Shown piece by piece: positions 1 through 64,000 of a stretch of DNA of 64,000 nt. This stretch comes from Octopus vulgaris (taxonomy: Eukaryota), in contig OX597815.1 in assembly GCA_951406725.2 (NCBI GenBank), positions 182,032,001 through 182,096,000 of the forward strand, read 5' to 3'. The translations under genes and the position numbers were made by a program. A model generated the notes under the pieces. The model was not told the origin of the DNA, ran no database searches, and saw only the letters and a list, made by a program, of their open reading frames with translations. Each line of letters begins with the position of its first letter. The first letter of the stretch is position 1.

Positions 1-260
1 CTATAGTAGAAGACACTTGCCCAAGGTGCCATGCTGTGAGACTGAACCCGGAACTTTTTGGTTGGTGAGCAAGCAACTTACCACACAGTCACTCCTACAC
101 CTCTCCATAACTTAGCAGTTCAGCAAAAGCGACCAATAGAACAAGTACCAGGCTTACAAAGATAAGGACTGGAGGAAAATCATTAGAGTAAAATTCTTGA
201 AAGTGGTGCCACAACATAGCCGTAGTCTAATGACTGCAACAAGTAAAAGTTAAAAAGAAA
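1..260. mobile_element. SINE family A fragments (head on -, tail on +)
   Basis: 1-102 is the reverse complement of the family A tRNA/CORE-like head; 107-260 matches its 3' part. Confidence 0.75.
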
Positions 261-475
261 AGATGATCAAGAAATAATGATCACCCCTAATTCTTCACTT
301 AATTGTATTTGTATTTAATAATGTTGATTACAGTCTTATTGGGTCGCATTCGTTAGAACTGATTCTAATCACATCTAATAGAATACTTAGATCATTCAGT
401 TGAAAACGAAGTATTTACCATCAGAGCAAATTATCAACAATAACAGACATAGGCAGGGCTGTAGGCTTCACAACT

Positions 476-516
476 CCAAACTGATGATGAGCAATGACTC
501 CGAAACTAGTCTTTGG
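476..516 (+). ncRNA. Minimal type I hammerhead ribozyme motif, copy 1 of a tandem pair
   Basis: ccaaa-CTGATGA-t gag caatga ctc c-GAAAC-TA-GTC-tttgg. Stem I ccaaa/tttgg, palindromic stem III ACTAGT, predicted cut after 511. Confidence 0.8.
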
Positions 517-792
517 CTTTGCTGGGTGGAGGTGTTTATCTCCACTTTGAAAAGATAAGGATACAGGAAATGGTGTTTCCTAGAGCTAAATAGCAGTAGC
601 ATTCTTCCCTTTTATTGGACTATCACATTAAGTTGACAACCTGCTATCACTTTATCGTGCTGATACTGTATTAATCTCTCTGAGAGATTTAGAAATATAT
701 TATTTTTATTTTCAAAACAATCAGTGAATGTATTTCACTTAAAATATGTTTTCAAAGGCAGATAGGCATCGACAGCTAGCAAGCCATGCTAC

Positions 793-835
793 TCCAGACT
801 GATGATGAGCAAAGAATCTGAAACTAGCCTCTGGA
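793..835 (+). ncRNA. Hammerhead motif, copy 2 (degenerate, GCC triplet)
   Basis: tccaga-CTGATGA...GAAAC-TA-GCC-tctgga. Stem I shows a compensatory change relative to copy 1. Confidence 0.65.
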
Positions 836-1129
836 TGCTGGCTTTGCTGTGTGGAGGTGCTTATCTCCCCTTTGAAAAACTTAAAGACACAGGAAATGTG
901 TCAAGTCCAACAGGAAACGGTGTTTCCTAGGGCTAAATATCAGTAGTATTCTTCCATTGCATGGGACTGTCACATTAAGTTGACAACATACCATCACTTT
1001 CTCCATCAACATTGTTCCAGATTTGATCCAACTGCATGGCACTTTGCGTTTGTCACTTCTACTATGACCCTTGAGATGACTAATGCCTCATTAGTGGAAT
1101 TTGGTTGATGGAAACTATGGCAGGGGCTC

Positions 1130-1345
1130 ATCGTTGTCATCATCATCATCATCACCATTCAAGGTCTGTTTTCCACGTTGGCATGAGTTGGTAAGTTTGA
1201 CCGGAGCTGGCCAGCTGAAGAGCTGCTCAGGTTCCAGTTGTCTCTTGTGGCATGGTTTCTACAGCTGGATGCCCTTCCTAATGCCAACCACTTCAGAGAG
1301 TGTATTGGGTGCATTTTATGCAGGCCTGGCACCAGCATGGGTGAT
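1130..1345 (-). mobile_element. RTE LINE 3'UTR fragment (family C)
   Basis: (CAT)n tail plus cagctggatgcccttcctaatgccaaccac motif shared with about 10 other copies. Confidence 0.7.
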
Positions 1346-1636
1346 CTTATATGGTGGTGTGGCCATGTGTTAAGGTGGGATGAAGAGCATGTTCTGAGGA
1401 GGGTGATTGTATTTGAGGTAAATGGAGCGCAGAAGCAAGGTAGACTGAGGAAAAGTTGGAAGGGACAGGTGAAGGAGGAAATTGGGAGGGTCGGTTTGAA
1501 AAAGGAGGACTTCCAAAACCGGGCAAGATGGTGTGATGGTGTGTGGGTGGTTGCTATGGCACTGAGGTAGATCCGATCAGCCCCGTTAACAGGGGCAAAA
1601 CCCAGAGTTAAAACACTGGATGACGATGATGATGAC
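1346..1636 (+). mobile_element. RTE-clade LINE 3' end (ORF C-terminus, 3'UTR, (GAT)n tail)
   Basis: WCGHVLRW...GRLRKSW...NRARW* matches the RTE C-terminal pattern WxGHVxR...GRPRKxW...DRxxW. Stop at 1570. Confidence 0.8.
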
Positions 1637-1769
1637 TGACACAAGCACTTTTATGTGGAACTGGCATATCAGAAGATGAGCTTGGGAATTGGTATGACTG
1701 CATAGAAGACAGTAAATTCTAGCAAAGGCACCCTAAGAACACTTGATTACATTAAGCAGGGTGTTTGAT

Positions 1770-1993
1770 TAACTCTTCAGCATTTAGATGGTTCCATTAA
1801 ATTTAATATTTATTTATTTACATTGTTTTGAATTAATCATGCATTACCTTGTAACTTTGAGATTTTTTATGATATGATTATTTTTACGCTGACGTTGTTG
1901 AGTAAGTGTGAAAAGTTGGATCTGGCTGATCTTAACATAGAACAAGTGGAATATATAAGCCAGATATGGCTAGTTTAAATACTGAACAATTAA
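1770..1993. mobile_element. Degenerate TTAA-flanked piggyBac-type MITE (related copy at about 38418-38630)
   Basis: ttaactcttcagcattta ... taaatactgaacaattaa terminal inverted repeats. Confidence 0.5.
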
Positions 1994-2419
1994 GTCAACT
2001 GGCTAAAGACAATTACTCCGAACTGTTTCTGACTATCTAATTTCATTCTCAAGGCTTTGGTTGACTTGAGAAGACACTGGCTCAAAGTGTTGCTGTAGCA
2101 GTGAAAATGAAACGATATAGCTGTGACTCAAACACCTTAATGAATCACCCGTTCCTTTAGCCATCTTTCTGCATTTCTATCAATTCTGCTTGCAGTTTTC
2201 TATGTTGTTTAGGTTTTGTGGAGAAAATAAATGTTGAATATGGAAAGAAAAATCACAGCACAAAACACAGACACACATATACACACAGACACAGACACAC
2301 ATGAAGAAATAGGTCAGGGAGGAGGGGTAAACAGAGGAGGAGGAGGAGGAGGAATAACAGAAGTATATCAGTATAGATAATTACTCAAAGATGTTATATC
2401 TTATGAACATAACATATAT

Positions 2420-2647
2420 ATTTCTTTACTACCCACAAGGGGCTAAACACAGAGGGGACAAACAAGGAAAAACGGATTAAGTCGATTACATCGACCCCAG
2501 TGCATAACTGGTACTTAATTTATCGACCCTGAAAGGATGAAAGGCAAAGTTGACCCCGGCAGAATTTGAACTCAGGACGTAACGGCAGATGAAATACGGC
2601 TACGCATTTTGCCTGGCGTGCTAACGTTTCTGTCAGCACGCTGCCTT
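2420..2647 (-). mobile_element. tRNA-derived SINE family B (Meta/MESC-like central domain)
   Basis: Reverse complement of ggcggcgagctggcagaa...gagttcaaattc...gcctttcatcctttcggggtcgataaattaagtaccag. Confidence 0.8.
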
Positions 2648-2689
2648 CAAATATGTAACATATAACACTATTAGAAATGACAAATGCCT

Positions 2690-2960
2690 CTTTTGCCGAT
2701 TGTTAAGTTACAAGGATGTAAACACACCAATACCTGCTGTCAAGTGGTGATGGTGGACAAACACAGGCACAAAGACACACACACACACACACACACACAT
2801 GTATACATACAACAGTTTTCTTTCAGTTTCAATCTTCCAAATCCACTTAGGTTTTAGCTGGCCTGAGGTTATAGTAGAAAGCACTTGCGCAAGGTGTCAC
2901 GCCATGGAATTGAACCTGGAACCATGTGGTTGAGAAGCAAACTTCTTACCACACAACCAT
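2690..2960 (-). mobile_element. SINE family A partial
   Basis: Family A head plus internal (CA)n. Confidence 0.7.
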
Positions 2961-3954
2961 GAATAGCCTCTCCTCAAAAATTACAGGCCTTGTGCTGAAA
3001 TTAGATACTGGGATACACTTACAATCTTTTGAAATATCCGACCATTTTAGGGAATTTCAACTTCAAAGATAACATGACACAGAATTATGACAAGTGTATT
3101 TTCTAGTGTCCAATTGAACATTTGAAAAACTTCAAAATTGAATAAATTACTAAGATTAAAAGGTATCTTGGTCAAGTCAAAAGTTTTTTTTAAATCAATC
3201 TGATGTTTTCATTCAAACAACGACTGTTTGAAATTGTATTAAAAAATAAATCTGTCAATAACTCCAGATTTCACTTGGTGCCAATAATGGAATGTATTTA
3301 TTGAGAATAATGTAATGCCTTCAATGTCAATATGATAACGATTTCAGATTTTTCGGTTCCTTCTGACATGTTTTAAATTATTTTGTATAGATTACCGTGA
3401 TAATATTTTAGTAGATTGCATTCATTTAATTAACAAGCACTTTACAATCAATTTTATTTTCAAATAAGTCAATAGCTTTCAGTGAACTTGACACTTTTAT
3501 TTCAGTATTTTGCCATTGACTTGAATGAAATCAATATCTTAATCTACAGACTGATTTAACTTGTCAAGTCATTAGCTATATAATACATATGAGCAATTTA
3601 TCTTTGTATTGTTTACTTGTGGACTCCCTTCTCTGTCTACAAATGATTAATTCAGCAAGCTACAATCATATTAATCACAAAACTGTTTGAAAAGGTCTTG
3701 ATTTTTCAAACCTCTTGAGAAGATGGAGATTATCAATCATATTGCTGATAAAATTGATTAGTGAAGAAATGTGTATATATAAAGCGAAAATGATCAATTC
3801 TCATGTTTGTGGAGAAAAAGTAAAAAAGCTGGAGATTTACATATAAAAACATGAAACAAAAGACAAAAATAGTTACAATCGTTTTTAATTTTGATGAGTT
3901 TGGAATATTTTAAATGGCAACACGGAACTAATATTCTATTATACCCACTTGGTA

Positions 3955-4172
3955 ATATTGGTTTCAAATTTAGGCACAAGACCAGTAATTTTGGGGAAGG
4001 GGCTAAGTTGATTACATCAACCACAGGGCTCGCCTGGTACTTATTTTCTCAACCCTGAAAGGATGAAAGGCAAAGTTGACTTTGGTGGAATTTGAACTCA
4101 CAACATAAAGACAGACAAAATGCTTAGCAGCATTTTTCCTGGCATGCTAATGGTTCTGCCAGCTCGCAGTCT
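3955..4172 (-). mobile_element. SINE family B, alternative-tail variant
   Basis: Same head and central domain as family B with a different 3' segment. Confidence 0.7.
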
Positions 4173-4303
4173 TTCCCGACTTAATGATATTAGTGATATA
4201 TACATAATGTTAGAATATTCTTACATTTTAAAGATTTTGAAGGGAACGAATAACACAAGATGAGTGAAAGGTATCAATCTATGGTATGAGTAGTGCAAGA
4301 AAC

Positions 4304-4840
4304 ATCATCATCATCATCATCGTTTAACGTCCGCTTCCCATGCTGGCATGGGTTGGACGATTGACTGAGGGCTGGCAAACCAGATGGCTACACCAGGCTT
4401 CAATCTTGATTTGGCAGAGTTTCGACAGCTGGATGCCCTTCCTAATGCCAACCACTCCGAGAGGTAGTGGGTGCTTTTACATGCCACCAGTATGGGGCCA
4501 GTCAGGCGGTACTGGCAACAACCTCACTTGAATCTTTTACACATGCCACCGGCACAGGTGCCAGTAAGGTGATGCTGGTAACGATCACGCTCGAATGGTA
4601 TCTTTTACGTGCCACCGGCATGGAGGCCAGATAGCTGTTCTGGCAACGATCACGCTTGGATGGTGCTCTTAATACCCTACTAGCATGGGTCTCGAGTGCA
4701 AGTAAGGTGACGCTGGTAACGATCACGCTCGAATGGTGCCTTTTAAGTGCCACTGGCACAGAAGCCGGTTAGCCACTCTGTCAATGATCACACTCATATG
4801 GTGCTCTTTGCACCCCGCTAGCATGGACGCCAGTCATTGA
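4304..4840 (-). mobile_element. RTE LINE 3'UTR (family C) with internal tandem hairpin units
   Basis: (CAT)n tail, conserved core, repeated gtgccaccggcac / acgatcacgctcgaatggtg units. Confidence 0.8.
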
Positions 4841-5707
4841 ACATGAAAGAGCAAAAATAATCACAGCAAAATATCTAATCTAAGGGTCTGCTTAATAATG
4901 CAAGAGAAACATTACTTGTACTTAACTGTACTGCTTACTTACATCAATATATTAGTATCCGACTAGGTGTGTTTCTACAATGGTTAAGCATCCAATGGGT
5001 TAATGATTAAGCTGCTTTGCTTTCATAAGATCACAAAATTAATTATACAAACTCTAATGGCATCTTAATCATACATTTCCGTACCCTATTTTGTTTCACA
5101 GAAACATAACAATTTATTTATATGAGAAGAGGGGATTAGCAGAAAAGCTATTAACCATAACTGTATTTCAAACTAACTCACCACTTCAGTTTGTGGATAA
5201 ATACAAACTGCTACCATTACAAATAAATCAGTTTATCTTTCTGTTGCTGAAAGACTCCGCCTCATTGAATAAATTCACATAAATGAGTGAATTCTATATA
5301 ACAGCATTGACAAAGAATAGTAGTTATAAAGATCTTATTCTCTAAAAAAAAAAATACAGAACAATAAATATCAATTAATTAAAGACAAGATCCTTAAAAT
5401 AAATCTCAGCAAAGAATGGATCTAAAATTATCTGAGATCAGATAACTACGATAAAAGAAAATATAAGAGCAAAATCGCAGATGTATAAAAAAAACCCAGC
5501 TAATGCTTAACCGATATCTTTCAGCACAGTTAAAGTGGAATTTTTATCAGTTTCATAGGTTTTTAGTCCTTTTAGAAAATTTTCTCTAATAAATGTTTCT
5601 GCTGTAATTTATGATAATTAATTCTAGAATTAAAATTTTATGAAAATTTGCTTTTTAGCAAATATTAATATTGTCATTTAATCACTTCCTCCATAATTAA
5701 ATAATAA

Positions 5708-6145
5708 TTCTTTTCTACTCTAGACACAAGGCCCGAAATTTTGGGGGAGGTGGCCAGTTGATTAGGTCGAACCCAATATGCAACTGGTACTTAATTTATC
5801 AACCCCGAAAGGATAAAAGGCAAAGTCGACCTTGGTGGAATTTGAACTCAGAACGTAAAAACAGACGAAATATCATTAAGCATTTCACCCGTTGTGTTAA
5901 CATTTCTGCCAGCTCACCGCCTTACTAAAATCTTTTCTACTCTAGGCACAAGGCCTGAAATTTTGGGGGTGAGGCGGCCAGTCAATTAAATCGACTGCAG
6001 GATGCAACTGGTATTTAATTTATCGAACCCGAAAGGATGAAAGCAGAGTCGACCTCAACGGAATTTGACTCTGAACATAAAGACAGACAAAATACCGCTA
6101 AGTATTTTGCCCAGCGTGCTAATGTTTCTGCCAGCTTGCAACCTT
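5708..6145 (-). mobile_element. Two tandem SINE family B copies
   Basis: 5708-5923 and 5930-6145 align to each other and to family B. Confidence 0.8.
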
Positions 6146-6328
6146 AGCTAAATAATAATTGAGTAGACGAATGACAGATAGCTGAGCTTTATCCATCTTA
6201 TATCTTAGTCTTATTTTTAACTAAAGCATTTCAATATTAATATAATAATTTTGCAGCGTGGAAGGTGTTTGTAAGCCATTTAAGAAACACACAAAAGCCG
6301 TTCAATTCACTTCAACATTTAAATTTAA

Positions 6329-6378
6329 TTTGTCAAAATATTTTCGTCGCTAAAATCCGTGACCTGTTCACTGACAAA
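6329..6378 (-). ncRNA. Hammerhead-like motif with GUGAACA core
   Basis: tttgtca-GTGAACA-g gtcac ggatttta gcgac-GAAAA-TA-TTT-tgacaaa. Confidence 0.7.
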
Positions 6379-6401
6379 AGTTCGTGCTGCATCTCTGGAT
6401 T

Positions 6402-6451
6402 TTTGTCAGTGAACAGGTTGCAGATTTTAGTGACGAAAATATTTTGACAAA
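6402..6451 (+). ncRNA. Hammerhead-like motif with GUGAACA core
   Basis: tttgtca-GTGAACA-g gttgc agatttta gtgac-GAAAA-TA-TTT-tgacaaa; 7-bp stem I. Confidence 0.7.
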
Positions 6452-6689
6452 TTAAACTTAAATGTTGAAGTGAATCGAACGGCTTTTGTGTGTTTCTTAA
6501 ATGGCTTACAAACACCTTCCACGCTGCAATTGTTTTCGTTCCAGCACACGACCTCAGATCAAATCACTTGCTATGCGAGTACATCTCCGTAATATAATAA
6601 TTTTAGAAATTATATATCTAAACGTAAAGAAATACTGTATTTAATAAAAGTCCCTGTGTACATATTCACAAAATTCTGTAGAAAGATTT

Positions 6690-6853
6690 ATGTAGTTTGT
6701 TTGGCAAGCAGCTTGCTTGCCAATCACTTGGTTCTGGGTTCAGTCCCACAACATGGTACCTTGGGCAAGTGTCTTCTACTATAGCCTCCACCAAAGCCTT
6801 GTGAGTGGATTTGGTAGACACAAACTGAAAGAAGCCCGTCATATATATGTATA

Positions 6854-6898
<45 letters not shown>

Positions 6899-7017
6899 GC
6901 CCTCTATATAATATTAATAAATATATTCAAGTGGAAAAATTTTACAAAATTTTTCTCTTATGAGGTTTTTCACGCTAACTACTTGATAATTTCTTATGAA
7001 GATTTTATCCTATTTTT

Positions 7018-7048
<31 letters not shown>

Positions 7049-7136
7049 GCATGTGTGTGTGTATATGCTTGTGTGTCTGTGTTTGACCCCCCAACATCAC
7101 TTGGCAACTGATGCTGGTGTGTTTATGTCCCCGTAA
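6690..7136 (+). mobile_element. SINE family A, interrupted within its (TA)n tract
   Basis: Head at 6690-6842, body resumes at about 7050. Confidence 0.7.
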
Positions 7137-7153
7137 CAGACACACAAACATAT

Positions 7154-7196
<43 letters not shown>

Positions 7197-7198
<2 letters not shown>

Positions 7199-7800
7199 AC
7201 AACAATTGAGGAACGGCTATAATAGGCCGTTCAACCCACTAGAAATTGCAGCAAGGGCTCCAACCGCAAATAGTAGTAATTCCGAAATCAGAGGGAAAAT
7301 TAAAAAGACATTTACCCTGTTCTTCTTTAGACAATGCATAGAAATTGAATCGGCAGTTTATATTTGCTGCCGATAAGTTGGCGCGAGTACGATGATTTTG
7401 AAAATTTTAGGTCAGATATTACCGAGGCATGAAGGTAGCTGCCTCGTGTAATTTCTGTCCCTTCTGGCTCCTTTACTGATGAGCGTGTTGGCCTTTTGGA
7501 AGATTGACTTGATTAAGTTTAATTTAATTTAATCAGGCTGGTTTACCATTAAAAAACGCCGAAACAATGCATTGTCTAAAGAAGAACAGGGTAAATGTCT
7601 TTTTAATTTTTCCTCTGATTTCGGAATTACTACTATTTGCGGTTGGAGCCCTTGCTGCTATTTCTAGTGGGTCGAACGGCCTATTATAGCCGTTCCTCAA
7701 TTGTTGTTGAATTTATTAATAGTCTCTGACTATTTCCTCTTTCTTACTAGACCGCTGGTGGCAAAATAATTTCTATTGAATTTTTTGCTACCCTAATATT
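7197..7800 (+). mobile_element. Penelope-like foldback insertion in (TA)n
   Basis: 7197-7339 is the reverse complement of 7567-7709, followed by an unpaired 3' tail. Contains a hammerhead. Confidence 0.75.
7471..7581 (+). ncRNA. Type I hammerhead with long stem II
   Basis: cttta-CTGATGA-gcgt...cttgattaa/ttaatcagg...acgcc-GAAAC-AATGCATT-GTC-taaag; predicted cut after 7576. Confidence 0.8.
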
Positions 7801-7814
7801 GATATATATATACA

Positions 7815-7985
7815 TATATACGATGGGCTTCTTTCAGTTTCCATCTACCAAATCTCCTCACAAGGCTTTGGCTGGCCCAAGGATATAGTAGAAGACACTT
7901 GCCCAATGTGCCACGCAGTGGGAATGAACATGTAACCATGTGGTTGGTAAGCAAGCTGCTTACCACACAGCCATTCATGTGCCTA
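7815..7985 (-). mobile_element. SINE family A head
   Basis: Matches the family A 5' region. Confidence 0.75.
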
Positions 7986-9415
7986 TAGTGGAAATAACCG
8001 ATTAAAATTAACATAGAATCATAGAATTTTTACCCTCAAAAAGAAATAGAGAAATGAAAAGAATGTTTCACTTATATGAAGCAACTGTATGCCTACTTTT
8101 GCCCATGACTGTATATATAGTTTTTATCTACTAAATTTCACTTACAAAATATTGATGAACCTGAGACTATAAACAAAGTAGATCATTTGCCAAGGTGTCG
8201 TACTTCAGGATTGAACCTGAAAGCATGTGATGAGTAAATAAACTTTTGAACCACGTGATCATGCCCGCAATTTTATATATTTTATGCATTTCCTGCATCA
8301 AGCTGTTAAATGATCTAAATTGTTAAAATTAAAGTTTTGTACTCAGGTATATCAAATTTTGAAATGCCTTAAAGGAAATGCTTTTTAATGAAAATTTCAT
8401 ATTTTATTTGCATTCTTTATTTATATTTATTGGAATTTTTTTTTAAAGGGAGAGGAAACTTTTGTAAAATGTCTATTTCTACTTTTCTTTCTAATCTACC
8501 TTTATACAATGAAATATTTTTATTATTTGAATAATACCCCCTTTTTTTTTTAAGTTACTAATATTTGAGATAGCATTCTCATTCAAACAGCAAATCTATT
8601 TAAATAGTAATTATGAAAATAATGTAGAATTCCTTCCTCAATTATTTTTTTCCCAAAGTAATTACAACAATATTGAAGCATAGATTTTTAAGGACTTTGA
8701 TTAGATGTTTAACTCTGGAAAAAAAAAAATGCTGTTTCTTTTCTTTCTGAAATACAAATCCTATAACGTGTTAACTGTGCTAATTAATGTTCTTTGGTAG
8801 AATCAATTTGAATTATTCTGTAACATTCTTGAATTTAAGATTGTAATTGCATATAAAGTATTTAATCTTTTAACACCTTCACCAGAAAATTGCAGTGTAT
8901 TATATAATTAGAATCTCTGAATACCATTCAGTGTTCTAAACATCCATAAATATGCTTCTTCCTGTATGAAAAATAATAAATATAAAACATTTGCAGTTCT
9001 GGAAAAATACTTTACCAAAAATTCTCATCTATCTTTATCAGATAAAGGTGTGTATGTTTTTGTGAATTAACTACGTGGAATTGGCATAATTAAATTATAC
9101 AATATTACACTTATTTGCTTTTGCAAAAGAAATGGTGAAGGTTTCAGTTTAATGGCCAATACACACATGTTGGTTTTTATACAAGATAACATTTATGTGT
9201 GATAACATTTGCTTTCCTGTTGGTTGTGTAATGTACCACCAAGTGTAAAACCACTTACAGAAACATCGCGATTTAGACAACAAATATTTTGAATCTAATC
9301 ATTCACTCATTCATTAATAGAAATGTTTCTTAATCTGATACTAATTTACAAACATTTATATTGTACTACAGCAGCAGCAGTGGTAAGGCTGGGGGTGGGC
9401 ATCTGTTGTAATAAC

Positions 9416-9645
9416 ACGAGTTGGCAGGAATGTTAGCATGCAGGGCGAAATGCGTAGCCGTATTTCGTCTGCCGTTACGTTCTGAGTTCAAATTCCGCCG
9501 AGGTTGACTTTGCCTTTCATCCTTTCGGGGTCGATAAATTAAGTACCAGTTATGCACTGGGGGTCGATATAATCAACTTAATCCGTTTGTCTGTCCTTGT
9601 TTGTCCCCTCTATGTTTAGCCTCTTGAGGGCAATAAAGAAATAAG
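9416..9645 (+). mobile_element. SINE family B
   Basis: Near full-length match to the other family B copies. Confidence 0.8.
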
Positions 9646-9649
9646 AAAT

Positions 9650-10489
9650 GTAAGGGATTTACTTTGATGAGATATGCCAGACAAATGTATTGGATGAAGC
9701 AGTTCAGCAGAATATCACACATATTCACCAGACCTGTTTGCTCTGAACATTTTATGAAGATACTGTAAAGATAATATTTACTGTACAAGGCACCATTCAA
9801 GTGTGATCGTTACCAGCTTTGCCTTACTGGCACTTGTGCCTCATGCTAGTAGGGTGATAAGAGCACCATCCGAGCGTGATAGTTGCCAGAGCGGCTAACT
9901 GGCTTCCGTGCCGGTGGTATGTAGGAGGCACTATTCGAGCAGGATCGTACCAGCATCGCCTTACTGGCACCTGTGCCGATGGCATGTGTAAAAATTCTAG
10001 CGAGGTCATTGCCAGTACCGCCTGACTGGCCCCCGTGTCGGTGGCATGTAAAAGCACCCACTACACTCTCGGAGTGGTCGGCGTTAGGAAGGGCATCCAG
10101 CTGTAGAAACTCTGCCAAATCAAGATTGGAGCCTGGTGCAGCCATCTGGTTTGCCAGCCCACAGTCAAACTGTCCAACCCATGCTAGCATGGAATGCAGA
10201 CGTTAAAGAATGATGATGATGAAACAGCAACCATCAATGAATTGAGCACAGCCATTGTACAAGAATGCATGCAAATACCAAATTAAATATTTCTTGATGT
10301 CTGCTATTCCATTGCTTCATATTATTAGAAGCACCTGAACCAGAAATGCCGTTAATTTGAAAACAGGCATTAATAAAATGATTAAATTCTGTCCAGAGAT
10401 TCTATTAAATTTTGAAGATGGAATGTATTTTAATAAACACTAGCTTCATGATTATTTAATGCATGTAAACATTTTTTGAGGACACTGTA
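9650..10489 (+). mobile_element. Decayed Tc1/mariner (rosa-like) 3' half, interrupted by an RTE 3'UTR
   Basis: PDKCIG*SSSAEYHTYSPDL and TINELSTAIVQEC...FEN remnants; ends with ttttttgaggacactg-TA. Related remnant at about 43900-44355. Confidence 0.55.
9788..10222 (+). mobile_element. RTE LINE 3'UTR (family C)
   Basis: Tandem units, aggaagggcatccagctgtagaaa core, (GAT)n tail. Confidence 0.8.
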
Positions 10490-11320
10490 CATTATTTATG
10501 TATATCCATACACACACACAAATACTGAATGTAAAATATGCAAATAAAAGAAATTACAATATTAAAAATAATACTGATAATATAATAACTGGTAAAGATA
10601 TAGGACAATCTTAAAAATAAAAAAAAATACATATAACAAAAATATGTAGAAGAATACTAGAATGCCAAACCAGAGATAAAGAAGAAATGGTTAACTGTAT
10701 GGAAAAAGCATAATGCTGTGAATGTTGATAGTGATTTGGAACATATAAAACTGACAAAAGGCAGGAAGAAGAATTAGAAGATGAAAGAACAGGCATGGAT
10801 ATGAAAAAATTCTAAAAAAAAAAAATAAACAAGAAACAGGAAACAATTTTCAAAAGAAAGATATTAATCTTTAAAATATACCTGGAAAGCATCACTAAAT
10901 GAACAATGAAATAATCACAATAGCATGTTTACCACCATTATTATATTCTAGTCTCTTTATGTCTTTTTTTTTTCGTTTTGGAGACAGGGCGGTGATTGGG
11001 TTTCATTTTGCAGTATTTTATGATAAAGTGGGGAAATATTTGGAAAATCTATCTTTTTGTTATAATTATAATAACTTTTGTTATTGTCACCACAACAACA
11101 AGTGGTGGTGGTCCAATTATTGTTACTAATAACTCAAACTAAATAATAAATAGTGCAGTTATTGCATTTAAATTTGCTACCTATTCTCTTAATGTTCAGT
11201 TCTTTGTGGGTTTGTTCACTGTTCATATTTTTAGGCAAGACGAGATTGTTAGTTCTGCTTGAGACTATTATGCTAACACTAATTACTTTCTTTAATCTAA
11301 GTAAAAAATATCTTGAGTGG

Positions 11321-11441
11321 TACAGTTCTATATGGTGTAGTGGTTAAGAGTGCAGGCCACTAGCCCCAAGATTCCGAGTTCAATTCCAGGCAGTGACCTG
11401 AATGATAATAATAACATCAAAAAATACCTTAGAAATGAAAT
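11321..11441 (+). mobile_element. tRNA-hammerhead family E, head fragment
   Basis: A box tggtgtagtgg, B box gttcaattcc, (AAT)n and body start. Preceded by 12 nt of inverted tail (tacagttctata). Confidence 0.7.
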
Positions 11442-11682
11442 CATATGGCTATGATGCTTCCCCACTTCTTCTGCTTGTGATCAGAGATGCACATATCGTC
11501 AGCCACTAAGGGACATGGTCAACTGGTTAAGGTCAAGTAACTGACAAGTAAATCTGTGGTATTGAGCAGAATATTTGCTATAGCCAATCTTTTTGACCAA
11601 GACAAAACAATGTACATGATAACAATTCCAATCAGTTAAGATCAGAAGCCGTGAGAGCCACTGCCTAGTACTGCATCAGGGC

Positions 11683-11716
<34 letters not shown>

Positions 11717-11719
<3 letters not shown>

Positions 11720-12250
11720 TAGTTTTATTTTTATTTTTATAGTGTGCTTTCACTTCACTACCGAGCACAGCTCTGTGTGCCTTGGGTATGTGCTGTGATT
11801 TGTTGTGATGCTCTGATGGTTATTGTATGGAAAGTGTTCTGCGTAGGATGTGTGCAGTGCCTAGTAGTGCAATTTTCTGTATGTTATATGTCTTTGTAAG
11901 TCCTGGTGTTTTTGTTATGTATTTGTCTGAATATTTTTTTATCATGCCTAATGCACCTACTATGATAGGAATTGTTTCTGTTTTCAGATTCCACATTCTA
12001 GTTACCTCTATTTCCAGGTCTTTGTATTTTGAGAGTTTCTCCATTTCTTTTAGAGACACGTTGTCATCTGCCGGTACTGATACATCAATTAGAAAGCATT
12101 TTTTTTCTTCATGGTCTCTGACAACTATATCTGGTCTGTTGGCCTTAATTTCTCTATCTGTGTGTATCGGCATATCCCAGAGTATGGTTGCTTTCTCGTT
12201 TTCTGTGACCTTTTCTGGTGTGTGCCTATACCATCTTTTTTCTGTTGTTA
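11717..12250 (-). mobile_element. Dong/R4-clade non-LTR retrotransposon 3' end (restriction-like endonuclease) in a (TAA)n tract
   Basis: ILWD...NRPDIVV...LIDVSVP...EKLSKYKDL...PIIVGALG RLE motif, stop at 11820, flanked by (TTA)n. Confidence 0.9.
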
Positions 12251-12971
12251 TTCTTCTTCTTCTTCTTCTTCTTATTATTATTATTATTACTATTATTATT
12301 ATTATTATTATTTGCATTTGTAAAATCGGTACAGAAAAAAAATGTTACCTTCTTTGAAATGTAAAACTGATAACTAATATCTTCAAATGTCTAATGAGTG
12401 AATTACAGACTTATCTTCTTCTTGTGCAAAACATATTGCCCTTCAAATAAGTTTTGATGTTATTTACAATGATTTTGCATAAGTGTGATTAGCATAAATT
12501 AGAATAATATATTAGGATTTAAGTCTATACGTAAATTAATGTCCTGGCATGAAATAGCCATCAATCAATACTTTGAAAATATTTTTATAAGAAATACATT
12601 ACATTCTTTATTAAATCTGTTTTGCATAAGATACTCAGCAATAATTACAAATAACATGAAGGTGTAAAGATTTAAGTTATTTTCAAACAGGGATTCATCT
12701 AGAAAGCCAGAAATATACCAAAGATATATTGAAGGCAACCAATAGTTTTTAATATGTAATATAGTTGAATGAGAAATTCTGCATGCAAGTAAGCATTTGC
12801 TAAGACCTTTCTCTCAGCTCCCCTTAATAGGGCAAGCTGTAGTTATTCAACAGGTGTGGTGGACAGTCTAAGAGATTTACAGGGAACTAAAACAGAAGCA
12901 GTTAACTGTTTGGGCATCAATGAAAGGCAGTCAATGAACTGCTTCGAAGGTAGCCTATACTTATTTGATAG

Positions 12972-13208
12972 TTTCTTATTTCTTTATTGCCTACAAGGGG
13001 CTAAACATAGAGAGGACAAACAAGGACAGACAAACGGATTAAGTCGATTACATCGACCCCAGTGCATAACTGGTACTTAATTTATCGACCCCGAAAGGAT
13101 GAACGGCAAAGTCAACCTTGGCAGAATTTGAACTCAGAACGTAATGGCAAATGAAATACTGTTAAGCATTTCGCCCAGCGTGCTAACGTTCCTGCCAGCT
13201 CTCTGTCT
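12972..13208 (-). mobile_element. SINE family B
   Basis: Full-length match. Confidence 0.8.
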
Positions 13209-13299
13209 TATTTGATAGTTTCTGCCACCTGAGTTATCTCGTTAGCATTAGAGGTGGTTAGATCACATGAATAAATTTTAGAATAAGAGATACAAAACA

Positions 13300-13720
13300 T
13301 TGAATGAGCTGTTTTGTTTGTTGGCAGCAAAGAGTTTCTCCATCTGTGAAAAAAATTTGTATGTAGCCAGGATAAGTTGAGCAATTCTAAGTAGTTGTGA
13401 GGCTCAGCAAGTGTATAAAGCTGATATATGATCTTGGACTGAAATGAGGTGAGTATGAACTGCTGGTTTAGTAATGCTAATGATTATGAAAGGTAGAATA
13501 AAGTAGAGGCTCTGGCAGGGCCTTAAAAGTATAACCTGAAGAGAACTAGAGAATTGGCTGAGATGGACTTCGATCATGAATGTGAAAATGATGCGGGCTA
13601 AAAAGTGCTGTAAGCCATTGGTGGAGAGTATCTATGGCAGAGATATTCTGGGGAAGATGTGGGTAAAATTTGTGAGACCAGATTTCATAATGCTAAGAAA
13701 ATATCAAGACATCTGACTAT
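13300..13720 (-). mobile_element. Highly decayed LINE reverse-transcriptase remnant
   Basis: Faint LDI..A / W...F / SG..QG...TLF spacing with many frameshifts. Confidence 0.3.
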
Positions 13721-13777
13721 TTTGATTGCAAGTGTGGGGAAATGAAAATTAATTTATTAAGGATGAGGATTATTCAC

Positions 13778-14153
13778 AGGTGTGATTGTGTGGTAAGAAA
13801 CTTGCTTCCCAACCACATGGTTCTAGGTTCAATTCCACAGCGTGGCACCTTGGGCAAGTGTCTTCTACTATAGCCTTGTGTGTAGATTTGGTAGACAGAA
13901 AGTGGAAGAAGGTGGTGAGCTGGCAGAAATGTTAGCATGCGGGGAGAAATGTTTAGTGGTATTTCATCTGCCATTATGTTCTGAGTTCAAATTCCACCAA
14001 GGTCGACTTTGCCTTTCGTCCTTTTGGAGTCAATAAATTAAGTACCAGTTACACACTAGGGTCAATGTAATCGACTTTGTCTGTCCTTGTTTGTCTTCTG
14101 TATGTTTAGCCCCTTGTGGGCAATAAAGAAATAAGAAATTAAAAGAAGCCCTT

Positions 14154-14195
<42 letters not shown>

Positions 14196-14380
14196 ACCAA
14201 TGCTTGACAACCGGTGTTTACTTCCCCATGCCTAAGTGGTTCTTCAAAAGGAACTGACAGAATAACAACCAAACCTGAAACAAAAAAAGTACTAGGATTG
14301 AATCGTTGAACTAAAAGTTCTTCAAGATGTTGCCCCAGAATGGCCACAGCCTAATGATTAAAACAAGAGAAAAGATATAG
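13778..14380 (+). mobile_element. SINE A with nested SINE B (13910-14138)
   Basis: Family A head, family B insert, then the family A body resumes. Confidence 0.75.
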
Positions 14381-14817
14381 ATATAAAACCTCGAGTCTAC
14401 ATAATATTTGTTTACTGATTTATAGGAATCCACATCTGCCTATCTTGATGGAAAAATATATATATAAAAAGAAAGAAATATATAAAAACTTAAGAGCAGA
14501 GTCCACAGTGATCCGTATGTAGGAGAGGTGCAGCCGGAGGGTAAATATCCAAATGAGAATCCGTAAAGGGTAGATAGAGAGTCCAGTGGAGAAGTTCATG
14601 TGTGGTAAGAAACGACAGGATCAACCTATAAAAACTTAGGTTGATGTTTAATCTATAACCATGGCTATAGATTAAATATCTTGACTCTCAGAATCTTTGG
14701 TTCTTTTGAACCTGTCACCTCTGAGAATGCCAAACTTAGAATGTTCATATATTAGGTTTCTGAAATTTTAGATGAAATTTATGATAAAAGTTATAAAAAT
14801 ATACTTTATGTGCATCT

Positions 14818-15317
14818 AATCATCATCATCATCATCATCGTTTCCATGCTAGCATGGGTTGGACGATTTTGACTGAGGGCTGGTGGCCGTACCAGGCTCC
14901 AATCATGATCTGGCAGAGTTTCTGCAGCTGGATGCCCTTCCTAACGCCAACCACTCTGAGAGTGTAGTGGGTGCTTTTACGTGCCACCGGCACATGGGCC
15001 AGTCAGGCGGTACTGGCAATGACCTCGCTCGAATCTTTTTACACATGCCACCGGCACAGGTGCCAGTAAGGTGACGCTGGTAATGATCACTCTCGAATAG
15101 TGCCCTTTTACGTGGCACCGGCACGGAAGCCAGTTGGCCGCTCTGGCAAAGATCACGCTCGGATGGTGCTCTTGGCACCCTATTAGTATGGGCAAAAGTG
15201 CCAGTAAGGCAACACAGGTAACGATCACACTCGAATGGTGCCTTTTATGTGCCACTGGCATGGAAGCCGGTTAGCCACTCTGTCAATGATCACACTTGTA
15301 TGGTGCTCTTTGCACCC
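14818..15317 (-). mobile_element. RTE LINE 3'UTR (family C)
   Basis: Same structure as 4304-4840. Confidence 0.8.
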
Positions 15318-15962
15318 AACAAAACTGTACAATTAGATACAATACTATTTATTCCATTAATCAAAAACCAATTAAATTTATTTTTAACACATGAAGAGTA
15401 ATTTCTATATACAAAACAGTGGTTTACATTTTCCAATTGTAAAATTGTTAGATTTTATGGTATCTTGTTTTTGTGGTGAATAGAATATTGATATCAAGTA
15501 CATGTTTATTATCTGCAGCTCTTATTTTTCAATATAATGGAAATTATTAAAAGCAAAGAGAATGCTAAACATGTACATTTCTTACAATTTATTTTTATTC
15601 CTTATCTTATTTCTAATTTATCATAATTTATAAATATGATTTGGAATAATATTTATGTTCTTTGTCATGTACACTATTAAAACATGGTTATGAAACTGTT
15701 TAGATTATTCAACACATTTGTAATATTCATAAAAGCAATAAAAAGAAAAAAAAACTGAGGAATGGTAAAGAATGGCATTTGAAGCTAGCTATTTCTTTGA
15801 AGAAATGAGAAGTGTTGGCGGCTTGTCAATGAAGCCAGTTAATACATGACAGAAATGTCAGAATTCACTTCTCATAACACATGAACAAAGGACTCTCTAC
15901 AAATTCACTTGATCATCTCAAAAAAGCAGCCACATTTCCCTCAAACTATATTATATACTGTC

Positions 15963-17108
15963 TTAACCCTTTCGTTACTGTATTTATTTTGAAATGCTCT
16001 GTGTTTCTTTCAATTACTTTACATATAATAAAGAATTTAGTAAAATTACTTAGTTTTCATTAAGCTAGTGTTAGGAACATAAATTGTGACTAAGGTTTGG
16101 TGGAAGATTTTAATTCAAAACTTATTGAAACAAGGCATTTATACTCAGAGCCAGAACCGGTTTCAGGCAGGTTGGTATCTTAAGGGTTAGGAATTGTGTC
16201 TCTATTATATATTTTAACCCTTTTGTTACCATATTTCTGTTGAGATTCTCTGTGTTTCTATTAATTTCAAATATAACAAAGAATTTAATGAAGTAACTTG
16301 GTTTTCATTAAGCTAGTGTTAGGAACATAAATTGTGACTAAGGTTTGAAGGAAGATTTTAATTCAAAACTTATGGAAACAAGACATTTGTACTCAGAGCC
16401 AGAACCGGTTTCAGGCAGGTTGGTATCAAAAGGGTTAACAATTGTCTCTACTATGTATTTTAACCCTTTCATTACTACATTTGTGTTGAGATACTCTGTG
16501 TTTCTTTCAATTAATTTTAAATATAACAAAGAATTTACTAAAATAACTTAGTTATCATTCAGCTAATGTTAGGAACATAAATTGTGACTAAGATTTGGTG
16601 GAAGATTTTAATTCAGAATTTATGAAAACAAGACATTTCTTCTACAGAGCCAGAGTCGGTTTCAGCTGGGTTAATATCAAAAGGGTTATACACACCTCTA
16701 CATTTGGGCAGATGTATATTGGAACCAGTTGGAAGGGTGTGGATTGAAGGAAATTTAGGCTATTATTTCTAGCATATAGATTAACCACATTGAGGTCTCC
16801 TTCTCACATGTCTTCTGCTGATAATTTTTCTTTTTAATCTTTTTGTTACTGTATTTATTTTGAGATGTTCTGTGTTTCTTTCAATTACTTGAAATATAAC
16901 AAAGAATTTAGTAAAATAAATTAGTTATCCATTAAGCTGGTGTTAGGAACATAAATTGTGACTAAGGTTTGGTGGAAGATTTTAATTGAGAACTTATGAA
17001 AACAAGACATTTGTACTCAGAGCCAGAGCTGGTTTCAGACGGGTTGGTAACGAAAGGGTTAACAATTGTCTCTACTATATATTTTAACCCTTTCATTACC
17101 ACATTTCT
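15963..17108 (+). mobile_element. Tandem cluster of piggyBac-type MITEs (about 220 bp, 4 copies plus a stub)
   Basis: TTAA-CCCTTT(C)GTTAC...GTAACGAAAGGG-TTAA units at 15967-16186, 16218-16434, 16464-16685, 16838-17058. Confidence 0.85.
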
Positions 17109-18159
17109 AAGGAAACGTGATAGTGTACCGCAGCAAAATATTATCATCATCATCACTTAACATCTGTTTCCCATGCTGGCATGTGTTGGACAGTTTGACA
17201 GGAGCTGCAAGCCCAGGTGTCACATCAGGTTTTACCATCTGTTTTGGCATGATTTCTGCAGTTGGATGCCCTTCATAACTCCAAACTCTTTACAGAGTGT
17301 ACTGGATGCTTTCTATGTGCCACCAGCACCAGTACATTTTACAGGGCACCAAACAAATTATACTAGTTTAGATGCAATGAGATAAAAATAAAAATCAGTT
17401 TTCGTCGAGTGTTTTGTTAGTTTAAGAAAATGGCAGATTGTCTGCTGGTTACAAATAAAGTTGTTTATTGATTTCCAAAATGCATTTTTTGCATTTCTTC
17501 CATAATAAGTGTCCTTGCCCAAAGCACCAAAAGCTTTGTTGCCTGTAATCTTGTCGTTTTTTATGAACTTTACATGACATAAAATGTTTTGTTACTAAAG
17601 TGTCTGATGTTTCCTTGGTTTTATGATGCAAAACTGTTTCTGGTGAAGTTTTCCAATTCAAATGAAAAATTTCCATCAGAATTTTTGTGGCAACATTTTA
17701 TTAAGGTTTATTTTAAAAATCGATTTAATAAAAAAAATTAAATATTTTGCTAATCCACTCTAAATTTTATATTATCTCACAATTAATTGAAAAGCATAGG
17801 CAGTGTATTTTATTACAAGTGTCACAAAAAGTTTAAAAGAAAAAATTATTACTAAGCTTATTTAGCCTAAGAGAGGAATTAGATTTTTCCTAAGCATAAT
17901 GTTGTTAGATTCAACTTCTAATGTGAAGTATCACTATGCAGATAATTTAATTTATATAAGTTAAAGAAACAGAAAAATAATTTAGAATTTGATACAAAAT
18001 ATGTTGTAAGTTTACATGCATTAATTGTTGGTAACAGAACAGCACAGACATGATAACTTGCTACCAACAGAAGCCAAATCTCTCCAACGGTGGTCCCTAA
18101 AGAAATCGTTGAATAATGTAGTCTGAAGTGAAGCTTTATGTACAAGGAAACACTCTATT

Positions 18160-18420
18160 GTACCAATCTGATATTTAGAAGTCCTCAATTGTTCAACTGC
18201 CTGATTATAGACATCAGAAATGTAAAAAGAAACTCTGCTGAAATATTGAGAAATAAAAAATTAAAAAAAAAACATTGGATAAGTTCTTAATGACAATGCC
18301 ATACCTGGCAACCATTCAGGAAAAAGCTCAGGGAAGTAAGTTCCAGCCATAAAGTGACAGCGAAACTGAGAAAGATAAAAGATGGTGATCCGGTATGGTT
18401 GCAGTCATATAACTGAAACC
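18160..18420 (+). mobile_element. Decayed CR1-group LINE 3' end
   Basis: FRSPQLFNCL..DIRN...LDKFL..MP pattern. Confidence 0.45.
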
Positions 18421-18455
18421 ATAAAAAAAAATGCTTAAAAACTGATGAGACTATA

Positions 18456-18892
18456 CAGTTCTATAATTAAGAGATGAGGAATTATTTACATTTGACAGAT
18501 ATTTGTCCTCATCTTGTTTGTTGTTAACATGTTTCAGCTGATATAACCTCCAGCCTTCATCAGGTGTCTTCGGGAAATTTTAAACCTGGGTTCTCATTCC
18601 TAAGGTATTTTTTGATGTTGTTATTAATATTATTGTTCAGGCCACTGCCTGGAATCGAACTCGGAATCTTGGGGTTAGTAACACTGCACAGGGCTAACCC
18701 CAAGATTCCGAGTTCGATTCCAGGCAGTGGCCTGAATAATAATAACATCAAAAAGTACCTTAGGAATGAGAACCCAGGTTTAAAATTTCCCCAAGACACC
18801 TGATGAAGGCTGGAGGGTATATCAGCTGAAACATGTTAACAACAAACAAGATGAGGACAAATATCTGTCAAATGTAAATAAGGTAAATAATG
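18456..18892. mobile_element. tRNA-hammerhead family E, head-to-head inverted pair
   Basis: Near-perfect palindrome of about 200-bp arms around 18680-18693. Each arm has a B box, (AAT)n and CTGATGA...GAAAC. Confidence 0.85.
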
Positions 18893-19272
18893 AAGCTATC
18901 TTGAATGGAATGTATTTGATGAAAGGGTGATTCAATGAGGAGCTGATCTGGACTAAAAACAACCACCACAAGTAGATATTACAGATTAATTGCAGAAGAA
19001 ACAGAATACTGAGCTGAGAGCAATGACATGTTTACATAAAGTATGTAATATAATATTTAGATTTATGAGTTTATAGAGCAAGATGCTGATGCTAAAATTG
19101 CTTTAAAATAGCATTTAATAACTGTAGTTACAACAGCTTTGCTTATGCTTGTTGCAGATTCCAGTATCTGAAGAATTCGTTCTTGGCTTTACTGAAATAT
19201 CAATAAAGTTACTGACGTAAATATTAACAAGTTAAAGCATTGATATTTATGTTAGAAGCGAGAATTAGAAAA

Positions 19273-19435
19273 GGTGTGCAGGAGTGGCTGTATGGTAAAT
19301 AGCTTGCTTACCAACCACATGGTTCCGGATTCAATCCCACTGCATGGCACCTTGGGCAAGTGTCTTCTTTTACTGTAGCCTTGGGCTGACCAAAGCCTTG
19401 TGAGTGGATTTGGTAGACGGAAACTGAAAGAAGCC

Positions 19436-19485
<50 letters not shown>

Positions 19486-19692
19486 ATGTTTGTGTCTGTG
19501 TTTGTCCCCCCACCTCAACATCGCTTGACAACCGATGCTGGTGTGTTTACATCCCCATTCATTCGGTAAGAAAGACCGATAGAATAAGTACTAGGCTTAC
19601 AAAGAATAAGTCCTGGGGTTGATTTGCTTGATTAAAGGTGGTGCTCCAGCATGGCTGCAGTCAAATATGTGAAACAAATGGAAGAAAGAAAA
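19273..19692 (+). mobile_element. Full-length tRNA-derived SINE family A (CORE-like)
   Basis: A/B-box-like head, ccttgggcaagt CORE-like motif, internal (TA)n/(TG)n, A-rich tail. Confidence 0.85.
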
Positions 19693-20557
19693 ACCGATTT
19701 TGAAAAAGAGAGTTAAGACTAATTAATAAGTAAATAATTATAAATGAATTGACTTCGGTGCTAGAAATGGCAGTCAACACAATGCACAACAGAATTATTG
19801 TAAAGCTAATATGGTAACTTGGTTTTACTTTGGAATAACACACAACCTGAACTAAATATCTAATGTACAATCAAACCTCGCTACGAGGTAATTAACTAAT
19901 TGTTTAAACAACCTATTACATTACATTGGTGTCTAATCACTGGTCACTGACATTGCATTATAATGAAGAGATACAAAATTGTGTAACAGCAAGTATTAAC
20001 AATAATTGTATCAACTTCCTTATAACATACAATTTTCGACAACATTCAATTACATATACAATTAATTATACAACTCTTGTGTAATTTTTAAATAGCAGCC
20101 TCTAATCACTAGGAACAAGCCAACAGAGTCAGTACAATTAGTGCAGTGCAATTAAGGAAACTACGTAAGATAGATTTTTGAGAAATCTTTATACCAGAGG
20201 CAAATTTAATTAACATTTGAATTATAGAAATAAATCTTTCCTAAAAAGTATTATAAATTTATATTATGGCTCTTTCAGACAGTTTATATTTATTGAACTT
20301 CAAAATATCTTCAAGGATAAGTGCATTACTCGTGACATAATATGATCAAAGGTTTGAGATATTTTTCCAAGACGGTTTACACTACAGGAATACGTTCTCA
20401 AATCGATGGTTTATTCAGCAAGGTAATTAATAATAAAGTGACAACTAACCAGCTGAGAAGCATTATTGACAGGAATAAGAATGATAGTATAAATACATTC
20501 GTAGTTTCAGTTTTCATAGGCTTTTAGAAGTATTACTTTGTTCATCTATTTTAAGTG

Positions 20558-20892
20558 ATTATTTGCATTATTTACATTTGACGGATATTTGTCCTCGTCT
20601 TGTTTGTTGTCAACACAAAGTTTCAGCTGATATACCCTCCAGCCTTCATTAGGTGTCTTGGGGAAATTTCAAACCTGGGTTCTCATTCCTAAAGTATTTT
20701 CCAGGTAGTGACCTGAAGAAGAAGGAGGAGAAGAAGAAGAAGAAGGAGAAGAAGAAGAAGAAGAAGAAGAAGAAGAAGAAGAAGAAGAAGAAGAAGAAAA
20801 AGAAGAAGAAGAAGTAGAAGAAAAAGAAGAAGAAGAAGTAGAAGAAGTAGAAGAAGTAGAAGAAGAAGAAGAAGAAGAAGAAGAAGAAGAAG

Positions 20893-20930
<38 letters not shown>

Positions 20931-21128
20931 CGACACCACCACCACCACCATCGAAAAATACCTTAGGAATCAGAACCCAGGTTCGAAATTTCCCCAAGAC
21001 ACCTGATGAAGGCTGGAGGGTATATCAGCCGAAATGTTGTCTTAACAAAGAAGATGAGGACAAATATCGGTCAAATGTAAATAATGTAAATAATGTACAT
21101 AATTCCCCATCTCTTAAATATAGAACTG
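20558..21128. mobile_element. Family E inverted pair with central (GAA)n/(CAA)n/(CAC)n
   Basis: Arms 20558-20700 and 20949-21092, tail to 21128, TSD tattttaagtg at 20547-20557 and 21129-21139. Confidence 0.85.
20715..20950 (+). repeat. Compound trinucleotide microsatellite
   Basis: (GAA)n, then (CAA)n, then (CAC)n. Confidence 0.95.
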
Positions 21129-21377
21129 TATTTTAAGTGGCATTGCAAGTAAAATTAAAGTATTCTTTTTCTAGTTCCTGTCACATTACCGTGGTTATTT
21201 TAATTCCAGAGAAGAATGAAAGGCAAAGCTGACTGGGCATAAAGGAATGTAAGAGACTGGAATATCATGGACCATTTTTGTTTGAAATTTGGATATTTGC
21301 CTTCCATCTTTGTAGAACATTGAATAACTTAGGTGACATTGAAGATAAGAATTCTACTGTTCTAGGCCCTTGATTAA

Positions 21378-21597
21378 CCCTTTTGTTACCAACCCGGCTG
21401 AAACTGGTTCTGACTCTGAGTACAAATGTCTTGTTTTCATAAGTTTTGAATTAAAATCTTCCACCAAACCTTAGTCACAATTTATGTTCCAAACACTAGC
21501 TCAATGATAACTAAGTTATTTTACTAAATTCTTTGTTATATTTAAAATAGTTCAAAGAAACACAGAGCATCTCAACAGAAATATGGTAACAAAAGGG
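21378..21597 (-). mobile_element. piggyBac-type MITE (same family as the 15963 cluster)
   Basis: Reverse complement of the 220-bp unit; TTAA on the left. Confidence 0.85.
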
Positions 21598-22508
21598 TAA
21601 CAATATGGTAACAATGCAGGGAAATGAAAAAAGAAAATGGGTTTGTTACCAAATCAAACCTTCAACAATCCACTCAAATTCTGGATTTCATTCTAATTAA
21701 TAACGACACTGGAAATTTGCTTTTGGTAAATATCAACTCAGTTGGTATTGCAACGAAATCTCCTTTGAAATATATTTTAATTGGGTGAGAATAAAAGAAA
21801 AACTAAAGAATTATATAATGAGGCCTATTTCATTAAGCATCTTAATAAGGCCAGATTGCCAATTTGTCATTTCTCTTTCATGATAATCATTTCAATGAAT
21901 AGATTAAACTGATAGAAAGCATAAGTCACCATCAATCATTGATGTCACTCATTTTGTAATGATTTGTTTGAAGGATGCCAGCATCACTCTGTGATTAAGT
22001 TGCTTAGCTTCACAACTCATATGCCTTTGAATGGGATCCCAGTGTGGCATACATTGAATATGTCTCTATCTATGATATTGTGTCAAGTAAACAAAAGTCT
22101 CATGAGTGAAATGTGGGAGGGACAGACAGACAAACAGACAGGCAGACAGAGACGGATAAAGACAGACAGAGAGACAAAAAGATAAAAGGCAAAGTTGACC
22201 TCGGCAGAATTTATATTCAGAACATAAAGACAGATGAAATGCCGCTAAGCGTTGTGCCTGGTATGCTGAAGATCCTACCAGCTTGCGACCTTAAAGTCAT
22301 CATCATAATGCAGCATAACTGTGCCTAACTCCAAAATTTTATCTAAGTCCATGGTATTAACAGAAAAATACGGCAGAACATTTGATTTCTAATCTGAGAT
22401 AAAATAATTTTTATCATCATTAAATATAGTGCAATCCCATGGGAAACACTCCTATTTAATTACTTAACCTACTAGAAGCAGCAGCCAAATTTTCTCCAAA
22501 TCACACTT

Positions 22509-22540
<32 letters not shown>

Positions 22541-22735
22541 GGGAGAGTTTATGAAAAAAAAACAACAAAAGACGAAGACAGGTAGTGTACAAAACAGATG
22601 TATTAATATAGCGCTCAGGAATAGAAAAAGTCTTTTACGTATTGAGTCTACGCTCTTCTACAGAAAGGGACACCAAAAAAAAAAAAAACAAGGAGAGAAA
22701 CAAGAAGAGAAAAAATGTGTGTAGTGGCTAACGAT

Positions 22736-22737
<2 letters not shown>
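22541..22737 (-). mobile_element. (TA)n-embedded family G element (CUGUAGA hammerhead-like)
   Basis: Aligns with the 30979, 33640, 35430 and 60113 copies. Confidence 0.75.
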
Positions 22738-22771
<34 letters not shown>

Positions 22772-23402
22772 AACAGGACACATTGAGTAATGAGATTTTC
22801 AAACTTGGAGCATCTTCGACCATAGATCTACGTGATCCAGTCTAATATAATAGAAGTATTTACTCAGCTCTCGTTGTATCAACCATGTTTCTGATTTCTC
22901 TTGTGTGTGTGTGTGTGTGTGTATGTGTGTGTGTGTGTTTTATGCTCTTGATGAGTTTAAAAGCAGAACCATTCATAAATGGATGGAGTAAATTATACAT
23001 ATTTTAATTCTTTTTTCCTCTACGATTACAATATTATTATCAGTTGCCATATATTCATATCATTCAATAATTCTGTTTTATTCATTAGCTGTGGTTGTGG
23101 TTTGGTAGATTCAGTGGGACATCAGACAAAATGCTGTAGAATCAAACTCTGAACTATGTGGTTTTGAATCAAAAATCTACATAGCTATCTCTGTATCCAT
23201 ATGGTTGATTAAACTTTTGAAGGTGATGTCCCAGTGTGGCCTATGGAATTCTGAGTGACAAAGAAGTTGAAATAATTTTGGAGTAAATAAATATGTCAAA
23301 AGATTCTGTTGTGTCTGGAGTGAGTCATTTTCTTTTGGTGCCTTATAATTTAACACACTCACCGGTAAAATTTCCATTTATTTCTTTTTTAATTTTTTTT
23401 TT

Positions 23403-23439
23403 CTAAAATTTTTGTTGCATCTTGCAACCTTTTCAATAG
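23403..23439 (-). ncRNA. Hammerhead-like motif with UUGAAAA core (degenerate)
   Basis: cta-TTGAAAA-g gttgc aagat gcaac-AAAAA-TTT-tag; G12 reads A at a probable CpG site. Confidence 0.45.
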
Positions 23440-23511
23440 TCTTGACTTTCCAAAAATGTAATGTCAAAAGATATTCTTGTATAATATAATATAAATTAAA
23501 GCATGCATCTA

Positions 23512-23917
23512 CAGGGTGTCCCAAAATTGAGGCAACCAACTTTTTTCAATTTTGCCAAAGCAAAATATTGTTATATTTTAAGTCCAACTGTTGCAATGGT
23601 AAAGGAAACACAATTATATCTCTACCCCATTTATTCAATTAGAGAGCTGGCTGGTTCGAATCTCAGTTAAAACAAAGCTACAAGGTGTAAGTATACTTTT
23701 TCTTCTTTTTTTCTTTTACTTGTTTCAGTCATTTGACTGTGGCCATGCTGGTGCACTGCCTTTAGTCAAGCAAATCGATCCCAGGACTTATTCTTTGTTA
23801 GCCCAGTACTTATTCTATCAGTCTCTTTTGCCAAACCACTAAGTGACGGGGACGTAATCACACCAGCATCGGTTGTCAAGCAATGTTGGGGGGACAAATA
23901 CAGACACACAAACACAC

Positions 23918-23955
<38 letters not shown>

Positions 23956-25240
23956 GCATATATGTGATGGGCTTCTTTCAGTTTCCATCTGCCATATCCA
24001 CACACAAGGCTTTCTTCGGCCCGAGGCTATCATAGAAGACACTAGCCCAAGGTGCCACGCAGTGGGACTGAACACAGAACCATGTGGTTGGTAAGCAAGC
24101 TACTTACCACACAGTCACTTCTACATCTGAGTACCTGTTTCAAATCACAGCCTAAAGTCTAAGTGTGAATGCTTCACATGCAGCATGCAGCTGTTCCTGC
24201 AGAATCAAAGTCCATTTCTGTCACAGCTTTGCCTTCAGAGCATTGAGCTAAGCAGGAGGAGTGCTCAAGACACTCATTCCCAAAATAGATCAAACAGAAA
24301 AATCCAACGGTTTGAGATCAGGGCTTCTTGAGGGCGACACATTCTTGCTGATGGATGGTAGAATGTTTTTCTAAATCCAGTGTTAATTCTGCTTAGAGCT
24401 GTGGGATGGTGCTAAGTCCTGTTGGAGGCTCCAAGGTTCTTCTTGAAAGTGTTCATTCGCTTCCAGAAAGTTGCTAATGTATCACTGGGTGTTAATGTTA
24501 ATACCCAAGGACACAAAAACGAGGGTAGACCGTCCAGTGGCTGTCACATCCACCCAAACTGTAACTGACTGTGGATTTTGACACTGATTTCTGAGTTTAC
24601 TCTCAGCAAAGCCATGTACACACCAAAGTCGGTCATTCTGGTGGTTTACTGTCTGTTCGATGTTAAATTTCTTTCCAACAATGAACCCCCAGTTGGGTAG
24701 TGTGCCTTCAGCAATCTGGCACAGGATAAGACGACTTCTCTACAGTCTCATGGCCTAAAAAACTTGTGTGAGCTCATGACAAGAGATCACCTTATAGGGG
24801 TGTGTCCTGAGATCTTCCTTCAGCACCCGATACATTGATGTTCAACTTATTTTTGCTGTGGGAGCCAGTTTTCTGATGGAAGTTCAAGGATTTTGCCATA
24901 TCTTTTCTTTGGTACTTTTGATAAACAGAGGGGTCTGCACACTTCTTTTTTTGAACACATTCAAGTCAATCAGCAGCAGAACCATTCTCTTGAAATTTCT
25001 TGACAATTTTCCAGAATGCTGTTCAGTTAACTTTTAGCTTTTTTGCTATATTACTTTCACCTCCTTTGTGGCAGGTTATGATTGTATTTTGGTTTATAGC
25101 CATTATCTAATTTATAAATCTGAATTTGTTTAGTCTGAAACAAAAAGATGCACTAAGCTTTTATAATGATGTATAATTTTCATATCTTATCACATTTATT
25201 GATAGTTATTAGCCTGAAACTTCAATTGCCTTATTTTCTG
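23512..25240 (-). mobile_element. Decayed Tc1/mariner DD37D (maT-type) transposon with nested SINE A
   Basis: PWSLQQDLAPSH...RSPDLKPLDF with 37 codons between the 2nd and 3rd D; in-frame stops; TA-cagggtgtccc end at 23512. Confidence 0.8.
23698..24128 (-). mobile_element. Full-length SINE family A
   Basis: Reverse-complement match to the 19273 copy. Confidence 0.85.
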
Positions 25241-26099
25241 TTATGTAATAGAAAAATAATCAGTTGTCATACTTTCATGTGAGATCACAGCACCAAAAGG
25301 TATTATTGGGATAAATAAATCACTTTAATTCTATGGAAAGTTTCTGCTATGAATAATGGAAATTTTTGATTAATGTCTATTTTGAAAAGAAATTCAAATA
25401 AAATAATATCCACATCACATTCTACATATAAATAAGACTAGTGATGCTAAAAACTATTTTTTATATGTTTCATAAGCAACATATATCTATAAGAAAAATG
25501 TAAACCATAATTATATAGTTCTCACTTAAGAAACATCTTGGAAAATTATTCAAGTCATTAGGCCATCTCTTCATTTGTTATTGATATAAATGGTAACGCT
25601 TATTAGATTATTCAGCAGAAAATTTCCAAACTGCAGTAAATATAGAAAACTTTTACTATTACTGCTGCTGTTGGTGATGATGTGGTGTTGATGGTAGTGA
25701 TGGCAATGATGAAAGCTAACTCTAGAATCACTTCAATCCATAAGGTTCTGCTGCAAGACATTTTGATAATCTTCAATTATGTTGCCATAATTTTTTTTTC
25801 CTTTTTTTTTTTAAAGAGACTGCTTTGGTTTCCTCAATTTCCATATATTACAACATAACTGTTTACCAATTTATATTCACAATTCCTATTTATAGAGATC
25901 CGTATCTTCAAACAATTTTTGATTACAATCAAAATCTGATGTTAGAAGTGTGTTAGATTTACATTTCCTACTTTGGTTATCTATCTATTGTCATTCATTG
26001 GTACAGTCAAAGTTACCATTTCATTTCCAGCTGTTACAAACTGTCATTTCATGCTGAATTCCTTATGAATAACTTGATGTTGCTACAGATCCTGTTTGT

Positions 26100-26528
26100 T
26101 ATGATCATAATGACCAGCATCACCTTACTGGCACTCAAGGCCCGTGCTAGTAGGGTATTAAGAGCACCATCCAAGCGTGATCATTGCCAGAGCGGCTATC
26201 TGGCCTCCGTGCCGGTGGCACGTAAAAGACACCATTCGAGCGAGATCGTTACCAGTCTCGCCTTGCTGGTACCTGTGCTGATGGCATGTGTAAAAAATTC
26301 GAGTGAGGTCGTTGCCAGTACCGCCTGACTGGCCCCATGCCGGTGGCACGTAAAAAGCGCCCACTCCACTCTTGGAGTGGTTGGCATTAGGAAGGGCATC
26401 CAGCTGTAGAAACTTTGCCAAATCAAGATTGGAGCCTGGTGCAACCATCTGGTTCACCAGCCCTGAGTCATTCGTCCAACCCATGCTAGCATGGAAAACG
26501 GATGTTAAACGATGATGATGATGATGAT
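26100..26528 (+). mobile_element. RTE LINE 3'UTR (family C)
   Basis: Tandem units, core and (GAT)n tail. Confidence 0.8.
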
Positions 26529-26660
26529 AATGGTAAATGCAAGTTGTTTTAATATAGATGTTAATAATTTTTTCGAAATTTGGTACAATGCTAGTAATAC
26601 TCGAGGGAAGAAGAACTAGACAATGCCAGCAACCCCAACAGAGTACTAGTACTTTATTTT

Positions 26661-26970
26661 GTTGTTGTTTGTTCCGTCGTGAGCCATGCCTGGCTCATAA
26701 CAGCCAGTTTCCCAGTTTTGTTGGCATATAGCTTCCCCACCTGGATGGGATGCCAGTCTCTCACAGGTGAGCTGCTAGATGCAGGAGGAGGTAAGAGTGA
26801 GAGAAAGTTATGGCAAAAGAGTCAGCAGAAGTTCACCATTATCTGCTGCTGGAGCTGCATGGAGCTTAGGTGTTTCGCTCATAAACACAGACATCGCCCA
26901 GTCTACAATTCGAACCGGCAATTCCTCGACTGCGAGCCTGCTGCTCTAACCACCAGGCCATGTGCCTCCA
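26661..26970 (-). mobile_element. Third tRNA-derived SINE family
   Basis: Minus strand tggcctggtgg A box, ggttcgaatt B box, (CAA)n tail. Confidence 0.7.
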
Positions 26971-27063
26971 TACTTTATTTTATGAACACTGAAAAGATGA
27001 AAGGCAAAGTTTATCTTTCAGTATTTGAATTCAGAAGAGAAAGAGACAGAACAAACATCTCAA

Positions 27064-27290
27064 GTACATTATTTACATTTGACGATTATTTGTTCTCATC
27101 TTGTTTGTTGTTAACACAGATTTTCGGCTGATATACCCTCCAGCCTTCATCAGGTGTTTTGGGGAAAAATTTGAATCTCGGTTCTCATTCCTAAGGCATA
27201 TGGCGTAGTGGTTTTAAGAGCACGGGCTACTAACCCAAGATTCCGAGTTCAATTCCAGGCAGTTGCCTGAATAAAAAATATAATAAAAAT

Positions 27291-27331
<41 letters not shown>

Positions 27332-27412
27332 TGATAATAATAATAATAATAATAACATCGAAAAAATACCTTAGGAATCAGAACCCGGGGTCGAAATTTC
27401 TTCAAGACTCCT
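27064..27412. mobile_element. Family E: inverted hammerhead arm joined to an intact tRNA head
   Basis: Minus arm 27064-27194; plus head from 27195 with A box tggcgtagtgg and B box gttcaattcc. Confidence 0.8.
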
Positions 27413-28909
27413 AATAAAAGCCTCCCACCTCCCACCTCAAGCCAAAGGTTTGATAGCCTTAAATTACAATATGGCTTCGTGTACAATTTTCTTTGTATTC
27501 TCATACCAATCTCTCTTAGTTAACTTCTATAAAGAAAAAAAAGTAAAGTAATTCAGAAAACTATTTATATGTCATGCCTCTATATTAAGAATAGCTTGAG
27601 CCAAAGAGGGAGCCACTGTGGTCATTCAGTCTGCAAGAAATAACAGCCAAATCACCCTCAAATAACACTTTTTCTTAAAAATGGAGGCATTGAAAACTGC
27701 TGTTCAAAGTACAGTATAGTTGAATGATAGTTCGTGATATTTATCATTACAGATTTGCTTAATCCAAGGAAAGTTGGAGCTTAACAGTTACTAAGATATC
27801 ACTCATTGTACTATCTTTTACAACTAGAAAAATAAACAGCCCTGTAAAACAAAAAAAGAAACTGTATACATAAAAGGCTAAAATAAAAATATGAAAATAT
27901 ATTGTTAAAGTACAAACTTTATAGTAGAACTAATGAATAAGGTACATAAGCTGTGTTCTTTGCACGTGTGTGGTTGTATATTGTCTTGTTCGTAAACATT
28001 GAAAAACATGTAAAATCTATTAATCGCTGTGATTAAGGTTTTAGGTTGTGCATATATGAAAGTCATTAATATCCTGAACATGTTGAAAATCAGAATGAAT
28101 TGTTTCATTTCAAATACATTTTCAATCATGAAAATATACTTGTAATTCAATTTTATTTTTTTCTCATTTTTCTTTCTGCTTCCACCGAATGCTCTCTCAG
28201 CCCCGCTCCTGCCATAAATGTGTTTGTATAAGTGTGTGAGTTTGTTTCTAAATCCAAACTTTTAAATAGAAAATCCTGATATTTTTTATGTTTTATCTAC
28301 ATCTCTTACTCAAGTAATTCCTTTTAAAATCCTATTTGGATTCAGATTCAACTTGGTTAAGTTTTTCTTCCATTGTAACCATTTCCAAGATAAAAACGGA
28401 GAAAAAAATAAGCTGTTTTAGCAGAGCTTGACACAGATTTTGTAAAACTTATTTAAAGATTAGGTTATGCACTATTTCTAATTTTCAATATATATTTTTT
28501 CATTTTCTTTTAATTGTGAGAAAAAAAAAGTCTAGTTATTTTCATGTGTATATAATCTCTTTGAAAATGAGTGAATGATTGAAGTAAAAGAATATACAAT
28601 GTTAATAGGATGAAGATTTCAATAAAAATGAATGCAATGATATAGCAATTCTGGGTGAGAACTTTAATCTTATAACCTGCCACGCATTAAAAATAGACAC
28701 GAACAGCTTCTGCGTGGCTGCTCAATTTGCTTTAAATAGTGAGAAAATCTTTTTCAGGTCATACCCTACTGTCTTACATTCGGAGGAATGGACACTTTGT
28801 ATAATGTAGTCCTAGATACACTGTGTCTAAAAAACAAAAGAAAAGGATGGTCACAATAATCAGGAACTAATATATGAAGGAAAGTGAAAAATTATCTGCA
28901 TTTTCACTT

Positions 28910-29485
28910 AGAGGGTTGGCAAAAAGGAATCCGATAGAATAAGTACTCGGTCTAAAAAATTTCACAACTGGGGTCAGTTCCTCTCTCTCTTTCGGAGAGG
29001 CACAAGCACCTACACGCACATATACACACACGGCAGTAACTACCACCTACCGAATTCAATCACAAAGCTCCGGTCAGCTCGGGGCTATAGTGAAAGACAC
29101 CTACCCAAAGTGCCACGCAGTGGGACTGAACCCGAAACCATGTAGCTAGGAAGCAAGCTCCCTAACCACACAGCCATAAAATTTTTTCTACGCAGGGACC
29201 CAGTATGGCCACAGTGTAAAGGCTGAAACAAATAGGGAATTATATATATGTGTGTATGTGTGTGTGTGTGTGTGTGTTTGTGTGTCTGTCTTTGTCCCTC
29301 ACCATCGCTTGACAACCACCGGTGGCGTGTCTACATCCCTGTAACTTAGCAGTTCAGCTAAAGAGACTGATAGAATAAGTACTAGGCTTACAAAGAATAA
29401 GTCTTGAGGTCAATTTGTTCGATTAAAGGCGGTGCTCCAGCATAGCCACAGTCAAATGATTAGAACAAATAAAAGATAAAAGAAA
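28910..29485. mobile_element. Cluster of SINE A fragments on both strands
   Basis: Matches to the family A head and tail. Confidence 0.65.
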
Positions 29486-30200
29486 ATTATATATATATCA
29501 CTGGGCGAATCAAACATGCATTCTGTATAACACCTATTTGCTTTCTTCTTAAACTAATAATCATCAGTGTTTGGCCTTTTATATGTCTGTGACGCCAATA
29601 TATGCATTGTGGAAATCATTCATAGCAGCCTCATATTTTATAATATTCGATTATGGTGGAAGCTATTTTTTTGATATTACTAAAAAGTGCACTTGATTAA
29701 CAGTTGGCAGGCATTGATTATTTTCTCTCTCTTTGTGGTTCTCTATGTACGTATGCTCGCATGAATATGTATTTTGGCTGGTTATTTATGAATGGATAAT
29801 ATCATTGAAAGCTAGATTCTGTTAAAATTACCAGCCAATATGGCTGGCAAGTATGATGTTTATAAGCTGTTTTCTCGTTTCGCATTCTACGGATATTCAG
29901 TCTTTGTCAAGTATAGGACTTCAAACATGAGGAAGATATTTTTGATAACATAACAACAGCCTGTAAGTCAACAAAGATTGCGCAGATAATTATACCAGTC
30001 GTTTTGCAATATGCCAACTAAAAAGATATGAATAAAGTTTTGTTTCTACTGAAATGAACGATAATCTTTTTTCTTATTTAAGTTTGGCATTTATTGCTTT
30101 AATTCCTATTTCTCCAACCTCAATGTAGCAATATGTAAACGGCTACAACATCAACAGCAAAGGCACAGAAAAGGCTCACATGTGCACACATCCACACTAA

Positions 30201-30600
30201 TTTAAACAGACTGCCGGTTTGACCGGCAGTTTCTTGAAATAATTTCCACGTAACTAAACACTTTTAAATTTCGTATACTGGTAGAATGTGTTTATAAAAC
30301 TTCTTTTTCTCTTGGCTTTATTGAGGAAATTCTATAGTTTGTGAGATATCTGTGTGTTTTTTTTTTCAATTTCTGCAATTTCAACCAATCAATGACGTCT
30401 ATTGAGGTGAAAACCTTCTGTGCCGTATGAATATGTCCCTCGTTTAAGAAACAGATTGGGTTTATTTACATTTCTGAAGAAAAAAGATACCCTTCCCCCC
30501 ACCCCTAACCCTAACCCTAAAACAGATTGAAATGCAATAGATCGATACTAGGGTCATAATTATGGGTGACAATTTCATATGATACCGCTAGAAAAAACCG
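30201..30600. mobile_element. Helentron/HINE-like non-autonomous element containing (CCCTAA)3
   Basis: Terminal hairpin actgccgg-tttga-ccggcagt; telomere-type repeats at about 30502-30519. Confidence 0.5.
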
Positions 30601-30978
30601 AAAAGATCCAACATATGTCCTGGATATAAGTATTCTTCCCTTTATCCTTCTGCAATTTCGTGCAAACATGCAAAACCCAGGAAATTTTCTTTGTCACCTC
30701 AATGTCAACCAACAGGCCTCTCTATGAAACTGACTAATTTTATGGCAAAGGAGGGAATAACTTAGCCATCCTACCTGAAAGACTTTATGCCAGTTGGTTC
30801 ATGACAATTGTATAATATATTCACATCAAGTCGAAGGAATTGACCCTAGGACTTATTCTTTGTAAGCCTAGTACTTATTCTATAGTTCTCTTTTTTCGGA
30901 GGCGTAAACACACCAACATCGGTTGTCAAGCGATGGAGCGACACACACACAAATAAATAAATATTATATATATATATA

Positions 30979-31155
30979 GGGAGAGTTTACGAAAAAAAAA
31001 CCAAAAGACGAAGACAGGTGGTGTACAAAACAAACAGATGTATTAGTATAACACTCAGAATAGAAAAAGTCTTTTACATTTCGAGCCTACGCTCTTCTAC
31101 AGAAAGGGACACAGAAAAAACAAGGAGAGAAAAAAATGAGTGTAATGGCTAACGA

Positions 31156-31157
<2 letters not shown>
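30979..31157 (-). mobile_element. Family G element nested in the microsatellite of a SINE A
   Basis: Hammerhead-like motif at 31071-31106. Confidence 0.75.
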
Positions 31158-31232
<75 letters not shown>

Positions 31233-31839
31233 AGGTCTCAGTTTCCGTTTACCAAATCCACTCACAAGGCTTTGGTGGGCCCGAGGTTGTAAAAAATACT
31301 TACCCAAGGTGCCATGCAGTCGAACTGAACTCGGAACCATGTGCGTAGGAAGTGAGCTTCTTATAATACATACATACATACATACATACATACATACATA
31401 CATACACACGTACATACGTACGTACATACATACATACAGTATTAGAATTATTTAACAATAATGGTATTGGTTACAGGCTCCCACCAGGTTAGTTTCTGGT
31501 TATCCAAGAAGGCAACGTGTATTCTCAATGAGAAAGAGGGCTAGCACATTTGATGTCTACCTTGAATATTTTTGCGAAGCTATTCGAGAGGATTGGTGCA
31601 CTGGGGAATAAGTCCTGGATGAACTCATCAGTTTCGCATCACTTCCGATGATGACAGAGGTAAAGGGTGGAAAATCCGCAAAACATGGTGCAGAAAAACT
31701 ATCACAAGTGATCTCGTCAAAAACGGCGAGTTTATAGCTATTCAAGCTGATGTCTATCCTTGGCTAATACACGAAAGTGTAACACTATACACATACATTA
31801 TACACATTTACACAAACTACAGAGGAACCGAACTATTTG

Positions 31840-31958
31840 ACCAAGTTATGAAGTTTACGGAGCGAATAAGAGCAGCATCGATACATAACAGAGTGGACAG
31901 AGTTGAGAAGCAGTTTGGGTTCGTTTTCAGAAAAGGCACCGTACGTACAATCTTCCTA
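31840..31958 (+). mobile_element. LINE reverse-transcriptase fragment (RTE-like)
   Basis: MKFTERI...QFGFVFRKGT..IF resembles QFGF..G.GT.DAIF. Confidence 0.55.
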
Positions 31959-32372
31959 GGGCGGCGAGCTGGCAGAAACGTTAGCACGCCGGGCGAAATG
32001 CGTAGCCGTATTTCATCTGCCGTTACGTTCTGAGTTCAAATTCCGCCAAGGTCGACTTTCCTTTCATTTTTTCGAGGTCGATAAATTAAGTACCAGTTAC
32101 TCACTGGGGTCGATGTAATCGACTTAATCCGTTTGTCTGTCCTTGTTTGTTCTCTCTGTGTTTAGCCCCTTGTGGGTAATAAAGAAATACGTATTTCATC
32201 TGCCGTTACGTTCTGAGTTCAAATTCCGCCATGGTCGACTTTCCCTTCATCCTTTCGAGGTCGATAAATTAAGTACCAGTTACTCACTGGGGTCGATGTA
32301 ATCGACTTAATCCGTTTGTCTGTCCTTGTTTGTCCCCTCTGTGTGAAGCCCCTTGTGGGTAGTAAAGAAATA
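31959..32372 (+). mobile_element. SINE family B with tandem duplication of its 3' 180 bp
   Basis: 32009-32188 is repeated at 32190-32371. Confidence 0.85.
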
Positions 32373-32629
32373 GGTACATCTCCTTTTCATTAAATTCTCC
32401 CTTACATATGCATCATTGGTCACCTCTCAACCAGCCCAATTTTTACAGTTTTCACCTATTCTTCCCTATTTATCCCTCAACGCTTGTTCTCGCTCATTCC
32501 TTGTTACTAGCCATGTCTCACTCTGCCATACACTATTGTAGCAACCCTTGCTCAGTTACGCTGTTCTTCAGGCTCCACTTCTGCTCACCTCGCATCTGAA
32601 GAACACATCCTGACATCACATCACCAGTA

Positions 32630-32864
32630 CAGGCTGTTCAAAACGTCTCTCCGCAATAAGTATTTAATGGTTTTCGGGCGATTCTCGTAAACTGCTCCTT
32701 TGCTTGCTCCCCAGAAAAAAAGTCTGGTGGTGTTAAATCAGGCGATCTTGATGGCCAATGTCCCTTCCAAATAATCCGTTCACCGAAAAACTCTTGAAGT
32801 AGCGCCATGGTGATGCGCAGGATGAAAAAAAAATTCGCTGAGGAGAAACTTTTTGAAAACCCTG
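32630..32864 (-). mobile_element. Internally deleted Tc1/mariner (rosa-like)
   Basis: TA-caggctgttcaaaa...ttttgaaaaccctg-TA TIRs; encodes LLQEFFGERII..HWPSRSPDLTPPDFF. Confidence 0.8.
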
Positions 32865-33455
32865 TATTTCCATCTCTTTGCCGTTTCACTCCTCTCACTT
32901 CTGCTCGAATTATAGGAATAATATGAGTAACCGTGAACTTTTTCTACAACAAAAAAGCTTTTCCTGTTCCTCCCTTCTCTCGCACTTAAACTTATCATCT
33001 CCTAACATAAGGTCACCTTCTTCTCTAGTTTAACCTCCTTCGGTCTAAAAGAATTCATATTTATGCGTCATTGTATTTCACAATTATTCGAAATATTTTT
33101 CCTCAGCCCAAATTATCATAAAAAACAAAACAAAAGAAAATTATATCGAAAATTGCATTTATATTGCATTCAAATTTCTATTTGAGTTGGTGCATGATAA
33201 TAATTTGATGGTTTTACAACCACAAATTGGTCTCATAAGCCAATTCTAAAACCATATTACGTCTGGACGATATGACAGTAAGATTGAATTTTCAAGGATA
33301 TAGTTGGCTGATTGCTATTAACGTGTCAGAGAAATTGTTATTAATCTGTCGTGAATGTTAATGAATGTTGAGTCTTCTTACTAAGCTATAAACTGTGCTT
33401 GTTAGTTCTGTGTTCCACTTAAATTGGAATTGTGGACAAAAAAAAAAAAAACGCT

Positions 33456-34048
33456 CGCAGGAGTGGCTGTGTGGTAAGTAGCTTGCTAACCAACCACATG
33501 GTTCCGGGTTCAGTCCCACTGCGTGGCATCTTGGGCAAGTGTCTTCTGCTATAGCCCCGGGCCGACCAATGCCTTGTGAGTGGATTTGTTAGACGGGAAC
33601 TGAAAGAAGCCTGTCGTATATATATATATATATATATAACGGGAAGCTTTATGAAGATAGACAAAAGACGAAGGCAGGTGGAAAACAAACGAACAATTGT
33701 ATTAGTATGGCGCTCAGGAAATATAAATAAAACAAGTCTTTAACGTTTCGAGCCTACACTTTTCAACAGAAAGATACATAGAGAGAAAAAAAACACAGAA
33801 AGAAGGAGAGAAAAAAAAAATATATGTATGTGTGTGTCTGTGTTTGTCCCCCTAGCATTGCTTGACAACCGATGCTGGTGTGTTTACTTAGCGGTTCGGC
33901 AAAAAGAGACTGATAGAATAAGTACTGGGCTTACAAGGAATAAGTTCCGGGGTCGATTTGCTCGACTAAAGGCGGTGTTCCAGCATGGCCGCAGTCAAAT
34001 GACTGAAACAAGTAAAAGAGTAAAAAGAGTAAAGGAGTAAAAGAGAGT
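33456..34048 (+). mobile_element. Full-length SINE A with a nested family G variant (33640-33820, CUGUUGA core)
   Basis: Family A head and tail; the insert sits in (TA)n. Confidence 0.8.
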
Positions 34049-34370
34049 ACTACAAACTGGCAGGAATCTCTAACGCTTCATTTTGGTTTACGTAATTTCA
34101 GCTCTGTTTTTAGAGCCACTGCTTAATCTCTGTCTGTTTCTCGTTTTCTGACATATTGTATTGAAAAAGACTCTTCAGATTGAATACTAAAAATTACTAC
34201 AGCACGAATTTTTCTTTTCCTCACCCGCCCACTCAAAATCTGTTCCAAAAGAAACCGAATTTTGAATATGGCGCCCCAGTGCCAATTCATCATCCTTGCA
34301 ACTGTACTACGACATGGAGGTAAACTTGACCTACAATCTACTAGAAAACATCACCTCCAGATCATTTACT

Positions 34371-34449
34371 CATCATCCTACATGTTCTACATCATGTCCT
34401 ACATCATCCTACATGTTCTACATGTCCTACATCATCCTACATGTTCTAC
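34371..34449 (+). repeat. Minisatellite (catcatcctacatgttcta-like)
   Basis: Visible tandem units. Confidence 0.8.
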
Positions 34450-34452
34450 GAA

Positions 34453-34507
<55 letters not shown>

Positions 34508-34735
34508 TATATATATATAAGCTATTTCTTCTACTATAAGAAGAATCTCAGTAGAAGAAATATCTAAATTCTTTGGTTGCTATTTCTAAAATTTCGGTAT
34601 GTGGCAAAGCAAATTTTTTTGCTGAACCCTAATTATATAAAGTAATGTTTAAATTTACCGTAAATGGTCCTTTTAACATACTGAACACTGTTTGGTAAAA
34701 TTATTAATTACTAATTAATTAATTAATTTTACCCT

Positions 34736-34791
<56 letters not shown>

Positions 34792-34937
34792 AAGAAGAAT
34801 ACAGTGTATATTCGAACACATAAGAGATACCCCAAAAATAGGATATCTGACTCACTAGAAAGAGCAGTTAAACTCTAAGCCACTAACTGCTATAATTCCG
34901 AAAGTGATTGAAAAATATAAACTTTTACCTTAATTAT

Positions 34938-35024
34938 CCTAGACCCTGCAAGGTTTCTGCAGACTTAAATACAGATTGAAATAAAATTATTTCAATCTAT
35001 ATCTGGCGCTGCTTCTTCAGTAGG
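34938..35024 (-). ncRNA. Type I hammerhead with long stem II (relative of the 7471 motif)
   Basis: ccta-CTGAAGA-a gcag...agatatagattgaaata/tatttcaatctgtattt...ctgc a-GAAAC-CTTGCAGG-GTC-tagg. Confidence 0.75.
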
Positions 35025-35126
35025 TTGCCAGGACCGAACACATAGATACAGAGCGGTAAATAGCCACGTGTCCTATACGCTCTCATTTTTCGAATCCTCC
35101 GCGCAAATGCAGAACTTACTGGCAGT

Positions 35127-35160
<34 letters not shown>

Positions 35161-35316
35161 TGTATGTATGTATGTATGTATGTATGTATTTATTTAGTGC
35201 CCCTGGTGATTTGTCGTAAATTGAACATCGTAGGATTTAGAAGGGCAATGTATTTGTGTGAAATTCTGCTTCAAATTGGTGGGTGGGAGTTTACGGATAC
35301 CTTTCAAATACCTATA

Positions 35317-35423
<107 letters not shown>

Positions 35424-35517
35424 GGGGGGGGGAGAGTTCACGAAATAAACAAAAGACGAAGAAAGGTGGTGTACAAAGCAAACATATGTATTAGTATAAC
35501 ACTCAGGAATTGACAGT

Positions 35518-35553
35518 CTTTTACGTTTCGAGCCTACGCTCTTCTACAGAAAG
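35518..35553 (-). ncRNA. Hammerhead-like motif with CUGUAGA core (family G, element about 35430-35570)
   Basis: cttt-CTGTAGA-a GAGC gtag GCTC-GAAAC-GTA-aaag. Confidence 0.65.
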
Positions 35554-36744
35554 GGACACAGAAAAGACATATGGTGAAAATTGTTTGGGCTTTACGTAAT
35601 GTTAAAACTGGTGGCAGTCAGTGTTTTAAATCAACCACCAAAGACGATGCCAAATCTGGACGATCTCCTAGGATAACAAATAATATCCACATACCATAAA
35701 ACATGCTATCATCATTGAAAATCATTTAAGGGTTAATGAAGTTTCTGAAGAAATGGGTATCTTTAAACGTTTCTGTCACATTATTGTAAAAGAAAAATTG
35801 GGAAGACTTCCTTTTGTACCCACTCCATAATTTTTTTTTAAATATTACCCATGGTAATATTACATAATATTACATAATACAGAAATGAAGTTCTTGTAAT
35901 AGAAATTCTGAATTTTTATGGCCCATCATTATTGTTATAAGAAATGGTAAGAAATCAATTTTCCATCGTGTGTAATATTAAAAAAATAACTTAATGGGGA
36001 TGGGTATAAAAAAAAGTCTTTATGGAAAATTAAAGATGCACCTTTTTCTTTTTCTGCTGTATTTGGTAACAGTGGAACAGAAGCGGAACAGTGTATAGTG
36101 GCTGTCTTTGGCTGTTCAAGTGGGTGTTATTAAATGGAAAAACAGTTTGTATGAATCACCATAAAACATTTTTGTGTATAAATATATTGTTTATTCTGTG
36201 TTCATCTTTTTGTATGTTTACATACAAAGTGATTGTCCTGAAGAGTGGGATCTGCAATGATGCGAACAAAATATTGCTCTCCCGAGCCGCCCAAAAGTTA
36301 AAACGATGTTCACCTTTCCGATAAGAAGCTATTCAATATAACTTCGTTCCGTGTGGTCAAATGATCGAAGATCTACCTGGTTGTCCATAGGCATTTTAAG
36401 GAACTGATAAGGGGCTTGGATCATGGAGCTGTAAACTGCATCATCTGTAAACTGCAGCACCTGTAAACTGCATCACGACAACGTACGTGCTAACGTGGTT
36501 CACTTTATTTGTGAAGAGTTTGCAAAACATTTACTATATCTCATCTCACGATCATTCTACTCTGCAGGTTTGGTTCCTGTAGACTATGATTTCCTCGAGT
36601 TCAAACCAACTCCGAAACGTTGCCCATTTCACATGATTTATGACACCAAAAATTCCCCAGGAGAGCTGCACACTACCTAAGAAAACGCATTCTAACGAAA
36701 CTGGCAAAACTTTTGGAAACGATGTATGAACATTCGAAGGAACT

Positions 36745-36967
36745 GTTCTATATTTAAGAGATGAGGAATTATGTACATTATTTACATTATTTACATTTGA
36801 CGGATATTTGTCCTCATCTTGTTTGTTGTTAGCACAACGTTTCGGTTGATACACCCTCCAGCTTTCATCAGGTGTCTTGGGATAATTTCGAACATAGGTT
36901 CTCATTCCTAAGGTATTTTTCGATGTTATTATTATTATTATTATTATTATTGAGTGAGAGAGCAGTG

Positions 36968-37013
<46 letters not shown>

Positions 37014-37324
37014 CAGGTCACTGCCTAGAATCGAACTACGCCATATGCCCGTGGGGATATGGTGCAGTGTTTAAGAGCGTGGGCTACTAGCCCCAAGATT
37101 CCAAGTTCGATTCCAAGCAGTGACCTGAATAATAATAATAATAATAAGAAGAAGAAGAAGAAGAAGAAGAATAACAACAACGTCGAAAAATACCTTAGGA
37201 ATGAGAACCCATGTTCGAAATTTCCCCAAAACACCTGATGAAGGCTGGAGGTTATATCAGCCGAAACGTTGTGTTAGCAACAAACAAGATGAGGACAAAT
37301 ATCCGCCAAATGTAAATAATGTAA
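36745..37324. mobile_element. Family E inverted pair inserted into the mariner remnant
   Basis: Minus arm with tail 36745-37050; plus arm from the tRNA head 37053-37324; TSD tcgaa(g/a)gaact at 36734-36744 and 37325-37335. Confidence 0.85.
37230..37275 (+). ncRNA. Minimal type I hammerhead of family E (best-preserved copy)
   Basis: aacac-CTGATGA-a GGCTG gaggttatat CAGCC-GAAAC-GTT-gtgtt; loopless palindromic stem III (AACGTT). Mirror copy at 36831-36876 on -. Confidence 0.8.
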
Positions 37325-37929
37325 TCGAAAGAACTGTTTCATTTGCGATAATTTTAATTAAATTGTATGTAAATCAACAAAATTGATTTTTAAAACATTT
37401 AACTTATTTTGGAGCCATCTTCGTGTGTGTGTGTATGTGTGTGAAGAAATAATTTTCGTTTATTTTTATGGAAACGAAAAATATATGTAAAACGGCAAAA
37501 AAAAAGTGCAGAAGTGAAACTGAGACAAAAATCATTGATTTGAGAACAAACATCAAATTAAGGCCAATGACTTTATATAACCCCACACTTTTATACGTCA
37601 TACACAAATAATACCATGGCCTACAACATTTGACAGAAATACATATATAAACACCGAAGGTAAAAAAAAAACTTATAAAAACACCAAAATATATAAAAGG
37701 ACCTGTTCGGAAAAATGTATATAAAAATCGACTAAAATACATGATTAAAATGAATTATTAAAATATATCAATCGACTGAAAAATATTTACCCATTGATTG
37801 AAAACATATCCTTTCAGCTTTATTCAAGGTGTTACCACTACAAGTCGTTGCCGCCGACTGAAGAATTAGGATTTTGATAGTTTCATTCTTTCCATCTCTG
37901 TATCTTGAAAAAGAGAGAAAATATTCGCT

Positions 37930-38352
37930 TTTTTCTTTTACTCTTTTACTTGTTTCAGTCATTTGACTGTGGCCGTGCTGGAGCACCGCCTTTTAGTCAA
38001 GCAAATCGACCCCAGGACTTATTCTTTGTAAACCTAGTACTTATTCTATTCTGTCTCTTTTGCCGAACTGCTAGGTTACGGGGACGTAAATACACCGTCA
38101 TCGGTTGACAAGTGATGGTGGGGGGACAAACTCAGACGCACAAACATACACACACACATACATATATATGTATACATATATACAACGGGCTTCTTTAAGT
38201 TTCCATCTACCAAATCCACTCACAAGGCTTTAAGGCTTTGGTTGGCTGAGGCTATAGTAGAAGACATGCACCCAAGGTGCCACACAGTGGGACTGAACCC
38301 GGAACCATGTGTTTGGTAAGCAAGCTACTTACCACACAGCCACACCTGCACC
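37930..38352 (-). mobile_element. Full-length SINE family A
   Basis: Matches the other family A copies. Confidence 0.85.
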
Positions 38353-41099
38353 TGGTGAAATATCTGAGAGAAGACATCATCTGAAAAAAGAAATCAGAAC
38401 AGAAATGTAATATGTCTTTAACCTTTAGAATTTAAAGTGACCAAACCTGTCTGTTTTCTGTTCACACCAGCTAGATCTGGCCTCTCACACTTACCCTACA
38501 ATACAATTCTAAAAATATACAATCACATCGTTGAAATCTCAAAGCTACGAGATAATTCATGATTAATTCAAAACAATGTGAATAAATAAGCATTACATTT
38601 GACAGACTAATTTGAATGCTGAAATGGTTAAAGTGTTAAATTGAATACACGATCGTTAGCATTCATCAACCTTCATGAACTAAAATATATCAGAGGAAAA
38701 AAAAATTTAAGGTATCACAGAAGAAAAATCCCATTAAAAGAACAAAACGAATATAAATTTCAAACAAAGCGAAGCTAAATGAAAAATAAATTAAAACTGA
38801 GGATATTAAAACTAATGAGGACTAAACTTTTGCCGAATTCCTTTTAAATTTTAAAATTTTTGTTTGTTTTTTTTTAACTGTTTTTGCCTTTTAGTTTTGT
38901 TTTTTTTTAATGTTTTTGCCTTTTAGTTGCTTAATCTCTTTTTCCTATCAAGTAAAAGGCTATATTTATTCAACGGCCAGTGTTACAATATGTAAATACC
39001 TACAGACAACTGCTTTCCTCTAATTTTACCTAGAAGCAGTAAGTTGATACATTTGATAAATGATCTTTTATTTCTTAATCATGCACTCCAACTTTCTTCC
39101 AGCAGTACAAATGCTATTTGCTTTAAGCTCTGAAATCAATACTTGCATTATTGATGATGTTTTTAGAAGTTGCTATTAGTTGTTTAGCAATCTAATTAGC
39201 TGCAGCTATCATCCATCAAGTGCAAGCGAAATTCAATTAACATTACTGGGAACAAGGGGAAAAGTTGTTTTAATTTTATATTCTATTATATTGAGATAAA
39301 ATTCACTTGTATTTCCATTAATTACAAAATATATGTTATCCAAATCTTATAATATTTCAACGTGTCGGATATATGCTTATCATTATGGATCGTCACTAGA
39401 ATACTTCCGATGGTGCCTAAATATGAGTTAGTGGTGTCTTGTTTTTCATAGCTAATAATAGTAGTGCTAATGGACGTTTATATTCATAGATACATTGATA
39501 TCATTTACATACATTAATATCATTTACACATCAATCCATTCTCAGCTAAAAAGTTGCTTAAAGATTGTTCCAATTCGAAAAATTTTTTAAACCTGGGGAA
39601 ACTAAAAAATTAACACCATATATTAGAATTAAACTAAATTACTTAAAGTCAATTTCAAATTACTCATGATTAGTATTGTGATTAGTATACACATGATTAG
39701 AATTGTGTGAATCATAATTAACTGTAGCCTTCTTGGATGACTTCCCATTAGACTTCAGTAATTCTACTAAAAGTTGTAAAACTAGAGGGTAGCATTCCTA
39801 TTATTTGATGCATACTAAAATAGATTGTTTTAAAGTTAGCAATTTCCGTATTCGACACTATTTTCATTATGCACAATATATTTTCCAGCTAACATACTTT
39901 GGTGACCTCTAGTGTTAATGTTTTGAGTCTAATATTAGAGGTTATGCATAAAAAAAAAATTACATTAAAATATATGAAATAGACAAAAGAAAACTCTCAA
40001 GCTTTCAGCAGAATTTTTTCATTAGAATATATCAAATCAGCTCCTGAATCGATTTTGCTCTCTAAAATTAGCATCGCAATAGCATTGTATTCGTAGGCTG
40101 CACAGTGAATTACTTGCAAAGATAAGAAAAACTTAAAGGTAAAATAATTGATAGCTAATTTGTGACACCAGCTAATTGCCAAAAAGCCCAAAGTAATTTC
40201 CCATAGGAAATATCTAAGGGAATCCTTGAAATGCTTCCATTGAAAGTTTATGAAGCATGTTCTCTGTCGTTTGGTATCTTGTTCTTGTAATTTATAATTA
40301 ATACCATGTTCTTCTGCAAGAAGATACATATATGCACAAAAATGAAGGAAAACACTTTCATACAATCTAGATTTAGGCTTTGTAATAATAGAGAAAATTA
40401 ATTAAGTACAGTGGTATGTAATTAATGAGTTTGGTTAATGAAGTTGACATGATGAGAACTAGTCATAAGTTTCGCTGTACATTGACCTATACAACTGAAA
40501 CAAATATTGTATATATTTCGGTAGAATTCTTTAGATTGATGTGAATTCATTACTTTATGCTTTTCAAACAATTTAATTATCAGACTTTTTGTTTATAGTT
40601 TCAGATGTTATTTAATGGCTGATTTGAAGGTACCTTAATTAGACATTGTTCTTCCTTTGTTTTTGGCAAATACCAATTTCCTTCATTGTTGAGGGCAACA
40701 TAGCTGGAGTCTTAATTTATGACTTAAATAAAAGGCCTAAGTTGGTATGAGTAGTAATTGTAGTAGCGGTAGTAGTGGTGGTGGTGGTGGTTGAGTGCTT
40801 TGTAGTATTTAGTTTTCTAATCAGAATTCAAATCCGTTTTGAAGTCAGCCATGAATTTCAGCCCCACCATCTGATCTGGATTGCTGTTATTGTTTAGCCC
40901 CAGGTAAGTATGATCAAGCAGACTAGATTTCGACTAATTTGGATACAGTGAAGTTGAAAATCAGATTCGTTTTTGCCAGAAACATCAATATTTCATTCAG
41001 TACTATAGCTCTAGTTTTAATCACCAGTCTTAAGAATCAAGTTAATTCATTCCTATTGCATTTCAATTATTGTGGCATTAATTTTATTTTTCATGCTGG

Positions 41100-41370
41100 G
41101 GTTATGTAAAAGACACCTGCAGCATCACCATATAGGCACCACCTGTGCCAGTGCCACATGTTAACTACCTCATGTAAATAGTGCCCATGCTGGTGCCATG
41201 TAAAAGACATCCAGCAAACTGTGCAAAGTAGCAGGAATTAGGAATGGCATCCAGCCACAGAAACCATCCGAAAACAGGCAGTTGGAGGCTGGTGTAGCCC
41301 TGCAGATTGCCAGTTCTTGTCAAGCTGTCCAACCCATGCCAGCATGGGAAACAGACATTAAAGGATGATT
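41100..41370 (+). mobile_element. Older RTE 3'UTR (family C) copy
   Basis: ggcatccagcc..agaaa and ccaacccatgccagcatgg motifs. Confidence 0.65.
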
Positions 41371-41591
41371 TTCCTTTATTTTCAGTCTTCAGCTTCAACC
41401 ATTCTGGCACAGAATTAACATTGGCATAAGTTCCATTCAGCATTCAACTGGGGCATGGTTTACTGGTGGTATCCATTTCCTCAGAATGTAGTTGTCTTTT
41501 GCTTCCGTATCATGGGGATTACATGATTACTGTCAGCAATAGGTTTCCTTAATCTGTGAAGGAATTGGTAATGACCTGATTACAATGATAA

Positions 41592-42225
41592 TCTCTCTAT
41601 ATATAAACGGCAAAATGTCTGTGTGCGTGTGTGTGTGTATCCTTTATGCAAATCCACAATTTTTCAGTTAGAGGGCTCGCACTGTCTATGGTCATTCAAA
41701 ACCGTCCAAGGGTGGTCGTGCACATCTTTACATTTCCCCAGTCACCCCACAAAGCCCTATCCAAAACCCAATCAAAACGCCCGAAACTTGATACGCCAAT
41801 TGAATGCCAGCTAGCTGTATGTGATTGATCGGAGATTTGGACATTACTCGCGTGTATGTGCACATGCATGCAGCTGTATATGCATGCAGTTGCACTATGA
41901 CCTGGCGTTGCTGGGTCATAGTGTTAGTGTTTATTAAATTGCAATGCTTTAGGTCTATTCTTTGGTACATTTTAGGATGCCGATTCCAAATATAACATTG
42001 GTTTCACAAATCAGAACGGGTTTTGGAGACACAACATAACACTTTATCTACCACAGTATCCACTTGTGCATTGAAATCAGGGATCGCAATTCGTACATAA
42101 CATTTTCTTGCATGAGACGTTAAGCTTATATTTTTGCACATATAAGGCACCAGTTTCAAGAAATTGAATCAGTATTGATGCTGGTTTAAATCAAGCAATG
42201 GTTTGTGGCTAGCGTAGCCATTAGT
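41592..42225 (+). mobile_element. Non-autonomous Helitron-like element
   Basis: 5' A|TCtctctatatataaa followed by (TG)n; the 3' end is uncertain. Confidence 0.45.
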
Positions 42226-42691
42226 ATTCCTGATGAACTGGCATAAGTACTTCTGTAAATTAATTCAATTTAAATTAAGTTTAATTAATTATGTATCTTA
42301 AATATGTAATTAAAGAAAACTTCTGTATACTTCAAACGAAGCAGCTGTTGAATGTAATTAGAAAATTATCTATCTGTGAAATTTATGCTATTCAGTCTCT
42401 AATTATAAAAATACTTTGCTTTTATAAATTGTTTCAACCATTTAAGTGTGTGTATATATATATATAGATATATGCAAGATTCTTTCACTGGTTCTCCTGC
42501 AATGTTATAGCATTTCAAAGTTTAGTGACCTATGACTAACTGCACTCTTAATTACCATGGATGTATACAAATTTTGTTGTTTCCTGCACAAGCACTTTTA
42601 GATGTATATATGTATGTATACATATAATATTGACGAAGCATAGATTCCAGGACAGGTGAATAAAATATAAGTGAGTAACAAAGAGGTATAA

Positions 42692-42947
42692 GTATCAATT
42701 CATTACGGTCATTTCTAATGACTCGTTTAATTGATTAATGAGAACATTACGTCATTGCAAAGAAACTGTTTTCGTCAGATGAATTCATGATCTTCAAACA
42801 TAAAGAACAGCTCAACTTATTCAACATAGTTAACAATTCCATGGAGTAAAACTATTTTCATTGATCCTGCTACCATCTTTGTAACGATGTAGTTTTCTCA
42901 TTAATCAATTAAAGGAGTCATTGGAAACGGCCATAATGAATTGACAC
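42692..42947. mobile_element. Inverted-repeat element with a degenerate hammerhead on - (42697-42785)
   Basis: Arms 42692-42763 and 42876-42947; aattcat-CTGACGA...GAAAT-GACC-GTA-atgaatt. Confidence 0.55.
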
Positions 42948-43080
42948 CTGTACCGCTTTGCTACTCATATATATATATATATATATATGCATACATACAC
43001 ACACACACACATATATATATATGTATATATTTAGGGAAAGAAATTTACCATGGAAGACTCATAATAGGATAACAGTATAC

Positions 43081-43111
<31 letters not shown>

Positions 43112-43116
<5 letters not shown>

Positions 43117-43788
43117 TCATCATCATCATCATCATCGTTTAACGTCCGCTTTCCATGCTAGCATGGGTTAGACGGTTCAACTGGGGTCTGGCAAGCCCGA
43201 AGGCTGCACCAGGCCAGTCAGATCTGGCAGTGTTTCTACAGCTGGATGCCCTTCCTAACGCCAACCACTCCGAGAGTGTAGTGGGTGATTTTATGTGCCA
43301 CCGACACAGGTGCCAGACGAGGCTGGCAGACGGCCACGCTCGGATGGTGTTTTTTATGTGCCACCGACACAGGTGCCAGACGAGGCTGGCTGACGGCCAC
43401 GCTCGGATGGTGTTTTCTTATGTGTCACCGACACAGGTGCCAGACGAGGCTGGCGGACGGCCACGCTCGGATGGTGTTTGTTACGTGCCCTCAGCACGGA
43501 GGCCAGTCGTTGCGGTACTGGCTACGGTCACGTTCGGGTGGTTTTCTTATGTGCCACCGGCACTGGTACCACAAGGGTACAAATTCCATTGATGTACATC
43601 TATTTTGATTTGGTTCGATTTGATTTGATTTGATTCGATTCTCACTTGCCTCAACAGGTCTTCACAAGTGTCACAAGAAGGAAGGTATGCACAGGTGGAC
43701 TGACTACGTCCCAGGTAGGGGCCACGGATTATGGCTTCACTAGTCTTGCCGGGTCTTCTCACGCACAGCATACTTCCATAGGTCTCGG

Positions 43789-43790
<2 letters not shown>
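43112..43790 (-). mobile_element. RTE LINE 3' end: ORF terminus plus family C 3'UTR
   Basis: DRDLWKYAVREKTRQD*, then (AATCA)n, about 61-bp tandem units, the conserved core and (GAT)n. Confidence 0.8.
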
Positions 43791-43820
<30 letters not shown>

Positions 43821-44796
43821 AGTGTATATATGTGTGTGTGTATATAATTCAATATATTTGTGTATATATGTATGCATATATGAGTTTACGTCTATGCAGA
43901 TGAGTATGTAATGGTTCAGAAAGCAAGTATTTCTAGTACAGCACCCGACCTAATCTCCTTCCTAAAGCTGAGTCTCATCTTCAATGGCCACTTCCAGTTG
44001 TTTCTGATCGTTAAAGATGTGCTGATTCTTTCTTAGCCTTTTTTTTTATTAGGATTATATGTTTCACTAGAGTTTTCATAGAGATGCTTGAAAGAGAAAG
44101 TTTACCATACAAAACTGGCACCAGTTAACAACATGAGAACAGCCTTGAACAAGACTATGCACAAAAATAGAAAGAAATGTTTTTTTGATGTTTATGATCC
44201 CATTACTTCATGTTATCAACAATGACTGAACCAGAACAGTCGTCAGTGTGAAAACAGGAGTTCATAAAAATATTAAATTTTATGCGCAGTCTCTATCAAA
44301 GTTTGAACTTGAAATGAACATTTAATATGTGCATGCATTTTTGAAACACCTTATACACACACACACACACATACACACGCACATATGCACATGCATATCT
44401 ATAATTATTTTTTGGAATAAGGAATCTGGAAGTACATTATAGCTTTATATGTGCACTTTGAGATCCACTATTCCCCCCAAAAAGGAATTATTTCAGATTC
44501 TCTTGAAAGATTATAATAAAATTCTTATGATGTCAACAATATGTGCATACGCGCACATGTGCATTATCTGCTAGTCTCCATTTGGTATTGGGATATGCAA
44601 ATATTATCAAGGCAAAGTGGTAGTGACTGTTTTTTTTTTCCTTTATATATTTCACCTGATGTTTTATCACTGCAAACCATTTTCTCTTTTGTAATTTGCT
44701 GGTCTCTGGTAAATATCGTTTTTATTTTGGAATTTAGGAATATTCTTGTAACATGTATGTTGTATGGTCTTGAGTAAAGTTCTCAAGCAGTATATT

Positions 44797-44905
44797 CAAG
44801 GGTATATCAGCCGAAATGTTATGTTAACACCAAACAAGATGAGGACAAATATCCGTCAAATGTAAATAATGTACATAATTCCTCATCTCTTAAATATAGA
44901 ACTGT
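44797..44905 (+). mobile_element. Family E 3' fragment
   Basis: agggtatatcagccgaaatgtt...aaatatagaactg. Confidence 0.75.
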
Positions 44906-45505
44906 ATTACATTAGAGCTGTTTCTAATTCAATATTTACTATGTATATATGTATATAAATGTATACACACACACACACACACACACACATACATGCATAT
45001 ATATATACACACACACACACACATATATATGCGTATACACACACACACACATGCACACGCACAATGTGTATGTGTGTGTGCAGTTATAGGATGGAAATGT
45101 ATTTATCCACGTAGTTAATTAAGTATTCTGGAAATACAAAAATCGGTAAACAAAGTATAATGTGGGAATGACTGTTGGGTAAATAAATGGTTAGAAATTT
45201 GTGGAAGAGAATCACCAGGAAAATACTGAATGACCTGGGGAAGGCTGATGCTTGAACACTGAGCCTTTATGCATGAAACTAGAATTGACTGCTGGAGAAG
45301 ACCTGTCCAACCCCTGCATGCATAGAAAAATGGGTGTGAAATAATGATGCCCATCATGCAGAATAAATCTAATGAGAGACGAAGCTAATGAAGCATAAAA
45401 ATCAGCTGGCATCTGGCCCAACATGTGTGCAGATAACATAGTTTCTAACTTTAAATTTTTAATTTTTGATAGCTTGTAGTCAATTTATATTGTCTTTTAA
45501 AGCAA

Positions 45506-45507
<2 letters not shown>

Positions 45508-45582
<75 letters not shown>

Positions 45583-46065
45583 ATCATCGTTAAATGTATG
45601 TTTTCTATGCTGGCATGGGTTGGACGGTTTGACTGGGGGCTGGCAAGCCAAGAGGTCACACCAGGCTCCAGTCTGCTCTGGCAAGGTTTCTACAGCTGGA
45701 TACCCTTCTTAATGCCAACCACTCTGAGAGTGTAATGGGTGCTTTTTATGTGCTACTGGCACAGGAGCCAGTCAGGCAGCACTGGCATTGGCCATGTTCA
45801 GATGGTGTTTTTTGCATGCTACTGGCACAGGAGCCAATCAGGGCAGGTGTGTGTGTGTGTGTGGGGGGGGGGGCATTGACCACGTTCAGATGGTACTTTT
45901 TATGTGCCACTGGCTTGGGGACCAATCAAGCAGCACTGGCGTTGGCCATGTTTGGATGGTGCTTTTTACATGCTACTGGCACAGGAGCCAGTCGGGCCAT
46001 GTTGTGGGGCTGGCATTGACCACATTCGGATGGTGCTTTTTATGTGCTACCGGCACGGGGAGCCA
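45508..46065 (-). mobile_element. RTE 3'UTR (family C variant)
   Basis: Long (CAT)n, core and four tandem units. Confidence 0.75.
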
Positions 46066-47604
46066 GTTATGAAATAATTTCAAATTTTGTTACAAGGCCA
46101 GAACTTTCAGATGAAAGGGAAAGTAGATCTCAGCAGAACTTGAATTCAGAATGTAAAAACAGACAAAATACTGCTAAGCACTCAACCTGGCTTGCTAGCA
46201 ACACTTCCAGCCACCTTACCAGTTATGAAATATTAAGAAATGATGATGATTTCTTTATCAATAATGATTATAAATCCAATATTATTAACTTCATTTGTAT
46301 CACATTAAAGATTATCTAAGTTAGATAAATAAATAATCAACTAAACTTGTTATCAAGAAATATTGTCTTTCCTATTTCATTATTTTTCTTTCGTCCCAAA
46401 TAAATATCAATTCAATAACATTTAGAAAGTTATATTAGTTTCCTCTGCAGGAAATTTATCTAATTTCATTTAAATATTATAGTTTATTTTACAAAATTAT
46501 TTACTCTACATCTATAATATTTGTCAGAAATATCTATTTTATTAAAGGAACAGCTATTTATATAATTTCAAAGTATTTTACAATTTAGTTGAATATTTAA
46601 TTTATCACAGATGGGAAACATCATCATGTTCATAATCGATGTTATTGTTAAATTTTCAGTTATTGATTTTCTTTGATACCGTTCCATTCCATTCCAGTTA
46701 TTTGTAATAATTTATTAAAGAGTTTTCTGAAAAATTAAACGATCTTTCCTTTCCTTCCAAATATTCTTCTTCCTGTGTACATTTAAAATTCTACTTTACA
46801 ACATCATTAATTTTAATTAATGTTTACAAGAGGAATGCTTCATATTAGTTAACTATTCCCTGTGTTGTTCAAGGCCTTCGATGTTATTTCCATAAAGCTA
46901 AGGCTTTACATTCAACAAATACATTTCCTACATAATCAATCTTGCTGAGAACCGTTTTCTTCATGTATTGGCATGATTGCTAACACAAATCCTTCCACAT
47001 AAATGTTATTCCTGTTATTAATATCATAAAACATCTACAATTGACAGTTTTGTCTACTTTATCACACATCTGACACTTATTGTCAGATATTTACACTTAA
47101 GACTTTTTAATATGAAAAAATATTTCATGTTTTGTAATATCACCTACTCTCAAAAGCTACGAAAAAGATACTTTCAAAATACAAGATGACAGTTTTTTTT
47201 CAATTTCACTATCTTTTATCTTGTTTCAGTCATTAGACTGTGGCCATGCTGGGGCACCGGCTTGAAGAGTTGACACAATGAGTGTCAATTCCAATTTTTC
47301 TTTTCAGACTGCTTTCAGACTCTAAGAGAAGTGGTATTGTGTTATTCCCTGTGCTGCCATGATTATAAAGAGGATATTTATTTGTATTTATTATTTGTCT
47401 ATCAGAGTGCAGACTGTTTTCAATTTTTCTGCTCTCTTTCCTCTATATTTTGCATGAGACAGCAAAATCTAGGATTTTATATCTGCTTAGAGTAAATAAT
47501 TTAAGTCTTTATTATGAGCCTGTCTGGCTTCCATACTTACATTACATTGTCAGTTTGCCCGAAGAGATGCCATAATCGTAGAATATTGATTTCAGTAATA
47601 ATAT

Positions 47605-47933
47605 TTACAGACATGTACTTGCATAGCAAGTGACCTGATCTGATATCGCCTGCTAGAACGAAAACAATTGCAGCATGGAAGGTGTTTATAAGCCATTAAA
47701 GAAACACAAAAACCATTAGATTCACTTCAACATTTAAATTTAATTTACCAAAATATTTTCATCCTTTTGAAATCGCAACCTGTTCACTGACAAAATTCTG
47801 TGCTGTGTGAAATTTTGTCAGTGAACAGGTAGTGGTCTCAAAGCATTGAAAATATTTTGGTAAATCAAATTTAAATGTCGAAGTGAATCTAACGGTTTTT
47901 TGTGTGTTTTAAATGGCTTATAAACACCTTCCA
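47605..47933. mobile_element. Family F foldback element (GUGAACA motifs at 47744-47794 on - and 47814-47864 on +)
   Basis: Homologous to the 6253 element in opposite orientation; flanked by the direct repeat taataatatt. Confidence 0.8.
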
Positions 47934-48090
47934 ATAATAATATTTTATTCCTAATATAATAACTTCAGTCTTCCTTTCTTAGTCCCCTTTCAATCTTCAT
48001 TTAAGCTTTCTCTGTAGCATCTTGCTTTATTCACATGCTACAGCGAAAGTTTAAATGACTGTGTTTTCTTATTATTGGAAAAAAATTCAA

Positions 48091-48321
48091 AGAGTTCTTT
48101 CGTCAGCTGTTTCTAGGATATCCCCGAATATAGGATACTCCCTATTTGTCTCTGATGACAGAATATCCCATACTCTAGGATATCCCAGAAACAGCTGACG
48201 AAAGAACTCTGGCCGAAATACAATTAATGTAAAAAATATAATAAAGCTGAAGCAAATGAACACCAAATATATAGTGTGTGTGTTTTTATTGGCTAAACTG
48301 GCAACATGACCATCCCCAAAT

Positions 48322-48330
<9 letters not shown>
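48091..48330. mobile_element. Small foldback element with degenerate hammerhead cores
   Basis: Arms 48091-48123 and 48178-48210; gtct-CTGATGA...GAAACAGCTG. Confidence 0.45.
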
Positions 48331-48367
<37 letters not shown>

Positions 48368-48405
48368 GAAAAAACATAACAACAAACTGACTAAAAGCAA
48401 TTGTC

Positions 48406-48447
<42 letters not shown>

Positions 48448-48579
48448 ATGGAGTTCTTCCAGTTTCTGTCTGCCAAATCCACTAAGAATGCTTTGGTTGG
48501 CCTGAAGCTATAGGTACCATGCAGTGGGACTGGACCCAGAACCATGTGGTTGGGAAGCAAGCTTCTTACCACACAGCTA

Positions 48580-48599
48580 TGTACACACACACATGCAAG

Positions 48600-48632
<33 letters not shown>

Positions 48633-48703
48633 ACGTGCACACACACGCACACACATGCACACACATACACACACATGCACACACACACACGCACACACAT
48701 GCG

Positions 48704-48760
<57 letters not shown>
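48580..48760 (+). repeat. (CA)n-rich microsatellite next to a SINE A head (48450-48578)
   Basis: Seen directly. Confidence 0.9.
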
Positions 48761-48970
48761 GTACATGCATGCATATGGAGGCTTGTCCTTTTTGCAATAC
48801 TTATATGCATGATTGATTTCAATGTTGGAATTTCTATTATTACTGTAATCTCTTGCCATGTCACGGTCCACCTATCGTGGCTTATTATTTAGGCTTACAT
48901 CAATTCCTCCTTTGCTTTGCATTTATAATCAAATAAATTTATAGAAATTATAAAAATAATTAAAAAACTA

Positions 48971-49545
48971 TAGACATGCAGGAAGTAAATAGACACCTTT
49001 AATTTTCAAAATTTCTGATCTAAGCGTTTAATATCTGTTCAGAAGTGTAGAATTTAAAATGTAATTATTCTTTTTCATTCCAGGTACCATTGTATTAAAC
49101 ATTTGCGAAGAGTAACCATGACACACACAAAAAATTCAGCAGAACTGTCAGATTTTCAAAGAGGTCGTATTTGTTGGGCAGTCTGAGGCTGGTCTTAGCC
49201 AGCGAAAAATTGCCCAAAAATCTTCAAATTTGACTTGCTACTGTTAATAGAATTATAGTGCAATTCAAAAGCCAAGGAAAAGAATCAACAGATTCTCGTC
49301 CTGGCTGACCTGAGCCCTCAGAAAGGAAACATAGATGCTTGAAGAGAATCGTGGAAAATGAACCCTGTTCAAAAGCTTCTGACATTGCAAAACAGCTAGA
49401 AGTTAGTCCAAGAACGTGTGTTACATATCTGCATAAGTCCAGGTATTATGGATGAGCAGCTAGAAGAAAACCTTTCCTTTAATCAATTAATATCAAATAA
49501 AAAATTTTGAAAATTAAAGGTGTCTATTTATTTCCTGCATATCTG
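48971..49545 (+). mobile_element. Internally deleted Tc1 element (HTH region retained)
   Basis: About 44-bp TIRs; ELSDFQRGRI...GLSQRKIA...TVNRII...AARRKPFL with stops and frameshifts. Confidence 0.85.
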
Positions 49546-50178
49546 CATACAGTACAGTACTGTTTCTACTTCATGGATTCTCACCTATCGTGGGGGGTGT
49601 TTTGGAACGTAACACACATGATAGTTGATGGATTACTGTATTACTCCTCCCTATTCACCTTGACTCAGTTAATTAAGAAGAGGAATGCAGACAATCTTAA
49701 CTTCACAGCTGTAATACCAGAATTGGTTTCACACTTTGGTGGAGGTCTACATACTTTTAGAAAAAGTGCTGCAGCGAAATGAATCAATTCTTTGTAAACT
49801 ATTGATACTTATTTTGTCTGCAGACTGCAGTTGTCTTTGCTTAAGGGAGATAAAAGGTGAGATTAACACTGGCATGATTTGAACTGAGGGGCATAAAGAA
49901 AAGACAGTTTGTTTGGCAGCTTCTGACTTTTCCCACCTTAATATTTCTAACATAGACAGAAGATTCCAGATTTGGGTGAAGCGAGGAGGTGTGAAATCAA
50001 TTTTGTAAACTCTGATGCTTGCCAATTTTATCAACTCCAAAAGGATGAAAAGCAAAATGTTCAGTTCTGATAACTATATACAGAATGGTATTTCTCCAAC
50101 TCTCTACTTTTTCTGCATGTCCATAATGTTCGGAAAGCAACCAATAGTATAATATGAATATATATATATATAGCTCTC

Positions 50179-50200
50179 TATCTATCTATCTATCTATCTC

Positions 50201-50263
<63 letters not shown>

Positions 50264-50268
50264 GTCAG

Positions 50269-50307
<39 letters not shown>
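50179..50307 (+). repeat. (TATC)n microsatellite
   Basis: Seen directly. Confidence 0.95.
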
Positions 50308-50377
50308 GTGTGTGTGAATAGAAAGCGGAAGTTATATGACAATGATTATGATGATGATGATATATATATATATATGC

Positions 50378-50425
<48 letters not shown>

Positions 50426-51032
50426 GAATAAATAGTGAATAGGAAGGAGTACATTTAGACAGCTATTTAATAAATACTACACATGTTTCGATAGAACATA
50501 CATCCACATATACACAGGATTTAAATTAAGCAAGGGTTTACCTGTATAATGGGATCCAGTTGTATCTCCACAGGTGATATATAATCACTGTCCCCCTAAC
50601 TAAATTTTAAACTTGAAGCTCACATATCCAACTGGCTCTTTTGAATCTAGTAGACACTGGCAGTGCCATTCTGCTCGCTGTCAACGTGCCTCTACATGTT
50701 CGACACGAGCAGCATTCTATACATTGGCTGTCCACTTTGTTTCACATGTTAGGCTGCACATGCTAAATTTTATTATTTCGCAAATGCACTCACACATATA
50801 CTAATACATATGCAATCACTGACACACATATGCACACTATTACACCACACACACACACACTCACACATATATCTATATATATATGCACATATATATACAC
50901 ACATGCACCCCCACCCCACGATGAATGCCTAAGCCTAGACTTCAAATACTACCGACTATTTGGTAATTCTAAAGGTGAACGAGTACTCTAATACTTTCCT
51001 AACGGAATATACTATAAATTATATATATATAT

Positions 51033-51490
51033 TATCATCATCATCATCATCATCGTTTAATGTCCGCTTTTCATGCTAGCATGGGTTGGATGGTTTGACT
51101 GAGGACTGGTGAGCCATGAGGCTGCACCAGGCTCCAGTCTTGATTTGGCAGAGTTTCTACAGCTGGATGCCCTTCCTAACGCCAACCACTCCGAGAGAGT
51201 AGTGGGTGCTTTTACGTGTCACTGGCACGAGGGCCAGTCAGGTGGTGCCGGCAACAGCCAGGCTCAAATCGTGTTTTTTACATGCCAGGAGCCAGTCCAG
51301 CAGCACTGGCAATGATCTCGCTCGAATGCTTTTTCATGTGCCAGTAAGGCAATGCTGGCAATGATCACCCTCGAATGGTGCTTTTTACGTGCCACTGGCA
51401 CAGAAGCCAGTTAGCTGCTCTGGCAACGATCACGCTTGGATGGTACTCTTAGTGCTCCACTAGCATGGATGCCAGTCATCGAATTTGATT
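51033..51490 (-). mobile_element. RTE 3'UTR (family C)
   Basis: Same structure as the other copies. Confidence 0.8.
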
Positions 51491-51954
51491 ACAGAAAGAT
51501 CAGACTTTTCTAAACGTTTATGCAAATTTCTAAAATCTTAGCAGCCATTTAATTCACTGTTGAATAACAAAAAGAAAAAAAAAAACAGGAATGTACAGAA
51601 TTTGAGTAATATAATAAAGTATTATTTATCATTTAAGCAGATAATTGCTCTGCTCTTCTAAATTAAATTTGTAATGTGATTATGGAGCAGACAACATTTA
51701 GCATTATTATTAAGGCATTGAATTTCAACCATTATAAGGTTCCTAAAGAAGCTTCAAGAAAGCATTTCTTGAGTTTATTGTCATTGAAATTGTTATTTAT
51801 CTGACATGTCCAAGACATAATTCTAATATCGTTGTAGTTGCAATTATTTTTTCTACATGAATCTAAATTGGTCTGATCAATAAGTATCCGGACTGTTGCC
51901 ATAGTAACGAACATAAAGCGTGCTGAATGAAGCTGCTTGGCAAAGATTGACCTT

Positions 51955-51978
51955 AAACACAGACACAAACATATACAT

Positions 51979-52043
<65 letters not shown>

Positions 52044-52215
52044 CATATATACGATGGGCTTCTTTCAGTTTCTGTCTACCAAATCCACTCACAAGGCTTT
52101 GGTCGGTCTGAAGCTATAGTAGAAAACACTTGCCCAAGGTGCCATGCAGTTTGACTGAACCCGGAACTATGTGGTTGGTAAGCAAGCTACTTACCACACA
52201 GCCACTCATGCACCT
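51955..52215 (-). mobile_element. SINE family A 5' half
   Basis: Matches family A. Confidence 0.8.
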
Positions 52216-53226
52216 ATTAATTAATTGTTTTTACAATTGTTTTGTCGCCTACAATATTTATAATGTTTTTAAGGTCTGATAGAGAAATAACTCATAAAAT
52301 TTGCAAGTCGGAGGGTTTAAGGGCTACAGTTGTATGATTCTTATTACATTTAGATTGTACAAAGTTTTTCCACTATAAACTGGGAGGGAGAAAGACAAAT
52401 CGTTCTATTTGTCAGTTGATCAATATTCTCATTAATGCTGCTGGTAAGACTATAGAATTTATCTTAAGTAATGTAAGAGGTTAACCATTATTTTATGCAT
52501 CCCTTAAAGGATATGACAGATTTAGTTTACATTGGCACCCATTTTGAAGGCTGATATTAATATTTATAAATCATGATAGACACAAAATCCAACAGTCAAT
52601 GCCAACATTTGAAGAAAGACACAAAAGGTTAATGCTTTGAAGTATTTCAATACATTTTTTATTAAGAATTTATCACACACTTAATCTTTACGTAGTGTAA
52701 AGTATCCTCTTTCATTATTTAGCATGAGCAGAACCAGAATCATTGATTATAGAATATTTCATGCCTTGGAGGCAATACAGATTTGAAGAATTTTAATTTT
52801 GCTATCAGTGGTGACTTTGAAGAGAATTATTTCTGGCTAAGTGGTTGGGAATTTTGCTTTGCCATGAAGGGGCTCCAGGGCTCAATATCACTGTCTGACA
52901 TCTTAGGCAAGTATCATTTAGTGTAGTATCAGGTTAAGCCAAGCCTAGTGAACTGGGAAAATGGAAACTATTTGGAAGCCTTTACTTGAAATGTCCATAT
53001 TATGATTTTGCCTGTGCCATTGAGTGGCCCATTACATTGGTCATCATAAAAACTAATGGTGACCCAGTTTTCCTTTCTTCTAACAGTGACGGTTGTCTTA
53101 CAAATGACTTCTATGCAAAATTTTATTTTTCAAAACCTAAAACATTTATTATTATAATTGAAGATACCGTTCTTGTTATTGTTGCTGTTTTAATCATTGT
53201 TGATGTTGTTGCTCTTGTAGCTATTA

Positions 53227-53257
<31 letters not shown>

Positions 53258-53259
53258 CA

Positions 53260-53306
<47 letters not shown>

Positions 53307-53309
<3 letters not shown>

Positions 53310-53700
53310 TAGTTTTATTTTTATAGCGTGCTTTCACTTCACTACCGAGCGCAGCTCTGTGTGCCTTGGGTATGTGCTGTGATTTGTTGTGATGCTCTGA
53401 TGGTTATTGTATGGAAAGTGTTCTGCGTAGGATGTGTGCAGTGCCTAGTAGTGCAATTTTCTGTATGTTATATGTGTTTGTAAGTCCTGGTGTTTTTGTT
53501 ATGTATTTGTCTGAATATTTTTTTATCATGCCTAATGCACCTACTATGATAGGAATTGTTTCTGTTTTCAGGTTCCACATTCTAGTTACCTCTATTTCCA
53601 GGTCTTTGTATTTTGAGAGTTTCTCCATTTCTTTTAGAGACACGTTGTCATCTGCCGGTATTGATACATCAATTAGAAAGCATTTTTTTTCTTCATGATC
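53307..53700 (-). mobile_element. Second Dong/R4-clade 3' end in a (TAA)n tract
   Basis: Near-identical to the 11717 copy; RLE C-terminus, stop at 53404. Confidence 0.9.
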
Positions 53701-54140
53701 GTTGTCATCCACTGGTATGGATACATTGATTAGAAAGCATTATCGTTATTATTATTGTTGTTGTTGTTGTTTTTTTCCTTCTTTCTTCAAATTTTCTTCC
53801 TTTTCTCGCCAAGTGTTTTCCGTGCACCTAGGGCAGAGAAGCTCAGTGTATGCATTCCCAGATTACACACGTAAAATATGTATTTAAAAAACATTAATAA
53901 ATAAATAAATTCATGAAATGCTTGATGGTATTTCGTCCGTTGCTACATTCAGGTTCAAATTCCGCCATGGTTGACTTTGCCCTTCATCCTTTTGGAGTTG
54001 ATAAATTAAATACCAATGAAACGCTGGGGGTCGATGTAATCAACTAGCCCCCTCCATCAAATTTCAGTAGAAACCATTATTTATTTTCATCATCATCATC
54101 ATCACCATCATCATGATCATGATGATGATGATGATCATCA

Positions 54141-54205
<65 letters not shown>

Positions 54206-54942
54206 ATTGGGTGAGAGAGCAGTGTATGTTATCAAAGTGACACTGGGGTAAAATATAAAAAGCCCAACCTATCCAGCATAACTACCTGTCTGATAAGAGT
54301 ACACCAAGATGATTTGATATGGTCAGCTTAAATGCTATAGGGTTAAAATAACGACATTTACATGACAAGTGACAATCTACTTTTCCATTAGTCTACGCTG
54401 AAGTCATAAAGAAATAGAATGACAAGGTAGCAAAACTGTTACAGCAGTGATCTAAATGTCTTAAAGAATTTTGCTTCATAGAATAAAGATTATTCATTCA
54501 TATTCTTCTAAGCTGACTGAATTTCATACGATTGTTAATGAAATGAGTTGCACTCAGAAACTGAAGACAAGAACATGGACTGCATCCACTCTACCAATAT
54601 TTGGTTTTGCATGGAGGAACATAATTATTTTGTTGAGTTGTCAGTCAGTAACATCGGTTTGACAATTCTCTTTATCTCTGTCCTCTCATCTTTTATCTTT
54701 TACCTGTTTCAGTCATTTGACTGCAGCCATGCTGGGGCATTGCCATGAAGAGTTTTTATTTTTTAAAACTGATATTTATTCTGTCAGTTTCTTGTGCCAA
54801 ACCACTAAGTTACAGGGACATAAATAAACCAACACTGTCTTCAAGTGGTGGTTGGGAACAAACACACACACAATGACACACAAACACATATTGATATATA
54901 TGAACCCCCACCAACTATTCTGTCTATATATCTGTGCACATC

Positions 54943-55140
54943 TTTCAATGCCGTGTATGCCATAAGGTCTACAAATCTAACAGAGGCCTCAAAAGACATT
55001 TTAAGATCCACAAAGAGCAGAACTTAACTGCAACTCTTGGTGGTCCAAATCAGATATGCAAGCAATCTTTGTGGGTGTCTTTTTAGAACATTGTCTGGTT
55101 TAAAAAGCCACATCAGACACCATGATGGAGCTAAGGTGTA
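54943..55140 (+). pseudogene. Two degenerate C2H2 zinc fingers, probably a LINE ORF C-terminus
   Basis: FQCRVCHKVYKSNRGLKRHFKIH, then after a frameshift SNLCGCLFRTLSGLKSHIRHH..*. Confidence 0.6.
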
Positions 55141-55202
55141 AGTAAATCAGGTGGTCAGTCTGTATGTAGAAGGTTGAAAAGGAACACACGAGTTGATATA
55201 TT

Positions 55203-55555
55203 TGGAAAAAAAAGTCAAGATAGAAAATGCTAAAATAATTTTATAAAAAAAAACATTTCAGTACCGGTTTCAGTCATTGAGACTTCTTCAACTGTAAATA
55301 TGGAATACAATTAAATTTTGGTAAAATTAAAAGAAAAGCTTTTTAAAAGAATATTTGCATAGTATTCTAATACAAGGGGCATTTTCCTTGTTTCTGCTTG
55401 TCTCTGTCTCTCTAGTTTACTTTTGTGGGTTCAAATTTTACCAAAATTTAATTGTTTTCCATATTTATAGTTGAAGAAGTCTCAATGACTGAAACTGGTA
55501 CTGAAATGTTTTTTATAAAATTATTTTAGCATTTTCTATCTTGATTTTTTTTCCA
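55203..55555. mobile_element. Foldback element with UUGAAGA hammerheads (55256-55298 on -, 55464-55506 on +)
   Basis: Arms 55203-55328 and 55434-55555; cag-TTGAAGA-AGTC tcaat GACT-GAAAC-CG-GTA-ctg. Confidence 0.75.
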
Positions 55556-55784
55556 TATATATATATATATATATATATATGTTGGGCTTCTTAAGGTCTA
55601 AAGTTATAAGTAGAAGACACTTGCCTATGATACCATGCAGGGGTACTGAACCTAGAACTATGTGGTTGGGAAGTAAGCATCTTACCTCACAGCTATCCCA
55701 GTGCCTAATATGTAATAACATGAGTATAAACATTTTAAACATGAATTATGAGTGAATGATAATACGGAACAAGGAAGTAAAGAG

Positions 55785-56170
55785 GAAAAGAGAATAAGGA
55801 GGAGAGATGGAAAAGAGATGAAGGAGAATAAGGAGGAGAGATGGAAAAGAGATGGAGGAGAATAGGGAGAAGAGATGGAAAAGAGATGGAGGAGAATAAG
55901 GAGGAGAGATGGAAAAGAGATGGAGGAGAATAGGGAGGAGAGATGGAGAGATGGAGGAGAGATGGAAAAGAGATGGAGGAGAATAAGGAGGAGAGATGGA
56001 GGAGAATAGGGAGGAGAGATGGAGGAGAATAGGGAGGAGAGATGGAGGAGAATAAGGAGGAGGGATGGAAAAGAGATGGAGGAGAATAAGGAGGAGAGAT
56101 GGAAAAGAGATGGAAGAGAATAAGGAGGAGAGATGGAAAAGAGATGGAGGAGAATAAGGAAGAGATATGG
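55785..56170 (+). repeat. Purine-rich minisatellite (GGAGAATAAGGAGGAGAGATGGAAAAGAGAT-like)
   Basis: Seen directly. Confidence 0.9.
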
Positions 56171-57069
56171 AAAGGTTGGCTTCATAGTTCTGACAAGACT
56201 TATTATGTCATTGCATTACAAACTTGTGAAATTCTTAAAACCTGTGTTTTTAATTCATCAGCAATTTCAGGTAAATCTGTGAAGCTGAAAATTATAACTA
56301 ATTGTTTGATTACTTCTAAATCATTCCAAAGCAATTAGTTCACTGTGTTTTCTTTTTTTTTTTTTTTAATGAAATAGCTGATTAATGAATAATTTAAACC
56401 GGAAAATAAATTATTTCCCTGTGTGTTGTCATTGCATGAAACCACTCACAACCTCTGCTGTTTCTTAAAGGTTAACATCAGAAATTGATTTACGACATTT
56501 CTTCTGTGACTGTCAAATGGTTTCAAGTCTTCTTTATTGTTCTGGTCTCACATTTTTGTTTTTGTTTTTTGCCAGCAGAGATTTTCCTGAATAAACAGAC
56601 ACAATCTAAGGTATGTCAATAGACTGACCAAATGACCTAGAGCTATCCTCTTCTAGTGCTTCAGATGAACCATACTTCCACTTACTTAAGGACTACAGAG
56701 CAGACGAAGTGTAGAATGCAATGTGAGAAGATGTTAAATATTCTCACTTCTTGAAACTAATCTTGGCTTCTTCTTGTTCCTATTGTTGTGTTTTGCTACG
56801 ACACTGATTCATACATTCAAGACCAACTGGGTAACTTACCAAGTCTACTAAATACTGTGTGCAAATAGAAACCAACATACTTAGGCCACATAGATGCAGG
56901 CATGGCAGTATAGTAAGAAGTTTGCTTCCCAACCACATGGTTCTGGGTTCGGTCCCACTGCATGGTACCTTGGACAAGTGCCTTCTACTGTATCCTTGGA
57001 CCAATCAAAAACTTGGAAATGGAGTTGATAGATGGAAACTGAAAGAAGACCATCGTATATATATATATA

Positions 57070-57470
57070 CTAGCAGTATCGTCCGGCGTTGCTCGGGTTT
57101 GTAAGGGAAATAACTATATAAGCATTTTTAGAGAGTTATAGCCAAAAAATAGCAAAAAAAATCCTTTAAAAATGGACAAAAAAATGATGGTAAATTTTTT
57201 TTTAAATCGTTGAGTCATCGTAGACATTTTTAGAGAGTTACTTCCCTTATATAATAGCGAAAAAATGCATTAAAATGGAAAAAAAATGATGGTAAATTTT
57301 TTTTTAAATCGTAGACTCATTGTAGACGCGCGCTAATACCCAGAAGGGCTCGATATGAATCACGACTATAAGATACCCGGTTTTGGTTAAACTGCACCGC
57401 AAAATGTGGGAGTATTTAGGAATCTAAATCGTAGGCGACAGACACACAACTTGACTTTTATATATAAAGA
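57070..57470 (-). mobile_element. Non-autonomous Helitron
   Basis: Minus strand A|TC...cccgagcaacgccgg hairpin...CTAG|T; internal direct repeat of about 110 bp. Confidence 0.85.
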
Positions 57471-57669
57471 TATCACTCTTTCATTGCTCTTTCACTTGTT
57501 TCAGTCATTTGACTGTTGCCATGCTGGAGCACCACCTTTAGTCGAGAAATCGACCCCAGGACTTATTATTTGTAAACCTATACTTATTCTATCGGTCACT
57601 TTTGCTGAACCGCTAAGTTACAAGGATGTAAACACAGCAGCATTGGTCGTCAAGCGATGTTGGGGGTAT

Positions 57670-58200
57670 TTTTTACCTCCTGTGCTTTCTTTTATATTTA
57701 TATTTTATATATTTAAGATCCATAGTAATACTTATATATGATCAAACGTTTTTGGAGGCGTAGTGTTATATATAAAGTCATTGACTTGAATTTGATGTTT
57801 GTTCTTTGATCAATGCTTCTTTATCTCTGTCTCAACTTTTAAGTCACTTCAAAAAAACTCTTGATCGAATAACACTGTTTACAAGACTCTATGCTTGGAA
57901 TGACCAATTATAAACACCATTGGAACTCACACACATGGTACAGGAAACTTACATATACACCATTCTGCTTAAATAATGGAACTGCAGATACAATATCTTT
58001 ACTTATCTCTCATCTGTTTTCATTCCTCCACTTCACTCTGTATTTCATATCTTCTCTGTAACAACTTACTTAAATATTTTCTCCCACCGTCTCTGATGAA
58101 GGGAGATATAAAATATCCTGGAAACAGCTCTTTATAAATGTTCTGATATCTTGCATAGACTTGGATTCTTTATCTCATTCTGTTAATTTTTTATATGTAT
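57670..58200 (+). mobile_element. Penelope-like 3' fragment with a truncated hammerhead (58089-58129)
   Basis: Homologous to 61530-62310; gtct-CTGATGA-aggga...tcctg-GAAAC-AGCT followed by a deletion. Confidence 0.55.
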
Positions 58201-58694
58201 GCATGCTAATACATGACCTACGTTGGACTCCTCATTCATAATCATAATCATCGAACCTGGAGCTTAACTATAGTCTGTCCATAGCACTTATGTGGCATTA
58301 CCTGACACCATATTGGTGATGGTGCACAGGTTTTATGTTTGGCTTGGATCTTATTATTATTGTCTTGCAGACTTTACTATTAAAGGCCTTGCAACATATA
58401 TCCATTCCAGCTTATTAACAGATTCAGTCATCCAATGCCCCTTTCCTTCTTTTTCTAAGATAATAGGGCCCGATTTAAAGCAGAATTGGCTATAGTTTAC
58501 AACAAGTTGAAATATCATATCAATGATGTTCATGTTGTTGTTATCATTACCATTGTTTAGCCCTAGGTCAATCTTGATCAATTCAAGATTACTTAGGAAT
58601 AATACATCAAAACAATAACCATTCCATAATTTTTAATGTTAACTTGTATTTCATTATTTAAGGTGTCTTTCCATTTATAAGAGGATATATTCTT

Positions 58695-59106
58695 TTATTC
58701 TTCCATTCTTTTACTTGTTTCAGTCATTTGACTGTGGCCGTGCTGGAGCACTGCCTTTAGTCGAACAAATTGATCCCAGGACTTATTCTTTGTAAGCCTA
58801 GTACTTATTCTATCGGCCTCTTTTGCTGAACCGCTTAATTACAGGGACATAAACACACCGGCATCGATTGTCAAGCAATGTTGGGGAGGACAAACACAGA
58901 CAAACAAACAAACACACATACAGATATATACATATATAAACGACAGGCTTCTTTCAGTTTCCACATTCTACCAAATCCACTCACAAAGCTTTGGTTAGCC
59001 CAAGGGTATAGTAGAAGACACTTATCCAAGGTGCCATACAGTGGGACTGAACCCAGAGACATGTGGTTGATAAGCAAGCTACTTACCATACAGCCATGCC
59101 TGTGCC
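58695..59106 (-). mobile_element. Full-length SINE family A
   Basis: Matches family A. Confidence 0.85.
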
Positions 59107-59368
59107 TATATATTTTAATTTGAGAAATATTTAACTGCTATTTCTACCAAATAAAGTGACCATGTAAAAGCTCCTCCTTTGTCAATTCCTGTGGTGTTTG
59201 TGTTCTTATTGTCAATCCCCAGGCCAATATGTGATCCAGTAGTGACTGTCCCCCTTTTTTTTTATGGATGGTTTTCAGAATCAGGAGTGGTCTTGTTTGG
59301 GTTGGGAGGAATTTTTATGATGGTAGATTGGTAAAATCACTGAAACAAAATAACTTAAAGCATTAGGG

Positions 59369-60391
59369 CAGTGGTTCCCAACCTGGGGTTCACGGACCCT
59401 TGCTGGTCTGCAGAGGTAGTACTGGGTGGACTGTGAACTAAATTCAAAATTTTATGTGTATATATATAAATACAAAACGTGCTTATGCTGTCTCCTCTCA
59501 TAAGCTCATCTTCCTAGCGTTCATAATAATGTTTGTATCGTCTTGGCTTAACGCCCCTCTCCGTTTGTTTTTACTGTCTTGTTCTGACTGTCCTGTTCTC
59601 ACTGTCCTGTTCTCACTGTCCTGTTCTTGTTACCACTTTCACCCTCTGCAAAAAATCCCAAATTTTATTTAATTTGCTTTGCGGGAAGAACTTTTTCAAT
59701 GAAGTCACGTATTGTCCTTGCCTTCAAAAACATGGAGTAGATGAAACAGGGACAACTGAAGAAGGGGAATATTCTTTATGTTGTATGTCTCATTTCTGTT
59801 TGCTTTTTCGTTGTTCCCCAAAAAATGTTCGTTTTCTATGTTTTTGTTTTCATGTTTTCGTTTTTCATTATATTCAATGTTCTTTTGATGTCCTGTACCC
59901 ATATATGCCTGTATATATACATATATATGTAGGTATGTACATATATGTATGTATATATGCATATATCTATATATTATTTATATATTATATATATATATAT
60001 ATGTATGAATGTATGTATGTATGTATGTATGTATGTATGTATGTATGTATGTATGTATGTATGTATGTATGTATGTATGTATGCATGTATATATGTATGT
60101 ATGTGTGTATGTAGGGGGAGTTCACGAAAAAACAAAAGACGAAGACAGGTGGTGTACAAAGCAAATAGATGCATTAGTATAACGCTCAGGAGTAGAAAAA
60201 GTCTTTTACGTTTCGAGCCTACGCTCTTCTACAGAAAGGGACAAAACAAGGGGAGAAAAAGAAATATGTGTATTGGCTACCGATCTATCATACATATGTA
60301 TGTATGTATGTAGTTGTGTATACATAAGGATAAGCATATTAAAAAGGGTCCATGAGAAAACTTATTTAAATAAATGGGTTGGCAATGACTG
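59369..60391. mobile_element. hAT-type MITE with nested insertions
   Basis: TIRs cagtggttcccaacc / ggttggcaatgactg; 8-bp flanks cattaggg and cactagtg (6/8 identical). Confidence 0.6.
60203..60238 (-). ncRNA. CUGUAGA hammerhead-like motif (family G, element about 60113-60292)
   Basis: Identical to the 35518-35553 motif. Confidence 0.65.
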
Positions 60392-61241
60392 CACTAGTGC
60401 CTTGCACCACATATTGTAGCTCTTCATGTTGTGAAGCCAACTTTGTTTTTAATCCTTTAATCCTTTAAGGGTCGTTAAAACAAATGCCAGTCAAATACTT
60501 GGATTAATATAATCAACTATTCAAGCTCATCCACTGCATTTTTAGCTTTGTGCAGATGTGAAAAAAAAAACAAAATGATTGTTTAAAGTTGCAATTTTAA
60601 TGAAGTGAACAAGGAATTACGCCATGAAAAATGGTTATTTATATATTTATCACCTTTTTTTTTTAGATATTGTTGTATGTTTATTCTATTGTTTTTTTTT
60701 TTAAATTTATTATTGAAACAAAAAGGAAATTGAAACAGATGAAATTCTTATGTCATTTATTTATTAAAGTTACCTGCAGAATATTGTTATGAATTATTGA
60801 GAATATTATTGACGTAATCAGCTGCTAAATGGAAAATGACAGGTTGATAATGCACAATAGGAAGGACAAAGGGCTAAACATTGCTTTCTCTCTCTTTGTT
60901 TATATACTTATCAATGCAGAGAGTGAGGAGAAAGAGAAAGAGAGAGAAGAGAGACAGAGAGAGAGAGAGGGAAAGAGAGACAGAGAGATAGAGACAGAGC
61001 AGAAGGGGGGGAGGATGATTAATCTAAAATGGAACCAAATGCTTTGACACAGAACAAATGAAATATTGCAATGATAAACGTGTGCACAGAAAACAGTGCA
61101 ACCGTTCTCTCACGGGGCTACTAAATGCCTAGTCTGCAGCTGCATTTGTCAAACCTACATTGGCTTACAAATGCCTTATGCAGGTCTGCAGACATTAAAA
61201 CTGGCAGAAAATATTCCTTGATTCCAAGGGGCTACCAATGA

Positions 61242-61279
<38 letters not shown>

Positions 61280-61282
<3 letters not shown>

Positions 61283-61485
61283 CATCCAAACATGAACAAA
61301 GAGAAAATACACAGCAACGTGAGAACATCGAACAAGTATAGTGTTATTGGACGCTCAGGAAAGGAAAGAAAGACGGAGGATTTAACATTTTGAGCGGAGC
61401 TCTTCCTCAGAAATATAGAAAAGGTATAGGTCCAACGAAGAGAAGACAGAGAAAGAAAATCGCCAACGATACACACGCGGTCGAT
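61280..61485 (-). mobile_element. (TA)n-embedded relative of family G with canonical CUGAGGA core
   Basis: attt-CTGAGGA-a GAGC tcc GCTC-aaaat-GTT-aaat at about 61380-61414. Confidence 0.6.
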
Positions 61486-61529
61486 TGCATATACTTTCTT
61501 GATAGGCCATTATATATATCTGTTTTTTA

Positions 61530-62310
61530 TTCACATATATTGTTTTTTACCTCCTGTGTTTTTATATATGTATACTTTATATGTTTAAGAGCCATGGTAA
61601 TACTTATATATGACCAAACAGTTTTGGAGGCATAGTGTTATGTATAAAGTCATTGACTCGAATTTGATGTTTGTTCTTTGATCAATGCTTCTTTATCTTT
61701 GTCTTAACTTTTAAGTCACTTCAAAAAAAAACCCTCAATCAAATAACACTGTTTACAAGATTCTATGCTTGGAATTACCAATTAGAAACACCATTGCAAC
61801 TCACACACAAGTTACAGGAAACATATATATATACACCATTCTGCTTAAATAATGGAACTGCAGATACAATATCCTTATGTATCTCAAGTCTGTTTTCATT
61901 CATCCACTTCACTCTGTACTTCATATCTTCTCTGTAACAACTCACTTAAACATTTTCTCACACCGTCTCCAATGAAGGGAGATGTAAAATATCACAGAAA
62001 TAGCTGTAAGGCCTTCTCTTTATACAATTGCAGCGTGGAAGGTGTTTATAAGCCATTTAAGAAACACACAAAAGCCGTTCGATTCACTTCAACATTTAAG
62101 TTTAATTTGTCAAAATATTTTCGTCGCTAAAATCCGTGACCTGTTCACTGACAAAAATCTGTGCTGCAATTGTTTTCGTTTCAGCACACGATCTCAGATC
62201 AAATTACTTGCTATGCGAGTACATCTCCGTAACTTCTCTTTATAAATGTTCTGAAAACTTTTACAGCCTTGGATTTTTTAATCTCATTCTGTTAATTTTT
62301 ATATATATGC
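61530..62310 (+). mobile_element. Second copy of the 57670 element, carrying a family F insertion
   Basis: Colinear with 57670-58200; decayed hammerhead at about 61965-62012. Confidence 0.6.
62025..62232. mobile_element. Family F insertion (GUGAACA motif at 62106-62155 on -)
   Basis: Perfect 12-bp TSD cttctctttata at 62013-62024 and 62233-62244. Confidence 0.85.
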
Positions 62311-62349
62311 ATGCCATTACAAAAATGTAACAGTATACCATTACAAAAA

Positions 62350-62572
62350 TGTTGGGGGACAAACACAGACACACAAACATATAAATACATATATATGTAT
62401 GTATATATATGACAGGCTCCTTTCAGTTGCCGCCTACCAAATCTACTCACAAGGCTTTGGTCAGCCCGAGGTTATAGTAGAAGACACTTGCCCAAGGTGC
62501 CACACAGTGGGACTGAACCTGGAACCATGTGGTTGTTAAGCAAGCTACTTACCACACAGCCACTTCTGTGCC
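62350..62572 (-). mobile_element. SINE family A 5' half
   Basis: Matches family A. Confidence 0.8.
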
Positions 62573-63519
62573 TGTTACTTGGTTTAAAAGAAAAAGTAAT
62601 TTTCATATTTCACAGCCAGGAATATGAATTAAATTAATCTAAAAATGAACTAAACATCAAGTAAAACATTTAGTTTAATGTGAACCATTAAAGTTTTAAT
62701 TAAACCCCATTCTCTTGCAGAATACAAGATCAAAGAAGGTTTAGCAAATTCCGCCAAACATGTGTTTGTGCATTAACATGTAAAGCTAAAGCATTTTATT
62801 TTAAATATTTCCATGTTCAGAACATAGTTAATGTGGCCAGTACTATACAATATCACATGGAATGTTTTAGTGTATCAAATTCAATGTTTTATTTCTCTGC
62901 ATTTAAATCCTGCAAGAGATAGTTTCGCCTTATTCTCTCTAGATTTGATTGAATATGTTTAATTCAATAAAATTCTAAAACCGATTTTAGGTCAAATACC
63001 AAATCAATATTTTGAGTATCAAATTTCCAAAACAAAATTATATTGGGATTCATATAAAAAAAACTAAAAAAGCAAAATATTTTTCCTTTCAACTTCCTGA
63101 AGAAATTTGATTTTATTGAAGAATTAATAATTAAAATAGCATAAGATTCCAAAAAATAGCAATTTTGAAGCTCTTTAAAAATGGAGAAGCTGAAATGGTT
63201 TTGAAAGTGGTAAACTGGATCTATATTATTAACTTCCTTTTTGAGCAGCATTTCAGTGATGGCGTTCGTTATATTAATCACCTCATTAAGGGAATTACTA
63301 TTTTATACATGTTAAGGGTCTAAAATTGAGTTAATATTTTCTCATGGCTACTTTCTTAATGTTGATATTGTGTTGCAAAACATTTGACCAGTTGTATTAT
63401 TAAGGTGACTAAATGTATCTGACTCAAACTGACACTCAGTCAGTTATGACACAGGGTGTTCCGGTTGATCGGAGCAATGGAACTGCTCAAGGAGTTAGCA
63501 TGCAAAAGACCTGTTCTTC

Positions 63520-63800
63520 ACTCCTGCTTCAGAGCATTGGCTGCGGGGTCACTCTGAAAAGCTCTATCTGCGACGATTTCATCTCAATCGAAGGAGAGGG
63601 GCTTTCTCCGTCCGGGTTGCGGATCCGTGGAATAAGCTGCCGGATGAGATGGTGAAGATGCCGACGACCGCTCGGATCAAAGTCTCCCTTGACCACAAGT
63701 GGCCTGAACTCTTTACATGAACACCTGTACATAACTCCATGTCCCTCTACATGGCCTTGCTTTTTGCTTTTTGGGCCAAAAATTAACTAACTAACTAACT
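63520..63800 (+). mobile_element. CR1-clade LINE 3' end with (AACT)n tail
   Basis: RGHSEKLYLRRFHLNRRRGAFSVRVADPWNKLPDEMV...KVSLD; stop at 63720. Confidence 0.85.
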
Positions 63801-64000
63801 GCACAGACATACATAACCTCAACATAGTTCTCAGGGAGACTCAGCATTACACAGAATGGAACAAGGCTTGCTCTTTGATTTACAGCTGCTACTCAGTTTT
63901 GCAAAGTGAGTGGACAGGAGCAATGTGATACAAAGCGCTTTGCTCAAGAATGCAATGTGCCACCAAGACTTGAACTGTAAATCTTATGTTATTTACATTA

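What the first reader, a model, noticed from the sequence alone, without database searches (positions are those of the whole stretch)
6253..6592. Family F: hammerhead with a swapped core pair (GUGAACA, G3-C8)
Seen: in five copies (6329-, 6402+, 47744-, 47814+, 62106-) the core reads GTGAACA instead of CTGANGA. In the best three copies it is framed by a 7-bp stem I, a gtcgc/gcgac-type stem II and palindromic GAAAATATTT. Two core changes restore the 3-8 pair exactly. Known: compensatory G3/C8 double mutants rescue hammerhead cleavage. Inference: a natural high-copy variant ribozyme kept under selection, with an unusual UUU cleavage triplet.
Basis: partly seen in the sequence, partly recalled or inferred. 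Interest (0 to 1): 0.85.

Follow-up and report, generated by a model that had tools for sequence, protein, structure and literature searches.

The report
Retrotransposon hammerhead with flipped core pair
The terminal repeat of a Penelope-like retrotransposon in what is probably an octopus genome carries, in thousands of copies, a hammerhead-ribozyme motif whose core C-G pair is flipped to G-C while related elements keep C-G or use U-A, which likely means selection has preserved the ribozyme's active fold, although self-cleavage is untested.

Summary
Observation confirmed. The five GTGAACA motifs come from three truncated insertions of one Penelope-like retrotransposon (PLE); 6253-6592 is an inverted plus a sense pseudo-LTR (pLTR) and tail between 12-bp target duplications. 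The motif sits in the pLTR of an autonomous RT + GIY-YIG element (27 of 30 endonuclease loci; full pLTR-ORF-pLTR unit), where PLE minimal hammerheads lie. It has 6,323 exact 20-mer matches; G3/C8 is the family state (88 of 94 arms). Sister PLE families carry the homologous hammerhead with C3-G8, one relative U3-A8; helices covary (97 of 98 cells paired); a tree makes G3-C8 derived. So this is a natural compensatory swap of the 3-8 pair, which nine literature searches did not find reported from nature (two key papers unavailable). Cleavage is not shown: no excess of 5' ends at the predicted cut, a sister family fixed A9C, and the window copies are decayed and locked in a 129-bp hairpin. U17 is common in PLE hammerheads, so UUU is not unusual. 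New variant of a known kind.

The parts
6241..6252 (+). left target-site duplication (12 bp)
   Evidence: same 12 bases at 6593-6604 (flanks; sequence)
6253..6394 (-). inverted, 5'-truncated pLTR copy; starts at the common short-copy 5' end and stops at the first 3'-end class
   Evidence: (L062)
6329..6378 (-). hammerhead motif, G3 6371, C8 6366, helix II 4/5 paired, U17 6336
6398..6533 (+). sense pLTR copy
6402..6451 (+). hammerhead motif: helix I 6402-6408/6445-6451, core G3-A9 6409-6415 (C8 6414), extra G 6416, helix II 6417-6421/6430-6434, GAAA 6435-6438, palindrome AATATT 6438-6443, U17 6444, predicted cut after 6444
   Evidence: this copy's own lowest-energy fold is an alternative hairpin
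6501..6592 (+). first codons of the PLE ORF (frame opens at ATG 6501, 56 nt after the predicted cut); truncated here
   Evidence: continues into the RT-EN ORF in L369 and L370
6534..6592 (+). PLE tail between the two 3'-end classes
   Evidence: 121 of 130 arms end at one of two sites
6593..6604 (+). right target-site duplication
47605..47933 (-). second, older insertion: tail + sense pLTR on - strand (motif 47744-47794) and inverted arm on + strand (motif from 47814); both helices II broken
62025..62232 (+). third insertion: inverted pLTR (motif 62106-62155 on - strand) plus tail, 12-bp target duplication 62013-62024/62233-62244

Best explanation
The motif is the minimal type I hammerhead in the pseudo-LTR of an autonomous Penelope-like retrotransposon, its C3-G8 core pair is replaced by G3-C8 across the family, and it likely still works as a slow, dimer- or protein-assisted self-cleaving RNA predicted to cut after U17. 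Shown: pLTR position in an RT + CxxC-linker + GIY-YIG element, copy number, fixation of G3/C8, homologous C3-G8 and U3-A8 motifs in relatives, covarying helices. Inferred: G3-C8 is derived (tree on endonuclease-end fragments); the swap was kept because the 3-8 pair belongs to the active conformation (recalled from the full-length hammerhead structure); the 2-bp helix III needs a partner, either the second pLTR 4.3 kb away in the same transcript through the AATATT palindrome, or the element's own protein; U17 likely made the swap tolerable because C17 would pair with G3. Cutting would remove the 5' end of the transcript 56 nt before the first ATG of the ORF and is probably a minor or regulatory event, not a step in insertion. 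The window copies are dead 5'-truncated insertions.
For: pLTR downstream of the endonuclease in the same sense in 27 of 30 loci (one has the core deleted). Two identical motifs 4,261 nt apart around the ORF. pLTR-ORF junction in 6 of 11 regions fetched. 6,323 exact 20-mers, control 0. 88 of 94 arms chosen without regard to the core read GTGAACAG. 1,492 canonical-core matches with the same extra G and GTCRC/GYGAC helix II, control 0; PLE endonuclease remnants in 5 of the 31 such loci searched. Metagenome PLE relatives: L326 and L330 C3-G8, L327 U3-A8. Nine-family alignment: 97 of 98 cells paired, 8 of 11 pairs changed on both sides, 3-8 pair CG 6, GC 2, UA 1, 0 of 500 shuffles. Family F is sister to the C3-G8 families (UFBoot 97 and 100). 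Typical copy folds helix II at p 1.0 and helix I at p 0.66-0.98. C3G/G8C partly restores cleavage in a PLE hammerhead, which cleaves only with the PLE protein (PMC11167929). G3-C8 is less active with C17 than with G17 (PMC3884650, data not shown there).
Against: No cleavage data. 5' ends do not pile up at the predicted cut: 3 seen, 2.5 expected among 75; 9 against 4.8 within one base (p 0.05 uncorrected, with similar excess 4-10 nt downstream). The youngest sister family has A9C in all 39 arms, 38 of them CTGATGC, and L327 also has C9, so the core of this clade tolerates decay. A G3-U17 wobble is predicted at p 0.66, and the dimer (-27.6) is not favoured over monomers with that wobble (-29.6 kcal/mol). 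Between the two F subfamilies the core and helices are not significantly more conserved than the rest of the unit (0 of 42 against 7 of 154, p 0.35). G3.G8 mismatch copies are over-represented (42 of the first 100 of 240 position-8 variants). PLE minimal hammerheads cleave poorly even as dimers (PMC4209133) and cleavage was not needed for insertion in vitro (PMC11167929). The shuffle control ignores relatedness and the structure was drawn from these sequences, so it is not a probability.
Confidence: 0.6

Rival explanations
1. The hammerhead fold is kept as a structural element (protein binding, RNA folding or promoter-proximal element of the pLTR) and does not cleave at a meaningful rate.
For: No cut-site pile-up; A9C in two relatives; PLE protein-dependence and dispensability for insertion in PMC11167929; helices covary strongly.
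Against: A complementary double change at 3 and 8, twice in this clade (G-C, U-A), points to the tertiary core pair rather than the helices; U4, G5, A6, G12, A13, A14, A15.1 and U16.1 are invariant in all 9 aligned families.
Confidence: 0.25
2. A vestigial ribozyme: two core changes drifted to fixation in the master element under relaxed selection and happen to be complementary.
For: Core decay in sister families; excess of G3.G8 copies; core not more conserved than the rest between F subfamilies; other PLE clades thrive without hammerheads (PMC8557442).
Against: If two of 13 core positions changed at random, hitting 3 and 8 and restoring a Watson-Crick pair has odds of about 1 in 230 (hand estimate, 1/78 x 1/3); every other core position is intact in family F; subfamily changes cluster in loop 2. 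G3.G8 copies occur on young and old loop backgrounds, which fits a recurrent error better than a transposing intermediate.
Confidence: 0.12
3. A foldback DNA element (MITE-like) whose palindromes resemble a hammerhead by chance.
For: The window locus is a 129-bp inverted repeat; the heptamer is at chance frequency; no Rfam hit.
Against: Variable 5' truncation, two fixed 3' ends, linkage to an RT-endonuclease ORF and canonical homologues.
Confidence: 0.02

Closest known systems
[quoted passage not shown]
   Same: pLTR location, extra nucleotide between 9 and 10.1, G10.1-C11.1, palindromic short helix III, frequent U17, opposite-strand pairs of motifs from truncated copies.
   Different: Core pair G3-C8. 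In their 56-row Fig. S3 (hand count) 53 are C3-G8, 2 U3-A8, 1 U3-G8, none G3; no cephalopod row.
Natural U3-A8 hammerheads (Perreault 2011, PMC3088659; Schistosoma Cercyon PLE family in PMC4209133)
   Same: Natural compensatory change of the 3-8 pair.
   Different: Here both changes are transversions that invert the pair and put a pyrimidine at position 8.
Engineered C3G/G8C double mutant, including in the anole Poseidon PLE hammerhead (Frangieh 2024, PMC11167929)
   Same: Identical core change; same layout of hammerhead, ORF start in the pLTR and two reverse-transcription start sites giving a tail.
   Different: Natural and fixed in a multi-thousand-copy family; ORF opens 56 nt after the cut rather than inside helix II; CxxC linker present.
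Neptune/Nematis-type EN+ PLEs (Craig 2021, PMC8557442)
   Same: RT with DKG-type motif, CX2-5CxxC-type linker, C-terminal GIY-YIG, (TA)n targeting, inverted 5'-truncated copies, tail.
   Different: Clade not placed against reference sequences; tail about 57 nt against the 30-40 nt described.

Membership tests
Penelope-like element (EN+) | Single ORF with PLE-type RT and C-terminal GIY-YIG endonuclease | tested here: met
   Open frames of 839 and 1,025 codons with DKSG, SLYPSID, GAIG, YVDD, VYQIKC and YIGET motifs. Pfam gave no hit for the F protein; homologue P0066 hit RVT_1 and GIY-YIG below cut-off; weak RT hit in PDB.
Penelope-like element (EN+) | pLTRs in direct or inverted arrangement flanking the ORF | tested here: met
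   L380 direct pair; inverted copies in L122, L124 and the window.
Penelope-like element (EN+) | Tail from two internal reverse-transcription start sites | tested here: met
   47 and 74 of 130 arms end at two sites about 57 nt apart, inside the ORF start; the start sites themselves are inferred.
Neptune clade | CX2-5CxxC linker before the endonuclease; RT phylogeny with reference Neptune elements | tested here: inconclusive
   Linker CQSNCAVC present but shared with Nematis; no reference-based tree was built.
Hammerhead ribozyme | Three-helix junction with helices I and II | tested here: met
   Folding and cross-family covariation.
Hammerhead ribozyme | Literal core consensus CUGANGA | tested here: not met
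   GUGAACA; differs at 3 and 8.
Hammerhead ribozyme | Watson-Crick 3-8 pair, U4 G5 A6, A9, G12 A13 A14, A15.1-U16.1, N17 not G | tested here: met
   All present in family F.
Hammerhead ribozyme | Stable helix III, or a palindrome allowing a dimer | tested here: inconclusive
   AATATT is self-complementary but the dimer is not energetically preferred in the nearest-neighbour model.
Hammerhead ribozyme | Loop 1-loop 2 tertiary contact | not tested
   None evident; absent from PLE minimal hammerheads per PMC6155905.
Hammerhead ribozyme | Site-specific self-cleavage after N17 | not testable with these tools
   Only assembled contigs were available; the genomic 5'-end proxy was negative.

The most novel reading that the evidence does not exclude
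The first natural, active hammerhead with an inverted G3-C8 core pair, in a PLE clade that has used C-G, U-A and G-C at this tertiary position, with U17 co-selected to avoid a G3-C17 trap: evolutionary evidence that PLE hammerheads are under selection for the catalytic conformation in vivo.
Probability: 0.4. Interest if true: 0.65.

Novelty: new variant of a known kind. Interest (0 to 1): 0.5.

Why it matters
Whether the weak hammerheads in Penelope-like elements really cleave in vivo is open. A natural inversion of the 3-8 pair, next to C3-G8, U3-A8 and A9C sister families in one clade, gives a ready-made allelic series to test it. It also shows that CUGANGA-based searches and Rfam miss a family with thousands of copies.

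Tried and rejected
Rfam scan: no hammerhead hit, uninformative. Hidden canonical subfamily within F: rejected; a canonical core with the F palindrome gave 26 matches against 3 in the control, only 3 of them F copies, and copies changed at both 3 and 8 gave 35 matches, of which 22 of the 30 fetched were F and only 2 of those were C3-G8. Cleavage-site pile-up: 90 of 218 matches fetched, 15 dropped because the element resumed after an indel, 75 kept; no peak. G3.G8 as an ancestral transposing intermediate: the excess is real against all ACA-context sites (p 8e-7) but marginal against sense-strand ones (p 0.05) and spans young and old loop types, so left as unexplained. Splicing at the branch-point/acceptor-like sequence just 5' of the hammerhead: no splice joint in contigs of 3 RNA-guessed runs and 1 other run, which proves nothing. 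Expression: those contigs cover the pLTR but may be DNA or read-through; not used as evidence. First alignment had wrong coordinates for the F rows; the second misaligned two rows with a 2-nt helix III loop (L326 and the window 37235 motif), which were left out of the counted alignment. Search for tail read-through by pattern was not followed up. Earlier scan findings: none returned. Lunse 2017 and Przybilski 2007 are not held, so a prior report of natural G3-C8 there cannot be excluded.

Full report
Observation. GTGAACA occurs 9 times in the window against 10.9 expected, but five occurrences share one flank: G3 at 6371-, 6409+, 47787-, 47821+ and 62148-. Each has a 7-bp helix I, an extra G after A9, GAAA, the palindrome AATATT and U17; helix II is 5/5, 4/5, 4/5 paired in the three good copies and broken in the two at 47.7 kb. 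They belong to three insertions. 6253-6592 is an inverted arm and a sense arm (129 nt, 95% complementary) plus a tail, between 12-bp duplications. A transcript through it would form one long hairpin (-217 kcal/mol), and the 6402+ arm alone prefers an alternative hairpin. These copies are poor test substrates.

The element. The window lies in a 2.8-Gb genome; a protein that its source names Octopus vulgaris matches this genome at 100% over 98 residues, so it is probably an octopus. An exact 20-mer over helix I, core and helix II has 6,323 matches, control 0; none of the five window arms matches it exactly, so this is a floor. No arm was found in 235 kb of 75 loci fetched for other families, so the window is richer than average and the total is probably no more than a few tens of thousands. 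Upstream of long copies lies an ORF with RT motifs, a CQSNCAVC linker and GIY-YIG motifs, with open frames up to 1,025 codons. The pLTR follows the endonuclease at 0.9-1.3 kb in the same sense in 27 of 30 loci (the other 3 had no match, and one of the 27 lacks the core). It also precedes the ORF in 6 of 11 regions fetched, and L380 holds a complete pLTR-ORF-pLTR unit with two identical motifs 4,261 nt apart (its ORF is broken). The ORF frame opens 56 nt after the predicted cut. Of 130 arms, 47 and 74 end at two sites about 57 nt apart, the tail signature explained in PMC11167929 (parts 1-2 of 4 read). Inverted 5'-truncated copies, tails and (TA)n targeting are typical of PLEs (PMC8557442, passages). 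Pfam did not recognise the protein, so the assignment rests on motifs, homologues and architecture; Neptune-like is likely but not tested by reference phylogeny.

The swap is a family trait. In 94 arms chosen by the 3' part, the endonuclease or a downstream anchor, 88 read GTGAACAG; G3 is in 91 and C8 in 92. Two subfamilies differ at four loop-2 positions plus loop length and at seven positions outside the ribozyme, none in core or helices; loop against core is significant (p 3e-4, though possibly one event), core and helices against the rest are not (p 0.35). There is no canonical subfamily inside F. Near-identical sequence is held by runs under three organism labels, and contigs of organism C show the same core.

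Relatives show what it came from. Labels G, H, I and K are mine. Family G (57% protein identity) has the homologous motif in its pLTR with C3-G8; its youngest subfamily has C at position 9 in all 39 arms. A canonical-core pattern with the same extra G and helix II gave 1,492 matches, control 0, from older G and from families H and I; L342 (I) shares the four innermost helix I pairs with F and, within the conserved core, differs only at 3 and 8. Of 14 metagenome PLE loci, L326 and L330 have C3-G8 and L327 has U3-A8 with C9 downstream of the ORF, L325 has a C3-G8 core with an irregular 3' half, and the rest gave no convincing motif or ended too early. In a nine-row alignment (two rows left out for misalignment) 97 of 98 cells pair, 8 of 11 pairs change on both sides, and the 3-8 pair is C-G 6, G-C 2, U-A 1; no shuffle of 500 and no slid control comes close. 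The rows are related and the structure was drawn from them, so this is descriptive. A tree on 80-299-residue C-terminal fragments of 15 rows puts F sister to G/H/I (UFBoot 97; G/H/I 100) with weakly resolved outgroups (31-51) that carry C3-G8 or U3-A8: G3-C8 is most simply derived.

Mechanism. Shown: position, fold of typical copies (helix II p 1.0, helix I p 0.66-0.98), covariation. From papers: G8C alone cuts activity about 10^5-fold and C3G partly restores it (PMC8495972, one passage); the same holds in a PLE hammerhead, which cleaves only with the PLE protein and is not needed for insertion in vitro (PMC11167929); PLE minimal hammerheads cleave weakly and only as dimers or with a built-in helix III (PMC4209133, parts 1-2 of 4; PMC6765202, section 11 part 2); G3-C8 does worse with C17 than G17 (PMC3884650, one passage, data not shown there). 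Recalled, not from a call: the 3-8 pair forms in the active conformation of the full-length structure. Inferred: a slow cut after U17, helped by the second pLTR or the protein, trimming the 5' end of the transcript; U17, already present in several C3-G8 relatives, likely allowed G3.

Against activity. No excess of 5' ends at the cut (3 against 2.5 of 75), although cleaved RNA need not be a template. A9C in two relatives. A G3-U17 wobble at p 0.66 and no energetic preference for the dimer. G3.G8 copies make up 42 of the first 100 of 240 position-8 variants (hand tally) against 6 of 72 at other ACA sites, unexplained. Contigs from four runs could show neither ends nor splicing.

Novelty. Natural U3-A8 is published (PMC3088659, passages and section 8; PMC4209133). 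Natural G3-C8 was not found in searches, nor among the 56 rows of Fig. S3 of PMC4209133 (supplement file 2, parts 1-2 of 3; file 1 not searchable), nor in passages of PMC6155905, PMC10085705, PMC6962438 and bioRxiv 10.64898/2026.07.22.740005 (its supplements are closed); PMC1636495 gave no hits for the terms tried. Lunse 2017 and Przybilski 2007 are not held, Hammann 2012 and Seehafer 2011 were not looked up, and figures are not searchable, so an earlier report is possible. Verdict: it is built like a PLE minimal hammerhead and is a homologue of canonical ones, fails the literal CUGANGA consensus, and its catalysis is untested. New variant of a known kind; interest 0.5.

Noticed in passing
L295-L324 (family G pLTR, e.g. 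L300:2561-2609): A young autonomous sister PLE with open frames up to about 1,300 codons has C instead of A at core position 9 in all 39 arms, while its older subfamily has A9; L327 independently has C9 with U3-A8.
   Followed up: partly
G000-wide: Copies with G3 and G8 (mismatch) are as common as C8-to-T transitions, on young and old loop backgrounds; possibly a recurrent slippage error at AC-AG.
   Followed up: partly
window 6384-6394 (-); L006:1465-1500: 34 of 130 arms start within a few bases of AGATG, directly after a branch-point and acceptor-like sequence that is also initiator-like; many carry an extra G in front, as a copied cap would give. Start site or splice acceptor is unresolved.
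   Followed up: partly
L274, L275, L284, L286, L287 and about a third of the rows: One fixed inverted-arm junction of family F recurs at very many loci, suggesting a rearranged non-autonomous derivative amplified as a unit.
   Followed up: no
window 37235+ and 27153-, with further pieces at 18481-18886, 20563-21089, 36782-36951, 44799-44873: A different repeat with a canonical CTGATGA hammerhead core, extra A before helix II, AACGTT palindrome and U17; Rfam missed it.
   Followed up: partly
window 48091-48352: Truncated, inverted piece of a family-G-like pLTR lying 160 bp from the second family F insertion.
   Followed up: partly
L122:9100-9900 (-): Remnant of another GIY-YIG-type PLE endonuclease next to a family F element (read by eye from the printed sequence).
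   Followed up: no
P0094, P0095: Annotated octopus proteins contain pieces of these PLE ORFs, probably gene-model artefacts or exonised fragments.
   Followed up: no
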